The notes: generated from the sequence alone by a model not told the origin. A stretch of 64,000 bases of DNA from an uncultured Candidatus Micrarchaeota archaeon (GCA_963791815.1 CAWBTT010000001.1:116802-180801); one strand, 5' to 3'; positions 1 to 64,000 are shown, counted from the first letter of the stretch. Numbers and translations: made by a program.

Positions 1-2
1 TG

Positions 3-113
3 TCACACAACGACGTCGTCATGGCCAATTCTGACTCCGTGATAGGAGTCACTAAATCCGGCGATATATCCAAACTGGTGGGTTTGAGGCTGAAGCAGGT
101 GGTTGCTGCATGA
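3..113 (+). CDS. smc: Chromosome segregation protein SMC, C-terminal end (partial)
   Basis: Hand translation SHNDVVMANSDSVIGVTKSGDISKLVGLRL matches the SMC C-terminal H-loop/'D.liGVt...g.S' end; ATGA overlap with next gene. Confidence 0.75.
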   Translation, partial: SHNDVVMANSDSVIGVTKSGDISKLVGLRLKQVVAA

Positions 114-625
114 AGAGAGCACTTTTTATTGGAAGATTCCAGCCATTTCACTTGGGGCATTATGCTGCCATAAGGAAATTGCTGAAGAAATACGATGAAG
201 TAGTTGTTGTAATCGGAAGTTCAGAAGATTATTACACCAAGGACAATCCATTCACTTGCGGTGAGAGGATTGAGATGATTAGAAAATCATTCTCCAAAAG
301 CGACATCTCGAAGATGGTTATCGTCCCGGTTCCTGATGTCAATGACAATAGGATATGGGTGGACCATCTTCTTACGCATATTCCGGAAGTCAATAATGTC
401 TATTCGAATAACCAGCTGGTCAAGATGCTTTTCTCCCAGCATGGAATTCTTGTCAAATCAATAGATTTCCATGACAGGGACAAGAAGGAAGGAGAAGGAA
501 TTCGAAAGCTCATGTCTGAAAATGACAGCAACTGGAAAAAGGAAGTTCCGAAAAAAGTCGCGAGCTACCTTGACGCAATAGAAGCTGACAAAAGAATAAG
601 AAAAATAATCAGGATGGGAGGCTGA
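110..625 (+). CDS. nadM: Nicotinamide-nucleotide adenylyltransferase
   Basis: GRFQPFHLGH (HxGH), NPFTCGERIEMI. Confidence 0.93.
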   Translation: MKRALFIGRFQPFHLGHYAAIRKLLKKYDEVVVVIGSSEDYYTKDNPFTCGERIEMIRKSFSKSDISKMVIVPVPDVNDNRIWVDHLLTHIPEVNNVYSNNQLVKMLFSQHGILVKSIDFHDRDKKEGEGIRKLMSENDSNWKKEVPKKVASYLDAIEADKRIRKIIRMGG

Positions 626-1661
626 CGCTCTCAATCGAGATTATGCTTTTTCCTGCAACAAGTGTGCTTACTTGCAGTGTCAATGTACCATTCAGCTCCT
701 GGCTTGTCTGATAAAGCAGATTGTCCATTGGGCTCGAATAGTCCTGCGGCGGAGTAAGCGAAAGGTTGTAGGTGTAAAAGACTGATTTTGCATAGGGCAA
801 CTCAAGAGTTTCGTTTGTCACAAGCATTGATGAGGGGAATGTGACGTTCGTGTCCTGGAAGTTGACCAGCACCTGTGTCTTGTTGTCAAATGAACCAAGA
901 ACCTGCGCGCTGTTCGCGTCGATGTATGTTATGTATGGGAACTGCTTCTTTGCAAGTATCTGGTTTATTGTCAATGGTGTTGTGAAGACTATTGAGTCAA
1001 CACGGTTGTATGTCCCGCTTGCGTTTGTCACATTGTTCCGGTGCTCCCAGGGAACTGTGTAGGTCACTGATTCTGATATCGGCTCCCCAGGTTCTGCGCT
1101 GAAAAGAAGATCCATCTTCGTCAGGGCTATTTGCTGTGAGTTGTAGTCAATCAGCATGCCGTTGTTTGAGATTCCAATCATTGCTACTGTGACCGTTTCT
1201 CCTGCGTCTAAAAGGGGCTCTGTGGCAACACGGACAACTCCGGGGGAAGTGACATTGAGTATCTCAGTCCCGAACTGGAGTTCCATAATAGAGGGAGCCG
1301 CTATGTTGGCAACTGACAATACTGAAAGGTTCATTTTCCGAAGTTCGATTCCAACCGGGTGAACATCATCCCGCGTTTCTGTATCCACGACGTATCCCTG
1401 AGGGTCAGGGCGGACATTCATAACTCCAGAAATACCCCGAATGGCATCAATCTGAGATTCTGTAGGGGTTGATGTGATGAACAAATATGGATCATAGGTC
1501 CTGATTGTTCCGTTGAAGGTTATGTAACCGGAGATGTTCTCTCCTCCGATGGATGGGCCGCCGCCACCGACAAGGTGGTTGCCACCAAACATGAAAAGTT
1601 CTGTGATAAAGAGCAGTGCCGCACCTATCACTACTATTTGCATGATTAGTTTTTTGTTCAT
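609..1661 (-). CDS. Hypothetical N-terminally anchored surface protein
   Basis: Start MNKKLIMQ plus hydrophobic helix; beta-rich with many N-x-S/T sequons. Confidence 0.75.
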   Translation of the reverse strand: MNKKLIMQIVVIGAALLFITELFMFGGNHLVGGGGPSIGGENISGYITFNGTIRTYDPYLFITSTPTESQIDAIRGISGVMNVRPDPQGYVVDTETRDDVHPVGIELRKMNLSVLSVANIAAPSIMELQFGTEILNVTSPGVVRVATEPLLDAGETVTVAMIGISNNGMLIDYNSQQIALTKMDLLFSAEPGEPISESVTYTVPWEHRNNVTNASGTYNRVDSIVFTTPLTINQILAKKQFPYITYIDANSAQVLGSFDNKTQVLVNFQDTNVTFPSSMLVTNETLELPYAKSVFYTYNLSLTPPQDYSSPMDNLLYQTSQELNGTLTLQVSTLVAGKSIISIESVSLPS

Positions 1662-1714
1662 GGTTTCAGAGTAAACATATAAATAATTAAAAATCAAGAA
1701 GGTTCTGATGCGCA

Positions 1715-2467
1715 ATGGACATCGACGAAAAAGCAGTTCAGATTCCTGAGTACTCCGAGATGCTCGGCAAGATGCTTGAGGACGACAAGGCCAGGATGGA
1801 ATACTCAAAGCAGATGGCAGAAGAGATGAGCCTGATTAAAAGAACCTGTTTCACTTCAATGAAATGGCCGGTAAAACTCATACGCCCGATGTTTGAGGCC
1901 AGGGCCGCCTACGCCGTTCCGAACAACTATTTCCAGAATATCCTGTTGAATGATGAGAAGGTCGGCAATTCCTTTGCCCATGGCGCTATGCGCTCGGTGT
2001 TCTTTTCTGGCGAACGGCTTGTGCTTTTCTCAAAGTCAACCAATTTCAAAGACGGACAGCAGTTCTTCACCTCTTTCGTACTTCTCCATCTCGAGAAGGG
2101 CGAATACAAGCTCACTGAAAAACTTGGGGAACTGAACCTGACTGCAAGGGTTGAAAAGCCGATGAAAAATTTAATCACGGGCGCAGTTGAGAAGACGAAG
2201 ATATTCTTTAACTTTGTCCACAAGCCTGTTGAAGGAAGAATAGTTTCAAAGGACAGGGCGGCAAGGTCAGCAAGATTCAAGAACGTATATTCCAGGTTCG
2301 GCGGAGCACACACAAAGTCAGCGTCCATGGATTTGGAGGGGTATGCGATTACTGTTCCGCATTTTTCTCCCCACCCATATATGCTCCAGGTCAAGAATGA
2401 TTTCGGCTTCAAGGACAACAAGGAGTTCCAGCTCGCTGCTGCCGACTATTTCAGGAAGCATATGTAG
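1715..2467 (+). CDS. Hypothetical protein
   Basis: 250-aa ORF with genome-like codon usage; no recognised motif. Confidence 0.75.
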   Translation: MDIDEKAVQIPEYSEMLGKMLEDDKARMEYSKQMAEEMSLIKRTCFTSMKWPVKLIRPMFEARAAYAVPNNYFQNILLNDEKVGNSFAHGAMRSVFFSGERLVLFSKSTNFKDGQQFFTSFVLLHLEKGEYKLTEKLGELNLTARVEKPMKNLITGAVEKTKIFFNFVHKPVEGRIVSKDRAARSARFKNVYSRFGGAHTKSASMDLEGYAITVPHFSPHPYMLQVKNDFGFKDNKEFQLAAADYFRKHM

Positions 2468-2517
2468 CTCATATGGCAAGATGCTAAGGTAAAAAACATT
2501 GGCAAAGAGGATTCATT

Positions 2518-3093
2518 ATGGAAATGAACTTTCTTGAGAAGCTGGTTGCGAACAGCAGGTTTTACAGCTTCTTTTTCAGGTACACTCTTCTCAAGTGGTT
2601 CCTTGATTTCTGCTCCCTAAAAGGCAGCTGCCTTGAGATTGGCTGCGGCAATGGGAAAAGCAGCCTGGAGATTATCAAAAGGTTCAAGGTGAAATTGACC
2701 GCGGTCGATATTGATAATGCGCAGGTTGCCCTCACAAGGAAAACTCTTGCAGGAAAAAAAGTAAAAATCCAAAAAGCGGATACCACAAACCTGCCGTTCA
2801 GGGATTCCAGTTTTGACTCGGTTGTCGAAACTTTTGTTCTTGTACATATTGGAGATTACCCAAAGGCGCTCAGAGAAATCAGGAGGGTTCTGAAGAAGAA
2901 TGGGAGCTTTTTCCTTATGGACCAGAGCGAGTATCTCTTCTGGCCCTTCAGCAGGCTGCTTCCATTCGACCACTTTGACGGGAAGTTCACAAAAAAGAAA
3001 ATGATGGGAGAACTCAGAAAAGCTGGCTTTGAAATTGTCAGAGAAGGATGGGGAGATATATTCATAATCCATGCAAGAAGATGTGAGAAATAA
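2518..3093 (+). CDS. Class I SAM-dependent methyltransferase (UbiE/Methyltransf_11-like)
   Basis: LEIGCGNG, AVDID, LPFRDSSFDSV. Confidence 0.9.
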   Translation: MEMNFLEKLVANSRFYSFFFRYTLLKWFLDFCSLKGSCLEIGCGNGKSSLEIIKRFKVKLTAVDIDNAQVALTRKTLAGKKVKIQKADTTNLPFRDSSFDSVVETFVLVHIGDYPKALREIRRVLKKNGSFFLMDQSEYLFWPFSRLLPFDHFDGKFTKKKMMGELRKAGFEIVREGWGDIFIIHARRCEK

Positions 3094-3186
3094 CAGAGAA
3101 TATATAAAAGAATGTGAAATATCCACACCCTTTGATGGAAAAGACATATAAATTACTAAATTCAGAAGTATTACTGGGTGGGGGAT

Positions 3187-3690
3187 ATGAAATTACAACA
3201 TAGGTCTATTCCGAAGGAAAGGAATGTCGGAAGGAAGATTGCTGGTTTTGTAGGGATGGCGGTCCTTAGCGCGGGGCTGATGTTCTCAGGATGCGACAAA
3301 AGAGGTGGACTGACACCCGCGCCTGAGCCGAACAACCGCCAGATAAGCGAACAGGTTGAGTGCAGTAAAGCTTTGACTGGGACCGAGAGCGCAAAAAGGC
3401 TTTTGGCAGAAGTGCACAACTCAACACTTGCCCTTAAGATGGATAATGCCATTAGGGCAGAACCAGGAGAAACAGTTCAGTTAACCTGGAAAATAAGGGT
3501 TGAGGACAATGGCCAAATCAATCTTGTCGGGATTGATGCAGACTGCGAGAACGGAAACTGCACCGGGCTGGATGCGCAAAGAATCAAGAGGAGCATTCCG
3601 AATTTAAGAATCGAGGCTCCTAGTGAGGACTGCGGTTGCAGATGGGACATCCGAACCATAGTTGAAAGCCAAAGAGGCGTTGAAAGTTAG
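3187..3690 (+). CDS. Hypothetical lipoprotein-like secreted protein
   Basis: Basic leader, hydrophobic stretch and FSGC lipobox-like motif; several Cys. Confidence 0.7.
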   Translation: MKLQHRSIPKERNVGRKIAGFVGMAVLSAGLMFSGCDKRGGLTPAPEPNNRQISEQVECSKALTGTESAKRLLAEVHNSTLALKMDNAIRAEPGETVQLTWKIRVEDNGQINLVGIDADCENGNCTGLDAQRIKRSIPNLRIEAPSEDCGCRWDIRTIVESQRGVES

Positions 3691-3691
3691 G

Positions 3692-3901
3692 TTACTTGCA
3701 CATTGGACACATGTTGGCCGTGTGCACTAGAGCGCCAATGCCGTAAAGTGCAAGTGCCGCCCCCGCTATCATCATAGAGGTTGTTTGGCCAAGCATTGCC
3801 AAGCTTGAAAGAAGCAAGACAGCGCCTGCAACAAGTACTAAAAGCCCTGAAACTGTGCCGCACAGCGGGCACATGCAATTTCCACAACATTTGTCAGCCA
3901 T
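3692..3901 (-). CDS. Small 2-TM protein with Cys-rich termini
   Basis: MADKCCGNCMCPLCG, two hydrophobic helices, ends MCPMCK; GGTGA RBS upstream. Confidence 0.75.
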   Translation of the reverse strand: MADKCCGNCMCPLCGTVSGLLVLVAGAVLLLSSLAMLGQTTSMMIAGAALALYGIGALVHTANMCPMCK

Positions 3902-4013
3902 ATAGGTCACCTGAAGAAAGGCTGGCATTGAGATTTATTAAATTTTCTGCTTTTTCGTTTCCTTTGTTAATAACCCCCTGTTTTTTTATCTCTTCGAAAC
4001 ATATTCTGCCCTT

Positions 4014-4904
4014 ATGAAGGAACTTCTTGAACTTACAGGAGTGAAAAAAACGTTTCTAGGTTTCCAGGAGGAATTTGAAAAGGCAAAGGCAGTTGTAATC
4101 CCAGTGCCTTACGATGCGACAACCAGCTATGGCTCTGGAACACGGTTTGGGCCTTCTGCAATCATAGAAGCCAGCACACAGGTTGAGCTTTATGATATTG
4201 AAAAGGGGAAGAACACCTGCGAGGATGTTCCAGTTCACACGCTTGATGAATTGGCAATTGACAAGGGCAGCCCTGAAAGGACCATCAAGAATGTCCAGAA
4301 GGCAGTCCGCCTTGTTGTGAACGCCGGGAAAAAACCAGTTGTGCTTGGCGGGGAGCATTCGATAACAGGAGGAGCGGTTGCTGGACTTAATGAAAGGGAG
4401 TTCTCAGTCCTTCAAATTGATGCTCACACTGATTTGCGGGATTCCTATGAAGGAACCAGGTGCAGCCACGCTTGCGTAATGCGCAGGGTGAGGGAAATCA
4501 CAAAAAGCACTGTGCAGATTGGAATCCGCTCAATGTGCGATGAGGAAGCAGAGTATATAGAGAAGGAGAAGCCAGTGATATTTTTCGCTGATGATTTGAT
4601 AAGGAACCGGAGGAATGATGGTCTTGCGGCAGCTGATCTCAGCAGCATAGTTTCACAATTGAAAGAAAAGGTCTACGTCACAATTGATGTTGATGGGTTC
4701 GATCCCTCGATATTTCCTGGGACTGGGACCCCTGAACCAAACGGCCTGCTTTGGAATGATGTTCTTTCAATCATGAAAAAAGTCGGGCAGGAAAAGGAAG
4801 TCCTGGGCTTTGATGTTGTTGAAGTCATGCCTGCTCCACCAATCCGGACAAGCGAGTTTTTGGCAGCCAGGCTCACTTACAAGATGATGGGGCAGTTCTG
4901 GTAA
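4014..4904 (+). CDS. speB: Agmatinase
   Basis: GGEHSIT, DAHTD, DVDGFDPS..PGTGTPEP ureohydrolase motifs. Confidence 0.92.
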   Translation: MKELLELTGVKKTFLGFQEEFEKAKAVVIPVPYDATTSYGSGTRFGPSAIIEASTQVELYDIEKGKNTCEDVPVHTLDELAIDKGSPERTIKNVQKAVRLVVNAGKKPVVLGGEHSITGGAVAGLNEREFSVLQIDAHTDLRDSYEGTRCSHACVMRRVREITKSTVQIGIRSMCDEEAEYIEKEKPVIFFADDLIRNRRNDGLAAADLSSIVSQLKEKVYVTIDVDGFDPSIFPGTGTPEPNGLLWNDVLSIMKKVGQEKEVLGFDVVEVMPAPPIRTSEFLAARLTYKMMGQFW

Positions 4905-5829
4905 TCTTTTTCAGCCTCTCAAGACTCTCATCCGGAGTCTCAATCGTGTTGAGAAGGTAGACCGGGGCCTTTGAGAAGAGTTCTGAGAAGAATTTCCTTC
5001 TTTTTAGCATCTTCTCTTTTGTCCTTACCAGCTGGTGGGGATTGCAGAAATCATTGCCGCTCATGAACTTCAGCGCTTGTTGCTTTGTCAGTTTTTGCAA
5101 TGGAGGGAGTTTCTTGTCCCTTGTAAGAAGAACTGTGGCGGTTAGCCTTGAATGTTTCCTTATTCTGTTTTCACCAAGAAGCCTCTTCACATCAATTACA
5201 GCACGGTTCCGGTTGTCAATTGTTGCAGACTTGAATTTCTTTCCATAGAATGGCCAGATTTCCCCAAGGTTGCATCTGATGTATGAGTTTCGCTCTGACG
5301 AGTAGGTAAGGACTTCATCATTCATGAGACGAACGAAAAACCAGTCGTCAGTAAGGAAATTGAATCCTTTCTGCTGGAGCAGGCCATATGTGAGGGTTGT
5401 TTTTCCGCTTCCAGATGGGCCTATTATCGCAACTCCGCGCCCCCCAAAATCAACAAATGAGCCGTGAACGGAATATCTCCGATGTTCTGATGTGAAATCT
5501 TCAAGGTAATCTGCTGCTACTGCGAGTGCGATGCTTTTTATCCATCCATAGTAGTCGCATCCCTGGACTATTGCGGTCTTTGAAATGGGCTCATAGCGGA
5601 CCCTGAGTCTCTTTCCCTTGAGTGCAAAAATTCTCCCGTGGGGCCTTATCCAGTCCGGCATGGGCTCGAAATTGTCTTCCCACATCTCCTTGAACTCTTT
5701 GCTGTCGGTGAAGAACTTGATGCATGTGCCATGCAAAGCCGCCTTCCTTTCATAAAGCTTTGATGAGTAGAATTTTTCCATCAGTTTCTCTTTGACATCC
5801 TGGGAGATTGTCTCGACTTTGTAGCCCAT
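4873..5829 (-). CDS. HPr kinase/PEPCK-like P-loop protein
   Basis: VHGSFV..GRGVAIIGPSGSGKTT and FLTDDW, the HprK-like signature. Confidence 0.75.
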   Translation of the reverse strand: MGYKVETISQDVKEKLMEKFYSSKLYERKAALHGTCIKFFTDSKEFKEMWEDNFEPMPDWIRPHGRIFALKGKRLRVRYEPISKTAIVQGCDYYGWIKSIALAVAADYLEDFTSEHRRYSVHGSFVDFGGRGVAIIGPSGSGKTTLTYGLLQQKGFNFLTDDWFFVRLMNDEVLTYSSERNSYIRCNLGEIWPFYGKKFKSATIDNRNRAVIDVKRLLGENRIRKHSRLTATVLLTRDKKLPPLQKLTKQQALKFMSGNDFCNPHQLVRTKEKMLKRRKFFSELFSKAPVYLLNTIETPDESLERLKKITRTAPSSCK

Positions 5830-5857
5830 GGGACAGGAATCACTGATTAGCTATATA

Positions 5858-6970
5858 TCACTTGCGCATGAGCTTTTTCTTCTTGAGTTCAAATACTGGA
5901 AGGTAAATCAGGAATGCTATTCCCTGGAAAAGAAGCACTGCCTCAATGCTGAATGTGACGAATAGGAAATACCCTGCCAGGCCGCCTGCCAACCTTCCCA
6001 GGTTGAGCATGAATTCCCTTGCCACCATTGTGTCAGCAAGCTTCTTGGTATTGTCAACTGCAAGAGCAAGGGAGATTGGGGAGAATATCCTTGCGAAGAA
6101 GGTAACCATCCCAAATGCGAGGAAAAATATCATGAGGTCTGGGGCAAATACAGCTGCCGCAACTGAAAGGCCAAAGCCAAGGGCTGATGAAAGGAGGAAC
6201 ATCCTCCTCTTGTGCAGTTTGTCAGAAACTCCTGAAATCAGGAAGGATGCTGCGATTGAGAATACTGTCGCAAGTGAAAGGAACCAGCCGACTTCAATCG
6301 GTTCATCAAGAAAAAGAAGAATCATGATTGGAAGTGTCAGCGAAGTGATGACCATCACGCTGAAGCCCTCAAGGAAAATGATTGAGCGCAGGCCAGAGAT
6401 GGAGGTTAGGCTTGTTCCGAAATCATATTCATATTTCCTGTCTTTTAGCCAGAACGCTGCCATGATGAACGTGAAAACATATGTCGCGATTGCTATTTGA
6501 TAAAGCTCTGGGAATCCCAGGTTCCCAGCGATTATTCCTGAGAAGGCTGGAAGCACCAGAGCAAGAACCGGGGATACGGAATAGTAGATTGCTGAAAGTG
6601 AGGCGTTGTTTTCCTTCCTGAATTCATAGTAGATTGTGTTGAATGGGAGCCAGAAGAAAAAATGGGTCGTACCCAGAATCAAACGATAAATGTAGGCTGC
6701 CCCAGGCTCTGGATAAAGGTAAAGCACAAGAACTGAGATTAGAGAGAGAAAACAGCCAATCAGCATGAATGGCTTGGTCCGGAACCCTTTGAAAAGAGGG
6801 AGAAGTATCAGTCCTGCAACAAACCAAAAGGCATCTGCAAGATAAATTTCAGGAAGAGACATTCCCATGTTGAAAAAATAAACCTCGAAAAGAGTGCCTC
6901 CAAAAAACATACCTGCTGTCCAGAGAGCGAAAATAATGAGGAGATCACGGAATTCTGACATGGGATTCAT
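5858..6970 (-). CDS. MFS transporter
   Basis: About 12 hydrophobic helices; GVSDKLHKRR motif A-like. Confidence 0.85.
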   Translation of the reverse strand: MNPMSEFRDLLIIFALWTAGMFFGGTLFEVYFFNMGMSLPEIYLADAFWFVAGLILLPLFKGFRTKPFMLIGCFLSLISVLVLYLYPEPGAAYIYRLILGTTHFFFWLPFNTIYYEFRKENNASLSAIYYSVSPVLALVLPAFSGIIAGNLGFPELYQIAIATYVFTFIMAAFWLKDRKYEYDFGTSLTSISGLRSIIFLEGFSVMVITSLTLPIMILLFLDEPIEVGWFLSLATVFSIAASFLISGVSDKLHKRRMFLLSSALGFGLSVAAAVFAPDLMIFFLAFGMVTFFARIFSPISLALAVDNTKKLADTMVAREFMLNLGRLAGGLAGYFLFVTFSIEAVLLFQGIAFLIYLPVFELKKKKLMRK

Positions 6971-7455
6971 AATTTCGTACTTTGAGATTTTAAATTCAGT
7001 GGATTGAAATCGAACGGTGTCTTGTGAGTATCCAGAACAAGCTGGCTTGAGGTTCTGATTACCAGGCTGTGGCTTGCTACTTTTTTCAATATGTCACGGA
7101 AGTGCTCCCTGCTCTTTACCCTCCAGCAGGTCATAGCATCCCAGTTGCCTGTGATGCTGTAAAAGGCCTCCAGTTCAGGAATATCAAGCAATCCTTCCAT
7201 TGTGTCTTTGTCCCATGGCCCCCCTTCAGGGAACTTGAGGAGTATCATGAAATGAAGATTATATCCCATCTTGGAAAAATCAATCTTCGTAGTGTAGTTC
7301 TCTATTATTCCCTGCTTTTCAAGTTTCTTTATCCTGAAAAGAAGGGTGTTTGGATGGATATCCGCCTTCTTCGCGAGGCTTTTTGCCGAGATTCTTCCAT
7401 TCTCAAGGAGTTCTGAAATCAGACGGATGTCCGTCTCATCGATGTCGTCCCGCAT
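6967..7455 (-). CDS. Lrp/AsnC family regulator
   Basis: IDETDIRLISELLENGRIS..HPNTLLFRIKKLEKQGII; SITGNWD RAM domain. Confidence 0.93.
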   Translation of the reverse strand: MRDDIDETDIRLISELLENGRISAKSLAKKADIHPNTLLFRIKKLEKQGIIENYTTKIDFSKMGYNLHFMILLKFPEGGPWDKDTMEGLLDIPELEAFYSITGNWDAMTCWRVKSREHFRDILKKVASHSLVIRTSSQLVLDTHKTPFDFNPLNLKSQSTKL

Positions 7456-7530
7456 GTCAACTCACCATTTAACATTTTTCACAGTATTTTTTTGTTTTCT
7501 AGTAAATTTTACTGGATTTTTTCGAATCAT

Positions 7531-7595
7531 AATGAAATTTCCTCTCTAAATTTCATTGGACTGTTTAATTGCACCATCAGTTATATAAACTGATG
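7531..7595. promoter_or_regulatory. Two inverted repeats in the divergent Lrp/methyltransferase promoter; candidate operators
   Basis: AATGAAATTT-N7-AAATTTCATT (7531-7557); CATCAGTT-ATATA-AACTGATG (7575-7595) centred on a TATA-like box. Confidence 0.55.
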
Positions 7596-7648
7596 CATTC
7601 TGCAATACACAAGAGTCCATTTTTAAGGATTTGATGAGAGATTAGTGT

Positions 7649-8560
7649 ATGCATAAGAAGAAGGGAGGAAATGGGGGGGAGCCGCCAAAGAGATTCCCAA
7701 GGCCACTGATTGAATGCCGCTCCAAGAAAAAAATAACAGAACTTTTCGATACAACACTGAGTTTTGCCAGAGAGAAAAGGGAGTATGGAGAAACCCTTAG
7801 TGACAGGCAGGGAAGCATTTTGCAGGAATATGATTCTTTCAGCAAACACGAGAGGGCTTTTTTCTTTTCATTATTGTATGACCAGTTTGCTGGCACTTAT
7901 GATCAGCATATGGGGCTTGACACTGGGCATTATGGTGCGTTGAGGGAAGTTTTCGTATTTTCAGCGCAATACTTCAAATCGCCTGTGCTTGACATAACAG
8001 CAGGAACAGGGGAACTGCTCTCATTTGCACTGGACCTTGCAGATGCAGGCGACAGTATCCGTTCGCACGATATGACAAGGGCACAGCAGATTGCATCTGG
8101 ACTTCTTCCAGATATTGGCACTGGTTCAGTTGTGGCAAATGAGATTTCGCCTAGAATGCTTGAGATTGCCAAGAGCAAACTGGAAAAACATGATGTCGCG
8201 TTTACTTCATACAACGCTCTTGGGCTTCCTGCCAACTGGCTTTTCAGGACAGTGCTCTGCTCCCAGACAATGCATCTTCTTGCTGAACCTGATAAGAAGG
8301 GGCTTGTGCAGTCAATCCATGATGTTCTTCTTCCAGGAGGCCATGCCATTGTTCTTGAAGAGGACCCGTTTATAGTTTCGCCGACTGCTTCTATTGATGG
8401 TGTTGGGCTTTTCATCAGTGCGGTTGCTTGTCCGATGAAAACTGATGCTTTGCTAGGCATGTTCGAAGTCAACGGATTCACTTATACTGAACACCGAGCA
8501 GCACACCAGATAGACAGTGACCACTTGATGAGACTCCACGTTTTCAGAAAATCATCTTAG
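7649..8560 (+). CDS. Class I SAM-dependent methyltransferase (paralog of 12488)
   Basis: YDQHM, VLDITAGTG, ANEISPRML, CSQTMHLL, LLPGG. Confidence 0.85.
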   Translation: MHKKKGGNGGEPPKRFPRPLIECRSKKKITELFDTTLSFAREKREYGETLSDRQGSILQEYDSFSKHERAFFFSLLYDQFAGTYDQHMGLDTGHYGALREVFVFSAQYFKSPVLDITAGTGELLSFALDLADAGDSIRSHDMTRAQQIASGLLPDIGTGSVVANEISPRMLEIAKSKLEKHDVAFTSYNALGLPANWLFRTVLCSQTMHLLAEPDKKGLVQSIHDVLLPGGHAIVLEEDPFIVSPTASIDGVGLFISAVACPMKTDALLGMFEVNGFTYTEHRAAHQIDSDHLMRLHVFRKSS

Positions 8561-9025
8561 TTCGTGCGCAAACGGATTGTACTCGAAATCCCTTTTGTAG
8601 TAATCCAGTATCAGCTGGGTACTGGTCTTTGTCACAACCCTGTTTTTCTGAAGCTGCCGAAGCAGATTTGCAAGGTGGAGCTCGTTGTCCACTCTTGCTG
8701 TTAGCATGGCATCATGCTCTCCAGTAATTAGTATGAAAGAAACTATTTCAGGAAGTTTGGCCAGTGGACGAAGATAGCCCTCCCAGCCCTTTTCCATGTT
8801 CACATTAAGAAAAATCATTGCCCGGAGTTTGTTCCCTATCTTTGTATGGTCCACAATTGCAGTGTATCCTTCTATTATCCCGTCCTGCTCCATTCGTTTC
8901 ACGCGCTGAAGCAAAGTATTTGGATGTATTCTCAGCTTGCGTGAAATCTGCTTGGACATCATCTTCGGGTTCTCAACCAGCTGGGCCAGTATCTTCCGGT
9001 CCAGTTTATCCAATTCTTCTGCCAT
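8552..9025 (-). CDS. Lrp/AsnC family regulator
   Basis: LDKLDRKIL..HPNTLLQRVKRMEQDGII; ITGEHD. Confidence 0.93.
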   Translation of the reverse strand: MAEELDKLDRKILAQLVENPKMMSKQISRKLRIHPNTLLQRVKRMEQDGIIEGYTAIVDHTKIGNKLRAMIFLNVNMEKGWEGYLRPLAKLPEIVSFILITGEHDAMLTARVDNELHLANLLRQLQKNRVVTKTSTQLILDYYKRDFEYNPFAHELR

Positions 9026-9347
9026 AACCCCACCACATAATATTTGTGAGGGTGACAATATTAATCTTTTTCCGATTTCACTGTGGACATCCACATCAAA
9101 CAAAAGAAAAATCTGGGATATCCATAAAACAGTGAGAATGCACCCAATGATTATGGCCGTACGATTGCTTTCTTTGTTATTTCTGGTGAGCAGGCTTTGT
9201 GCTCCTTGCAGAAATCTTCACAAAGCAGGGCAAGGCGCACATCAGCATATCCAAAATTGCATTCAGAACACATATACGCCGGCTTCATCTCAAAATTCTT
9301 TACCCAGACCATTGCATTCCGTTTGTGAATAGCATTTTAAATTCTGA

Positions 9348-10196
9348 ATGGAAACTCTCCCCATGCTTAAGGATTTTGCGAAGCTGACAAGGTTTGAGCA
9401 CGCGCTGATGCTTGCATTTGCAGTTGTGATTGCAGAGACGGTTGTGCTTGGCGCGCTTCCGCCCTTGGAATTAGTAATAATAATTTCTGTCCTTGTCCCG
9501 ATATTCAGCGAGATGGGTTCTTTTGCACTCAATGATTACTTTGATATTGAAACTGATAAATTGAACAAGAAGAAAGGGCCTTTGGTAACCGGGGCAATCA
9601 AACCGCAGACCGCGATGAGTTTCGCAATCGCGTCATTGGTCGTTTCAACAATCCTTGCTTACATGATAAACAATCTCGCGTTCATGATTGTATTCGCTTT
9701 CAATGTTTTCGCAATTCTTTACAACTGGAAACTGAAGGACATGCCGCTTCTTGGCAATGTTTTCATTGGGTTGACAATGGCAATCCCATTCATCTTCGGA
9801 AACTATGTCGTCTCATCAGAGCTTTCATCACTTACAATAGTTCTTGCGGCTCTTGGTTTTGTTGCTGGTGTTGCGAGGGAAATAATCAAATCTGTCCAGG
9901 ATATGGAAGGCGATGTCAAGGCAAGGGGCTCGAAAACAATTCCGGTTGTTATTGGAAAGAAACCTGCGACATATCTTGCGGTTATCCTGTATCTCCTATT
10001 CATTCCATTGACCATTCTTCCTTTCATAAAAGGGCTTGAGACAAACATCATATCCACTTTCCTTGTGGCTTTTGCAGATACCATGATTCTATCGATATGC
10101 TACAAGTCACTGAAAGAAAATTACAAATTCGCAAGAAATGCCAGTTTGATAGCGTTCTTAGTTGGCATGCTTGGCATCCTCGTAGCGGCCCTCTGA
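9348..10196 (+). CDS. UbiA-family prenyltransferase, probable DGGGP synthase
   Basis: NDYFDIETDKLNK and REIIKSVQDMEGD Asp-rich motifs; multi-TM. Confidence 0.88.
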   Translation: METLPMLKDFAKLTRFEHALMLAFAVVIAETVVLGALPPLELVIIISVLVPIFSEMGSFALNDYFDIETDKLNKKKGPLVTGAIKPQTAMSFAIASLVVSTILAYMINNLAFMIVFAFNVFAILYNWKLKDMPLLGNVFIGLTMAIPFIFGNYVVSSELSSLTIVLAALGFVAGVAREIIKSVQDMEGDVKARGSKTIPVVIGKKPATYLAVILYLLFIPLTILPFIKGLETNIISTFLVAFADTMILSICYKSLKENYKFARNASLIAFLVGMLGILVAAL

Positions 10197-10272
10197 TTAT
10201 CTGGCGATTGTCGCTTTGGTTTCACTAATCTTTTTAAAGAAACTGGCAGTGAGCATCCTATTGGTGAATATT

Positions 10273-10656
10273 ATGGCAAAGAAGAACATGAAACATTATG
10301 GCGAATACGCATTTCTTGCCGGAGTGGTGCTTGCCTTGTTGCTTGGAATCCTTTCATCAACCATGCCTGCCAGCACGACACCCATTATAATCATGGTTCT
10401 TGCAGTGCTCGGCATAATTGTTGGCCTTGTGAACATCACTGCGAAGGAGACACAGACATTCCTTATTGCGACAATCGCGCTCCTTATGGCTGCAACGGCC
10501 TGGACTCCGCTGATAACTGTTCTTGCATTATTCGGGGACATGGGAACGACGGTGGCTATGTGGATTGGGGGATTTGTAACACACCTGGTTGCATTCATCT
10601 CGCCTGCTGCTTTCATAGTAGCCCTTAAGACGATTTATCTCCTGGCCAAGGACTAA
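10273..10656 (+). CDS. Conserved 4-TM membrane protein
   Basis: GGTGA RBS; GIIVGLVNITAKETQTFL.. Confidence 0.75.
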   Translation: MAKKNMKHYGEYAFLAGVVLALLLGILSSTMPASTTPIIIMVLAVLGIIVGLVNITAKETQTFLIATIALLMAATAWTPLITVLALFGDMGTTVAMWIGGFVTHLVAFISPAAFIVALKTIYLLAKD

Positions 10657-10742
10657 GTCCTCTCCTTATCTTTTTTAAATATTCCTAATCTTCAATTAGT
10701 AAGCTATTTTCTAGCAGTTCCCAGAAATGGGAGCGAGCCAAG

Positions 10743-11093
10743 GTGGCGAAACACATGAAAGACAATCAAACTCTGGTTTCTTTAGTAGAGAACCTAATGA
10801 AGGATAAGAAGCCTCTATGGAAAAGAGTGGCCAAAGAGCTCTCAAAACCAAGGAGGAAAAGGGTTGAGGTTAATCTCAGCAGGATTGAAGAGCACGCAGC
10901 GGCTGATTCGACACTCCTGATTCCAGGAAAAGTCCTTGGAGCAGGGAACCTGTCTAAGAAGGTAACGGTCGCAGCATTCTCATTCAGTGGCAGCGCAAAA
11001 AAGCTGATAGGAGCGGCCGGTGGAAAGGCAGTAACAATTGACAGCCTCCACAAGTCAAACCCCGAAGGAAAGGGAGTCGTCATTTTCAAATAG
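10743..11093 (+). CDS. rpl18e: 50S ribosomal protein L18e
   Basis: KPRRKRVEVNLSRI, IPGKVLGAG; operon context. Confidence 0.95.
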   Translation: MAKHMKDNQTLVSLVENLMKDKKPLWKRVAKELSKPRRKRVEVNLSRIEEHAAADSTLLIPGKVLGAGNLSKKVTVAAFSFSGSAKKLIGAAGGKAVTIDSLHKSNPEGKGVVIFK

Positions 11094-11104
11094 AGTTGAT
11101 TTTC

Positions 11105-11521
11105 ATGCAGGTAATAGACGCAACAGACATGATTTTCGGAAGGACCGCAAGCCAGGTAGCCAAAAGGCTTATCAACGGCGAGGAAATCCACATCATTAAC
11201 GCTGAGAAGTTCGTCATTGTTGGCAACCCAGTCGAGATTGCCGGTAGATACAAACAGAAGAGAACCTTGAAGAACAAGGCTGACCCTGAGAAATCACCAA
11301 AATGGCCAAAGGTTCCGCACATGCTCGTGAAAAGGATGGTTCGTGGAATGCTGCCAAGGGAAAACTCAAGGGGAAAGGCAGCTCTCGGAAGATTGATGGT
11401 CTACACTGGAAACCCAAAGAACATGGAGCAGAATCTCAAGATTGAGAAGGCTTCATTTGACGGGTTGTCAAAGCACATCACAGTTTACGAGCTGTGCAAG
11501 AAGATAGGTTACATAGGTTGA
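11105..11521 (+). CDS. rpl13: 50S ribosomal protein L13
   Basis: VIDATDMIFGRTAS, VRGMLP. Confidence 0.95.
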   Translation: MQVIDATDMIFGRTASQVAKRLINGEEIHIINAEKFVIVGNPVEIAGRYKQKRTLKNKADPEKSPKWPKVPHMLVKRMVRGMLPRENSRGKAALGRLMVYTGNPKNMEQNLKIEKASFDGLSKHITVYELCKKIGYIG

Positions 11522-11526
11522 TAATC

Positions 11527-12144
11527 ATGGCAAAGAAAGAAGAAAAGAAAGAGACCAAGAAGAAGGTCACAAAGAAGAAGGCTGAGCCAACGAAGGAAGC
11601 TCCTAAGAAAGAGGAGAAAAAGGTTGAAGCTAAGGTTGAGAAGCCGACGGTTGAGGCCAAGATTGAAACGCCAAAGGTTGAGAAGCCCGAGCCAAAGAAG
11701 GAAGCCCCTAAGAAAAAAACAAAGAAGAAAAAGGCAAAGAAGGTCACAAGAGCTATTGTGGCTAGGGGAAAGAGAAAAGAATGCGTGGCAAGGGCAACCA
11801 TCAAAGAAGGCAAAGGCCTGGTCAGGTTCAACAGGATGCAGATATCTGCTCTCAACAATACCTATATTCAGCAGATTATCACAGAGCCGCTTGGATACGT
11901 GGGCGCTGATGCTAATGGCATCGACGTCTCTGTCAATGTCAATGGTGGAGGAACCATGGGACAGGCACAGGCTGCCCGTGTCGCAATCGCGAACGCACTC
12001 ATACTCTACTTCCAGGACAAGAAGTTGAGGGACAAGTTCATATCCATCGACAGATCATTAGTTATCGAGGATACTAGAAGGGTTGAAACCAAGAAGTTCC
12101 GTGGACCCAAAGCAAGGGCCAGGTACCAGAAATCATACAGGTGA
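11527..12144 (+). CDS. rps9: 30S ribosomal protein S9 with K/E/P-rich N-terminal extension
   Basis: GGGTMGQAQAAR..ETKKFRGPKARARYQKSYR. Confidence 0.95.
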   Translation: MAKKEEKKETKKKVTKKKAEPTKEAPKKEEKKVEAKVEKPTVEAKIETPKVEKPEPKKEAPKKKTKKKKAKKVTRAIVARGKRKECVARATIKEGKGLVRFNRMQISALNNTYIQQIITEPLGYVGADANGIDVSVNVNGGGTMGQAQAARVAIANALILYFQDKKLRDKFISIDRSLVIEDTRRVETKKFRGPKARARYQKSYR

Positions 12145-12145
12145 T

Positions 12146-12343
12146 ATGTTGGAATTCCCCGTTAGGTGCTTTACCTGCGGCTCTGTCGTAGGCCATCTTT
12201 ATGATGACTACAGAGAGAACATCAAGGAGAAGACCCCTGATGTTGTTCTCGATGAGCTCGGAGTGGAAAGGTACTGTTGCAGAAGAATGTTTATGAGCCA
12301 CGTCGACCTAGTGCCGAATGTGCTCAGATACCCAAGAGTGTGA
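12146..12343 (+). CDS. rpoN: RNA polymerase subunit N (Rpo10)
   Basis: PVRCFTCG..RYCCRRM. Confidence 0.96.
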   Translation: MLEFPVRCFTCGSVVGHLYDDYRENIKEKTPDVVLDELGVERYCCRRMFMSHVDLVPNVLRYPRV

Positions 12344-12487
12344 GAAATCACACTATTTTTTCCACATTTTACCTACAACTAAAACAATCAATTTATATTA
12401 TTTGCCTTTCCTAAATAGTATTGGATGATGGGTTGTTTGGTGGATTACTTTGCAAAGCTCAATTTATGATATATGGGGGGTGGAATA

Positions 12488-14041
12488 ATGGCAGGTGAAA
12501 ACGCAGGCAGGAAAAAGGAAAGGCCTGCTACAAGGCCAAAGGTTAGCAGTAGCCCCAGACTTAGAGCAGTGTCCCCTTCACTTGAAAAATTCCGCCAGGT
12601 ACCAGATGACGTTCCTAAATCAAGCACAAGAAGAAGGGCTGATTTTGATAAGGTGCTCACAGAAGTAATATCATTGGCAGATGCGGTTGAAAGGCGAGAG
12701 CAGATGGAGTCCCGGGCAATAGAAAAAGCCATCGAGGCCATGCCAGGCGACTACACAACAAACGTCAACAGAATTCTTTTCGGCATATGGGCAAGGGATT
12801 ATGACTCCCACATGGCCGGCCACGTCACTTCAATAGAACATCTTATTCGAAAGACAGTTGCACTTCAGACGAGAGGACAGAAAATATTCGGCAAGAGAAT
12901 CCTTGATGTGTCCTCAGGAACCGGTTCTGTGATTGACTTGATTTGCAGGTCAGTTCCTCCGGATATTGCGAGGCAGATGGAATTCATTGCAAATGATATC
13001 AGTCCTGAGATGCATGCAAAGGCAGAAAGGAAAATAGCCGCACTTCCAGAGGAAATGAGACCGATGTTAGTGCCAAGGCACGAAGACATGCGGTCACTTA
13101 CCCTGCCGTGCAGAAGTGTTGATACTTCACTTATTTCACAGACATTCCACTTGATTACAGACCCTGCCATGGGACCGTTGAACGGCGCTGGAAACCACAA
13201 CCAGGTCAAGGCCGAGGTCATTGAGAGCATGTTTGACCGGACTGCTGAGGGAGGGCATTTCATACTTATTGATGAGTGGAAGCCAATCCTGACAAGAAGG
13301 GCAGGAATGGAAATCATAGACGCCTTATTCCACGCCACATTCAAACCAATCTGGGAAAAATACGCATTCATAGAGATGATGAAACGGGTGCGCATGAAGG
13401 ACAGTAACGACACGCGCGTAGTCGGGGCAAGAATGGTAGCTGAGCTCAAGGCTTGGATTGACCCTGACCACCGGATGTACATTTTCGTTTACCAGAAAGA
13501 TCCTGACAAGATGCATCACCGAGGGATATACCTGCCAGACTTCAAGAAACATGAGAGTATGCGGGAGATTGCAGTAGGCGAACTTCTTGAAAGGTTCAAA
13601 CTTACTGACCAGGAGTTCGTGACCAGCTTCGCGCCTGATGAGAGCCCGGAAAAGAAAGACCTTATCAGGTTCGGTGCGTTCAAGGACATGAAACACCTCG
13701 TTGTTGATAGCCCAAGGGCCGACTTCGAGCCTGGCCAGGAGGCAATCATATTCACAAGAGTTCTTCATGACATGCCAGACTCAATGAGAGACATGGCAAT
13801 TGAGAATGCCACAAAGGCGCTTGTCAAGGGAGGAGTGCTTCTTTTCATTGACGAGTTCCACCACCCGACAAGAAACGGGCGAACCAGCAAGGATTATCCA
13901 TACAGAAAAAGCACTCTGAGGGGAGACCTTGGAATCAATTATGAGAGAACCCTTCTTTTCGAAGGTGCTCTGAGAGTACACCTTGAAGAGGGGTACGACA
14001 GCGGCATGTATGGGTTCATGTACAGAAAAATAGAGGATTAA
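12488..14041 (+). CDS. SAM-dependent methyltransferase with a second, degenerate MTase domain
   Basis: YDSHM, ILDVSSGTG, ANDISPEM, ISQTFHLI; C-terminal IIFTRVLHDM..LVKGGVLLFIDEF. Confidence 0.82.
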   Translation: MAGENAGRKKERPATRPKVSSSPRLRAVSPSLEKFRQVPDDVPKSSTRRRADFDKVLTEVISLADAVERREQMESRAIEKAIEAMPGDYTTNVNRILFGIWARDYDSHMAGHVTSIEHLIRKTVALQTRGQKIFGKRILDVSSGTGSVIDLICRSVPPDIARQMEFIANDISPEMHAKAERKIAALPEEMRPMLVPRHEDMRSLTLPCRSVDTSLISQTFHLITDPAMGPLNGAGNHNQVKAEVIESMFDRTAEGGHFILIDEWKPILTRRAGMEIIDALFHATFKPIWEKYAFIEMMKRVRMKDSNDTRVVGARMVAELKAWIDPDHRMYIFVYQKDPDKMHHRGIYLPDFKKHESMREIAVGELLERFKLTDQEFVTSFAPDESPEKKDLIRFGAFKDMKHLVVDSPRADFEPGQEAIIFTRVLHDMPDSMRDMAIENATKALVKGGVLLFIDEFHHPTRNGRTSKDYPYRKSTLRGDLGINYERTLLFEGALRVHLEEGYDSGMYGFMYRKIED

Positions 14042-14520
14042 CCCTTTACAAGCATGTTGGAAAGGGGATTGAACTCATACGCTTCCTTATACGTCACAAG
14101 AATCAGGTAGCTTGTGGTCCGCAGAACTGCTTTCTGTGACTGGATTGCTTTGAGGAGCCTTACCAGGCCATCCCGGTTTTTTGCTTTGACGATTGCTATG
14201 CAGTCGCTGACTCCGGTAACGGCGTAAAGTGCCACAACTTCAGGCTGCCTGGCAACGTCGTGAAGAAGGTTCTCGTCTTCAAGACCGCTCTTCTTGATTT
14301 TAATCATGACTACTGCATGCATATCATATCCAAGTTCCTTGTAGTCAATGTCAGCATGATATTTGCGCACCACCTTGGATTTCTCCAGTCTCTTGATTCT
14401 CTGGAGGAGTGTGTTTGGGTGCATTCTGAGTTTTGTAGCGAGCTCCCTCATCGGCCTCTTGCAATCCTCCCTCAATTCCCGCAAAATCATAAGGTCAACT
14501 GCGTCTACTTTGTTTTTCAT
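14038..14520 (-). CDS. Lrp/AsnC family regulator
   Basis: VDAVDLMILREL..HPNTLLQRIKRLEKSKVV; AVTGVSD. Confidence 0.93.
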   Translation of the reverse strand: MKNKVDAVDLMILRELREDCKRPMRELATKLRMHPNTLLQRIKRLEKSKVVRKYHADIDYKELGYDMHAVVMIKIKKSGLEDENLLHDVARQPEVVALYAVTGVSDCIAIVKAKNRDGLVRLLKAIQSQKAVLRTTSYLILVTYKEAYEFNPLSNMLVKG

Positions 14521-14714
14521 TCTACCACCATTTTTGTTATCATAAACCATTATTGAGTATGGGATAACGGCAATATTGTTGATTTGTCCGTTTTTTCCAC
14601 AAATAATTATGCAAATTGTTATTTATATACTTTACCTTTTTGACCAAAATAACGGAGGACAGAATACAATAAGTTTATAAAAGTCAGATTAAAGGCATAT
14701 GCAGGTGAATTCAC

Positions 14715-15404
14715 ATGGTAGATGTACAAAACGTAACAGATGTCTTGACCACCGCCTTTTCGGGCGCTGCGGACAATCTGGTTACCAGCACCACAGAAGT
14801 CCTTCCAGGACTTATTGCGGCAATCATTGTATTCCTTATTGGATGGATTTTGGCAGTCATAGTCAGCCGGATATTCGGAGGAATCCTCAAAGCAATACAG
14901 CTTGAGAGACTCCTAAAGGAGCACAAAGTCGAGGACTCACTCGGCAGCGTGAAGATAAGCGACGTGCTTGTCAAGATTGTGAAGTATTACATTATACTCA
15001 TTTTCCTGCAGGCAGCTGCTTCGCTTATCACCCTCGGAACTGTCAGCGCATTCCTCGCAACAGTGTTGTTTTATGCGCCAGTACTTATCGCAGCAGTGCT
15101 CGTGGTTCTAGCCGCGGTCATTCTGGGAGAGTACATTAAGGAGACGATTCTTGACCTCAAGAGCAAGTCTTCGATGGTTCAGCTTTTTGCCAGAGTAACC
15201 AAATGGATAGTAGTCTACATTGGTATTACGATGGCGATGGCAACGGCAGGATTTGACACCACCCTGATTAGCAACATATTCCTGATAATTCTTCAGGCCA
15301 TGGTCTATGGTATCGCCCTTGCGGTTGGTATAGCATTCGGACTTGGCGGACAGAAGGATGCTCAGGACCTTGTTGGTAAGAGCAGGAAGATGCTCAAATT
15401 CTAA
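14715..15404 (+). CDS. CmpX-like / MscS-associated TM-helix protein
   Basis: LPGLIAAIIVFLIGWILA..; ends IAFGLGGQKDA. Confidence 0.82.
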   Translation: MVDVQNVTDVLTTAFSGAADNLVTSTTEVLPGLIAAIIVFLIGWILAVIVSRIFGGILKAIQLERLLKEHKVEDSLGSVKISDVLVKIVKYYIILIFLQAAASLITLGTVSAFLATVLFYAPVLIAAVLVVLAAVILGEYIKETILDLKSKSSMVQLFARVTKWIVVYIGITMAMATAGFDTTLISNIFLIILQAMVYGIALAVGIAFGLGGQKDAQDLVGKSRKMLKF

Positions 15405-15467
15405 ATTTTTTTCTTTTCCCTTAATTTTTTAATTAGTTGTGTGCTAAGATTAATTCTAGTGTTTAGT

Positions 15468-16481
15468 ATGATGAAGAAACGAGAGGCAGTCAAACCACTA
15501 GGAATACACACGTCCATGGGGTATTTGCACGAATTCAAGAAATGGAAGGACATCCCTTATTTGAGGGAGAATGAGGGTTTGCTTCCGCCGTTCATGATCG
15601 CGGTAGGGAGCAGGACCAGGGTCATGAGAGCAGGCAAAGAGCTTGGCTTGAAAGAACCAATTCTGATTGACGATAAGGTTCTTGAGAAGCATGGTCTTTC
15701 GATGTTTGGAAGGACTTCTTTCCTAGTCGGTGTTCTTGAGACTGATGACCTTGCATTTCCAATTACAATTGCAGAGACTCAGATGGGATGCCCGGCAACG
15801 CAGATAATCCTGAGGGAACTGATGTACCACTCCAGGGAAACAGGGTATGATTTCTTTGGAAAGAGCATAAGAGCGCCTGGAATGCAGGTTATTCGGGCAG
15901 GAACCAGCGCTGGAGTGAACAGCTTCAATCCAGAGGAGATGCAGGTTGAAATAGGGGACATACTTATTGGAACTGACAGTTATGGTTCAGTCGGAGCTCT
16001 CATACAGTCAAATCTCAGGATTCTTGGATTTGCCAATGTCGATATTGCTAAGAATTATGCAAAAGCGATAGAGCAACTGAAAGCGCTCACTACGAGTCAT
16101 GATCATGCGCACTTCAAAACATCATGCTCTTGGGCAATGGTCCAGAACCTTGAGGGGGCTGCGCAAGAGCTTGGCTTTGAAACTAAAACAGGAGCCAACT
16201 TCACAAAGGATTCCCTTTACGCTGAAATGAGCGAGGAGACTTTCGCAGAGCTTCGTGATAAGTATGGGGTTATAAGCACCGAGATGGAGCAGCTTGTGAT
16301 TGATATGGTTGCTCATGATTTCAGGCAGGCCGGAGTCCATGCGAACACTGGATTGATTCTTGCGGCTATCGGTGCTATTCCTGGAAAGTCATTCCCTGAA
16401 ACCAAGGAAGAGAAGCAGGCAGCAACAAACGCCGAAGGCAATATCCTGAAAATAGCTGCAAGGGCATTCACAGGCTCATAA
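15468..16481 (+). CDS. Nucleoside phosphorylase (uridine phosphorylase-like)
   Basis: ETQMGCPAT, IRAGTSAG, DSLY, STEME motifs of the PNP/UDP fold. Confidence 0.8.
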   Translation: MMKKREAVKPLGIHTSMGYLHEFKKWKDIPYLRENEGLLPPFMIAVGSRTRVMRAGKELGLKEPILIDDKVLEKHGLSMFGRTSFLVGVLETDDLAFPITIAETQMGCPATQIILRELMYHSRETGYDFFGKSIRAPGMQVIRAGTSAGVNSFNPEEMQVEIGDILIGTDSYGSVGALIQSNLRILGFANVDIAKNYAKAIEQLKALTTSHDHAHFKTSCSWAMVQNLEGAAQELGFETKTGANFTKDSLYAEMSEETFAELRDKYGVISTEMEQLVIDMVAHDFRQAGVHANTGLILAAIGAIPGKSFPETKEEKQAATNAEGNILKIAARAFTGS

Positions 16482-17396
16482 AGTAGTTTCCAGCTTTTTC
16501 AGCTGGGACTCTGTTTCTTCTTTCATCTTTTCAATTACCGCTTTTCCTTTTTCATCAAGTTTCCCTCCCCCAAGAATCTCATTGCAAAATGAGAGGAACT
16601 CATCATAATGTGCCTGCGGATTCTTGCATCTTGTCCCCCAATCAAAGACAGCGCACTTCATCCCACTTCCAAGTTTCTCGCCATAGGTTTGGAGAGTGTA
16701 CTCTTTGGTTGAATCCGGCGCAATGGCATCGGGCATTATGAACCGCAAATCAGTTCCGTCTGGCATCAGGTGGAAAAGCTGCTCTGCAACTATCAGCGTG
16801 AGTTCAAGTTCAGGGTATTTTTCTTTCAGTTCCTTTTCAATAATCTTTATTCTTCTTGCTCCTTCGCTTGAGCATGCCAATGAGCAGATAATCAGCCTAT
16901 TCAGCTTTCCGCCATTGGCGTCCAGCGCATCTGTCAGCCGTTTCAAAGAGCTTTGCATAGTCGCTGCGGTTGCAATCGTATCTCCTATGATTATGTTCGC
17001 GTTCTTTGGGAGGGACTCGAAGTTTTCATAGCTTGAGACTGCTATGAACTCGCTCTCAGAAATTCTTTGCCTTTTAATCCCAAGGAAACACTGGGGCAGG
17101 GCAAAACCGTGCGCTTTGCGAAAGCCATAGCCCATGAAATAGTATAATCCGCCTGCCAAGAGAACATATTCTGCTATGTCGCCAAGCTTTGTCCCTTTGA
17201 GGGCTTTTTCTGTCGCTGCCTCAATAAATAATGGACTGAGTTTCTCCATCGCATCCTGGAGTTCTCTTCCTGCAATCTGGGGATTGTAAAGGATTCTTCG
17301 TGATGCTTCTGAACTCAGTATAAATGTCCTCTCTGGGACTGATTCTTTTTCCACCTTGTACAGGGTGAATCTGTCGTTTGAATAATCAGCGTTCAT
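16476..17396 (-). CDS. Type I phosphoribosyltransferase (UPRTase-like)
   Basis: IIIGDTIATAAT PRPP-binding loop; AVFDWGTR resembles the UPRT 'GD.GdR' motif. Confidence 0.7.
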   Translation of the reverse strand: MNADYSNDRFTLYKVEKESVPERTFILSSEASRRILYNPQIAGRELQDAMEKLSPLFIEAATEKALKGTKLGDIAEYVLLAGGLYYFMGYGFRKAHGFALPQCFLGIKRQRISESEFIAVSSYENFESLPKNANIIIGDTIATAATMQSSLKRLTDALDANGGKLNRLIICSLACSSEGARRIKIIEKELKEKYPELELTLIVAEQLFHLMPDGTDLRFIMPDAIAPDSTKEYTLQTYGEKLGSGMKCAVFDWGTRCKNPQAHYDEFLSFCNEILGGGKLDEKGKAVIEKMKEETESQLKKLETTL

Positions 17397-17427
17397 GAAA
17401 ATGGTTTTGAAACACATCTTTTTTTAA

Positions 17428-18165
17428 TCAGTCACGGCTGCCCGCAAGATCATTCCTGACCAGGATTATGTTTTCCCCCCGCCTAAACTCATCCCAGGAA
17501 TAATTCCGAGCAGCTTGACGGAACGCTTTGGAGCACCCATCTTTCTTCCGGTCATGGAGTTCAATAATCAGAACATCGACTTTGCCCAGCCAGGATTCGT
17601 AATTTTTTGAAAAAAGCTCTTTCTCTGCGCCCTCGATGTCCAGTTTCAGGATATCAATCCTGCCATGGCCAGACTCTTCCAGTATTCCATCGATTGTAAT
17701 GGCCTTGACATCATAATCTTTTGAAGAAACTTCCTCAGTCATGATTCCAAACTTCGGAAAGTTGCCTGCTCTGATTTTCAAAAAAGCATCCTTGTGCCAT
17801 AAACCTGCCCGGATTCTTCTTATGCGCTCATGGTTCGCGGTGTTTTTTTCCAATATCTCGAAGTTTGATTCATCCGGCTCAATCGCTATTATGTCAGCGT
17901 TTGGATATCTGCTGGCAAACCAGAGGCTGGAATAGCCTGCATATGCGCCTGCGTCAATGATTAATTTTGGATTTGTCTTGAATGGAAAGTCATACTCTTT
18001 TTTAACAAATATCTGCCTGAAAACGTACAAGTCAGACGTATTTTTTCGGATGATTAGTGGTTTGAATTTATTTGAATAATAAGCAAGAAAAGGCTGGGAA
18101 TGCAGGGATATTGCCATTTTGAATAAATTTCTCTTAATTTTGAAAAATAAGCCAGCGTCCCCCAT
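17428..18165 (-). CDS. FkbM family methyltransferase
   Basis: IIDAGAYAG, AIEPD, ILKLDIEGAE. Confidence 0.9.
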   Translation of the reverse strand: MGDAGLFFKIKRNLFKMAISLHSQPFLAYYSNKFKPLIIRKNTSDLYVFRQIFVKKEYDFPFKTNPKLIIDAGAYAGYSSLWFASRYPNADIIAIEPDESNFEILEKNTANHERIRRIRAGLWHKDAFLKIRAGNFPKFGIMTEEVSSKDYDVKAITIDGILEESGHGRIDILKLDIEGAEKELFSKNYESWLGKVDVLIIELHDRKKDGCSKAFRQAARNYSWDEFRRGENIILVRNDLAGSRD

Positions 18166-18327
18166 ACGTAGTTCCTAAAGGATTGTTATTATTTAATCGA
18201 TTATCGGGGGTATGAATCACTTTAAAAATTATCTGTATTGATAGATAAATGAAAAATACCGGCCACAGTAAACTTTAGTTTGTCTGAACGCATGAACCCC
18301 GTGCGCGGATGGTTTTGTATTTTTGAA

Positions 18328-18484
18328 GGGGCCGTGAGGTAACCTGGTATCCTGCGTCCTTGGGGTGGACGTTATCTGAGTAAGCTTTTTAGCAAAAATT
18401 TTCATGCTAACAAGTTTCAGAAATTCAAACCTTTCCAGCAACAAACACCTGCGGCTGGGAGGAGAGCTTATCTCGGCGGCCCCA
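18328..18484 (+). tRNA. tRNA-Pro(GGG) with two introns in the T-loop (18381-18423 at 53/54; 18429-18469 at 58/59)
   Basis: Acceptor GGGGCCG/CGGCCCC-A; anticodon arm CGTCC-TTGGGGT-GGACG; T-stem CTGAG/CTCGG; TTCAA mini-exon; BHB-like junctions. Confidence 0.88.
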
Positions 18485-18520
18485 TTTTGTCTAAAAAGAC
18501 AAATCAGGAGGAATGAAAAA

Positions 18521-19426
18521 ATGACTGAAGAAACAACAGAAAAAGATGGAATGCCTGTTAAGCAGGAAATGTTTTTGGAAGCCGGAGTGCACATTGGTAC
18601 GAAGATAAGGACCAATGACATGAGGAAGTTCATCTTCAAGAGAAGGGATGATGGACTCTATATCTTAGATTTGCGCCAGAGCGCTGAGAGGATTATGGAA
18701 GCGGCTAAGCTTATTTCCGGGTACAAGCCAGAGGATGTGACAGTAGTAGCATCCCGTATCTATTCGAGCAACCCGGCAACAAGATTCTCTAACCTGACTG
18801 GAGTGAATGTCATCAAGGGAAGGTATGTCCCTGGTACAATGACAAACATCCAGTACAAGAAATTCATTGAGCCGAAACTCATGATTGTCTGTGACCCGAA
18901 GGGCGAGAGGCAGGCTCTTGCTGAGAGCAGGAAAACCGGCGTGAAAATCATCGGGTTCTGCGACTCTGACAACGAGACGAACAATATTGACCTGGTCATT
19001 CCTGTGAACAATAAGGGAAAGCGCTCGCTTGCTCTGGTGTTCTACATAATGACACGAGAACTCATGATGGCCCAGGGAACCATCAAATCATATGATGAGT
19101 TCAAATATGACGTTTCATACTTTGAGCAGATGGTAATGCCTGAAAAGAAGCCTGAGCCAGAGGAAGCGGCAGTGCAGGAAGCGCCTTCTGAAGAGGTCAA
19201 GAAAGAACCTAAAGAAGCCCCGAAGAAAGAAGAAAAGGAGGCTCCTAAGAAGGAATCCAAGGCTGAGGAGAAACCTGCCAAGAAAGCTGAGGAACCACCT
19301 AAGAAGGCCGAGGCTAAGGAAGAGCCGGCAAAAGAAAAGAAGGCTGAGCCAAAGGCAGAGAAAAAAGAAGCCAAGGAAGAAAAACCTAAGAAGGCTGAAC
19401 CTGAAAAGAAAGAAGAGAAGAAATAA
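18521..19426 (+). CDS. rps2: 30S ribosomal protein S2 with K/E/P/A-rich C-terminal tail
   Basis: LEAGVHIGTK, GRYVPGTMTN, PVNNKGKRSLAL. Confidence 0.96.
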   Translation: MTEETTEKDGMPVKQEMFLEAGVHIGTKIRTNDMRKFIFKRRDDGLYILDLRQSAERIMEAAKLISGYKPEDVTVVASRIYSSNPATRFSNLTGVNVIKGRYVPGTMTNIQYKKFIEPKLMIVCDPKGERQALAESRKTGVKIIGFCDSDNETNNIDLVIPVNNKGKRSLALVFYIMTRELMMAQGTIKSYDEFKYDVSYFEQMVMPEKKPEPEEAAVQEAPSEEVKKEPKEAPKKEEKEAPKKESKAEEKPAKKAEEPPKKAEAKEEPAKEKKAEPKAEKKEAKEEKPKKAEPEKKEEKK

Positions 19427-19435
19427 TTTCTTCTT

Positions 19436-20659
19436 CTAATTATTAGACAAATCAAATGCGTCAGTGCATGCTTGCTTGGCGAATGATTCTTCTATTTCAT
19501 CACATAGAGTTACATCGCCAGAGATTTTGGCAGCCTCATTGTAGCACTTGTTTCTCCAGTTGAAGTTAGTGACATTCTTGCAGTATACTCCATCCAGATT
19601 GTCGTTGGAGTAAAGGATGGTTCCCTGATAGCATGTGTCCCTAGTTGGAAGTGAAACTATCACCTGGCAGGCTGATGGGTCTCCATATTTCTTCGCATAT
19701 TCAAATACGCATTTGAACCTGTTCGTTGTTGCCAATTCGTTAATCGCAACGCATCCCGAGATGTCTCCGCTCATAAGGGAGTAATTGGTGTAGCAGGCCC
19801 AGCGGTCATCAAGCTGGAGCATTCCCTTGGTACATATAGTGTAGTTGCCTTCGCTGGCTGCGAACATTGAGAGGCAGTTGAGCTTGTAGTCGCTATTGTC
19901 TGAAATCTGGGTGCAGACCAGATAATCATCTGAATATTGCGCATAAATCTGGTAGCAGTAATCACGCTGTGACTGCAAAGCCAGATTATCACATTTGTCA
20001 GTATCCTTGATTGCTGATTCACATCCGGCTGCGACAACAGGGTTCTGGATTAAAGAGCAGGAACTTGAGTTCTGCTTCTGCATGCTGTAATTGAGAAGGC
20101 ACTCGGTGTCTGAGAGGCATTTGGTCGGGTCTGTATCCTTAAGAGCCCTGCAAAGTTCTTCGTCAGTTGAACCTATGCAGCTGTCAACTGATTTCCTGCA
20201 GGATTGGCGGGCAGTATCAAGAACATCGCATAATTCTATATCATCTTTGGATACGGCAAATGAAGTGACACAGAAGTCTTTCTTGGTTTGGTTTGTAACT
20301 TCAAGGCAGGCTGCCAATGAAACATCTGCAATCTCCTCATAGCAGATTTCCAAAAGGGTATCATTCTGAATAAGTTTGCACTCATCAGCACTTTCATTGA
20401 GAAGCGCGTTCTGATAGTGGCACTCATCAGCGCAAACCTGCGTGAGATTAGTAACGTTAGTCTGGTTCATTGGTTCTGTAACATTAGTCTCATTGGGTTT
20501 CACAGGCGGCACCGCCGGTGGTTCTCCTGAACCGCCTGCTGTTACTACTACATATAATGCTCCTGCAACAAGAATAATCAGCACAACGAGGACTCCAATC
20601 AAGGGAATTACGTTCCCTTCATCCTCTGTCTTGAATTGATACTTTTTTCCGCCTGCCAT
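19436..20659 (-). CDS. Membrane-anchored Cys-rich repeat surface protein
   Basis: N-terminal TM helix, then repeats like C..I.....(r)d.CY...A.. Confidence 0.8.
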   Translation of the reverse strand: MAGGKKYQFKTEDEGNVIPLIGVLVVLIILVAGALYVVVTAGGSGEPPAVPPVKPNETNVTEPMNQTNVTNLTQVCADECHYQNALLNESADECKLIQNDTLLEICYEEIADVSLAACLEVTNQTKKDFCVTSFAVSKDDIELCDVLDTARQSCRKSVDSCIGSTDEELCRALKDTDPTKCLSDTECLLNYSMQKQNSSSCSLIQNPVVAAGCESAIKDTDKCDNLALQSQRDYCYQIYAQYSDDYLVCTQISDNSDYKLNCLSMFAASEGNYTICTKGMLQLDDRWACYTNYSLMSGDISGCVAINELATTNRFKCVFEYAKKYGDPSACQVIVSLPTRDTCYQGTILYSNDNLDGVYCKNVTNFNWRNKCYNEAAKISGDVTLCDEIEESFAKQACTDAFDLSNN

Positions 20660-20749
20660 GCCGAATATCAGCAGTCAAGATTTAAAACAAGTAGTGGAGC
20701 AGAAAGTCAAGTTTTATGATTTTAGAGTTACGGCGAAAAAATTCAGATA

Positions 20750-20900
20750 TAAAAAACTTGGTGAATTAAGCATTCACCGCTCCAATGGAGCAAAGAGTGG
20801 GAGGCGGGATGGAGCCATTCGGTGTACCATCCTCCTCTGATGTTTACCCCGTTTTATCAAAGCTTGAGATTTGCCCGTAACCCGGGCTTTCTCTCAAGGC
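20750..20900 (-). ncRNA. Candidate structured RNA divergent from tuf
   Basis: Four consecutive hairpins; the last is followed by a T6 run on the minus strand. Confidence 0.35.
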
Positions 20901-20992
20901 AGGTTCCGTTACCTTTTAAAAATATCTCGTATTAAAGCAATTCTACCTTTTTCTAAAGGTCTATGTAGTTTAGTTAATGGAGGTTATGTAAT

Positions 20993-22269
20993 ATGGCAGA
21001 AAAGGAACACTTAAACTTAGTGTTTATTGGCCACGTCGACTCAGGTAAGTCGACTAGTGTAGGTAGGATCTTTGTATGAAACTGGAGCGATTTCAGAGCA
21101 GGTTTCAACAAACTCAAAGATGAGGCAGCAAAGCTTGGTAAGGCAACATTCGAATTTGCGTTCGTTATGGACTCTCTTAAAGAAGAAAGAGAGCGTGGTG
21201 TTACAATCGACATTGCTCACAGGGAATTCGAGACAAAGAAGTACCATTGCACCATTATCGATGCACCTGGGCACAGAGACTTTGTTAAGAACATGATTAC
21301 CGGTGCGAGCCAGGCAGATGCCGCTCTCCTTCTGATTTCAGTTAAGGACGGTGTTCAGCCCCAGACAAAGGAGCACGCATTCCTTGCAAAGGTTCTTGGT
21401 ATCAACCAGATTGCGGTCAATTTGAACAAGATGGACGCGGTCGGATACAGCCAGGACCAGTACAAGAAGGTGAAAGGAGGAAGCAGTGAGCTCTTCTCAA
21501 GGGTATCGGTTACAAGACTGACGAGATTGTCTTCCTTCCAGGCTCAGGCTATGCAGGAGACAACATCACAAAGAAGTCAGAGAACACTCCTTGGTACACA
21601 GGACCGACAATGATTGAAATAATTGACAGTTTCAAGGTACCTGCCAAGCCACTTGACAAAGCGCTCAGGCTCCCGATTCAGGACGTCTTCACAATCACAG
21701 GCCATGGAACAGTTCCAGTCGGCAGGGTTGAGACAGGCGTCATGAAGCCAGGAGAGAACGTAGTCGTTATGCCCTCAGGGGCTAAGGGTGAAGTTAAGAA
21801 AATCGAAATGCACCACCAGGAGCTTACTCAAGCAACCCCTGGAGACAACGTCGGATTCAACCTCAAAGGTGTAGACAAGAAAGACATCAAGAGGGGAGAC
21901 GTTATCGGTCCATCATCAGCACCACCAACAGTAGCAGACGAATTCACTGCCCAAGTTGTTGTGCTTAACCACCCGACAGCAATCTCAATCGGATACACAC
22001 CAGTATTCCACATCCACACGGCACAGTTCGCAGGAAGGGTAACTGAGATTGTAGAGAAGAAGGACCCGAAATCAGGACAGTCAGCAGGAAAGCCGGACTT
22101 TGTCAAGACTGGTGATGTTGCAGTTCTGAAAATCAAGCCATTGAAACCCATTGTCATTGAGAAATTCGCTGATTTCCCTCCACTCGGAAGGTTCGCAATC
22201 AGAGACATGGGCCAGACAGTGGCCGCGGGCGTTGTTCTCGACGTTGTACCAAAGGCTATGGAAAAATAG
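20993..22269 (+). CDS. tuf: Elongation factor 1-alpha (apparent frameshifts at ~21072, ~21104, ~21470-21495)
   Basis: [43 protein letters not shown] pieced across frames. Confidence 0.95.
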
Positions 22270-22334
22270 CCTGAATTTTCTTCTTTTTTATCCATTTAGT
22301 TATATTTTTAAACACTTTTACTCTAATCTTACTT

Positions 22335-22754
22335 ATGGGCAAAGGAAAACGATGGGCAGCAGTATCCTTAAGCTTCGCATTATTCGCCGGCGCGGCGACA
22401 TTCACAGGCATAGGCATGCACAAAGAGGCAGGCCAAGAGAGAGCAAGAGAAGCCAGAGTTGCGCAGATTGTAGAAAGATTCAAGGCATGTCCTGAGAGGT
22501 TCAGGGCGGTAAAGAGCTGCCTTTCCCCAGAAGACCGGACAAAGAAGAGGGGAGATGCTGATTCAGACAGGATTAATGGCAGATATGAGAAGGCTGGAGT
22601 TGCTTTTGCCGAACTTATGATGGAGAACGAGGCCCGTGAGATGGCAGGGCGTTGCGCTGAGAAGGGCGATGCTGCCGCAAGGAACAAGATTCTGCAGATT
22701 CTTTCAGAGCGGCAGGATGCTGTTCGTGAAACAAACGTCCAGCTTTCCGAGTAA
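22335..22754 (+). CDS. Hypothetical secreted/anchored protein
   Basis: Basic N-terminus plus hydrophobic helix. Confidence 0.6.
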   Translation: MGKGKRWAAVSLSFALFAGAATFTGIGMHKEAGQERAREARVAQIVERFKACPERFRAVKSCLSPEDRTKKRGDADSDRINGRYEKAGVAFAELMMENEAREMAGRCAEKGDAAARNKILQILSERQDAVRETNVQLSE

Positions 22755-22797
22755 CTTTTTTTCATTTAAGAGAATAATTAGAACTTTTTTCAAAGAA

Positions 22798-23748
22798 TCA
22801 TTTGAGTAGCTTTTCCTTTCTGACCGCTTTTCGAATTAGCCTCATATCATGTGCCTCAGGACCATCCAGGTTCCTCTGAATCCTTTGGACAACGCCCCGG
22901 CGCATGCAGGCAGAAAGAACTGCCTTGGCCAGTGCCTTCTCATAATTCTCATCTAACTTTTTGCCAGTTTTTCCAGAACCAAGCAGCATTATTGAAAACC
23001 CATACTTTCCCATAAGGCCGCCGGGATGTACTGATTCTGGAACGGTATCGAGCCAGTTCATTGCCGAATAACTTAAAGTGAAAAGATCTGATGCGGCCAT
23101 CTCACGTATTTCCTTGTCCTTATCCTTGAGGCTTGAAATAAGAGTGCTTACTGCCCCTGGAACTTCTTTATTGGTGCCATAAAACGCGACCAGCCCTGCT
23201 TTTTCTATTTTCTCCTTCGAAGTCAAAGGACCAGGATTTCTCCCCACATCCAGGTAGGCATCTATCATTTTCGATGCATATTGACTGCGTTTCCAGTATT
23301 GTACGACCATGTACAACAAAGGCTTTACCTCACGCCTTAGTGACTGGTAGGCAAGAGGCGATTTCGATTTGGGTGGATTGTTCTTGACAACATCACGAAT
23401 GAGCCTGAGGGTCCCAAGCGCGTTCTGATCATCCATTGCAGTCCATTTCAGCAATGGATAGTAGAAATCCAATTTTGGGGGCAGCCCCCTCGTTTCATGA
23501 ATACATTTCAGTCTACGGATTAGAGTTTCACCTGTTTCGCGCTTGATGCGCTTCTTCATAGGGAGCTTTGTATAATCAGATACCAGTTTTTGTCCGTCTT
23601 TGTGCTCGCAGACAATAGGGACACGGCCCGCTTGTACATTTTGAGCCAATAGGCCTGATGAAAGAACGCTGAGGCCTGTTGCGAATCCCACAGTTCGAAG
23701 GACTTTACCTGCTACCCGTTTCACTCCATGAATCCTGTTGTATTTCAT
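22798..23748 (-). CDS. Hypothetical secreted protein with a HEAT-like repeat
   Basis: Long basic signal; AVSTLISSLKDKDKEIREMAASDL. Confidence 0.7.
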   Translation of the reverse strand: MKYNRIHGVKRVAGKVLRTVGFATGLSVLSSGLLAQNVQAGRVPIVCEHKDGQKLVSDYTKLPMKKRIKRETGETLIRRLKCIHETRGLPPKLDFYYPLLKWTAMDDQNALGTLRLIRDVVKNNPPKSKSPLAYQSLRREVKPLLYMVVQYWKRSQYASKMIDAYLDVGRNPGPLTSKEKIEKAGLVAFYGTNKEVPGAVSTLISSLKDKDKEIREMAASDLFTLSYSAMNWLDTVPESVHPGGLMGKYGFSIMLLGSGKTGKKLDENYEKALAKAVLSACMRRGVVQRIQRNLDGPEAHDMRLIRKAVRKEKLLK

Positions 23749-23839
23749 GGTAATTTCAATAATAATATGTAAGTAATCCTTTAAATGGTTGCCGGTCAGG
23801 GATTCCCCTTTTATTGGTTTTCAGACTAATTTGCAAACC

Positions 23840-25129
23840 ATGATTGCTATTAATGATATTTTCAAGGCGAAGATGGAAGGCAAGGAAGTTTCCATTCGAG
23901 GGTGGGTCTACAGGCATAGAACTAGCGGGAACATGGTTTTCGCGGTAATCCGTGACCCCACAGGCCTGATTCAGGCAACCGTCAAGAAAGACAAGGTCTC
24001 AGAAAAAGACTGGAAAGAATCAAATGACGCTTATGTAGAAAGTTCCCTTACTGTGAAAGGAGTTGTCAAGGCAGATGAAAGAGCCCCTGGAGGATATGAA
24101 CTCCAGGTGAGCGGGTTCGAACTGATTTCAAGGGGTGAGCCGTTTCCGATTGCAAAGGATAAGAGCGAGGAGTACCTGCTTGATATCAGGCATCTTTGGA
24201 TGAGGTCTCAAAAGATGACTTCCATCATGAAGGCAAGGCACCACATTGTCAATTACCTCCGGGAATACTTTGACAAGGACGGGTTCTACGAGGTTCCGCC
24301 TCCAATAATCACAAAATCAGGATGCGAAGGAGGCTCAACACTCTTTGAGATGAACTATTTCGGAGACAAGGCATACCTGACGCAGAGCTCCCAGATGTAT
24401 GCTGAGGTTTTCATCTATTCCCTGGGGAAAGTCTTTGTGCTTGCCCCCTCATTCAGGGCTGAGAAGTCAAGGACCCGGAGGCACCTTGCCGAATACTGGC
24501 ACCTGGAGCCTGAGATGGCATACTTTGACCATAAGATGAACATGGACCATCAGGAGAAAATGATACAGCATGTCGTTGGGAAGATGATCAAGGAACACCC
24601 AGAGCTTCTAAAGGCATGCGGCAGGGACCCTCTTGAGCTTGAAGGCGTAATGAAGACATTTGAGAGAATTGAATACAAAGAGGCAGTGGAAAGGGTTAAC
24701 GAGCTTGGCGGGAAGATGGAATACGGAGAGGATTTTGGAGCAGATGAAGAGGCAGTATTGACTAAAGATGAAGAGAGGCCTTTGTTTGTTGAAAAGTTCC
24801 CTGCAAAAGTGAAATCATTCTACATGGAAGAGGACCCGAATAACCCGGAGCTTGTTTTGTGCAATGATCTGCTTGCACCTAAGGGGCACGGGGAGATTAT
24901 CGGCGGCTCTGAACGTATCTGGGAGTATGATAAGCTGCTGGATAAGATGAAGGCTGAGAACCTGAACCTGGATGATTACCAGTGGTATCTTGACTTGAGG
25001 AAATACGGAAGCGTTCCGCACTCAGGATATGGTCTTGGGATTGAAAGGCTTGTCAAATGGATGCTGAACCTAGACCACATCAGGGACACGATTCCGTTTC
25101 CACGAACAATCACCCGCTGTTATCCTTAG
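23840..25129 (+). CDS. asnS: Asparaginyl-tRNA synthetase
   Basis: OB-fold IRGWVYRHR; FRAEKSRTRRHLAEYWHLEPE; GEIIGGSER; YGSVPHSGYGLGIER. Confidence 0.93.
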   Translation: MIAINDIFKAKMEGKEVSIRGWVYRHRTSGNMVFAVIRDPTGLIQATVKKDKVSEKDWKESNDAYVESSLTVKGVVKADERAPGGYELQVSGFELISRGEPFPIAKDKSEEYLLDIRHLWMRSQKMTSIMKARHHIVNYLREYFDKDGFYEVPPPIITKSGCEGGSTLFEMNYFGDKAYLTQSSQMYAEVFIYSLGKVFVLAPSFRAEKSRTRRHLAEYWHLEPEMAYFDHKMNMDHQEKMIQHVVGKMIKEHPELLKACGRDPLELEGVMKTFERIEYKEAVERVNELGGKMEYGEDFGADEEAVLTKDEERPLFVEKFPAKVKSFYMEEDPNNPELVLCNDLLAPKGHGEIIGGSERIWEYDKLLDKMKAENLNLDDYQWYLDLRKYGSVPHSGYGLGIERLVKWMLNLDHIRDTIPFPRTITRCYP

Positions 25130-25195
25130 TCGTGGGAAGTCTTGAACTTTAGTTCAAGCTGATTCCCAAGGACGATTACACGTTGCTACCCTTAA
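25097..25195 (+). repeat. Duplicated, synonymously recoded asnS 3' end (FPRTITRCYP*) around a 33-nt hairpin spacer
   Basis: 25097-25129 and 25163-25195 encode the same peptide; spacer contains CTTGAACT-TT-AGTTCAAG. Confidence 0.9.
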
Positions 25196-25227
25196 CCTTT
25201 TAATCATTTTTTAACACATATTTTTCC

Positions 25228-25599
25228 ATGGTAAGCAGGCCAGTCATAAAAAAACCGCCAGTAGTAGTCTCCAGAATCATTGACATCGGCAAGAAGCCCA
25301 TGCGCGAGCCACTTGTAGATGATAGGGAAAGGCTTTCAAAAGAAGTGAGGTTCCTTCTGGGGAATGCCACAGTGACCTTCAGCTACGGCGGAGAGTTTGA
25401 CCTGAAGAAATTCCTGCAGGGGATTTCGCTTGTCAAGAAAAGCAGGCAGGATGAGGGCATGGTAATCATCAGCCAGGGAAAACTCTACAAGTTCTACGTC
25501 GAGGACATCGGCCCTGACAACATGCCTATTTCCGTGAATAAGAGAAACAGGATAAGGCTGGACGATGGAGACCAGGCATATTACCTTTTCCCTGTTTGA
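25228..25599 (+). CDS. Hypothetical protein
   Basis: 123-aa ORF after an AT-rich promoter-like region. Confidence 0.65.
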   Translation: MVSRPVIKKPPVVVSRIIDIGKKPMREPLVDDRERLSKEVRFLLGNATVTFSYGGEFDLKKFLQGISLVKKSRQDEGMVIISQGKLYKFYVEDIGPDNMPISVNKRNRIRLDDGDQAYYLFPV

Positions 25600-25648
25600 A
25601 GAAGCTGATTTTTTAAGTTTGGGTTCGAAAGGCTCTTCAGTGATAGAT

Positions 25649-26065
25649 ATGGAACAACTTCTGACACTGCCTAAAGAGGGCGCATATAAGTATGAGCAAT
25701 TGGGATACCTCGAATCGACAGATGATATGGTCAACAAGACCTACGCATACCTGGCGTTCAAGGAAATCAGCGCAAGCAGCGGAGACTGGAGAGTAAGAGT
25801 TACTGGGACAGTCACAGCAGGCACTATGATGGACCCGAAGATGATGGTCAAGAAGTCTGAGGAGGCTGAGCGCGGAGGAAAAGAATTTTTCACATGGGGA
25901 TTCAGCCTGAAGCCAAGGGAAGGGAGCAATGACAACCGCCTTGTTGAGACAAAGGTTTTCCAGAAAGAAGGCAAGCCTACCCACGTTGAAATCCATCTTA
26001 TAACAAGAAATGCTGATGGAAGTGCAAAAGAAGAAAAAGTAGGCAAGTTTGACTGGCCTGCGTAA
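25649..26065 (+). CDS. Hypothetical protein
   Basis: Start MEQLLTLPK; genome-like codon usage. Confidence 0.7.
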   Translation: MEQLLTLPKEGAYKYEQLGYLESTDDMVNKTYAYLAFKEISASSGDWRVRVTGTVTAGTMMDPKMMVKKSEEAERGGKEFFTWGFSLKPREGSNDNRLVETKVFQKEGKPTHVEIHLITRNADGSAKEEKVGKFDWPA

Positions 26066-26066
26066 A

Positions 26067-26525
26067 CTATTCGTCAGTAGCTTTTAGGTATTCGGCGACT
26101 TTGAGCTTGTAATCGAAAAGCTCATTTTCTCCGAAGAACCTTTTCACTTCTTTTTCTGCAGTCTCCTTTGAGTCGGATGCGTGTATAACGTTCCTGGAGG
26201 TGCTGTTTGACAGGTCTCCGCGGATAGTGCCTGCAGGTGCTTTTGAAGCGTTTGTGGGTCCTACTATAAGCCGAACGACCTCTACTGCTTCTTTGCCTTC
26301 AACAACTACCGCGACCAGCGGGTGTGAAGTAACGAATTTCTCGAGGTCTGGGTAAAATGGCTTATCAACAAGATGGGCATAATGCTCAGATGCCAATTCC
26401 TTTGACATTTGGAGCATCTTCATGCCGGCAATCCTGAATCCCTTATTCTCAAAGCGTGAGACGATTTCGCCAACAAGGCCGCGCTGGATGGCATCAGGTT
26501 TGATTAGAAGGAGTGTCTGCTCCAT
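26067..26525 (-). CDS. ndk: Nucleoside diphosphate kinase
   Basis: IKPDAIQRGL, GTIRGD, NVIHASDS. Confidence 0.96.
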   Translation of the reverse strand: MEQTLLLIKPDAIQRGLVGEIVSRFENKGFRIAGMKMLQMSKELASEHYAHLVDKPFYPDLEKFVTSHPLVAVVVEGKEAVEVVRLIVGPTNASKAPAGTIRGDLSNSTSRNVIHASDSKETAEKEVKRFFGENELFDYKLKVAEYLKATDE

Positions 26526-26738
26526 TCACTTCACCTTCTTGGTTTTCCTCTTGGCTTGGCTCGCCTTGAAGTCCCTGGAAGCCTGAGTCCATTTCTGGCG
26601 CCTTCCTTCCCTTTTCAGGTTAAGGAAGTTCTTCCTTGCTTTGCTGCTCATGAAATAGTAGATGGTGCCGTCCTTCTTGACGTACATCACACCTCTTCCC
26701 TTAGGAATTTCTTCCCCTGTAAAAGAACAAATCGGCAT
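26526..26738 (-). CDS. rpl24e: 50S ribosomal protein L24e
   Basis: CSFTGEEIPKGRGVMYVKKDG..KWT. Confidence 0.94.
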   Translation of the reverse strand: MPICSFTGEEIPKGRGVMYVKKDGTIYYFMSSKARKNFLNLKREGRRQKWTQASRDFKASQAKRKTKKVK

Positions 26739-26745
26739 TCTTTTT

Positions 26746-26952
26746 TCACCTTGCCTTAATTTCCTTGGCCTCTCTGTCAGTCTCAAGAAGGACAATTATC
26801 ATCCCCTTCTTTACTGGGCCTTTGACGTTTCGCAGAATAACTCTGCCCTCGTCTGGACCCTGGAGAACCTTGCAAAGGACCTGGTAAATCTCGCCGTAGA
26901 CGCCGGTCTTGGTTCGGACCTCGACAATCTCAGCTGGATAGCTTTCGCCCAT
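26746..26952 (-). CDS. rps28e: 30S ribosomal protein S28e
   Basis: TGVYGEIYQV..RNVKGPV..LLETDREA. Confidence 0.95.
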   Translation of the reverse strand: MGESYPAEIVEVRTKTGVYGEIYQVLCKVLQGPDEGRVILRNVKGPVKKGMIIVLLETDREAKEIKAR

Positions 26953-26957
26953 TTATA

Positions 26958-27326
26958 TCACTTCTTCTCTGGTGGCTTTGGAAGCTTTTTGAGAATGTCC
27001 TGGAGCTTTTCTGATGCGCCTCCTGGGTCCTCTACAGCAACAGATGATGTGCCTACTTCAATTCCCACTGACTGGCCAAGGTCTTTCTTGGTTGGCAGGA
27101 ATGCATAGGGGACATTGTTGTCCTTGCACAGCATTGGAATGTGAACAACTACCTCTTCAGGAGTGACGTCGCCTGCTATAACTACAAGCTTGGCTGCGCG
27201 CCTCTCAATTGACTTGGTGGTTTCGTTAACACCCTTCCTAATCTTGCCGCCATCTTTTGCTACTGAGAGCATTTCCATAATCTGGGGCAATAATTCTTCT
27301 GGTATTTCTAAATCTACGTATCCCAT
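26958..27326 (-). CDS. rpl7ae: 50S ribosomal protein L7Ae
   Basis: KIRKGVNETTKSIER, VVIAGDVTPEEVVVHIP. Confidence 0.96.
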   Translation of the reverse strand: MGYVDLEIPEELLPQIMEMLSVAKDGGKIRKGVNETTKSIERRAAKLVVIAGDVTPEEVVVHIPMLCKDNNVPYAFLPTKKDLGQSVGIEVGTSSVAVEDPGGASEKLQDILKKLPKPPEKK

Positions 27327-27404
27327 TGTTCTACACCTCATATCATCGGTTGATAATAAGTTGATAGGAAGATACTTACATACAGGATTGTTTAAAAATG
27401 TTAT

Positions 27405-27785
27405 CTAGAGTATGGAGCAGCTTATCGACTTGACTCCCTTCTCTCTTTTTAGTGCTGAGAATAACGCCCGGACATCATCAGCGTCGCAGCATACCATCAA
27501 GATATCAATGCACATCCCCTTGTGGTGCTGGTGCACGGTTGTTTTCACTGCTTCTTCGAACTTGTGGACAACTCCCGATATTCTGTTCTTGTCTGGTTCG
27601 TTGTAAGTGACTGTGATTACGCTGTCAGAGTGTCCCTTTAATGAGTCAATCAGGCGATATTCATTGAGAAGGGAATTGATTGTCGCGCGGAGAAGCTTGG
27701 ATCTGCTCTTGAAGCCAAGCTTTTCCTGAATCCTGTCAACTTCCGAAAGAGTCTTCTTGTCAATTGATACGCTTATGATTTCCAA
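27405..27785 (-). CDS. nikR: NikR-like ribbon-helix-helix metalloregulator
   Basis: IISVSID..SRSKLLR RHH; ACT domain with H..HQH..C metal ligands. Confidence 0.75.
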   Translation of the reverse strand: MEIISVSIDKKTLSEVDRIQEKLGFKSRSKLLRATINSLLNEYRLIDSLKGHSDSVITVTYNEPDKNRISGVVHKFEEAVKTTVHQHHKGMCIDILMVCCDADDVRALFSALKREKGVKSISCSIL

Positions 27786-27786
27786 G

Positions 27787-27939
27787 TTAATCCACCAGTT
27801 TCTCTTTTACTGCGTTTACGAGGAAGGCTCCGCTTGCCAATATGCATAATGGGCATGTGCTTACTAGAGACCCTGCGCCCCAGAGTGCGCTGATTGCAAG
27901 GCTGTCATTGCCCTTGTGGATAATGTTCTGCCTCCTCAT
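27787..27939 (-). CDS. 50-aa membrane peptide with CPLC motif (not in ORF track)
   Basis: MRRQNIIHKGNDSLAISALWGAGSLVSTCPLCILASGAFLVNAVKEKLVD; stop abuts the nikR start. Confidence 0.65.
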   Translation of the reverse strand: MRRQNIIHKGNDSLAISALWGAGSLVSTCPLCILASGAFLVNAVKEKLVD

Positions 27940-27942
27940 TAG

Positions 27943-27971
27943 TTAATAATAGGAAGTTTGATATTTATTAA
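27943..27971. promoter_or_regulatory. Candidate NikR-type operator
   Basis: TTAATAA-N15-TTATTAA directly upstream of the peptide-nikR pair. Confidence 0.45.
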
Positions 27972-27995
27972 ATTAATGGAAAAAATAAGGAAAAA

Positions 27996-28151
27996 TTAAC
28001 AAAATTCGCAGACACCTGTGGCTGCGGCTTTCTTCTTGTACTCCTGATAATGCTCCAAAGAGCAGAAGTAGGCCTTCTCGCCAGCGAGATTCTCTTTTAC
28101 AATCCAGTTGTCTGATTTATCGCTTCCGCAGATTTTGCAGGTTTTTGTCAT
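27996..28151 (-). CDS. 51-aa TRASH/YHS-like metal-binding protein (not in ORF track)
   Basis: MTKTCKICG..AYFCSLEH..GVCEFC. Confidence 0.75.
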   Translation of the reverse strand: MTKTCKICGSDKSDNWIVKENLAGEKAYFCSLEHYQEYKKKAAATGVCEFC

Positions 28152-28156
28152 TCCAA

Positions 28157-28498
28157 TCAGCTCCCATTTGATTCTGGCGACTTTACGTCGAAACCCTCAT
28201 CTTCAAGCGGCTTGTCTGTGTCCACTTTGAAAAGGTCTGCAAGCTCTGAGAGGTCTTTGCCTGTGGATGTGTTTGTCTCGACTTTGTCTGGGACATCATC
28301 CTTTGTCTCATTATCTTCATCAACCTGGACCTCTGCTTCGGCATCTGAATCATCTTCTGTATCATTGGCAGTACCATTGATTACAGGGCCAATCTCTTCA
28401 GTGACAATCTCTTTTGGAGGGTTTGCCTTCTTGCCCGCGCATCCAAATGCCAGAAGTGATATACCCAAGAGAAGCAGCACTAAGATTTTCGTATCCAT
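28157..28498 (-). CDS. Acidic lipoprotein-like protein
   Basis: LLAFGC lipobox-like motif; D/E-rich. Confidence 0.75.
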   Translation of the reverse strand: MDTKILVLLLLGISLLAFGCAGKKANPPKEIVTEEIGPVINGTANDTEDDSDAEAEVQVDEDNETKDDVPDKVETNTSTGKDLSELADLFKVDTDKPLEDEGFDVKSPESNGS

Positions 28499-28500
28499 TG

Positions 28501-29403
28501 TTATGCACCCCGGAGTAAGAGCATCCTCAAATCATTGAATCCCTGGAACGCGTCAATAGCATCATCCCAGCATTCGAGGTTCTCTCTCGCGTAATTCGCG
28601 TTGTTATCTACAGTCGCATCATATGCGCATGTTTTTGTTATTGCATTGATGTCTTCTTCAAGGTCACCAGCCTTATCAAGAACTTCTTCCTTGTTGTCAT
28701 TGTTGCTCGCAGCCACGATAGGCTCTGCATAGTCAATAACAGCAAGCATCTGCTCACACCTGAAGAGAAGTATCAGCCTTGAGTGTCTCAAATGGAGCGC
28801 CCTGATTTCAGCTGGGTCATAGTTTTCATACGCACCATCAATGTCGCTCATTAGTTCTTTGCCATCGTCAACCACATCCTCCATTGCCTCGGCGTCAATC
28901 CCGATTGTTTTATATGTGTGAATCAGTTCGTCGGCATCGTCAATTTCATTAATGACATATTCATTGGCAGCTTTTTTCTCGAGGTCAATTGCGTCTTCGC
29001 GGCACTCATAACGCTTATCCTTGAGGTCAGGCTCGCCATCGCGGACACAGGAGAAGAATGTTGCATTCTTGTGGTCAAAGGCGTCTTTCACTACCTGGCC
29101 AATCAGTTCGAGTGAATGCCCTGCAAGCTGGACCATGTCAAGACCAAATAGCAGTCTGTTGCCATCCTTGGCATTGTCCTTCAAGCTCTCAAGGTCATTC
29201 TTCATGTCCTGGATATATTCTGATGAGTCGAAAACGCTTACATTCGCCTCCTCGCCGCAGTCTTCCCGCATCTCCAGCCATTCATCTGCATAGCGAACAT
29301 CGCACGCGACATACTCTGCCCTAGCTTCGAGCATATCTGGCATCGCGTCATTTGCAAATGAGAAGCTGGCTAACACCAGCAATAATAGTAGAAATCGTCT
29401 CAT
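28501..29403 (-). CDS. Secreted acidic helical protein
   Basis: Signal peptide MRRFLLLLLVLASFSFA. Confidence 0.78.
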   Translation of the reverse strand: MRRFLLLLLVLASFSFANDAMPDMLEARAEYVACDVRYADEWLEMREDCGEEANVSVFDSSEYIQDMKNDLESLKDNAKDGNRLLFGLDMVQLAGHSLELIGQVVKDAFDHKNATFFSCVRDGEPDLKDKRYECREDAIDLEKKAANEYVINEIDDADELIHTYKTIGIDAEAMEDVVDDGKELMSDIDGAYENYDPAEIRALHLRHSRLILLFRCEQMLAVIDYAEPIVAASNNDNKEEVLDKAGDLEEDINAITKTCAYDATVDNNANYARENLECWDDAIDAFQGFNDLRMLLLRGA

Positions 29404-29432
29404 GAATGGAAAATAAAAGTTAAAATTTAAAA

Positions 29433-29684
29433 CTAGAACGCTATTCCCATGAAATTCAGGGCAATCACCAATAGGAATCCTCCGACTCCGCCAAGGGCTA
29501 CTATTGCTATTGACCAGAAGTTGACCTCAATCCCCATGTGTAGGTATGTATTGATTACAAAGAACAGGATGATTCCTAAAATCGAGTTCATTATAACTGC
29601 AAGCGGGTTCTTGAAGAATCTGATTACCAGCACAACCAGGAACAGCGCAAGAAGCAATGCGCCAATTTCTACGTAAATGGCCAT
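29433..29684 (-). CDS. BofA-like small membrane protein
   Basis: NSILGIILFFVIN..IEVNFWSIAIVALGGVGG. Confidence 0.8.
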   Translation of the reverse strand: MAIYVEIGALLLALFLVVLVIRFFKNPLAVIMNSILGIILFFVINTYLHMGIEVNFWSIAIVALGGVGGFLLVIALNFMGIAF

Positions 29685-29738
29685 ATGGTGCTTTCATAGG
29701 CGAAGTATTAATTTTTACCTGTTGGGAAATCGCAGGAA

Positions 29739-29755
29739 TCCGCGGAAATGAGGTG
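29739..29755 (+). repeat. 17-bp direct repeat, copy 1 (TCCGCGGAAATGAGGTG)
   Basis: Identical to 35597-35613. Confidence 0.75.
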
Positions 29756-29886
29756 TGCTGGTTTTTCTTTATAAACAAAGTTTGTTCTCGTTTAGTCTGT
29801 TCACCTAGTCGGGGACGTTTCCCCGGGAATTACGACCAGTGATTGGGGCCCGTTTGGGGCTTCTTTATGATAATGAGGTGCTTTGG

Positions 29887-30012
29887 ATGGATATACAAAA
29901 TAAGATTAACTCGCTGCTCCGCTACAGGGAATCCATGGATGCAGAAGAAAAAGAAGTATTTGACATGCTTGTCGGAAATGCAAGGGAAATTGCATTCTGC
30001 CATGTCGCTTAA
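29887..30012 (+). CDS. 41-aa peptide resembling the PolB2-associated small-protein family
   Basis: GAGGTG RBS; MDIQNKINSLLRYRESMDAEEKEVFDMLVGNAREIAFCHVA. Confidence 0.45.
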   Translation: MDIQNKINSLLRYRESMDAEEKEVFDMLVGNAREIAFCHVA

Positions 30013-30078
30013 TTTTCACCCCGTTTGGGAGGTTGCCTTGTGAGGAGGGCGTTCGAGAGGCCGCCCCCTCCCACTCTT

Positions 30079-30390
30079 TTACTGCTCAGGCATTCCGAAT
30101 ACAAATTGTATAAGGACAGGATGCCTGGATTTGATTACTTTTTCAAATTTCTCCTTCATCTCTTCCGATTCTGAGGCCTTTGCATGCACAGTCTCGAGGA
30201 TTTTGTGCCTTGCTTTGAGGGCCTCATTTAGATGTTCATTGACATCTTCGAACATTTTGCCGAGCTCTTCTGCCTCTGGGCCAAGTTCTTTCAAATCAAT
30301 CTCTTCTACTGGTTCGCAATTGCAGTCACTGCAACATTCGCCTTCACCAGCTTCGTCTTTGCAGCACTCATTCTCATCGTTTTCTTTCAT
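30079..30390 (-). CDS. Small acidic protein with a Cys-cluster N-terminus
   Basis: ECCKD..ECCSDCNCE followed by a coiled coil. Confidence 0.75.
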   Translation of the reverse strand: MKENDENECCKDEAGEGECCSDCNCEPVEEIDLKELGPEAEELGKMFEDVNEHLNEALKARHKILETVHAKASESEEMKEKFEKVIKSRHPVLIQFVFGMPEQ

Positions 30391-30544
30391 TTTTGCACCT
30401 GTAGAAGAATCAGATTAAAAAGAAATTAAAAGGGGGAAGGCACGGTTGTAAGATGCCCCCCTCCTAACAAAATGGGAACAAGTAGTTTAAGGATAGGTTT
30501 AATATGGCTTTCCGTGTGGGAAAAAGAGAATAAAAAAGAAAAAA

Positions 30545-33500
30545 CTAGGGCGCGTGTGACGGACAGAGTGTGTTTTTCACATATGTCTTATCAGGGCAGT
30601 TGCATCCGCCACCCGCAGTTGGGGGGCATGCTTCCCTATAGACGTCCTTGCAGCAGCAGGTTGTTGTGCCAGCAGGGTTGCTCCATGAACCCATCTTGAC
30701 ATAGAGGCATGTGACATAGCACATGACTTCATCCTCTGCTGCAGCGGCTGAGCATGACTCGCTCGTGTAACCTGTTCCGAGGTTGGTCTCGTAGCCCTCG
30801 CTTGCACAGTATGAAGCGCAATTAGGAGACGGTGGCGCCAAGCACTGGCAGTTGTAGCAGATTTCACTTGCGCTGCAGTCGCCATCTGATTCGCACTGCT
30901 CATTCAGGTTGATAATCCCATCACCGCAGTAGAGCGTTACACTCTCAGCAACACACTGGCATGCTGAGCAGTATTCGCCAGAATCGCAGTCGTGGTCATC
31001 CTCACATTCCTCAGGGGATGTGACAACATCATCACCGCAGTAAAGGTCTTGCGCTTCCTCAACACAGCTGCAGTACGAGCAGTACTCGTTTGATGCGCAT
31101 GCTGAATCATCATTGCCATCGCACTCTTCACTGCCTTCCCTCTTGTTGTTGCCGCAGTATGCCTCTTCAGGAACATCTCCCGGGTCTACACATGCGCATG
31201 AATAGCATGTCTTGCCCATCGGACAGTCATCTGTGTAGCTGTTGCCGTGATCGCACTCCTCTGGAGGCGTTACTCTCCCATCACCACACTGGCCAGTCCC
31301 TTCCTCAACAATGCAGGAACATGAGGGCGTGTCGCACTTGTAACCTGTTGGGCAGATGTTTGTCTTCACATTTCCGCCGTCGCATCCTTCATAGCCAGTA
31401 ATCTTGCCATCACCGCATCTTGGGCTGTGCTCTATCTTCTTGCACTGGCAGCTTTCTGTGCAGTAGTCAGGGAATGCTGTATCTGTGGAAGCGCAGGTGT
31501 TTGTGCTTGAACTTCCATAATCGCAGCCCTCGCCATACCCGATTACGCCATCTCCGCAAACTGCGAGGTTCGAAAGGCAGGTGCATGAACCGGTGTCGCA
31601 GTAATAACTGCCGCCGGTCAGCTTTTCACAGTCGTCCTGGCACAGCCAGGCGTTGGCACCATACACCTCATCCAAGCCCAAGCCTGTCAGGTTATTTTCA
31701 GCGCAGCTCACAGTGATGGGTGGGGGGAGGATTGTATAGCATGTGCATGTCTTTGAGTCGCAGAAGGAATCTGCACCAAGCATTTCCTGGCAGTCGTCCA
31801 TGCAACTCCAACCGTTTGGATACGTATCATTGAGCGAAGTTGTTGTTGTGCCAACCTTGCTGTTGGCGGCGCAGCTGACCTCAGGTTTATCCTGTTTCTT
31901 CGTACATGTGCACGACTGGGCGTTGCACACATATTCAGAGCCTGTGTATTCAGCGCAGTCATCCTCACACTTCATATTGCTGGCATCAAACTTGTTGACA
32001 TCAAGCAGAGAGACATATTCAGTATGCGCAGAGCAGCTGAGCTCGGTGCCTTCGCCAGGCACGCAGTAGCAGGAGACCGAGTCGCAGACCATATTATCAT
32101 CAAAGTTCTTCTTGCAGTCATCAACGCACTGCATGCTGGAAGTGTATCCCTTTCCGGTAGTGCCTATCGCGTCATTGATGTAGGCGTTGCCGGTATTAGC
32201 GGCGCAGTTTATCTTGCCTCCATCGGTCGATGGCCTGCAGATGCAGCTCTCAAGGTCGCAAGTGTACCCGTCCCCAAGCACTTTCTCGCAGTTGTCAGAA
32301 CACATTGGCGGCTTTGTTGTGCTTGTTCCTGTGTAGCTGTTCGTGCCGGAATTGTAGGCATCGAGAGTGTTGCTCGCGCACGGGGTCGTGGCCTTGCACT
32401 TGCAGGATGCCATATCACATTCATATGCCCCCACATAGCTAAGAACATCGCAATCGTCCTTGCACATGTCGCCTGGCTTGTACTTGTTGGTATAGTTGCC
32501 TGTGAAATCCATCATTCCATCAAGCGTATTGTAGAAACAATTGAATTCCTTTTTCTTCTTTGTACAGGTGCATGAGCCGACATTGCACTCGTAGTCTGAT
32601 CCCATGTACTCGGCACAGTCGTCGCTGCACTGCTGGGATGATTTGTATACATTTTTGTCAGTTGCATCAACATATTGAGTGTTGAAGCTGCAGCTGATTT
32701 CCTGCTTTTCAGTAGGTTCACAGAGGCAGCTTACTGAGTTGCAGACATAGCCTTCTGGGTAGACTTCCTTGCAGTTGTCAATGCACTGCATTGTTGTTGA
32801 GTCGAACTGGGCTTGTCCCCTCTTCTCGACTCCGCGCTCTAATGCATCGTCAGTGTTTGCTGCGCAGTAGACGTTCGCAGTGTCATTGGACCTTCTGCAC
32901 AAACAGGCCTTGGCATCACAGGTATAACCCATGCCAAGCTTGTCGCAGTTGTCGATGCACTGCCCCCCATCATAGTAGTTGACTCCATAGATTATCGTGT
33001 CATCAGTATTAGCCGCGCACGTCTCCGCATATTCACAGATGCAGCTCTGGGCATTGCATGTGGCTTCAAGCATCTCGAATGTCTCGGCGCAATCATCAAC
33101 GCAGACCTGCTTTGACGCGTCGTATCCGCTGAGCCCAATGCCGATTATGTCGGAAACTTGAGTTCCGATTGTGTTGGCGCCGCAGCTCAGGTTTGCCTTG
33201 GTTACATTCCGCACACATGTACATGAACTTGTGACACAGTCATAGTCAAAGCCAAGCATGAAACAATTGTCTTCACAGACCATTGTCGCCGGGTTGAAAT
33301 TGTTCTTGTCTGAAGCAATCACTGCCATAGTATGTGATGCGCAGTAGAATGAAGTGTCGTCCTTTTCTTTGCAGGTGCAGCTTGCAACTTCGCACTCGTA
33401 ATTGGAGCCGTATGATGAGCAATCATCACTGCACAAATCGCCTGCTTTGAATCCAGGTTTTCCAAAGAGAATGTCCCCCCAGGTGTTGGAACCACATGAA

Positions 33501-35098
33501 ACTTCCCTTGGAGGAGGCGGTTGGTCACAGGTACATGTCTTCACATCGCATTCATAATTCTCTCCAAGCTGGTCACAGTCATCAACGCACATGTCACCTG
33601 CTTTGAAGAAATTGATTCCGAACATGACTCCTCCACTATTTGCCGCGCAGGAAATGTTGTTTGGCGGTGGGAGAGGAGGTTTGTTGACACAGTTGCATGT
33701 AGGATCGCACCTCCATTCTGCCCCGAAATTCGCCTTGCAGTTGTCAATGCAAATCATTCCAGGAGCCCAAATCGGGAATCCGAATGCAGATGCCCAACTG
33801 TTTGCCGCGCAGTCAACGGAATCATTTCCGGGTGGGTACTGTGAATAGCACTGGCAGTTGTTAACATTGCACCAGTCGTTCGGGTTCGCGCATGGAACTC
33901 CGACTTCGCATTGCTCCCACCAAAGGTTGATTACCTTGTCACCGCAGTAGGGGCCTTCATCAGGTTCATCCATTTCCCTAAGCGGACTGACTGCCGGGTT
34001 TCTGTTGTATGAGCCATCAAGAGAAGCGTCAATCTTGTCAACGCCCTGCCAGGCTCCGCTTTCATAATATGAATAATATATTTGAGATGTTGGAATTACT
34101 TTTGTCCACCAGATGTCAAGTCCGATTTTCCTTTCCCTGATGAAAGTAAGTGAGTTCCGGTCATCGCTTGCCTTCATTGCTGAGATTGTATTTTCTGATG
34201 TTGTCGTAAGCACGTTTGGCTGGTGGTATAGGTCTTCATCATCACTATACGCTCCATTAGGCACATCGCTTGAATCATATGAGACATCAGGCATCATGCC
34301 GTCTGCGTAGTGGTTTGCTGGTGCGCCGAGCTTTGCTGAATATAGTTCATTGTTCGGCCCTGGCCAGACAACGGTAACCTCTGCCTTGTTGAGAGCAACG
34401 TCAATACCAGTTCTTTGGGTTGTGGGCACATTATTGTCAAGAACTGCTTTTGCACCGACTAAAAGAGGAGAGGTCCATCCGTTCTTTGAGTATGCTGCTG
34501 CGTAGGCGTTTGTTGAACCGCTTGTATCGGTTCCAGTGAATACAAGGTAGTAGTTGCCATCCCTTTCACTGTAAGCAACCTCTGGAAGTGATAGTTTTGA
34601 GATTCCGGATGTGTTGAGTTTCTCTGGAGTTGTCCATCCGACTCCGGTAGTATAGTATGAAGAGTAAAGCATTGTTCCTTTTGTTACCCAGACTGCGAGG
34701 GCATCCCCTGCGCCATCCATCGCGACGCTCGGGTCAGTGTCCTGGTCTCCAGAACTTAGTTTGACCGGAGAGGTCCAGTTGGCACCATCCCACATGGAAT
34801 AGTAAACTGTATTTCCGCCAGTCTGCTTGGTCCAGACAGAAACCGCGCTCTCATCATTTGATGAGACATCAGGGTCATGGTCATCACCAGAATCAACTGC
34901 AATCGGAGCCGATTTCGCGCCGCTTGGGGTAAACCACTGCTTTGTGCTCTGGTCATAAACAGAGTAATGAACATCCCAGGTATCTTCCTGGTGCTGCCAG
35001 ACTGCGATTGCGTCTTTTCCTTGCGGAGCTACGTTAATACAGCCCGCTACCATCATGACAAGTATTCCGAAAACAACAAAGCTACGTAAATTCAACAC
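30545..35098 (-). CDS. Giant Cys-rich repeat lipoprotein / surface protein
   Basis: VAGC lipobox; W-rich beta domain; 14 six-Cys repeats; 7 CGD/NG..EECD-type (DUF4215-like) repeats. Confidence 0.88.
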   Translation of the reverse strand: MLNLRSFVVFGILVMMVAGCINVAPQGKDAIAVWQHQEDTWDVHYSVYDQSTKQWFTPSGAKSAPIAVDSGDDHDPDVSSNDESAVSVWTKQTGGNTVYYSMWDGANWTSPVKLSSGDQDTDPSVAMDGAGDALAVWVTKGTMLYSSYYTTGVGWTTPEKLNTSGISKLSLPEVAYSERDGNYYLVFTGTDTSGSTNAYAAAYSKNGWTSPLLVGAKAVLDNNVPTTQRTGIDVALNKAEVTVVWPGPNNELYSAKLGAPANHYADGMMPDVSYDSSDVPNGAYSDDEDLYHQPNVLTTTSENTISAMKASDDRNSLTFIRERKIGLDIWWTKVIPTSQIYYSYYESGAWQGVDKIDASLDGSYNRNPAVSPLREMDEPDEGPYCGDKVINLWWEQCEVGVPCANPNDWCNVNNCQCYSQYPPGNDSVDCAANSWASAFGFPIWAPGMICIDNCKANFGAEWRCDPTCNCVNKPPLPPPNNISCAANSGGVMFGINFFKAGDMCVDDCDQLGENYECDVKTCTCDQPPPPREVSCGSNTWGDILFGKPGFKAGDLCSDDCSSYGSNYECEVASCTCKEKDDTSFYCASHTMAVIASDKNNFNPATMVCEDNCFMLGFDYDCVTSSCTCVRNVTKANLSCGANTIGTQVSDIIGIGLSGYDASKQVCVDDCAETFEMLEATCNAQSCICEYAETCAANTDDTIIYGVNYYDGGQCIDNCDKLGMGYTCDAKACLCRRSNDTANVYCAANTDDALERGVEKRGQAQFDSTTMQCIDNCKEVYPEGYVCNSVSCLCEPTEKQEISCSFNTQYVDATDKNVYKSSQQCSDDCAEYMGSDYECNVGSCTCTKKKKEFNCFYNTLDGMMDFTGNYTNKYKPGDMCKDDCDVLSYVGAYECDMASCKCKATTPCASNTLDAYNSGTNSYTGTSTTKPPMCSDNCEKVLGDGYTCDLESCICRPSTDGGKINCAANTGNAYINDAIGTTGKGYTSSMQCVDDCKKNFDDNMVCDSVSCYCVPGEGTELSCSAHTEYVSLLDVNKFDASNMKCEDDCAEYTGSEYVCNAQSCTCTKKQDKPEVSCAANSKVGTTTTSLNDTYPNGWSCMDDCQEMLGADSFCDSKTCTCYTILPPPITVSCAENNLTGLGLDEVYGANAWLCQDDCEKLTGGSYYCDTGSCTCLSNLAVCGDGVIGYGEGCDYGSSSTNTCASTDTAFPDYCTESCQCKKIEHSPRCGDGKITGYEGCDGGNVKTNICPTGYKCDTPSCSCIVEEGTGQCGDGRVTPPEECDHGNSYTDDCPMGKTCYSCACVDPGDVPEEAYCGNNKREGSEECDGNDDSACASNEYCSYCSCVEEAQDLYCGDDVVTSPEECEDDHDCDSGEYCSACQCVAESVTLYCGDGIINLNEQCESDGDCSASEICYNCQCLAPPSPNCASYCASEGYETNLGTGYTSESCSAAAAEDEVMCYVTCLYVKMGSWSNPAGTTTCCCKDVYREACPPTAGGGCNCPDKTYVKNTLCPSHAP

Positions 35099-35170
35099 GT
35101 GCCCACCGGAGTGAATTCCGGTAAGACAGTTTAAAATACTATGGAAAGTGAAAACTACAAAAACTACAGA

Positions 35171-35560
35171 TTAGAACTTCTTGCAAAGCTGGGTTTTTTC
35201 CAGCCGCTCGACGAACTCGACAAGTTTTGCTATTGTTTCTTCACTTAGATTGTCTTCTATTCTGCAGGCATCCAAGTATGCTGTTTTATGTGAGACTCCT
35301 GCCATCTTGAATAATTTTAGCAGAATTTGATACCTTGCTTTGATTGCGAGGGCTTTCTTCTTTCCCTCATCAGTCAGGGTGACAGCGCCGCGTTTCTCAT
35401 GATTCACCATGCCAGCTTTTGCCAGTTTGCTGAGCATCTCGGTAACTGACGGTGCTGAAACGTTCAGTGCCTTTGCTATGTCGCTTGGCCGCGCATAGCC
35501 CTTCTTCTGGGCTAAATCATATATGATTCGAAGATAGTTTTCGGCGGCCCTTGAGAGCAT
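35171..35560 (-). CDS. DtxR/MntR family metal-dependent regulator
   Basis: ENYLRIIY..ARPSDIAKALNVSAPSVTEML..DACRIED. Confidence 0.9.
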   Translation of the reverse strand: MLSRAAENYLRIIYDLAQKKGYARPSDIAKALNVSAPSVTEMLSKLAKAGMVNHEKRGAVTLTDEGKKKALAIKARYQILLKLFKMAGVSHKTAYLDACRIEDNLSEETIAKLVEFVERLEKTQLCKKF

Positions 35561-35596
35561 GGACAGAGATAACAGTGAAAATTTTTAAGCGGGATG

Positions 35597-35613
35597 TCCG
35601 CGGAAATGAGGTG
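35597..35613 (+). repeat. 17-bp direct repeat, copy 2
   Basis: Identical to 29739-29755. Confidence 0.75.
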
Positions 35614-35719
35614 AGCACCCAAACGCATATTTTGAGCGCTCAGGATGACAATAATGGTGATTGCATGAAAGATGAAATGAGCGATGAAGAAGTGAGATTA
35701 TTGAGCGAAATTAGGAGAT

Positions 35720-36412
35720 TCAGGCAACGGGAGCTTTACTCAGTTTCCTGAGCACATCAGCATTTCTTTTGGTGTACTTGAGGATGGAATCTGCCTGCTC
35801 GTTTGTGAGGAGTTCGATTGCCATCCCCCAGTGCACTGAGATTAGATTGCCCGCCTGGACGGATTCGATAAATCTGGTGCCATTGAATTCCAGAAGAACA
35901 GACTCCTGCTTTTTACCTATTGAGGGCCCGTCTTCGATGGAATAGCGCTCTACTTGCAGACTGTTCCCTTGGACTGATAGGACTTTCCCTGGAAGGACAC
36001 AGCACGAGTCAAAGTTTTTGATTGATTTTTCAACCTTGTCAGTGACGAAGTTTATGTACAATGAGTTGAAACTGTGGTGAGGGACCAGTCCTTCTGGGAG
36101 GTTCTTGCTGAGTTCTTCTGCCCTTGGATGGCCGGGCGGGAAAAGCTCATTGATTATGAATTCTTTCAAAGAATTGTGTGATACGTTTTCCAGGAGCTCG
36201 TTTCCAGTCCAGAATGCACGCACCACATCATCGTCAAAAGACTGTTTTTGGTTTTCCCTGGCAATTAGGCAAAGGTATGCGTAATGAGGATGGAATTTCT
36301 TCAGTTCTTCCATTGTCTTTTCATTGTCCCCAGACTGTAAAAGAGAAACAAAAGAAGATGTGCCGCAGTAGCCAAGGCTGTTGGGAGTGAATGAGTATTT
36401 GGCTGCTATCAT
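35720..36412 (-). CDS. DUF6390-like hydrogenase-associated protein
   Basis: YSFTPNSLGYCG, AFWTGN, PHHSF; HypC-like C-terminus ISVHWG. Confidence 0.75.
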   Translation of the reverse strand: MIAAKYSFTPNSLGYCGTSSFVSLLQSGDNEKTMEELKKFHPHYAYLCLIARENQKQSFDDDVVRAFWTGNELLENVSHNSLKEFIINELFPPGHPRAEELSKNLPEGLVPHHSFNSLYINFVTDKVEKSIKNFDSCCVLPGKVLSVQGNSLQVERYSIEDGPSIGKKQESVLLEFNGTRFIESVQAGNLISVHWGMAIELLTNEQADSILKYTKRNADVLRKLSKAPVA

Positions 36413-37314
36413 CTTACCATCTTGGCAGGCTCCGGCCTAAAGACGCTCAGAATCCTGGAGAAACTTACCATGATTACCACTCCGAGGAGGATAAGTAAAA
36501 GCCCCATCCCCTCAGTCAAAGTAACTGCCTTCCCAAGGAAGAACAAGTTGAGTGCGGCGGTAATGATTCCCCCTGAAGCGAGAACCGCTGTTGCTTTCAG
36601 AACCGGCAGATGCTTGAGCGCATGGTACCATGCCATCACGAACCCAAATAGCAGGAGCGATGTCAAGGCAAGCCACTGAACAACCTCCACGCTAACTGTA
36701 GAGATTAAGTGCAGCGAGCCGGTCACTCCGAGGAACCCAAATAGCACGATTGAACCGAAGAGCATCCTTGAGACCATCAGCACCTTGGGCGAGACATCTG
36801 CAAGGACTTTTCTTGATATCGTATATTCAAGTGCCCAGAGAACTGTTGCCCCAAGGACCATGAGCTGCCCTATTCCAAATGCCAGTTCTCCTGAAACCAG
36901 CAAAGCGTTCCCAAGGAGGATAATCAATCCGGCGGCATAGTCTTTTGCCTCAGGCTTTTCCTTGAGTATAAGGTAGCCGAAGACACCTGCGAATATGAAT
37001 AGTGAGCGGAATACGAATGAACTGACTGCGGCGCCCCCAAGTTTCAGCCCCCAGAAGAACATCAGGAAAGGGAGGCTTCCACCGATTACGCCAATCAGCG
37101 CAAGAAGTCCCCATTGTTTCCTTGAAAGGTTACGGAAGTTATGAAGCTCATTCAACGCGAGCACTGCCGCCCCAAGGAAAACCAGCACCCCAGTATTCTT
37201 GAGAAGGGTGTAAACGAACGGGTCTGAGAGTTTCACTGCAAATCCGTTTATGAATACTGACACTCCGCTGATAAGCGCCGTGATTATTGCAAACATTAAG
37301 CCTCTTGATATCAT
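36409..37314 (-). CDS. EamA/DMT transporter
   Basis: 10 TM helices in two repeats; ILKEK. Confidence 0.88.
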   Translation of the reverse strand: MISRGLMFAIITALISGVSVFINGFAVKLSDPFVYTLLKNTGVLVFLGAAVLALNELHNFRNLSRKQWGLLALIGVIGGSLPFLMFFWGLKLGGAAVSSFVFRSLFIFAGVFGYLILKEKPEAKDYAAGLIILLGNALLVSGELAFGIGQLMVLGATVLWALEYTISRKVLADVSPKVLMVSRMLFGSIVLFGFLGVTGSLHLISTVSVEVVQWLALTSLLLFGFVMAWYHALKHLPVLKATAVLASGGIITAALNLFFLGKAVTLTEGMGLLLILLGVVIMVSFSRILSVFRPEPAKMVR

Positions 37315-37679
37315 TTCTTCACCTTCTTTCGCATTTTCTTTGGTTTTGTCTTCTGCCTTTTCTTTGGCTTCAGTTGCTCCCTCTTTGTGACAGCATTCTC
37401 AAACTCATTCGGGAAGTAGATGCACTTGACCGGGCAGACATCATTGCAAAGCCCGCAAAGGATGCATTTTCCAAGATCCACTTCGGCTTTCTTTTCTTTG
37501 TTGACAGTGATTGCCCCTGTCGGGCAGTTCACCTGGCAGAGAAAACAGCCTATGCAGGTTTTCTGGTCAACATAGATGTTGCCGCGGAAATGGACTGATA
37601 CTTTTGTCTTTTTCTTTGGGTAGTCTATTGTGAATGGTTTCTTGAGAAGGTTCCGGAGCACATCTGTAGTCATTCCCAT
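37311..37679 (-). CDS. 2x[4Fe-4S] subunit (EchF/NuoI-like)
   Basis: CIGCFLCQVNCP, CILCGLCNDVCP. Confidence 0.92.
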   Translation of the reverse strand: MGMTTDVLRNLLKKPFTIDYPKKKTKVSVHFRGNIYVDQKTCIGCFLCQVNCPTGAITVNKEKKAEVDLGKCILCGLCNDVCPVKCIYFPNEFENAVTKREQLKPKKRQKTKPKKMRKKVKK

Positions 37680-37681
37680 TT

Positions 37682-38527
37682 TTACACCATCACGAAGAGA
37701 TTAATAAGCGCTAGGAGCGCTATCAGAAGGAAGATTTTGGCTGTCCTGAATGTACAGTACCTTGGGGATGATGCCTGCATAAGCATGTAGAAGAACGCGA
37801 ATCCGAATGCCGCTGGAAGGGCCCATATTTTCCCGAATATGAGCATCCCTGCCATCAGGAAGAATGCGAGGTCCTTGCTGAACTCTGCTATCTCCAGAAG
37901 CGCCAGGTCTTTCCCATAATACTCTGCGAAGAATCCGGCTGAGATTTCAGCTTCTGCATTCACAACGTCAAACGGAGTTATCCTTATGATTACGAATCCT
38001 ACGAGAATCAAAAGTATTGAGGCAAGTGGAAGCTGCATGAACGCGGCTTCAGGCCAGAACTCTGCCAGAGAGAGTACCCCCATCTTTGCGAAGAATACTG
38101 AAATCACCATAAGGAATGAAAGCTCATAGCCAAGCATGAGCAGAAGCTCCCTCATGCTCGAATGAATCGCGAATGGACTCCTGCTTGCTACTGCGCCGAA
38201 GATGTAGAATGTGTCCAACAGTATGAACAGATATCCAAGGACAATGAAGTCATAGTCAAAACTGAATGGAGAATCTACTCCAAGCAGCGCTGCCGAGACA
38301 AAGATAAGGATGACGAATCCCGTGATTAGCGAAATCACTGGAACGATGTTGAATATCGGATTGGTGTACGGAGTTTTCTTCTTGGAAAACAATTTGAGGA
38401 TGTCAAAGAAAGGCTGGATTATTGGAGGCCCCACACGGTTGTGCATCCTGGCAATTATCTTCCTTTGTATGCCTGAGAAGAGAATCGCAATGACAACCAG
38501 GCACAGGGCAAGAATATATTCAAACAT
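37682..38527 (-). CDS. Membrane subunit (EchB/NuoH-like)
   Basis: RKIIARMHNRVGPP..QPFFDILKL; PFDVVNAEAEI. Confidence 0.92.
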   Translation of the reverse strand: MFEYILALCLVVIAILFSGIQRKIIARMHNRVGPPIIQPFFDILKLFSKKKTPYTNPIFNIVPVISLITGFVILIFVSAALLGVDSPFSFDYDFIVLGYLFILLDTFYIFGAVASRSPFAIHSSMRELLLMLGYELSFLMVISVFFAKMGVLSLAEFWPEAAFMQLPLASILLILVGFVIIRITPFDVVNAEAEISAGFFAEYYGKDLALLEIAEFSKDLAFFLMAGMLIFGKIWALPAAFGFAFFYMLMQASSPRYCTFRTAKIFLLIALLALINLFVMV

Positions 38528-39677
38528 CCTTCTTTCCTCTTGTCAGCTCGTGGCTCGTCCAGACTTCGGTCTTTCCGTTTCTGACTACTTGGACCCTTTC
38601 CATGCACGATATGCACGGATCCAGGCTCATCACTATGATTGGGACATCTGTTATGTCAACATCTTTCAGCAATCTTGGGAACGCGATAAGGTTTGCGAGT
38701 GTCGGGGTCCTGAGCCTTACCCTTGCCGTCTTGCCCATGGCAATCCGGACAAAATGCATAAGCTCCCCCCTTGGGGCTTCCACTCTTGCTGCTCCTTCTC
38801 CCTGGGCTATTCTTTTCACAGGGTATTTGGGAATCTTTTCGCAATCAGGGATTCTCTCGCAGGCCTGCTCTAGGATTTTCATGCACTCGAATGTCTCATC
38901 AAGGCGGTTCATTGTCCTTGCCTGCACGTCTCCATCAGTCCGGATTACGGAGCCGATTTTGAGGTACTTGTATCCCATGTATGGAGACTTGACCCTAACA
39001 TCATTGTTGATTCCGGATGCGCGTGCGACAGGGCCGACAAGACCCATTGTTTTGGCATCCTTCTTTGATATTTTTCCCTTTCCGATGCACCTGTCACGGA
39101 TGACATCGTGGTTGCGGACTGACTCGCGGTATTTCTCAAGGGGCCCTCGAATATCCTCAAGTGTTTTCATCACGAACTCCATGTCCTTCTTCTCAAAATT
39201 CCTTTTCATTGTACCGACCAAATCGGGCGAATGATGGACGCGGTTTCCGGTCAGTTCATCAAAAACATCAAGGATTTTTTCCCTTTCCCTAAGGAAATAC
39301 ATGAATAGTGTTTCAAGGCCAAGTTCATGCATCATGGCCCCTGCCCAGAGCATGTGAGAGTGCACCCTCTCAAGTTCTGCTACAACAACTCTTTGAAGAG
39401 CAACGCGCTCATTAATCTCGATTCCGCCGATTCCTTCAACAGTCCTTAGGAATGCCATTGAGTGGCACTGTGAGCAGATTCCGCAGGTTCTCTGGACTGC
39501 GTGAAGGACCGTGTCGACCTGCTTGTTCTCCATTTTCTCCTCAACGCCCCTATGGGCATAGCCAAGGTTGAACTCAGCTTCGCGGACGATTGTCCCTTCC
39601 ACCTGGAGCTTCAGGAAAAGAGGCTCTTTCAGTGCAGGGTGCTGAGGTCCGATTGGGAATGTACATGTTCTGTGCAT
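38520..39677 (-). CDS. Group 4 [NiFe]-hydrogenase large subunit
   Basis: GPQHPAL; L1 RTCGICSQCH; L2 DPCISCMER plus a C-terminal extension. Confidence 0.94.
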   Translation of the reverse strand: MHRTCTFPIGPQHPALKEPLFLKLQVEGTIVREAEFNLGYAHRGVEEKMENKQVDTVLHAVQRTCGICSQCHSMAFLRTVEGIGGIEINERVALQRVVVAELERVHSHMLWAGAMMHELGLETLFMYFLREREKILDVFDELTGNRVHHSPDLVGTMKRNFEKKDMEFVMKTLEDIRGPLEKYRESVRNHDVIRDRCIGKGKISKKDAKTMGLVGPVARASGINNDVRVKSPYMGYKYLKIGSVIRTDGDVQARTMNRLDETFECMKILEQACERIPDCEKIPKYPVKRIAQGEGAARVEAPRGELMHFVRIAMGKTARVRLRTPTLANLIAFPRLLKDVDITDVPIIVMSLDPCISCMERVQVVRNGKTEVWTSHELTRGKKDV

Positions 39678-39964
39678 TATTTCTCCTCCCTGAAAAGTCT
39701 TTTCCCGCTTGAGGGGTTTCCTGCGAATTTAACTCCATATGCTTCTGTCGTCTCGCTCTCCAGAAGCTCGGCATTCTCATAGAGTGGAATAAGGCTCTCG
39801 ACTTCCTCATTTTCCTTGACTGGCACTTTCATCACTTTAATCTCGGGGGCCGTCTCCAGCGAGAAATGATAATACATTGAAAAGCCGGTTCCCTCTTTTA
39901 CGCATGTTACGGAGATTAGCCTGTCAGTCTTGAGTTTCTTTGCCTGTGTGATTACTTTCTTCAT
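39677..39964 (-). CDS. EchD/NuoC-like subunit
   Basis: MYYHFS..ESLIPLYENAELLESE..YGVKFAG. Confidence 0.85.
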   Translation of the reverse strand: MKKVITQAKKLKTDRLISVTCVKEGTGFSMYYHFSLETAPEIKVMKVPVKENEEVESLIPLYENAELLESETTEAYGVKFAGNPSSGKRLFREEK

Positions 39965-40356
39965 TTTTTCAGAGCCTCCATTATTCCCTGGATGATGCTT
40001 TCCGGCCTTGGTGCGCAGCCAGGGACGTAAACTGTTACAGGTATTACCTTGTCGACCGGACCTGCGTGAGCCTTGGAGCCTGCGTAGATTCCTCCGGAGA
40101 TTGCGCACGCACCTATTGCGACGACCCTTTTTGGTTCGGCCAGTTGCTCATAGACATTGAGAAGCCTTGATTTGTTGTGGTGGTTGACTATTCCAGTAAC
40201 GACAAGAACATCCGCCTGCTTCGCGCTTGCTTTTACTTCGATTCCAAATCGGGTAACATCATACCTTGGATTGGTGCATGCGAGGAATTCCAGCGTGCAG
40301 CCATTGCATCCCCCGGCATTGAAGAAGCTTACCCACGGTGATTTCTTGATGCTCAT
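39961..40356 (-). CDS. Hydrogenase small subunit (EchC/NuoB-like)
   Basis: GGCNGC, GACAISGG, VPGCAPRP. Confidence 0.94.
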   Translation of the reverse strand: MSIKKSPWVSFFNAGGCNGCTLEFLACTNPRYDVTRFGIEVKASAKQADVLVVTGIVNHHNKSRLLNVYEQLAEPKRVVAIGACAISGGIYAGSKAHAGPVDKVIPVTVYVPGCAPRPESIIQGIMEALKK

Positions 40357-40469
40357 TTTTTCCCCCAGATATCATTGAGAAGCGCAGTGATAAAATCCGC
40401 GAAATCCCTTGGGGCAAGCTCATTTTCGTCAATCTCTTCTCCGCCAAGGTAAAGCTTGTGTTTCTTCAT
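40353..40469 (-). CDS. 38-aa micro-ORF inside the hydrogenase operon (not in ORF track)
   Basis: MKKHKLYLGGEEIDENELAPRDFADFITALLNDIWGKK; ATGA overlaps with both neighbours. Confidence 0.7.
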   Translation of the reverse strand: MKKHKLYLGGEEIDENELAPRDFADFITALLNDIWGKK

Positions 40470-41170
40470 GCGACCATCTCAAGGATTTTCAAAAGCACTT
40501 GCGGCATTATGCCCAGTCCGACAACAAGCCCTCCAAGAACTGCTGCCACCAGTTTTATTGGCAGGGGCAGCGGAATTGTGATTTTGCTTTTCCGAACCAT
40601 CAACGTGTAACAGATTCTGAAGTAGAAAAGGAAACAGACCAATCCTGCGAATATAGCTGCTATTGCGAGCGCAGGATGGATTGCGAATAGGAATGAGTAG
40701 AGAAGGAACTCCCCCACAAATATATTGAAGCCAACCATGCCCCCAAGTGAAAGGCATGATAAGCACATCAAAAATACAAGGAAATTGTTCTTCTCATACA
40801 AACCAGCGTAATCAACAAGGTCGTTCTTGCCAAGTGATGAGTAGAGCCTGGCAAAAACAATCATGAAAAGGCCGCCGGCGATTGTAAAGTTCAGCGCTTG
40901 GAGGAATGCGAACATGATTGATTTCCCCCCTACAAGGACTGAGCCGGTGTCAAGAACAAAATAGGCGGCCTGGATGATTGTTGAGAATATGGCGTATGTT
41001 ATGATTGACCTTTGGAAGAGCCCTGTCCAGCTGAAAACTATTATTGCAGCGATTCCAAAGAGGATAAACGGGAGCCCCAATGATGAATCGAGCTGGGGCT
41101 GGTAATAAAGAAAACCATACATCCCCGCCAAAGAAATTATGAACAGCAGGATTGCTACCAACAGCCTCAT
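40466..41170 (-). CDS. Truncated Mrp/Nuo antiporter-like subunit
   Basis: FSTIIQAAY and LSLGGMVGFNIFVGEF match the C-terminal half of NuoM/N/MrpD. Confidence 0.8.
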   Translation of the reverse strand: MRLLVAILLFIISLAGMYGFLYYQPQLDSSLGLPFILFGIAAIIVFSWTGLFQRSIITYAIFSTIIQAAYFVLDTGSVLVGGKSIMFAFLQALNFTIAGGLFMIVFARLYSSLGKNDLVDYAGLYEKNNFLVFLMCLSCLSLGGMVGFNIFVGEFLLYSFLFAIHPALAIAAIFAGLVCFLFYFRICYTLMVRKSKITIPLPLPIKLVAAVLGGLVVGLGIMPQVLLKILEMVA

Positions 41171-41193
41171 GGTGCCGAATTCCCAATTAAGGA

Positions 41194-41628
41194 TTATAAA
41201 GCTATTAGAAGTTGGTTGATTTCATTTGATAGCGCCTCTCCTGAGGCACTGATTTCATCAGTTAATTCAGAAAAGCTCTTTGGCTGGATTCCAAGGAGAT
41301 ATATTTTGGATTCGGGAAGCATCTTGCAGAATATCGAGAGTGGCATGGAATGGGTGGAAAGTGTAACGCCTTCGGCATTTTTAGCCTCTGTAAGGGTCAG
41401 CTCCCCAGGATTTCCACCGAAATCAACTGCGTCAATCATGATTATCACTTCAGGTTCCATCCGGCGGATTTTTCCGGTGTAATTCTCAGGAACGGAGCCG
41501 CAGTCAAGCTTGTGCTCTGTTTTCAGTTTTGAAACGACAATTGTTCCGATTGCATCGTCGCCCCTCCCACTGTTGCCGACTCCAAGAAAAAGGAATTTCT
41601 TCTCAAGCAGCTGTTTCAGTCCCTGCAT
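41194..41628 (-). CDS. hycI: Hydrogenase maturation endopeptidase
   Basis: LGVGNSGRGDDAIG, VPEN, IDAVDFG, STHSMPL. Confidence 0.92.
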   Translation of the reverse strand: MQGLKQLLEKKFLFLGVGNSGRGDDAIGTIVVSKLKTEHKLDCGSVPENYTGKIRRMEPEVIIMIDAVDFGGNPGELTLTEAKNAEGVTLSTHSMPLSIFCKMLPESKIYLLGIQPKSFSELTDEISASGEALSNEINQLLIAL

Positions 41629-41678
41629 GCAACCATTCCTGCAGTGAAGCATATAAACAAAATAGTGGAATCACCTAC

Positions 41679-42320
41679 ATGGTCGAGTTTCTGCTTCTTG
41701 CTCTTTTCCTTGGCATAAAGCACAGTTTTGACGCTGACCATCTCCTTGCAGTCTCCAACATACTGACAAAGCCAAGGTCATTGAAGGAGACCCTTAAACT
41801 GACGACACACTGGACAATTGGCCATATCGGCGGCGCTGTTTTTGTCACAATAACCCTATTCACTTTCAGGGATAGCCTTTTCCCCATAATTTTCGAGCAT
41901 TTCGAATTTCTTGTCGCAATCATGCTGATAGGTTTCGGACTGTTCGGCCTTTACCAGGCAAGATTCATCCACAGCCATGAGCATAAGCATGGTGATGAGA
42001 AACATCAGCATATGCACATCCACCTTAAGGGCAAAAAGAAAGACCACTCCCACAAGCATATCCTTGGGATAGGGCTTGTGCAGGGGCTTGCCAGCAATGA
42101 CGAGCTGCTCCTCCTTCTTACTATGTCCCTTGGAGTTGCCGGCCTCTTTGACATGATACTTGGGGTTGTCGTTTTCTCAATAGGGGTATTGATTGGCATG
42201 GTTGCTTTCAGCATCCTTTTCAGCCTGAAGGCGAGCAGCCTCATGCTTAACCGGGCAGTCAATGTTATTGTTGGAGCGGCAAGCGTGATATACGGCTCAA
42301 TGATGCTCTTCGGGTTTTAG
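41679..42320 (+). CDS. Nickel/cobalt transporter (NicO/UreH-like)
   Basis: HSFDADHL motif; His-rich loop. Confidence 0.88.
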   Translation: MVEFLLLALFLGIKHSFDADHLLAVSNILTKPRSLKETLKLTTHWTIGHIGGAVFVTITLFTFRDSLFPIIFEHFEFLVAIMLIGFGLFGLYQARFIHSHEHKHGDEKHQHMHIHLKGKKKDHSHKHILGIGLVQGLASNDELLLLLTMSLGVAGLFDMILGVVVFSIGVLIGMVAFSILFSLKASSLMLNRAVNVIVGAASVIYGSMMLFGF

Positions 42321-42356
42321 CGAAGGATAACGTAAGCTATTTATAGATAAAGCACC

Positions 42357-43265
42357 GTGATTTTACAGATTCTCATGGTATTGTGCATTATAGCGTTTTT
42401 TGTATTGGCAGTAATGTCCATCTTCTCGGCAAAGTATCGGCCGATGGCAAAGGAGGCATTCGGCTGCGTATTCAAGACAATAATGCTCAAACCGTGCGAT
42501 ACCGGACTGGATGACCGGATAAAGGCGGATGTTGTCTCAAAGGTCCTGAAGGTTTCGCCGACAGCGGCAAAATTCACAAACAGGCATTTCACATTCCTTT
42601 CATGGGTCTTTGTTTTGCTGACATTGGTTAGCATGGCGTATTCAGCAGCAGGAGCCTACAACTTCTATTTCTACGGAAACTGTGACGGCCCAGAGAGCAC
42701 TGGAGCCTGCATACTCAATGACCTAACTGGGGATTATGGAAGGTTCAGCGAACCCACTGACCTTCTCGCCCCGACAAGCTACGACGGAATAACAATGGGC
42801 AACCCCAATTCGAGCACAGTGATTGTTGAGTTCGGGTGTTTCACCTGCCCATATACTGGCCAGGCAGAGCAGACAATGCAGGACCTTCTTGCCAAGCATG
42901 ATATCTATTATATTTTCAAGCCTTTCCCGCTCCCGAACCATGAGAGCAGTTATGAGGCGGCCAAGGCAGTCCTTTGCGCAGAGAAACAAAACAAGTCGCT
43001 CGAACTTAGGAGAAGGGTCTTTGCCGAGCTTGAGATATGCAAGCCTGATGACACTCTTGATATGAAGACCCTTGCCAAGGAGGCTGGCCTTGAGATGGGA
43101 AACTTCAGCCAATGCTATGACAACAATGAAACTGTCACAGAGCTTGAAGGTTACATCCAGCAGGGCAAGGATGCCCACATTTACGCAACTCCGACATTCT
43201 TCGTTAATGGAGAGGGAATTGTAGGCCCCAAGTCTCTGGAAGAATTTGAGAGGGTAATACAATGA
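42357..43265 (+). CDS. Membrane-anchored DsbA/thioredoxin-fold protein
   Basis: IVEFGCFTCPYT, FPLPNH, ATPTFFVNG. Confidence 0.85.
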   Translation: MILQILMVLCIIAFFVLAVMSIFSAKYRPMAKEAFGCVFKTIMLKPCDTGLDDRIKADVVSKVLKVSPTAAKFTNRHFTFLSWVFVLLTLVSMAYSAAGAYNFYFYGNCDGPESTGACILNDLTGDYGRFSEPTDLLAPTSYDGITMGNPNSSTVIVEFGCFTCPYTGQAEQTMQDLLAKHDIYYIFKPFPLPNHESSYEAAKAVLCAEKQNKSLELRRRVFAELEICKPDDTLDMKTLAKEAGLEMGNFSQCYDNNETVTELEGYIQQGKDAHIYATPTFFVNGEGIVGPKSLEEFERVIQ

Positions 43266-44428
43266 AAAAGGACTTTCCACTTTTTGAGAAGCACCCAGAT
43301 ATAGTCTACCTTGACAGCGCATGCACAGCGCTCAAGCCAAGGCAAGTGATTGAGGCAGAAGTAAGATACTACGAGGAATTCGGAGCCTGCGCCGGCAGAA
43401 GCTCACACCAGCTTGGCAGGAAAACCAATGATGAATTAGTAAGGTCAAGGGAAAAGATTGCCGGATTTGTCAATGCTGAGCCTGATGGACTGGTCTGGAC
43501 AAGGAACGCGACTGAAGCACTGAACATCGTTGCCAACGGATTTGACTTTTCAAAAAGAAGGAAGGTAATTACAACGGTAATGGAACACCATGCCGCACTG
43601 CTTCCTTATCTTAGACTTAGAGACAAAGGAGTCATTGATGTCGAAGTTCTTCATTGTGATGAAAAAGGCGAGATTCCTTTGGAAAAGTGGGGCGGGGCAA
43701 TTGACAGCTCCACAGCTCTTGTTGTGACAAATAACGCTAACAACACTACTGGCTATGGCCAGAACACAACGGAAATTGCGAAAATCGCTCATGACAATGG
43801 GGCGTTGATTTGCATTGATGGGGCCCAAGGCGTCCCCCACAGAAAGGTCAATGCAAAAGATTACGATTTTCTGGCATTCTCAGCCCACAAGATGTGCGGA
43901 CCGACTGGGATTGGAGCTTTAGCAGCAAAGAAGGAAGCGCTCAAGGAACTCCACCCGCCCATAATTGGAGGCGGTGCTGTCAAGACAGTCAAACTGGATG
44001 AAGTGGTTCCTTTGGAACACAATGTCAGGTTTGAGGCAGGCATCCAGGATTACGCTGGCATCTTCGGTTTCGCAGCTGCATGCGACTACATGAACAACTA
44101 TGGCATGGACAGGGTTGAAGAGCATGAGAAAAGAATGGGTGCTGAACTCCGGGAAGCCCTTGGAGATGCGACAATCTATGGCGGAGAAGGCGACAACTAC
44201 GCTGCTTTATGTTCATTCAACCTTAAGGGAGCCAAGGCTCATGATGTTGCGCTCATGCTGGATAAGGATGGCATCGCCACAAGAAGCGGATTCTTCTGCG
44301 CCCAGCCTGCCATGGAGGCAATGGGAGCAATGAACGGTGCCGTTCGGGCAAGCTGCTACATCTACAATGATTCTGATGATGTCAAAAAGTTCAAGGAATC
44401 GTTGGAAAAAATCAAAATGCTATATTGA
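43262..44428 (+). CDS. sufS: Cysteine desulfurase (SufS-type)
   Basis: YLDSACT, DGAQ, FSAHKMCGPTGIG, RSGFFCAQP. Confidence 0.9.
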   Translation: MKKDFPLFEKHPDIVYLDSACTALKPRQVIEAEVRYYEEFGACAGRSSHQLGRKTNDELVRSREKIAGFVNAEPDGLVWTRNATEALNIVANGFDFSKRRKVITTVMEHHAALLPYLRLRDKGVIDVEVLHCDEKGEIPLEKWGGAIDSSTALVVTNNANNTTGYGQNTTEIAKIAHDNGALICIDGAQGVPHRKVNAKDYDFLAFSAHKMCGPTGIGALAAKKEALKELHPPIIGGGAVKTVKLDEVVPLEHNVRFEAGIQDYAGIFGFAAACDYMNNYGMDRVEEHEKRMGAELREALGDATIYGGEGDNYAALCSFNLKGAKAHDVALMLDKDGIATRSGFFCAQPAMEAMGAMNGAVRASCYIYNDSDDVKKFKESLEKIKMLY

Positions 44429-44431
44429 CAA

Positions 44432-45571
44432 GTGAGCGGATTGGCAATCAAAAAAAATGTCTGGATTTTGGGCATCGTAAGCCTTCTGACAGATATATCC
44501 AGTGAAATGATATTCTCAGTTCTTCCGGTTTTCATGTCAAGCGTGCTCATGCTGGACAAATCAATCATCGGCCTGATTGAAGGACTTGCAGAGGCATCAT
44601 CAAGCGTTTTCAAGCTGGCATCTGAAAGGATTTCCCGCGCGCTTGGAAGCCGGAAGAGAACCATTATCCTTGGGTACGGCATCTCAACAATTCTCAAGCC
44701 CCTCTTTGCTTTCGCGACGACTTGGTGGATGGTCCTTCTTGTCAGGTTCGGAGACCGGGCTGGCAAGGGATTGCGAGGACCTGCCAGGGATGCCATCATT
44801 GCAGATTCATCAGAAGAGAAGAACCGCGGTGTTTCATTCGGACTGCACAGGAGCATGGACACCCTTGGCGCTATAATAGGACCGATAACTGCTTTCCTGA
44901 TTCTATCGGCATACACCAGAGCATTCGAACTGGTTTTCCTGCTTTCTTTCATTCCGGCTGCCCTGGCAGTCGCAGTCATCTGGCTGTTCGTAAAGAAAAC
45001 CGACCAGGTTGGCAGGGTGAAGACGACCAAAACAATAAATGCTGGGAAGTACCGGTGGTTCCTTGGTTCTGCCGCCATTTTCGCACTTGCCAACCTAAGT
45101 TTCGCTTTCCTCATCATAAGGGTCCAGGAATTGGGTCTGCCCATCCAGTTTGCGCCTCTTGCATACCTTGCATTCACAGTGCCTTACGCTCTTTCAGCCA
45201 TCCCCTTCGGCAGGCTTGCTGACAAGTTCGGCCGGATAAACACGATTTCCATAGCATTCGCATTGTTCATCATAGTTTTCGCCGGGCTCGCCATGACAAA
45301 TGATATATGGGCAGGGGTCGCGCTTCTTGTTGTCTATGGTATTGGCACTGCTGGAGTCGATACTGTTCAGAGGATAATAGCATCAGAGGTCGTCCCTGCA
45401 AAGAGAAGAGTTGGCTCGCTTGGGACTTACCAAGGCTTGAGCGGGCTCCTTGCCCTTCCGGCCAGCGTTATGGCAGGAGCGGTTTGGAGCGTGTTCGGGG
45501 CAGAGTACGCTTTCGCCCTTAGCTCGCTCCTGTGCCTTCTGTCACTGATAGTGACACAAAAATTAAGGTAA
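44432..45571 (+). CDS. MFS transporter
   Basis: DISSEMI, DRAGKGLR, GRLADKFGR. Confidence 0.9.
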   Translation: MSGLAIKKNVWILGIVSLLTDISSEMIFSVLPVFMSSVLMLDKSIIGLIEGLAEASSSVFKLASERISRALGSRKRTIILGYGISTILKPLFAFATTWWMVLLVRFGDRAGKGLRGPARDAIIADSSEEKNRGVSFGLHRSMDTLGAIIGPITAFLILSAYTRAFELVFLLSFIPAALAVAVIWLFVKKTDQVGRVKTTKTINAGKYRWFLGSAAIFALANLSFAFLIIRVQELGLPIQFAPLAYLAFTVPYALSAIPFGRLADKFGRINTISIAFALFIIVFAGLAMTNDIWAGVALLVVYGIGTAGVDTVQRIIASEVVPAKRRVGSLGTYQGLSGLLALPASVMAGAVWSVFGAEYAFALSSLLCLLSLIVTQKLR

Positions 45572-45576
45572 GACGC

Positions 45577-46077
45577 TCAGGAGTTGAGAGCCTCAAGGAC
45601 GTCTTTCCGAAGCTTCAGGACATTTGTTTTTCCAATCTGCTCCTTTTCCAGGATTCCCCTTCTGAGCAGCCGGTCTATTATCCTGTGTGCTCTTACCTTT
45701 CCGACACCTTCGAGACGGGATATCTCGGATTGCAGGACCTCCCCTTTCTTCTCCGCTATTTTTTCAATTATTTTCCTCTCTGAAGGCGGAAGAAGGGAAA
45801 GGATTGCCTTTCTTTTGTCAGGTGAAGGAACTGGCAGTTCAACCTTGCGCTCAAAGTAGAGGTAGGCGAGTATGAGGCCGAAAATGAGTCCGACCACCAT
45901 GAATACTGGTATGAAAAATATGACATTCTCAAGGTAGAGTTCATGCTGACATGCCCCATCCTCGATGCATATCACCGGGATTCCCTGCTCCAGTGATTTT
46001 GGCAGGTAATAGACTAGAAGTATCAGTAGTACTATGAGGACCACTCCTCCAAGCATTTTAGCGTTTTTTCCTGCCAT
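45577..46077 (-). CDS. Membrane-anchored wHTH regulator
   Basis: 2 TM helices with a C..C.H loop; LQSEISRLEGVGKVRAHRIIDRL wHTH. Confidence 0.82.
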   Translation of the reverse strand: MAGKNAKMLGGVVLIVLLILLVYYLPKSLEQGIPVICIEDGACQHELYLENVIFFIPVFMVVGLIFGLILAYLYFERKVELPVPSPDKRKAILSLLPPSERKIIEKIAEKKGEVLQSEISRLEGVGKVRAHRIIDRLLRRGILEKEQIGKTNVLKLRKDVLEALNS

Positions 46078-46118
46078 GGCTAGTTCAGCACACTACCAGA
46101 TTATAAGATTTTGGGCTT

Positions 46119-46168
46119 TGGTTTCGGAAAATGAAACCATGGTTTCGTGAAGAAATTAATATGGTTTC
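46119..46168. promoter_or_regulatory. Phased TGGTTTC/GAAACCA operator array upstream of the cop cluster
   Basis: TGGTTTC at 46119, 46140 and 46162; GAAACCA at 46133. Confidence 0.65.
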
Positions 46169-46194
46169 AGTCCTGCGGATTAGTGGTGAGTCCG

Positions 46195-46401
46195 TTGAAA
46201 AAGATATTTTCGATTGATGGAATGCACTGCAAATCGTGCAAGGAAGTAATACTGGATGAACTTACGGGAATGGACTGTGTGGAAAAGGCAGATGTTTCTC
46301 TAGAGAACGGTACTGCAGAAGTTCTGATGAGGGAGAATTGCACAGAACTGATAGTAGAAACAGTACAGAGTCTTGGTTATATTGCTAAGGTGCAGGAATG
46401 A
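46195..46401 (+). CDS. copZ: HMA copper chaperone
   Basis: IDGMHCKSC; GGTGA RBS before TTG at 46195. Confidence 0.85.
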   Translation: MKKIFSIDGMHCKSCKEVILDELTGMDCVEKADVSLENGTAEVLMRENCTELIVETVQSLGYIAKVQE

Positions 46402-47789
46402 AACTGAAAACCAGGGGGATGGAGTGCAGGGCCTGCGAAGCCAGAATAAAAGCGGTAGTAGGAAAGATTGATGGAGTAAAGAGCGTTGAGTCTGACTATG
46501 CTACTGAGACTACAACTGTTGAATGTGAGGATTTTGCGGATGAAGGAGAGATAAAGAGGGCCATAGAATCATTAGGTTACTCTGTCGGAGCCATGAATGT
46601 CCCGGCATCTGAGAGGTTCGGGAACTTCGCTATTGCATTAGGAGTGTTCACCATCCTCGCAGTAGCGTATCTCACTTTCGGAGACAGTATCAATCTTGAT
46701 TTCAGCAATATCAGCATGGAAGCCGGCTTCGCTGCCCTGTTCATACTAGGATTCCTGACTGGATTCCACTGCATTGGCATGTGCGGCGCCTTCGTACTCG
46801 CATACTCGAAGAACCTTAAGGGATCTGGAGATTTAGTGCCCCATTTCCTATATGGCTCTGGGAAAACTTTGTCATATACTGTAATAGGGGCAGTGTTTGG
46901 GGCAGTTGGCTCATTCATAGCATTCACTGTTGAGATGCGGGCGGCAGTTGCCCTAATCGCAGGAGCTTTTCTCGTGATATACGGGCTTAACATGCTGAAC
47001 ATCTTCCCAATATTAAGGAAACTCCAGCTTAGGATTCCATCATTTATACCAAAATCAGAAAGGAATCCCAGAGGCCCATTTGTTACCGGGCTTCTCAACG
47101 GATTGATGATTGCCTGCGGTCCTTTGCAGGCATTGTATATTTTCGCTGCTGGAACAGGAAGCGCGATTTCAGGCGCGCAGGCGCTGTTCTTCTTCGGCCT
47201 TGGAACCCTGCTTCCTTTGCTGACATTCGGAATAGCATCAAATTTCCTTAGCAGGACATTCTCGCACAATGTTGTGAAGTTTTCAGGCGCGCTTGTTGTT
47301 CTTCTTGGACTTGCCATGGCAAGCAACGGGCTGAACCTTCTTGGAGTGGGCCTGCTTGAACCGGGAATCCCACAGGAGACAAACGTTAGCGAAGAGATTG
47401 CAATTGAGGATGGTTTCCAGGTGATAGAGATGAACGTGACCAGGTATGGCTGGGAGCCTAACAGCTTCATACTAAAGAAAGGGGTTCCTGTGAAATGGAA
47501 GATATATGGAAAGGAGCTCAATGGATGCAACAATGAAATCATAGTAAGGGATTTCGCTCTTGACATAAAATTGAAGGAGGGGCTGCAGGTTGTGGATTTC
47601 ACTCCGGATGAAGAAGGGGTTATCAGATGGAGCTGTTGGATGGGAATGATTCCCGGGCAATTTATAGTTACAGATGCTGATAACGTTTCTGATACCTTAG
47701 AAGATGAGGTCGTCATTCCGGATTTGCCCGCTGCGGGAAGCTGCGGCGGCAGCTGCTCAGGAGGCTGCGGATGCGGCTGTGAAGGGTGA
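46398..47789 (+). CDS. HMA + DsbD_2/TauE-like + cupredoxin fusion protein
   Basis: GMECRAC; GFHCIGMCG; ACGPLQ; WSCWMGM; Cys/Gly tail. Confidence 0.88.
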   Translation: MKLKTRGMECRACEARIKAVVGKIDGVKSVESDYATETTTVECEDFADEGEIKRAIESLGYSVGAMNVPASERFGNFAIALGVFTILAVAYLTFGDSINLDFSNISMEAGFAALFILGFLTGFHCIGMCGAFVLAYSKNLKGSGDLVPHFLYGSGKTLSYTVIGAVFGAVGSFIAFTVEMRAAVALIAGAFLVIYGLNMLNIFPILRKLQLRIPSFIPKSERNPRGPFVTGLLNGLMIACGPLQALYIFAAGTGSAISGAQALFFFGLGTLLPLLTFGIASNFLSRTFSHNVVKFSGALVVLLGLAMASNGLNLLGVGLLEPGIPQETNVSEEIAIEDGFQVIEMNVTRYGWEPNSFILKKGVPVKWKIYGKELNGCNNEIIVRDFALDIKLKEGLQVVDFTPDEEGVIRWSCWMGMIPGQFIVTDADNVSDTLEDEVVIPDLPAAGSCGGSCSGGCGCGCEG

Positions 47790-47793
47790 AAGC

Positions 47794-49962
47794 ATGGCTG
47801 AAACGAAGATTTCCATCAGCGGAATGCATTGTGCTAGCTGCGCCCTGAATATTGAGAAGAAGCTGAAGAAAACCAAGGGCGTCAAAGAGGCCAATGTCAA
47901 TTTTAGTATTGAAAGGGCCAGTGTTGATTTTGACCCGAAAGAAGTTGATGAGGAGGGGCTGGTCAAGACAATCAAAGGCGCAGGTTACGAGGCATTTGTA
48001 CTTGGAAAAGAAAGAGACCAGGAGCAGCAAGCACGGGCAAATGAACTTGACTATTTCAGAAAAATGACGATAATAAGCGCGATTTTTGCGGTCCCTGTTT
48101 TCGTGATATCCATGTTCATGCTGCCGGTGCCATACGCGCCATACGTATTGTGGGTTCTCTCGACTCCAGTACAGTTCTATGTAGGCATTCACTTCTATCG
48201 TGGGGCGTTTGGGGCTTTGAAGGACTGGAATACTGACATGGATACCCTGATAGCCCTTGGAACAAGCGCCGCGTATTTCTATTCAGTCTACCTGATACTT
48301 TTCACAGGCGGCAGTGAAACATATTTCGAGACATCGGCAATCCTGATAACACTGGTGATGCTTGGGAAATATCTTGAGACAGCGGCCAAGGGCCGGGCAA
48401 GCCAGGCAATTCGCAAGCTCCTTGAACTTTCACCAAAACAGGCAAGGCTTCTTGAGGATGGAAAAGAGATAATGGTTGATGCTGAGGCTGTGAAGCACGG
48501 CAATATAGTCATTGTAAAACCTGGGGAAAGAATCCCAGTTGACGGGATTGTTGTTGAAGGACACTCAAGCGTTGATGAATCCATGGTAAGCGGGGAGCCG
48601 ATTCCAGTTGAGAAGACTTTGAAGTCTCTTCTCATCGGAGGAACCATAAACAAGAATGGAGCCCTCACTTTCAGGGCAACCAGGGTTGGTTCTGAAACAA
48701 CACTTGCCCAGATAATCAAACTGGTTGAGGATGCCCAGGGGAAAAAGGCGCCGATACAGCGCTATGCTGATAAGGTCGCCTCAGTCTTTGTCCCTGCAGT
48801 CATTGTGATTGCGATAATCACATTCATTGTATGGTATGTTGTGCTTGTGGAAGCGCTTTCATTTGCCCTCATACTTGCTGTTTCAGTCCTTGTTATCGCC
48901 TGCCCGTGCGCACTTGGGCTCGCCACTCCGACTGCTATAATGGTCGGAACAGGCAAGGGAGCAAGCAACGGGATATTGATTAGGAACGGGGCCGTTCTTG
49001 AGAAGGCAAACACGATAAACGCGATAGCATTTGACAAGACCGGGACAGTAACCGTTGGAAAGCCTGAGATAGTATCAATGCTTGGAAACAAGGAATCTCT
49101 TGAGATTGCCTATGCACTTGAAAAATCCAGCGAGCACCCGCTTGCAGAATCATTTGTGCAATATGCCAAGAAGAAAGGAATCAAGGAGAATGGAAATGTT
49201 ACTGCGTTCTCAGCAGTTCCGGGCAAGGGCATCAAAGGGACTGTGAAGGGAAAGAAATGCGCCCTTGGAAGCATCAAAATGATGAAAGACTTTGGAGCGA
49301 AAGTTCCAAAGGAGATGCTTGATTGGAAAAAGAGCCTGGAGGAAAAAGGAAGCACAGTTGTTCTGCTTTCTGTTGGCAAGCAAGTTACTTCCGCGTTCGC
49401 AGTGGCTGACAGGATAAGGGATGACTCCAAAGACGCAATCAAAAGGCTCAAGGAGATGGGAATCAAGACATACATGATAACCGGAGACAACGCGAGGGTC
49501 GCTGCTGTGATTGCAAAGGAAGCTGGAATAGACGAATTCCATGCAGAAGTCCTTCCTGATGAAAAAGCCGAGATTGTAAAACAGATTAGAAAGCAGGGGA
49601 TGACAATCGGCATGGTCGGGGACGGAATCAATGATGCGCCTGCTCTTGCGGTTTCAGATTTGGGAATTGCCATGGGTTCAGGAACTGATGTTGCTATTGA
49701 GACCGGGGACATTATCCTTATGAGAAACAGCTTGATGGATGTCCCAAGGGCGATTTCCCTTTCAAAGGCCACAATGGGAAAAATCAGGCAGAACCTGTTC
49801 TGGGCCCTTATCTACAATGTAGTAGGGATCCCAATCGCGGCAGGAGTGTTGTTCCCTATATTCGGGATTCTGCTCTCGCCAATGCTGGCAGGGGGAGCGA
49901 TGGCGCTCAGCTCGGTTTCAGTCGTGACAAATTCATTGATGCTTAACAGAGCAAGATTATAG
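47794..49962 (+). CDS. copA: Cu(I)-exporting P1B-type ATPase
   Basis: GMHCASC, CPCALGL, DKTGT, SEHP, GDGINDAP, YN..MALSS. Confidence 0.95.
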   Translation: MAETKISISGMHCASCALNIEKKLKKTKGVKEANVNFSIERASVDFDPKEVDEEGLVKTIKGAGYEAFVLGKERDQEQQARANELDYFRKMTIISAIFAVPVFVISMFMLPVPYAPYVLWVLSTPVQFYVGIHFYRGAFGALKDWNTDMDTLIALGTSAAYFYSVYLILFTGGSETYFETSAILITLVMLGKYLETAAKGRASQAIRKLLELSPKQARLLEDGKEIMVDAEAVKHGNIVIVKPGERIPVDGIVVEGHSSVDESMVSGEPIPVEKTLKSLLIGGTINKNGALTFRATRVGSETTLAQIIKLVEDAQGKKAPIQRYADKVASVFVPAVIVIAIITFIVWYVVLVEALSFALILAVSVLVIACPCALGLATPTAIMVGTGKGASNGILIRNGAVLEKANTINAIAFDKTGTVTVGKPEIVSMLGNKESLEIAYALEKSSEHPLAESFVQYAKKKGIKENGNVTAFSAVPGKGIKGTVKGKKCALGSIKMMKDFGAKVPKEMLDWKKSLEEKGSTVVLLSVGKQVTSAFAVADRIRDDSKDAIKRLKEMGIKTYMITGDNARVAAVIAKEAGIDEFHAEVLPDEKAEIVKQIRKQGMTIGMVGDGINDAPALAVSDLGIAMGSGTDVAIETGDIILMRNSLMDVPRAISLSKATMGKIRQNLFWALIYNVVGIPIAAGVLFPIFGILLSPMLAGGAMALSSVSVVTNSLMLNRARL

Positions 49963-49965
49963 GGT

Positions 49966-50433
49966 GTGGATATGAAGATACAATTAGTACTATTGGCAGT
50001 GATATTGCTGCTTGGATGTACGTCAACGGAGGGTCAGGTCGCTCCATCACAGGGTGGAGGAAGCTCTGAGGTTTCTGATGCGGTAGAGGATTCCGTATGG
50101 ATTTCAGTTTCTGATGTGAGTGAGACTGCGGGCCATTATGAATATGATTCCAATGGAGTGAGGGTCAAGTACATAGCGGTTAAGGGAAGCGACGGGCAGG
50201 TCAGGACAGCGTTCGACGCTTGCGAGGTCTGCTACCGCGCGAAGAAGGGATATTCCCAGCAGGGAAATGACCTTGTATGCAACAACTGCGGCCTCAAATT
50301 CAGGATTGACGAGCTTGGCACCAAGAACAAGGGTCAGGGATGCTGGCCAGCTTATCTGCCCCATGAAGTGAAGGATGATAAGGTGTATATCAAGAAGGCA
50401 GATTTAGATGCTGGAAGCTACATGTTCAGCTGA
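49966..50433 (+). CDS. DUF2318-like Fe-S lipoprotein
   Basis: FDACEVC, VCNNCG, GCWP. Confidence 0.85.
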   Translation: MDMKIQLVLLAVILLLGCTSTEGQVAPSQGGGSSEVSDAVEDSVWISVSDVSETAGHYEYDSNGVRVKYIAVKGSDGQVRTAFDACEVCYRAKKGYSQQGNDLVCNNCGLKFRIDELGTKNKGQGCWPAYLPHEVKDDKVYIKKADLDAGSYMFS

Positions 50434-50466
50434 AAGAATATAGGCTTTCTCTGGTATGGAGATGTC

Positions 50467-50925
50467 ATGAAAGACGATGAATCATTGTGCATATTCTGCA
50501 AGATTATTGCAGGCAACGCTCCAGCAAGCGTTGTTTACGAAGATGAGTCGGTCATGGTGTTCCCCCCCTTGCATCCAATCAACAAGGGCCATCTCCTGAT
50601 TATTCCAAAGAAACATGCCCAATATCTTGCAGATCTTGAAGGAGATACTGCTGCGCATATGATGAAGGTTGCGAAGAAGCTTGCATCAGCAATCAGGAGA
50701 TCCAAATACCCCTCAGATGGAGTGAACCTTTTCCTTGCCGATGGAGAGGCTGCAGGGCAGGAAGTGTTCCACGTACACTTGCATGTCTATCCAAGATTCG
50801 AAGAAGATGGTTTCGGATTCAAATATGATGAGAAGAAACATTTTGCCCTGATGGAAAGATCAGAAATTGACAAGGTTGCTGAAGAAATCAGACATCAACT
50901 TCGCAGAGGACCCTCGTGCCTTTGA
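50467..50925 (+). CDS. HIT family hydrolase
   Basis: CIFCKII, HVHLHVYPR. Confidence 0.93.
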   Translation: MKDDESLCIFCKIIAGNAPASVVYEDESVMVFPPLHPINKGHLLIIPKKHAQYLADLEGDTAAHMMKVAKKLASAIRRSKYPSDGVNLFLADGEAAGQEVFHVHLHVYPRFEEDGFGFKYDEKKHFALMERSEIDKVAEEIRHQLRRGPSCL

Positions 50926-51205
50926 GGGCAGGGTCAATCAGTTCGTGGGTTGGACTGAATTTGGCTCGAAGCTGCACTTTTGAACCAGGTTCAACTCCCC
51001 TCTCAATGAGGTTTTTTACAAGAGTACTGTAGAAACTTGAGACAATAGTGTCATCGGCAATTGCTCGGACAAGCTTCAACGGAACCTTGGTATCAAGTTT
51101 CAGAGGCTTGAGCATGCGCCTGCCTTCTTTTTCTATAATGAGATAGAATACCAGGTCAACTGGCTCAGTGGCAGCGCTCCGGTCGAGTTTTTTCCTTGAG
51201 ACCAT
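50888..51205 (-). CDS. Hypothetical protein
   Basis: 105-aa ORF with no recognised motif. Confidence 0.55.
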   Translation of the reverse strand: MVSRKKLDRSAATEPVDLVFYLIIEKEGRRMLKPLKLDTKVPLKLVRAIADDTIVSSFYSTLVKNLIERGVEPGSKVQLRAKFSPTHELIDPALKGTRVLCEVDV

Positions 51206-51287
51206 GTTGATAATTAGTGAAGAAACGTTTTTGATGATTGGGGAATTTGAAAGGGGTAAAGAATACCCTACCCCATCAAGAAATTAG

Positions 51288-51419
51288 TTACTCGCTTTTA
51301 GGAGATTCTTCCTTTTTCTCTTCGGTAGTCTCTGTTTTTTCTTCAGTAGATTCTACCTTCTTTTCTGGAGTTTCTTCATTCTTTGATTCTGTATTTTCTG
51401 TTTTATTTTCTTCTGTCAT
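51288..51419 (-). CDS. 43-aa E/K/T-rich low-complexity peptide
   Basis: AGGTGA RBS; MTEENKTENTESKNEETPEKK.. Confidence 0.65.
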   Translation of the reverse strand: MTEENKTENTESKNEETPEKKVESTEEKTETTEEKKEESPKSE

Positions 51420-51444
51420 TTTTTTCACCTTTTTGAAATTCCAA

Positions 51445-51531
51445 CTTAGGATTAGAACTAGCCTCGTAGTTGCGCAAATGACTAATCGAATAGACGCGGC
51501 ACTGACTTTATGAGAGGTGTTCAATCCTAAG
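51445..51531 (-). ncRNA. Candidate structured leader RNA
   Basis: CTTAGGATT/AATCCTAAG, GAAC/GTTC and CCTC/GAGG nested stems; TATA-like box upstream. Confidence 0.4.
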
Positions 51532-51647
51532 AAGTGTACTTAGCATATATCATCCAGGATTAATATATCTTCGGGTTTTGATTTTTAATGAGAATAAGTG
51601 GCCATGATAGGCGCAATGATTTTAATAATTTCAGGCTAGAGATTCAT

Positions 51648-53057
51648 ATGAAATGGGCGTATTTTCTTATTCTTCTGGTTTTTGGGAGTTTGCTATTTGG
51701 TTGTATTGAACAGAATGCAAATCCTACCCCGCAAATAATTGAACAAGAGCCGAAAATAGGAGAAATAAAGCAACAGGAAGTAGAGGAAACGGCATTCGCC
51801 AACTTCACAGACGATGATTTTTCCGTAGAATACCCAAAGTGGGAAGTTAGAGAAGCAGCGAATACCAGCATATTATCTATTGGAAATGCATTATGTGTTT
51901 TGAATGTGGATAGGCATGATGCCCCGATAACCCCACTATTCAACTGGATAGTAAATGCAACAGCAGCAAATGAGAATGTAAGCTTAAAGGAACTGGATAT
52001 CGCGAATCATTCGATAGAATTTACTGCGGATTTTGATAACATAACTTTCAAGGCAGTAACAAAAATGAGATATTGCAACCATAAGACATATGTCATCCTA
52101 GCGACATGTGCAGAGGATTATTATCAGGACTATGAGGCGGAGCTAGAGAGATTTAGCTCGAGTGTTGCTTGTGCAATGGAATATGAAGAACCAGACTACA
52201 GCCAAGCACCAACATTACCAAATCTAAATGGCACTAATTTCAGTACATTTATTGATGATGATTATTCAGCAAAAATTCCAGAATGGAATCCTGGAGACGT
52301 AAAAAATGAGACAATAATCAGCCTAAGCCAAGGAGCATGCACCGTACTAATAAACAAGTATAATGCACCGTCAGATACTCTGTATGAATGGGGAGAAAAA
52401 TATGTTGAGGAAAATGAAAGTCTAGAGCTTGTTCAGAAAAATCCCAAAGAAAACGAAATGACATACCTGATGCATACTGAGAATGTCAGTCTCCATATAG
52501 GATCAGTCATCACTTACTGCAATTATCAGTCATATAATCTAATTACAATCTGCGAAAATAACTATTTCGAAGAGAATGCAGACATACTTGAAATTATAGG
52601 AGAATCTCCAGGTTGTGCAAAGGAATACACCATAACTCCAAAAATTATCGAAGTTGAAGAAGCAGAGGAGATGCCTGAGGAAGATAGGATTGTCGAAACG
52701 GATGTTGGCAGCGAATATGGCATAAACGCAGAAGCAGTAGTTTCTTTCTTCAACAGCAACCCGATTTTTGTCAAGGTAATGAAAAATTTTGATAAAGTGA
52801 ATCTTAGGATAATCGGGGATGATGAAGACATAAAACTAAAGGCAACGCTTGAAGATGGTTATATAGTAAATGTAAAGGAAGGGAGGTATTCTGATGCTGC
52901 ATTCACATTATCAATGCCTTTGGAAGATGCGCTGAACATATTCAATAATGCAGACAACATCACAATTGGAAACATACTTAGTTTCATAATCAACGTCAAG
53001 ACAGACCCGCCTGAAAAAATGAATGAACTTATCAAGGAAGCCCTTAAAGCAGCATGA
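51648..53057 (+). CDS. Lipoprotein with two PsbP-like repeats and an SCP2-like C-terminus
   Basis: LLFGC; duplicated F.DDD(F/Y)S..P.W..YCN..Y..C unit; more AT-rich than flanks. Confidence 0.75.
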   Translation: MKWAYFLILLVFGSLLFGCIEQNANPTPQIIEQEPKIGEIKQQEVEETAFANFTDDDFSVEYPKWEVREAANTSILSIGNALCVLNVDRHDAPITPLFNWIVNATAANENVSLKELDIANHSIEFTADFDNITFKAVTKMRYCNHKTYVILATCAEDYYQDYEAELERFSSSVACAMEYEEPDYSQAPTLPNLNGTNFSTFIDDDYSAKIPEWNPGDVKNETIISLSQGACTVLINKYNAPSDTLYEWGEKYVEENESLELVQKNPKENEMTYLMHTENVSLHIGSVITYCNYQSYNLITICENNYFEENADILEIIGESPGCAKEYTITPKIIEVEEAEEMPEEDRIVETDVGSEYGINAEAVVSFFNSNPIFVKVMKNFDKVNLRIIGDDEDIKLKATLEDGYIVNVKEGRYSDAAFTLSMPLEDALNIFNNADNITIGNILSFIINVKTDPPEKMNELIKEALKAA

Positions 53058-53073
53058 TTTATGGTGACACAAG

Positions 53074-53496
53074 ATGAACAATAAAAAAACGCAGATAAAA
53101 TATTGCTTATCCGATGCCTGGCTGCTCGCTTCCATAGAGTTCTCAAGCGGAAAACGCTGGGCGAGCATCAGGGACATCATCGCTGTTGGAGACTACATGA
53201 ATCATGCTACTTTTTTGGAAAAAGAGTTTGAAGAAGGGTTGTACAGATTGAGCAAAGGCAGATGGATAAGGAAGAATGGGGACAAGTTCAAGGTAAGCAA
53301 AAGGTTCAAGGACCAGAAAATAGATTATTCTTCAGGAAGAGGCTATTCACCCAGGATATTGCACCGCAAGGTCATAGAATTGCTGGGCTTGGACCTGACT
53401 TGCCGCAAGGGTTACCCTACAGGGAACATAAAATACCCAGGTTTCACATCAGAGAAGTTCTCGAAAGCGATGAAGGAATACTTCAAGGGCAATTGA
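53074..53496 (+). CDS. Hypothetical protein
   Basis: SDAWLLASI..DIIAVGDYMNHA. Confidence 0.7.
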   Translation: MNNKKTQIKYCLSDAWLLASIEFSSGKRWASIRDIIAVGDYMNHATFLEKEFEEGLYRLSKGRWIRKNGDKFKVSKRFKDQKIDYSSGRGYSPRILHRKVIELLGLDLTCRKGYPTGNIKYPGFTSEKFSKAMKEYFKGN

Positions 53497-53500
53497 AAAT

Positions 53501-53511
53501 AAGGGCCACGA
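53501..53511 (-). repeat. 11-bp duplication of the tRNA-His 3' end (att-like)
   Basis: AAGGGCCACGA at 53501 and 53566. Confidence 0.6.
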
Positions 53512-53568
53512 ACGATAAACCAGGGTTTCTCGGGTGTGCCTTGAAATCGACTGAAAGGAGATTTAAAG

Positions 53569-53640
53569 GGCCACGACCGAGAATCGAACTCGGGCCGAGA
53601 GGACCACAACCTCTCGCGCTACCACTACGCTATCGTGGCC
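53569..53640 (-). tRNA. tRNA-His(GTG) with encoded G-1
   Basis: GCCACGA/TCGTGGC acceptor; AGAGG-TTGTGGT-CCTCT anticodon arm; CCGAG-TTCGATT-CTCGG T-arm; C73. Confidence 0.96.
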
Positions 53641-53740
53641 ATACGAATTGGAGCCAAAAGCTTCAACCATAAGGCTGACTGCAAATTTCTCTTAAAGAAA
53701 AGAGAGAAAAAAGAATGTGGAAAAACGGGTTTAAAAAGCC

Positions 53741-54055
53741 TTATTTCGCCAGCTTGTTGAGTTCTTCCTGCGTAAGGTACTGTGCAACCGGGAAGAAGAC
53801 CAGCCACGCAAGGAAGAGAACCACCTTGTTCTGGGCTTTCTTCGAGACAATCTCAACATCCTCGCAGTATTTCCACATGACATAAAGGTTCACTATGGGC
53901 ACAAACAAGCCAATGGTCCAGAGAACCGGACTGAAGTCCTGCTTCGTCAGCTCATTCAGTTCCTTCCTAGTCGCATAGAACCAGTAAAGGCAGTAGATGA
54001 ATAATGTCACAAAGCTTACTACAATGACAAATATCGGATTTCTTTTCTTAACCAA
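53741..54055 (-). CDS. DUF4234-like membrane protein
   Basis: KKRNP..VTLFIYCLYWFY..QEELN; GGTGA plus TTG start. Confidence 0.8.
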   Translation of the reverse strand: MVKKRNPIFVIVVSFVTLFIYCLYWFYATRKELNELTKQDFSPVLWTIGLFVPIVNLYVMWKYCEDVEIVSKKAQNKVVLFLAWLVFFPVAQYLTQEELNKLAK

Positions 54056-54078
54056 AGAATCACCTGAACGAATATCCA

Positions 54079-54966
54079 TCAACTGTTTAAAATTGCTTTC
54101 CTTGCGGCTGAGAGCACCCTGGAGCCATCGCCGCAAAAGAATTCGATGTCTTTTGCCTCGCTTTGTTCAACAAAATGGACAAGGTCGTTGAAATCAGCGT
54201 GGTCGCTGAGCGGAAATGCGGCATCCACGTTGAAACGGTAGTGCAATGCCCAGCCGGTTGCGACCGCGCACACAGTATCCCTCTCAAAAGCTTCGGCCAT
54301 CCTGTGCGCGAAATATCTCTTGGCCTTGTTCATGGGAACGACTGCCACGAACCTTTTGGACATTATTTCCTCAGCCTCGTCAGTCCCTACCATCACACGG
54401 TCAAGGTGCACCCCATACTTGTCATAGATTGAGCAGAAATGTTCTGCCTTATCCGTGATTACCGGTGCGATTCCGCACTCGTTGAGCATCTTGACTATCT
54501 CCTGCGCCTTGCCGAGGTTGTATGCCCCTAAAATGATATTTCTTGAGTCGTTTTCCTTGACCCAGCGGAAAACGCTATCAACTACGCTCCCATATTCAGG
54601 AAAAACATATGACGGGTCGCCATATGTAGCTTCCATAATCAGCTTGTCGCATTGTGGGATTTCGGCGGCAAAACCAAGGATGTTCGGTTTCAAAGAAATA
54701 TCCCCAGTATAAACTATTTTTTCCCCATCCCCATCAACAACGAGCTGCCTTGAACCCAGAATGTGGCCCGCGTCAATCATTTTCGCCCCATCAGCCGAGA
54801 CTCTTTTTGCTTTCATCTTGGCAAGTTCAAGGGTCTCGGGACTTGAAATCATCTCGGGCTTTCTTCGGAGGCCGGACGTATGGTCCGCGTGGGCATGCGA
54901 GAGAAACGGCAAATCGCCTGCAGGAGAGTCTAACCCGATGGAAATTCCTTTGCATGGGACTTGCAT
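54079..54966 (-). CDS. MBL-fold beta-CASP nuclease
   Basis: SHAHADH, AGHILGS, YTGD, EATYG, LSDHADF. Confidence 0.9.
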   Translation of the reverse strand: MQVPCKGISIGLDSPAGDLPFLSHAHADHTSGLRRKPEMISSPETLELAKMKAKRVSADGAKMIDAGHILGSRQLVVDGDGEKIVYTGDISLKPNILGFAAEIPQCDKLIMEATYGDPSYVFPEYGSVVDSVFRWVKENDSRNIILGAYNLGKAQEIVKMLNECGIAPVITDKAEHFCSIYDKYGVHLDRVMVGTDEAEEIMSKRFVAVVPMNKAKRYFAHRMAEAFERDTVCAVATGWALHYRFNVDAAFPLSDHADFNDLVHFVEQSEAKDIEFFCGDGSRVLSAARKAILNS

Positions 54967-55077
54967 GTGGGAACTTCTCGCAGAAATAATATAAATCATG
55001 ATAAGTTCTTTGCACCTGATTGATAATTCAGGGGACAATGTAGTAAAATATAAAAATCTTCCATAGGCACTATAGCT

Positions 55078-57269
55078 ATGCGATCCATCCATCTGTCCCT
55101 TTTGCTAGTCTTGGCAATGTGCTCGGTTTCTTTTTCAGCGACTAACATCTCATCATGTCAGGCGATAACTGCGCCAGGCACCTATGAGCTTATTTCAGAC
55201 CTTTCAGGAGCTCCGATAGACGCATCTCCAGTCACCGGCACCTCCTGTATAAAGATAGCGACTTCTGATGTAGTGCTTGACTGTAAAGGCGCCTTCAACA
55301 TCGAGAACAATGGGACTGGGGGCACGACCATAGGTATTCATATTAACGGGACATCAACCCAGCCGATAGATAATGTGACTGTTAAGAACTGCACAAAGAT
55401 AGCTAACTACAGTTACGGTGTCTATGCCTCATACCTCAATGACAGCAGCTTCACCAGGGTATGGGCACTTGGCAATACCCAAGACGGTTTCAAATTCGAT
55501 AACTGTGACCACATTACCCTCTCTGAATGCACGGGTAACAACAACGGCGGGTATGGCTACTATGCAGAAAATCCACAATACCATACAGTAAATGAATTCA
55601 CAGCCGCGACAAACGGCGGAGGAGGAGTTTTCTCGACTGCTCCATTCGGCGGCTACATCTCAGGCTCTTCAACCTTTGACAATGCTGACGACGGTATCCG
55701 TGTGGATGGAGGCAGTGGACTCTCCATAAGCGGCACATCTAGCAATAACAACGGGAATAATGGTATCTCGATAGACGGATCCACCAACACGATAATCGAT
55801 GACAGTGCGGTATCCAACAATACACGGGATGGCATCTGGTTGAATGGAACCAATACCATTTCCGTAAACGGTATTACAAGTTCAGGCAATCAACGCGACG
55901 GAATCTCTCTAGATGGCTCGACAAACACAATAATTGATGACAGTGCAATATCAGGCAACGTACGAGATGGTATCCTTTCAATTGGAGATGATAACTTCAC
56001 CATAAGCGGAACCTCAAGCAACAACAATGGGCGCCACGGCATCTCGCTTGATGGATCAACAAGTACGATAAGCGATGAGAGCGAGGTCTCTGGCAATACC
56101 AGACATGGCATCAGCCTGGACGGGTCAACATTGACTCTTTCAGGAAGCTCAAGCTCAAGCAACCGCGAAAACGGCATTTATTCTTATAGGTCCTCATTGG
56201 ATGCAACTGACTTTGTATCATACGCAAACGCAAAGGAAATGGTTGTGAATGACACTGGAACAATCAGCATGAGCGGAGTTGAATTCCGTCCATTCTCAGG
56301 CAACCGCGAGAAGTATACCGTGCTGAGCATATCTGACACCATAAGCTCTGGAGAGAGTTACAGCATCAAGTGGAACTATTTCAGGGGGGTTCTTCCTTCG
56401 GGCCTTTCATTCTTGGATGAAAAAATAGTTGAAATATCTGTTGAGTCCGGCTCGCCATCTGTGGATAGCATCACATGGCACTGGAGCGATGATGAGGTCA
56501 TGGGAATAAACGAAGCGGGGATAGAACTCTGGAAGAACAGTGAGGCAGTATGGTCCCAGGTCAGCGGAGACATCAACACCGCATTGAACACATTCATCAT
56601 CCGAGATCACACATCATTCAGTACATTCGCCCTCTTCCACAACGGCTCAGCCTCATATACTGCGAACCTCGATGGAGTGAATGTCACAAACATCACACAT
56701 CAAGAGAGGTACATCAGCGCGCCGGCAGGCAACCTCTCGACAGAGGGGGGAACGTGTCAGGGACCAATATCAGCTCAACACAGCTCACTGACAGGTGGGC
56801 AGCATTCTACGGAAACATCTCTGGGGAGATTTCCCTGAGGGACAACAACTCATATGTCTACAGCTGGTCATGGGATAGTAATTCCGGAGGAGTGATGTGC
56901 ATGAGCACCAACTCGAGTCTCCCGAGCCTGGTTTATGGCGCGAGCGGCAGTGACATCGATACGGTCTGGAGTTTCGGGGCAGTGGCTGACAATGGCAACA
57001 TCACATTCAACAATTCGGATTGCATTCTCGATGGCACCCAAATAAACGGGAGCACATACGCAGACACCGGACCAGCAGGCGGCTTCACGACTTGCGCTTT
57101 GAAGACCACCAATAGCACATTGACTTCAAAGAATGAGATGCTTTTCTGCAGCAACATCACAAGCGGAACATCATACAACGGCCAGGCTGCTGATTTCGAG
57201 GTTCTGGTGCCAACAGACCAGACCCTTGGAGCAACTGAGACATATTACCTCTTTGCGAGCCTTGGTTAG
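55078..57269 (+). CDS. Secreted right-handed beta-helix surface protein (frameshift in G6 at 56745-56750)
   Basis: Signal peptide; GISLDGSTN..N.rdGI repeats; C-terminal GGNV..TDRWAAFYGNISG domain in a second frame. Confidence 0.82.
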
Positions 57270-57276
57270 AAAAAAA

Positions 57277-57588
57277 TCAGTTGATTTCCTTGGCAAGGAT
57301 GTAGTAGCCGACTAGAACTTCCTTCATCACTGTTCCCTGGACAGTCACAACACGTCCCTCTTTCGGAAGCTCGTTGCTTGAGACCATGATTGAATCATTG
57401 CCATCGACAAGCTTGAAGCCTGAGAGCTTGCCAAGCTTGAATGTGTTCTCGACAGTCCCTTTGACATGGACTTTTTCCCCAAGATGGTCTGAAGTCGATT
57501 TGCTAAGTTCTCCGACGCTCATAACCTGTGGGCCAATACAGCCGAAGAAAAGTGCAAAAACCAGAATTGCAAATAAAATTTTCATCAT
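57277..57588 (-). CDS. Small OB-fold lipoprotein
   Basis: FFGC; GEKVHVKGTV..VTVQGTV. Confidence 0.75.
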   Translation of the reverse strand: MMKILFAILVFALFFGCIGPQVMSVGELSKSTSDHLGEKVHVKGTVENTFKLGKLSGFKLVDGNDSIMVSSNELPKEGRVVTVQGTVMKEVLVGYYILAKEIN

Positions 57589-57595
57589 GAAACCT

Positions 57596-58282
57596 CTAAT
57601 ACATTGATTTGTCATCTTCCTCATTGTATCGGTAGGAAAGGCTTGATTTTATCATCTTGGCGCGTTTTTTGCCGATTCCAGAAACAGATGCTATTTCCTT
57701 CTCACTAGAATTAACAATCGCCTCGACAGTGGAAAAGTGACTGAGAAGTGCCTTTGCAGATTTCGGGCCAATCATTGGGAATGTCTCCACAATTGCACGA
57801 ACACTCTGGGACGGGGTGAACGTTTTCTTCTTCGCGTAAATCCTCATCGGCTGTTTTTTCGCTAATTGCTCATGCTTGGCAAAAGCAAACACAAGCTCTG
57901 CAGTCGCTTCCTTGTCACTTGTGAAAATCAGCGAGGCTCCAAAATCAGCTACTATCGACGAGTAGGCTCCAAGAAGAGAGCTCCTTTGCAATCTTCCTTC
58001 CTCTGTGGTTCCTTCCACTATGATTACGACGCGCTCGTAATTGGAAACAAGGTTTGGCAATTGGGAAAAAAGCCTGCCATCAATCACAGACTGCTCAAAG
58101 TCGTTCCTGTTCTTTCGTTCAACAACCAATCTTGCAGAGCAGAGGAAGTCCCCGACTTCCAGGACGCGGCGGTCAATGTGGGCGTCCATTGTTTTCAATA
58201 ATTCGTCGAAATACTGATCTTCCCGGTGGTCTACTGCTATCAATACTTTGCCAGGCTCTCCGGCATCCAGAAATTGCTGCAA
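57596..58282 (-). CDS. xpf: Short-form XPF/ERCC4 nuclease with HhH2
   Basis: VDHRE, GDF..VERK..D..S..DGRL..Q; IGPK/IGKK HhH motifs. Confidence 0.92.
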   Translation of the reverse strand: MQQFLDAGEPGKVLIAVDHREDQYFDELLKTMDAHIDRRVLEVGDFLCSARLVVERKNRNDFEQSVIDGRLFSQLPNLVSNYERVVIIVEGTTEEGRLQRSSLLGAYSSIVADFGASLIFTSDKEATAELVFAFAKHEQLAKKQPMRIYAKKKTFTPSQSVRAIVETFPMIGPKSAKALLSHFSTVEAIVNSSEKEIASVSGIGKKRAKMIKSSLSYRYNEEDDKSMY

Positions 58283-58969
58283 CTATTTCACCCCTGACAT
58301 ATATTCCTTGATTTCCCGGAATCCTATTGAGCAGCCGGAATATTTTATCTTGAAAAGGGCAGCTTCCAAAGCATCCTTGTGCATATCATTGAAATTCTTG
58401 AAGAATCCATTTTCATGCGCGAGCATCACCAATTCGCTTGTCCTGATTGCCTTGAGGGGGCCAATGTCAGATACCAAAGATTGCAGATTCTTCTTGTTTA
58501 CCATGACGTTGACCTTATACTCGTACTCAAAGTGTTTCTTGAGTGAGATTGGGGCCTCCATAAGCACCCTTGTCGTGCGTTCATCTATAAGTATATATTC
58601 AACACCAAGCTCTTTTGCAAGAACCAGCATCTCTGCTTCGCCCAGGTGAATCAAGTTCAATGGCCTTCCGCGGATAAAGAAGAGATTGTTCGCTTTCTGC
58701 ATCAGAACTTTTGCCTTGTTTTCCAGTTTTGCATCAACGACGACGACAACCCCATCGTCAATAGCGTTCTTGATTCTGATTGCAGAGAAAAGATATTTCC
58801 GGATTCTCTCTTTGAGCGGCCTGCCAATGACTTCCCGCTCTACAGATGGAGGAATGATGAATCTTAATCCATATTTCTCATGATAGAAGTATAGTAGATT
58901 ATCCAGGCAGCCAGAAGTAAGTGATATCAGAACTCCGGCATCCACGATAACATCACGCATCTTCATCAA
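58283..58969 (-). CDS. PIN-domain protein (DUF3368/COG2405-like)
   Basis: IVDAGVLI, PPSVEREV, HLGEAEMLVLAKE..IDERTTR. Confidence 0.82.
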   Translation of the reverse strand: MMKMRDVIVDAGVLISLTSGCLDNLLYFYHEKYGLRFIIPPSVEREVIGRPLKERIRKYLFSAIRIKNAIDDGVVVVVDAKLENKAKVLMQKANNLFFIRGRPLNLIHLGEAEMLVLAKELGVEYILIDERTTRVLMEAPISLKKHFEYEYKVNVMVNKKNLQSLVSDIGPLKAIRTSELVMLAHENGFFKNFNDMHKDALEAALFKIKYSGCSIGFREIKEYMSGVK

Positions 58970-58970
58970 A

Positions 58971-59576
58971 TCAATCCGATATCATCTGTCTTGCGATTTT
59001 CATTCTCTCGTGCAGTGTTTTTTCTTCCTTCAGCCTGTCGAACATCATCGTCTGGCCAGCATAATCAAGTATCTCCTGCTTTTCCATCCCAGTCATATCT
59101 GAGGCAACTCCCAGGCTCATCCCTTGGGCGTAGAATGTTGCTGCTGTTTTCAGTTTCGCCTTGGTGAAAAGAGACAATGTGAATCTCTTGTCCTTGATAT
59201 CAAGTCTGCCGATTGCGCGCTCTATCTGCTTGAAACCTGCGAGGATGTCCTCCTCGTTGCCCCGTTTCATTCTCCTCATGATATTCTGCAGGCCAAATTC
59301 AATGTCACGGAGTATCGGGTCATAATCATGACTCAAAAGTCTTGGCTTTGAGACTATCTTGCTGAGGACGTATGATAGTATCGCGATTTCAAAATTAATC
59401 TTGGTATTCTCGAGAGCAGCCTCCTGTAGAACGTAATCATTGAGTTTTCTCAGGCGACGTTGGTCCCTTTTCTTGAAGGCCGAATGAATCTTAGGAATAT
59501 ACTCGAAAAGTGTCTTCAAGTGGTCACCTTTGGCGAAAAATGCGGCAAAACCTGCGATAGGCTTATAAAGTATCAT
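58971..59576 (-). CDS. Protein with a C-terminal UPF0175-like HTH
   Basis: FYAQGMSLGVASDMTGM..EILDY; start codon uncertain. Confidence 0.65.
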   Translation of the reverse strand: MILYKPIAGFAAFFAKGDHLKTLFEYIPKIHSAFKKRDQRRLRKLNDYVLQEAALENTKINFEIAILSYVLSKIVSKPRLLSHDYDPILRDIEFGLQNIMRRMKRGNEEDILAGFKQIERAIGRLDIKDKRFTLSLFTKAKLKTAATFYAQGMSLGVASDMTGMEKQEILDYAGQTMMFDRLKEEKTLHERMKIARQMISD

Positions 59577-59627
59577 GATTATATCATGACAGTTGCGTGA
59601 TTATATCGCAACCCGCTGGTGCTTGCA

Positions 59628-60059
59628 ATGAACGATAACGAAGACAAGAAATATAAACCTACTGACGCCGCGTTCACCAGGGAAATAAAAAGCGACCTCG
59701 AAGCGAACATGGAGAAGTTCCGTGACCCCGTCGTATTGGGGGAAATCATGTACAGACTTCTCGAAGAACGCGAAAACACCAACCGCTTGCTAAAAAACAT
59801 ACTCCAAAAGCTCGAAGCTCTTGAAGCAAGAGGGGTTTCGACAGAGGAGGTTCGAGAGGAAGTCCCTCTCCTACCAAAAATCGACCAAGATATCCTTGCT
59901 TTTGTCAAGGAATCTGGCCAAGTGACTGCCGAAGAAGTTCGAAAGAGGTTCAAGTATAAAGGCAAGAACGCGGCCTCATCAAGGCTTAACCGCCTTTCAA
60001 AACAAAGCCTGCTTGCAAAAAAGCAGGTCGGTAAGAAGGTTTTCTTCTTTCCGAAATAA
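59628..60059 (+). CDS. Coiled-coil + wHTH protein
   Basis: ERENTNRLLKNILQKLEAL; DQDILAFV..VTAEEV..YKGKNAASSRLN. Confidence 0.8.
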   Translation: MNDNEDKKYKPTDAAFTREIKSDLEANMEKFRDPVVLGEIMYRLLEERENTNRLLKNILQKLEALEARGVSTEEVREEVPLLPKIDQDILAFVKESGQVTAEEVRKRFKYKGKNAASSRLNRLSKQSLLAKKQVGKKVFFFPK

Positions 60060-60088
60060 CGCTGATGGCAAGGCTGAGAACGGATCGT

Positions 60089-60260
60089 ACCTCCCGCCTC
60101 TCTCAACTCATCTATTGATTCGTTCTCAACTTGTTGTCCTCCCTTGTGCTAGTGCCCCTTGACCAGGGCCTAGCCATATTCATCAGTTTATGATGATAAC
60201 ATTGCCCGAGATGGGACCTCCCGCCTCTCTCACCTCTTTACCCATTCTCGGCTTTGTTAT
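60089..60260. repeat. Diverged direct repeat with a 17-bp identical core ACCTCCCGCCTCTCTCA
   Basis: Cores at 60089-60105 and 60216-60232. Confidence 0.75.
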
Positions 60261-60334
60261 TCTCATGCTCCTTGAAACCTCCTGGTTTTTTCCATTTCTA
60301 CTAGTTATATAAAGGCCAGACGTACAATTTGATA

Positions 60335-61778
60335 ATGGCCAAACGGATTGATTTCAAGACTACCAAAGACGTCGTGATTCCCAAAGACCCATTCGAGAGA
60401 ATCATAGGACAGGATGAGGCAGTCGAAATCGCGAAAATGATACCTTTGCAAAGAAGACATATGCTACTTGTAGGCCCCCCTGGAACAGGCAAAAGCATGA
60501 TTGCCCAAGCTGTTGCCAGCGTGCTTCCAAAACCGCATTTCGAAGTTTCAGTCCTTGACAATCCAGACAACCAGGACAAGCCGATTATTGAGATTAGGGA
60601 TGAGAAGCAGATTAGCAAAGACAAAAAATCAAGCAGGCAGATTGGAGTGGAAGTTTCCCCTCTTGATGTTCCTACTTTCGTTGCAGAGAGGCTTGGCTAC
60701 CGATGCAGGCGCTGCGCCTCGCTTAGTCCATTCACAGAAACAATCTGCCCCCAGTGCGGAGCGACAAAATCACAGAAAAGCAATCTCTTTGACAGATATG
60801 GTCTTGGCAACCAGCCAGGAGGACCAATTGAAGCTGACAAGGTCAGAATAGCAACTACAAGAAGGACAATGTCAGGCAAGGAGGAAGTCATTATCTACGA
60901 ACGCTCAATTGATGGAAAGATTGTCATGCTCAAGCAGGATGAAATCAAGAAGCTTGAGGAGATGAACAAAAAATCTAAGAGAAAGGTTATTGTTCCTCTG
61001 AAAAGGTCCACATTCGTTCAGGCAAGCGGCGGAACTGAGACTGAACTTCTTGGGGACATCAGGCATGACCCATATGGTGGGCACCAGAACCTTGGAACAG
61101 CAAGTTACCAAAGGGTGGTTCCTGGAGCACTTCACGAGGCTCACGAGGGAGTACTTTTCATCGACGAATTGTCAACTCTTGGAGATATTCAAAGACATAT
61201 ACTTACAGCGATGCAGGATAAGCAGTTCCCAATCGTTGGAAGGAATCCAATGAGCAGCGGCGCAGCTGTTCGGATTGAGGGAGCGCCCTGCGATTTCATA
61301 TTCGTTGGAGCGTGCAACATCAATGATTTGAAATCAATCGTTCCGCCTTTGAGGTCAAGAATCCGAGGCGATGGGTACGAAGTCCTCATGAACGGATACA
61401 TGGACGACACTCCTGCAAATGAAACAAAACTTATCCAGTTCATTGCCCAGGAGATTCTCAAGGATGGGAAAATCCCGCACATGGAGAAAAGTGCAGTAAC
61501 GCTAGTTATTGAAGAGGGAAGAAACATCGCAAGAAGGATTGACAACGCAAAAGGCCTGACACTCAGGCTGCGCAACCTGGCAGGAATCATCAAAATGGCA
61601 GGCGATATGGCAGTCATGGAGAAGAAAGAGCTTTATTGAAAGGAAGGATGTTGTCAAGGCAATCCGCGAGGCAAGGCCCATCGAGCAGAAAATCAAGGAG
61701 AAGTACGGCAGCTGGTGGGCCGCCGAAGCTGCTGACCATGGCATAACAAGCGACAGGGCAGGGCCTGAGACCGCATGA
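60335..61778 (+). CDS. LonB-related AAA+ ATPase with Zn ribbon and no protease domain (frameshift ~61633)
   Basis: IIGQDEA, GPPGTGKS, LLGDIRHDPYGG, LFIDE, PLRSRIRG, LRLRNLAG; CRRC..CPQC. Confidence 0.85.
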
Positions 61779-62377
61779 GCAATAAAATCCAGAAAAAAAT
61801 GGAGAAGTACCTTCAGAAAAAGGTAGATTCAGAGGTAGGAAGATTCTTCTCAAACGATTTGCTGTATATAATTCTCTTGGTTGTTTCTTCAGCTCTTTAC
61901 TTTCTTGGGAAAGGAAATGAAAAAACATTCCTCGGAACCATGTTTTTCGGATTCTATGAGTACACGCTCATAGCCACTGTTCTCGCATACATATACCTGA
62001 AATTCTTCAGAAGAGAAACTTGGGAAAATAGGAAGAAAACAACAACAATCGTCGGCACCTGGCTGCTCCTTGCAGGAATTGCCGGATTGGCAGTGTTGGT
62101 CGCAGGGTTTTATCTGGACGATGCATTTTCAAAAATGGGCATGGCATCTTCACTTACCCTGGCATTCAGCTTCTCAATAGTAACGTTTTTCTTAATCTTG
62201 GGGCATCTGATGAGAAAAACCATGGTCAATGAGAAAATGAACCTTATCATTCTATTAACATTGTTTGCTGATGGGCTTGCGTGGATAGTACTTTTAGGGG
62301 GTATTGGAACCATCGTAGTAATGGACGCATTCTACATAGTCCTCATATTGGCTGAGGCAGCAGGATTTCTATATTAA
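61775..62377 (+). CDS. Multi-pass membrane protein
   Basis: About 6 TM helices; ATGA overlap with the ATPase stop. Confidence 0.75.
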   Translation: MSNKIQKKMEKYLQKKVDSEVGRFFSNDLLYIILLVVSSALYFLGKGNEKTFLGTMFFGFYEYTLIATVLAYIYLKFFRRETWENRKKTTTIVGTWLLLAGIAGLAVLVAGFYLDDAFSKMGMASSLTLAFSFSIVTFFLILGHLMRKTMVNEKMNLIILLTLFADGLAWIVLLGGIGTIVVMDAFYIVLILAEAAGFLY

Positions 62378-62400
62378 ACCATAACTTGCATTAATAGTGC

Positions 62401-63337
62401 ATGGTGCTTGTCGAGCTTGCCACTTTGGTTGCAGGACTTGCACTGATATACCTCACTAGTGAGAAGACTGTTGAATATTCAACGCATATAGCCAAGCACC
62501 TCAAAGTACCTCCACTCATTATTGGAGTGGTCTTGGTTTCAGTCGGAACGGACGTTCCTGAGATAGCAAACTCAATCTTTTCTTCATACACTGGCCATGG
62601 GGACATAAATGTTGGAAATGCTTTAGGCTCCTGCCTGGCCCAGATCTCATTAGTTCTTGGCCTGGTCACTATCATCGGCGGAACAGTACTTGGTTCGAGA
62701 AGGAATATCCTTGTTCTTGGCGGGGCGGCCACAATAGCAGTGGCCCTTGCCACTTTTGTTATCCTTCGATGGAATTCTTGACCAAGCTGATGCCATCCTT
62801 CTCATAGTTGCATATATCACCCTCCTGGCCGCAACAATAAAACTGAGCTGCAGGGAATGCGGAACAAAGGATGTCGACCTCTCACACCTGAAAAACGGTC
62901 TGGCCAAAACGCTTGTCCTGCTGATAGTTGCGCTCATAGGAGTGGTGATCGGGGCAATAGTAGTTGTCGAGAATGTCATCACACTCTCGGCACTGGTGGG
63001 GGTGCCAGAATATTTTGTCAGCTTCTTTGCAATCAGCCTCGGGACATCGCTGCCTGAGCTTTCAGTTGAGCTTGCGGCCCTTCGGAAAAGGAACTATGGG
63101 ATACTTATTGGTGATTTGATGGGAAGCAACATTACGGACGCCACCTTGGCCCTTGGAATAGGGCCGCTGCTTTTCCCAACGACAATCAGTCAGGGGCTAA
63201 TAACACCAGTCATTCTATATGTGATATTCGTATCAATTGTTGTGGTTGGAATTTTCGCGCTAAGAGAAAAAATAGATAAGAAGGCAGCTATCCTTCTTCT
63301 TGCGCTGTACTTTATTTCTTATCTGTTTTTGCTATAG
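62401..63337 (+). CDS. Na+/Ca2+ antiporter, CaCA family (frameshift ~62765)
   Basis: GTDVPE..GNALGS and GTSLPE..GDLMGSN alpha repeats. Confidence 0.88.
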
Positions 63338-63602
63338 ATTCTATGTTCTTTTTCTCTGCCATGTCCAGTGCTGCCTTTGCCCCATCAAAAAGCGAGCGGC
63401 TAACTCCATCCTTGCCAATAGGGGGTTTTGAGTAGTACATGTATGTGCAGTTTCCCTTGAGGAGTTTCTTTTTCTTGTCCTCCTCAGATGCATAGCCAAG
63501 GTTGGCTTTTGAGATTACGATTAAGTATGGGCGCTTCTTGCATTTTTCCTCTACTATTTTCCCGCATTCGCGGATTGCTTCTTCTAATTCTTTGTCTTCC
63601 AT
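63312..63602 (-). CDS. Hypothetical protein
   Basis: Start MEDKELEEA; GGTG RBS. Confidence 0.6.
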   Translation of the reverse strand: MEDKELEEAIRECGKIVEEKCKKRPYLIVISKANLGYASEEDKKKKLLKGNCTYMYYSKPPIGKDGVSRSLFDGAKAALDMAEKKNIESIAKTDKK

Positions 63603-63695
63603 CTGAACACCACTCACGTCTTTAATCAGCAAGATTTTTATTTGGCCCCTCGTGGAGCGGCAATGATTATAAAGCTCAGTAAAGAAGCCAAGTTC

Positions 63696-64000
63696 ATGAA
63701 AGCAACACTTACACACATAGGCGTGATATCCTTGGGAAGGATGCTCGCAGTATGGACCTTTGTAATTGGGGCCATTTTCCTCCTGATTAGCATGCTCCTC
63801 ATGATGCTCGCCACTCTTCTTGGCATGATGGGCTCAGACCCTGGAGCTGCATTCGGCGGAGGCCTGATTGGAATGGTCATTTCCCTGGTCTTTGGAGTCA
63901 TTGGACTCGTATTCGGCGCGATTGTGGCTTTCATAGTCGGCGCTCTCATGGCAATCGTGTACAACATCATCCTCGGCGTTGGCGGAGGAATTGATGTAGA
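63696..64000 (+). CDS. DUF3566-like membrane protein (partial)
   Basis: MKATLTHIGVISLGRML..YNIILGVGGGIDV; runs off the window end. Confidence 0.7.
   Translation, partial: MKATLTHIGVISLGRMLAVWTFVIGAIFLLISMLLMMLATLLGMMGSDPGAAFGGGLIGMVISLVFGVIGLVFGAIVAFIVGALMAIVYNIILGVGGGIDV

Follow-up and report, generated by a model that had tools for sequence, protein, structure and literature searches.

We found that, within a single family of Micrarchaeota-like DPANN archaea, genes for a class I SAM methyltransferase and for an Lrp/AsnC regulator lie tail to tail and are inherited together, and comparison across relatives supports a real, co-inherited enzyme/regulator module. We tentatively read these pairs as lineage-specific cassettes, each quite plausibly made up of a methyltransferase and an autoregulated, metabolite-sensing Lrp regulator. 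The genome in which we analysed one window, a stretch of 64,000 nucleotides, is 1.47 Mb in size and Micrarchaeota-like, and its host is an archaeon of the small, symbiotic type. It contains two full cassettes (MT1/Lrp1 and MT2/Lrp2), an additional regulator (Lrp3) and a third copy of the enzyme that has no Lrp.

Gene order in the window

The gene positions given by the initial annotation all proved right except for the start of MT2, which moves from an ATG at 12488 to 12473 (Table 1). For Lrp1, the start is likely Met27 at 9025 rather than the end of the ORF at 9103. The annotated tail-to-tail overlaps, 9 bp between MT1 and Lrp1 (8552-8560) and 4 bp between MT2 and Lrp2 (14038-14041, TTAA), can be read directly from the DNA, and coordinates and strands agree with the placement of Lrp3, divergent from MT1, at the head of an Lrp-MFS-HprK-like run. 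Such overlaps are common in this genome: in a crude gene set with crudely called ORFs, 118 of 255 convergent pairs overlapped at their 3' ends, 49 of them by exactly 4 bp. On one side the island is bordered by a conserved agmatinase gene, which converges on the HprK-like gene and overlaps it by 32 bp. The MFS transporter does not belong to the conserved part of the module. In the mapped MT1 loci, an MFS gene adjoined MT1 in this genome and otherwise only in G370 and G319, which argues against the export role that had been suggested for it.

Table 1. Features of the cassette island, with positions counted from the first nucleotide of the window
Feature	Position	Strand	Basis or remark
Agmatinase (arginase family)	4014..4904	+	Pfam Arginase 3.3e-71
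HprK-C/PEPCK-like P-loop kinase-like protein, 318 aa	4873..5829	-	Last in Lrp3-MFS-kinase run
MFS transporter, 370 aa	5858..6970	-	Pfam MFS_1 2.4e-19
Lrp3, HPNTLL-type Lrp/AsnC regulator	6967..7455	-	HTH_AsnC-type and AsnC_trans_reg; alignment
Lrp3/MT1 divergent promoter region	7456..7648		Read from sequence
MT1, class I SAM methyltransferase (lineage-specific family), 303 aa	7649..8560	+	Pfam, NCBIfam, alignment, AF2 model
Lrp1, HPNTLL-type Lrp/AsnC regulator	8552..9103	-	Convergent with MT1
Operator-like palindrome TGTGGACATCCACA	9082..9095		Lrp1/UbiA divergent promoter region
UbiA-family prenyltransferase (DGGGP-synthase-like)	9348..10196	+	Pfam UbiA 3.5e-39; NF009523 227 bits; divergent from Lrp1
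Palindrome TGTGAGAAATCACA	12339..12352		121 nt upstream of MT2; overlaps rpoN stop codon
MT2, two-part MT1 paralogue, 522 aa	12473..14041	+	Pfam, NCBIfam, BLASTP, AF2 model
Lrp2, HPNTLL-type Lrp/AsnC regulator	14038..14550	-	Convergent with MT2
Lrp2/MscS-like divergent promoter region	14551..14714		TATA box and inverted repeat
Membrane protein, MscS-type TM helix	14715..15404	+	Pfam MS_channel_1st_1 2.8e-11; divergent from Lrp2

The methyltransferases and their partner regulators

Both enzymes match Methyltransf_25/11/12 in Pfam, and BLASTP aligned MT1 with MT2 at 23% identity over 321 columns (E 8e-10). The four motifs on which their paralogy had been proposed (YDxHM, LDxxxGTG, AN(D/E)ISPxM and SQTxHL) line up between them, in part as features generic to class I enzymes (motif I, the post-I acidic residue and the 'H' after strand 4), and the two are true but distant paralogues. 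A family HMM scored MT1, MT2 and the third genomic copy far above the other methyltransferases. The SAM-binding motifs are intact. Alignment A2 has invariant residues at D115, G119, T120, G121, E237, E238 and H292 of MT1, and it contains both class I motif I (D/E-x-G-x-G-x-G) and the acidic residue after strand 2, with N164/E165 nearly invariant; the SAM motifs of MT2 read LDVSSGTG and ANDIS. Seventeen near-length homologues of MT1 were found among 5.8 billion clusters, and orthologues of MT2 are only 24-36% identical.

AF2 models of MT1 (pLDDT 88.2) and MT2 (pLDDT 78.1), together with VIA fold matches, place both enzymes in the seven-stranded Rossmann-like fold, with Z scores of 17-20 against many class I enzymes of solved structure and an rmsd of 2.5-3.3 over 180-200 residues. 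MT1, whose matches at Z 17-20 are generic, is modelled as a basic disordered N terminus, a lid of three helices and a Rossmann core. MT2 is modelled as a disordered basic N terminus, a helical lid, a complete core at about residues 140-345 and a C-terminal domain at about 360-520; its VIA matches (Z 16-18.4) are confined to residues 89-344, and the C-terminal beta-alpha-beta domain repeats motifs IV-V and lacks motif I. Fold and sequence searches returned a flat list of generic methyltransferases that indicated no substrate. The modelled folds resemble those of generic small-molecule methyltransferases.

Judged by sequence, the cassette enzyme appears to be a fast-evolving class I SAM methyltransferase that is distantly UbiE/COQ5-like. 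It shares the class I fold with UbiE/MenG/COQ5, and its N-terminal 'YDxxM...G H' lid aligns with the UbiE models from their start, with MT1 residues 76-237 on positions 13-155 and MT2 residues 102-216 on positions 13-119. However, the scores fall far below the equivalog and subfamily cut-offs, both for TIGR01934 (UbiE/MenG; 23.2 for MT1 and 21.3 for MT2 against 158.35) and for NF001244 (21.4 and 22.5 against 216), and the enzymes differ from that group in their extra helices and basic tail and, in MT2, in a second, degenerate half-domain. PF01209 of Pfam was marginally reached by MT1 only (20.7 versus 20.1 bits). We therefore rejected an assignment as UbiE/MenG/COQ5 quinone C-methyltransferases, and by curated thresholds the enzymes are not the ordinary quinone or RNA methyltransferases that the initial annotation had named as the outcome that would count against it. 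The substrate is most likely a small molecule and possibly one that is amino-acid- or amine-like. Within the wider family, the enzyme has been found next to, or fused with, a ThrRS-editing-like domain or gene and also an AlaE-like segment. The amino-acid hints come from these associations and from the agmatinase neighbour.

All three regulators carry HTH_AsnC-type (1.1e-10 to 3.1e-10) and HTH_24 domains in Pfam, followed by a RAM domain (AsnC_trans_reg, PF01037) that scored 33-43 bits against a cut-off of 25. They are 34-36% identical to one another, and their alignment bears out the common recognition helix, in which HPNTLL does not vary, and the (F/Y)NP(L/F) tail. Only these three of the 12 Lrp-family ORFs in the genome contain HPNTLL. 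Across the phylum genomes searched, regulators of this type are nearly confined to one family, being present in 31 of 75 genomes of family f1 and in 1 of 325 others. Lrp1 (SH-aLRT 99; orthologues 51-74% identical) and Lrp2 (SH-aLRT 100; orthologues 77-81% identical) each define a clade. Single Lrps linked to a methyltransferase form one clade of 26 (SH-aLRT 87), with Lrp3 grouping inside a clade of such Lrps and the other Lrps of the genome falling outside.

Conservation of the pairing

We surveyed the regulator side with a degenerate DNA pattern for HPNTLLxR in 401 genomes of the phylum. The pattern gave 62 matches in 33 genomes, compared with one for a reversed-pattern control, and 60 of the matches lay in Lrp ORFs. 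A family methyltransferase was directly convergent with 40 of these 60 genes (3' ends at -35 to +151 bp) and convergent at 385-1722 bp with another eight, so that the convergent partnership expected by the initial annotation holds for 48 of them; in three genes the methyltransferase was only divergent, and nine had none. The direct pairs came from four genera (g1, g6, g11 and g117), and genera g9 and g114 have direct pairs without the exact pattern. On the enzyme side, an Lrp lay nearby, in flanks of up to 1.5 kb, in 26 of 45 distinct family methyltransferase genes from 32 genomes, against a baseline of 35 among the 1294 genes of the crude set for this genome; one candidate-scoring step of the analysis took at most five candidates per genome. 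The expected congruence of enzyme and regulator trees was also found: a mirror-tree comparison of 46 pairs gave r = 0.71, a value attained by none of 2000 within-genome partner shuffles (mean 0.15, sd 0.06).

None of 51 adjacent pairs of the HPNTLL clade was co-directional, whereas the neighbouring agmatinase/kinase-like pair flips orientation within the genus (same strand in four genomes, convergent in three). Genomes hold two to four cassette copies. The genes that flank the pair differ outside g1. Within that genus, synteny extends over the entire island (about 10 kb), and most of the pairing counts therefore go back to a single ancestral arrangement. Distant family enzymes adjoin tandem-double Lrp genes, either divergent or on the same strand (G269, G374, G167 and L131-L133), which indicates that the association of enzyme and Lrp recurs in other architectures.

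The pairing has exceptions. No Lrp accompanied any of six members of the third enzyme subfamily, which comprises the third copy of this genome with its orthologues, nor did one lie in the flanks of 14 ThrRS-editing-type relatives in metagenome contigs, and the HPNTLL Lrps of g112 adjoin a PurP-like gene instead of a methyltransferase. In G158 and G323 the enzyme has been lost, and an Lrp1- or Lrp2-type gene is still head to head with UbiA or MscS. The Lrp/UbiA head-to-head pair occurs in many members of the genus, including these two genomes without MT1, and the Lrp2/MscS pair occurs also in G093, G146 and G323.

Promoter palindromes, possible functions and an island neighbour

Conserved palindromes mark the promoters of the regulators. 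The palindrome between Lrp1 and UbiA has a counterpart in other genomes, a TGTGG-N4-CCACA element at -54 to -90 of Lrp1-type genes. The Lrp2/MscS-like region contains ATTTGT-N11-ACAAAT (14582-14604), and orthologous Lrp2 leaders contain TTGTGAT-N3-ACACAA and TTGTTAC-N5-6-TAACAA. Overall, 21 of 59 Lrp genes were preceded, at fixed offsets, by TGTG-N3-9-CACA or TTGTDA..THACAA. The Lrp3/MT1 region (7456-7648) lacks the TGTG..CACA motif and has two perfect inverted repeats, GAAATTT-N7-AAATTTC (7534-7554) and CATCAG around a TATA-like TTATATAAA (7575-7595). The palindrome upstream of MT2 is not conserved: the motif preceded only 1 of 46 family methyltransferase genes, with a background of 47 in 2000 random 300-nt windows. 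We therefore saw no direct link from regulator to enzyme promoter.

To account for these observations, we propose that the tail-to-tail gene pair was duplicated and then inherited as a unit. Each Lrp would be an autoregulated, ligand-responsive transcription factor acting on the palindromes of Lrp promoters, and its RAM domain may sense a metabolite of the partner reaction, whether substrate, product or a Met/SAM-related compound. Through its own promoter the Lrp could control the output of both the cassette and its head-to-head neighbour (the UbiA-type prenyltransferase, the MscS-like protein or MT1). With no palindrome in the enzyme promoters, the enzyme gene would have to be controlled either indirectly, by convergent transcription with antisense running into the partner, or through an unrecognised site; the lack of intergenic terminator space is what suggests antisense read-through. 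Lrp/AsnC (feast/famine) local regulators adjoin the metabolic gene that they control, as with AsnC-asnA in E. coli, archaeal LysM and BarR. The regulators described here resemble them in having the full HTH_AsnC-type and RAM (AsnC_trans_reg) domains, a dedicated neighbouring enzyme gene and AT-rich, palindromic, operator-like sites in their own promoters. They differ in that the conserved partner is tail to tail rather than head to head, the enzyme promoter has no operator-like site, and the regulators make up a separate clade, in which the HPNTLL helix is invariant, and belong to a cassette multiplied two- to fourfold per genome.

It is also possible, although we consider it rather unlikely, that synteny has been frozen with no functional coupling, the Lrps being ordinary local regulators that control themselves and their head-to-head neighbours and the methyltransferases just long-standing tail-to-tail neighbours whose 3' overlaps make separation costly in a compact genome. 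Overlapping convergent ends are indeed the norm here, it is the Lrp/head-to-head promoter regions, not those of the enzymes, that hold the conserved palindromes, the Lrp/UbiA and Lrp/MscS pairs outlast the enzyme, one enzyme subfamily exists without an Lrp, and genus-wide synteny inflates the counts. However, the pair is kept in g6, g9, g11 and g117 despite different flanks, both genes are retained in three paralogous cassette lineages whose partner trees agree, distant family enzymes are tied to another Lrp type in other orientations, and the overlapping agmatinase/kinase-like pair nearby is not locked in orientation. Co-inheritance, correlated trees and strict one-to-one pairing would also fit a direct coupling of the proteins, in which the enzyme methylates its partner Lrp and so tunes DNA binding, or the RAM domain serves as an amino-acid-sensing allosteric subunit; genes of interacting proteins remain adjacent and co-evolve. 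Protein N-terminal methyltransferases are among the tied fold matches of MT2 (NRMT1, Z 18.4; ScNTM1, Z 18.1), but they are tied with dozens of small-molecule enzymes. The contrast between conserved Lrp2 and divergent MT2 orthologues in the genus is a rate mismatch that would be odd for a tight interface, and no single-chain Lrp-methyltransferase fusion was found among 22 long relatives scanned. We regard such coupling as improbable.

The cassette reading that we favour retains part of what the initial annotation proposed, a conserved and co-inherited enzyme/regulator module, and drops its specific claim of a signal synthase and sensor; the Lrp-less subfamily also speaks against that claim. That proposal was modelled on EsaI/EsaR and ExpI/ExpR, convergent LuxI/LuxR-type quorum-sensing pairs with overlapping 3' ends, and would have the enzyme make or destroy a diffusible ligand that the Lrp senses and the MFS transporter exports. 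In its favour, an enzyme that uses SAM and a regulator that binds a ligand are kept together, with their genes tail to tail, in several paralogous copies, and rapid divergence of the enzyme beside a conserved regulator could reflect diversification of a signal. The protein families are unrelated, however: Pfam (E <= 0.01) detected no LuxI-family synthase or LuxR-type receptor domain among these proteins. The EsaI/EsaR-like arrangement is present, yet 3' overlap is a general habit of this genome and so a non-specific argument, an MFS gene is rare beside MT1, the palindromes are at Lrp and not enzyme promoters, and the fold points to no exported-signal chemistry. Such a circuit would moreover combine a conserved receptor with a variable synthase. 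These data make a signalling circuit very improbable.

The HprK-like protein of the island is 65-79% identical across the genus, and its gene is usually divergent from MT1. Its similarity to Hpr_kinase_C in Pfam (40.4 bits) covers only residues 118-175, the P-loop segment, and an assignment as a full-length HPr kinase/phosphorylase failed (TIGR00679, 42.8 against a cut-off of 240). A search of the PDB gave a match to HprK at 1.5e-4, and its look-alikes in the Atlas are archaeal 'HPr kinase family/aldolase' clusters.

The methyltransferase/Lrp island

The island lies in the 1.47 Mb assembly of a Micrarchaeota-type (DPANN) archaeon (G000; five contigs, 88% complete; window at C1:116802-180801) and carries two methyltransferase genes, MT1 and MT2, each facing an Lrp gene (Lrp1 and Lrp2) tail to tail, an arrangement that we call a cassette; a third regulator gene, Lrp3, is divergent from MT1. 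Sequencing runs listed for the genome comprised two DNA sets with small shares and no RNA set. The 3′ overlaps noted in the initial annotation are exact, at 9 bp for MT1/Lrp1 and 4 bp (TTAA) for MT2/Lrp2. They had been taken as a sign of coupling of the EsaI/EsaR kind, but 118 of the 255 convergent pairs in G000 overlap at their 3′ ends, 49 of them by exactly 4 bp (crude set of 1305 ORFs), which makes the overlap non-specific. The 4-bp convergent overlaps in this extremely compact genome are shared TTAA-type stops, and in a compact genome an overlap between the 3′ ends of convergent genes does not on its own count as evidence of coupling.

Features of the window and related loci of G000 and metagenome contigs (plain coordinates are window positions)
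Feature	Position	Strand	Remark
Agmatinase	4014-4904	+	
HprK-C/PEPCK-like P-loop protein	4873-5829	-	
MFS	5858-6970	-	
Lrp3	6967-7455	-	
MT1	7649-8560	+	
Lrp1	8552-9103	-	probable start 9025
Palindrome	9082-9095		Lrp1/UbiA region
UbiA-type prenyltransferase	9348-10196	+	
Small membrane protein, then ribosomal proteins L18e, L13, S9 and RpoN	10743-12343	+	L18e-RpoN identities read from translations
Palindrome	12339-12352		upstream of MT2
MT2	12473-14041	+	
Lrp2	14038-14550	-	
MscS-like membrane protein	14715-15404	+	
MT3 (third family copy in G000)	C3:123838-125439		533 aa
Tandem-double Lrp	C2:172972-173973		
Tandem-double Lrp	C1:104046-105017		
Tandem-double Lrp	C3:342348-343328		
Tandem-double Lrp	C5:32665-33642		
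Tandem-double Lrp	C3:22322-23353		
ThrRS-editing-like and methyltransferase ORFs	L119:3001-3963		also L120-L124, L127-L130, L134, L137

The three Lrps are complete HTH + RAM proteins with a mutual identity of 34-36%, and the HPNTLL helix that they had been said to share is invariant among them. G000 holds 12 Lrp-family ORFs (seven single, five tandem-double), and HPNTLL occurs only in Lrp1, Lrp2 and Lrp3. The tandem-double proteins, of about 325 aa with two HTH+RAM repeats each, represent a type that also adjoins distant methyltransferase-family members in other genera. A fourth Lrp gene of non-HPNTLL type, whose product is 35% identical to Lrp2 (locus L005, G000:C3:61205-64645; locus positions 1489-1947), lies head to head with a gene for glutamine synthetase and overlaps by 4 bp a convergent 469-aa gene, whose reading as RelA/SpoT-like comes from its sequence alone. 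Best conserved in the island is the gene for the HprK-C/PEPCK-like protein (65-79% identity across the genus); clusters resembling this protein in Thermoplasmatota and Methanobacteriota bear the names 'HPr kinase family' or 'aldolase'.

Conservation and co-inheritance of the pairing

We surveyed the pairing from both sides, using ORFs from a crude longest-ORF rule. On the enzyme side, 201 genomes from the class and 401 from the phylum, with one search scoring at most five candidates per genome, yielded 45 distinct family genes in 32 genomes, and 26 of the 45 had an Lrp in their flanks (up to 1.5 kb); the baseline in G000 is 35 of 1294 crude genes with an Lrp that near. Members of the MT3-type subfamily had an Lrp neighbour in none of six cases. 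For the regulators, a degenerate pattern of the DNA encoding HPNTLLxR gave 62 matches in 33 of the 401 phylum genomes, whereas the reversed pattern, used as a control, gave one; 31 of the 33 genomes belong to the window's family besides G000 itself, and 60 of the 62 matches fall inside Lrp ORFs. A family methyltransferase was directly convergent with 40 of these 60 Lrps (3′ ends -35 to +151 bp) and convergent at 385-1722 bp with a further eight; three had only a divergent one, and nine had none, two of these with under 1 kb of flank. The direct pairs came from four genera (g1, 34; g11, three; g6, two; g117, one), and further direct pairs, lacking the exact pattern, occur in g9 and g114. HPNTLL Lrps of g112 adjoin a PurP-like gene, and no family methyltransferase flanks the single one of g118. 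Such counts come from incomplete assemblies that sample the phylum and include relatives that are not independent: throughout g1 the entire island is syntenic, with two HPNTLL sites 5.1-6.4 kb apart in 14 genomes, so the g1 counts represent essentially one ancestral arrangement.

Single Lrps linked to a methyltransferase group in one 26-member clade (SH-aLRT 87), separate from the other Lrps of the genome and containing an Lrp1 subclade (99), an Lrp2 subclade (100) and an Lrp3-like one. Patristic distances in the partner trees were correlated at r = 0.71 across 46 pairs, after removal of one pair in which an enzyme occurred a second time; shuffling partners within genomes gave 0.15 +/- 0.06, and 0 of 2000 shuffles reached the observed value. 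The Lrp clade and the agreement of the partner trees together indicate that cassettes were duplicated and inherited as units, and one genome (G146, locus L017) carries three of them in a row or nearby. Orientation is locked as well: none of the 51 adjacent pairs of the HPNTLL Lrp clade is co-directional, whereas the adjoining, overlapping agmatinase/kinase-like pair is co-directional in four genomes and convergent in three. Distant family members are linked to a tandem-double Lrp (about 320 aa), divergently or on the same strand, in three genomes (G269, G374 and G167) and three metagenome contigs. The Lrp clade with its tree agreement, the orientation lock and the tandem-double linkage argue for real coupling. 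The methyltransferase/Lrp module of the initial annotation is thus real, as both the neighbourhood survey (26 of 45 enzyme genes with an Lrp; 48 of 60 HPNTLL Lrps with a convergent family methyltransferase) and the co-phylogeny bear out.

The methyltransferase family

MT1 and MT2 are paralogues, as proposed: they are 23% identical over 321 columns (E 8e-10), with all four of the motifs first noted aligned, although the weight of the shared motifs is tempered by three features found in class I enzymes generally: motif I, the acidic residue that follows it, and the histidine after strand 4. By family HMM, G000 has exactly three members, MT1, MT2 and MT3, which score far above its other methyltransferases. 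The MT1 model (pLDDT 88.2) has a basic, disordered tail and a Rossmann core, with a lid of three long helices bearing the signature LYDxFAxxYDxHMGxxTGHY; the MT2 model (pLDDT 78.1) has an extra C-terminal beta-alpha-beta domain that repeats the 'H...GGxLxxIDEW' part without motif I.

Structure and profile searches (Foldseek, VIA, PDB) returned class I enzymes in flat lists, most of them acting on small molecules, with tied rows at Z 16-20; among the matches listed were DhpI, UbiG, ChlM, Hvo_0019, phosphoethanolamine and phosphatidylethanolamine N-methyltransferases, CysG/BelI and NRMT1. The best sequence match was of the CysG/BelI type (9e-9, over only 83 core residues), and the best NCBIfam matches (CpaM, UbiE, ArsM, BioC) all fell far below cut-off. 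Because the lists are flat and tied and the NCBIfam matches sub-threshold, no substrate can be read from structure or sequence. A DNA/protein amino-methyltransferase with a DPPY-type motif was rejected, since the conserved EEDPF comes after strand 5, not strand 4. The lid region is distantly UbiE/COQ5-like at scores far under the thresholds of those families, which sets the enzymes apart from ordinary quinone or RNA methyltransferases.

This is a small family. A catalogue of 5.8 billion clusters contains 17 near-length homologues of MT1, and among 1.84 billion representatives the family profile matched 2744 at E <= 1e-3, 198 at 1e-10 and 46 at 1e-30. No related loci were found for an MT2 query in the genome-contig collection. 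Evolutionary rates across the genus are lopsided, the Lrps being better conserved than their partners (Lrp2 77-81% versus MT2 24-36% identity; Lrp1 51-74% versus MT1 37-47%). In one genome (locus L106, G223:C1:367904-368752) a second MT1-type copy is broken by one in-frame TGA into fragments of 89 and 99 aa, beside an intact Lrp1-type partner gene.

In wider relatives the methyltransferase comes with a domain of ThrRS-editing type, a segment like AlaE or a weak receiver-like region, which offer faint hints at amino-acid chemistry. On several metagenome contigs a ThrRS-editing-like ORF (115 aa) and a methyltransferase ORF (203 aa) share one frame with a single stop between them, which could reflect an artefact of gene calling, read-through of the stop or a different genetic code; the protein catalogue includes fusions of about 324 aa, and the full-length form was absent from the genome-contig collection and the phylum sample. 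We rejected the idea that this fusion is connected with the Lrp pairing, because the stop separates the ORFs and none of 14 such metagenome loci had an Lrp in its flanks.

Promoter palindromes and the possible role of the cassette

Palindromes are kept at fixed offsets upstream of the Lrp genes of the clade, with exact matches in 21 of 59 regions, a count that understates degenerate sites. Lrp1-type genes have TGTGG-N4-CCACA about 54-90 nt before the start, and in Lrp2-type genes the stretch from TATA box to start holds TTGTGAT-N3-ACACAA and TTGTTAC-N5-6-TAACAA. The common TGTG/CACA core fits the common recognition helix and the usual autoregulation of Lrps. At the enzyme genes (-260 to +40) a palindrome was found in one of 46, namely MT2 of the window, which is the random level (47 of 2000 random 300-nt windows); the MT2 match is not conserved and is not taken as evidence, and a regulator site at enzyme promoters was rejected. 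With palindromes at the Lrp genes and only random matches at the enzyme genes, the data support Lrps that are probably autoregulated and act on their own and head-to-head promoters, with no direct operator predicted at the enzyme promoter.

It is quite possible, though in our estimate just short of an even chance, that the cassette is a functionally coupled unit of an enzyme and a metabolite-sensing regulator. Any Lrp control of the partner enzyme would then need either a site that has escaped recognition or convergent transcription that crosses the overlap, where no terminator lies. That the synteny is simply frozen, and that the Lrps serve their head-to-head neighbours, where the palindromes lie, is a serious but unlikely alternative; the orientation lock and the agreement of the partner trees speak for coupling instead. 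Coupling at the protein level, with the Lrp methylated by the methyltransferase or in an allosteric complex with it, is in our view improbable.

The signal-synthase/receptor circuit first suggested from the convergent layout seems the least probable of these accounts, and the analogy gains nothing: the proteins have no LuxI or LuxR domains, the overlap is non-specific, and nothing points to a diffusible product. The MFS, proposed as the exporter of the system, adjoins MT1 in only two other mapped genomes, and we rejected it as a conserved member of the cassette. Hardly more probable is a speculative scheme in which each cassette would work by itself as a metabolite circuit found only in these host-dependent archaea. 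Its fast-diverging methyltransferase would synthesise or break down one particular methylated compound resembling an amino acid, which no regulator but the co-evolving partner Lrp would sense, and the strictly convergent, terminator-less layout would set transcription of enzyme and regulator against each other as a toggle. If true, this would be a new kind of archaeal signal/ligand synthase-sensor system with several orthogonal channels per genome.

The cassette is a lineage-specific variant of the familiar theme of a local Lrp regulator plus an enzyme. To our knowledge, regulators are few in DPANN archaea, and hardly any of their regulatory circuits have been studied. A clade-specific Lrp subfamily whose recognition helix is invariant and whose operator-like sites can be recognised, and a partner enzyme that is faithfully co-inherited and multiplied several times per 1-1.5 Mb genome, therefore offer a concrete and testable entry point. 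Identifying the substrate would give a function to a family with 198 cluster representatives at E <= 1e-10 and could reveal metabolites that these symbionts monitor. Full-text literature searches gave no description of this methyltransferase/Lrp pairing; passages of PMC5498576 and PMC3388794 do not deal with it, and the one Micrarchaeota paper refers to an Lrp solely next to a copper ATPase. The contribution here consists of quantified counts, a co-inheritance test and a promoter-motif contrast.

Other inverted repeats were seen nearby. A further TGTG-N5-CACA palindrome, TGTGAAATATCCACA, lies at 3113-3127, 51 nt upstream of a 170-aa ORF (3178-3690) and just after an unrelated Methyltransf_11 gene (2518-3093). 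The divergent Lrp3/MT1 promoter (7534-7595) contains the perfect inverted repeats GAAATTT-N7-AAATTTC and, around a TATA-like box, CATCAG / CTGATG; another genome with the same Lrp3/MT1 layout (G093) has ATTTCACAA-N5-TTGTGAAAT in their place.
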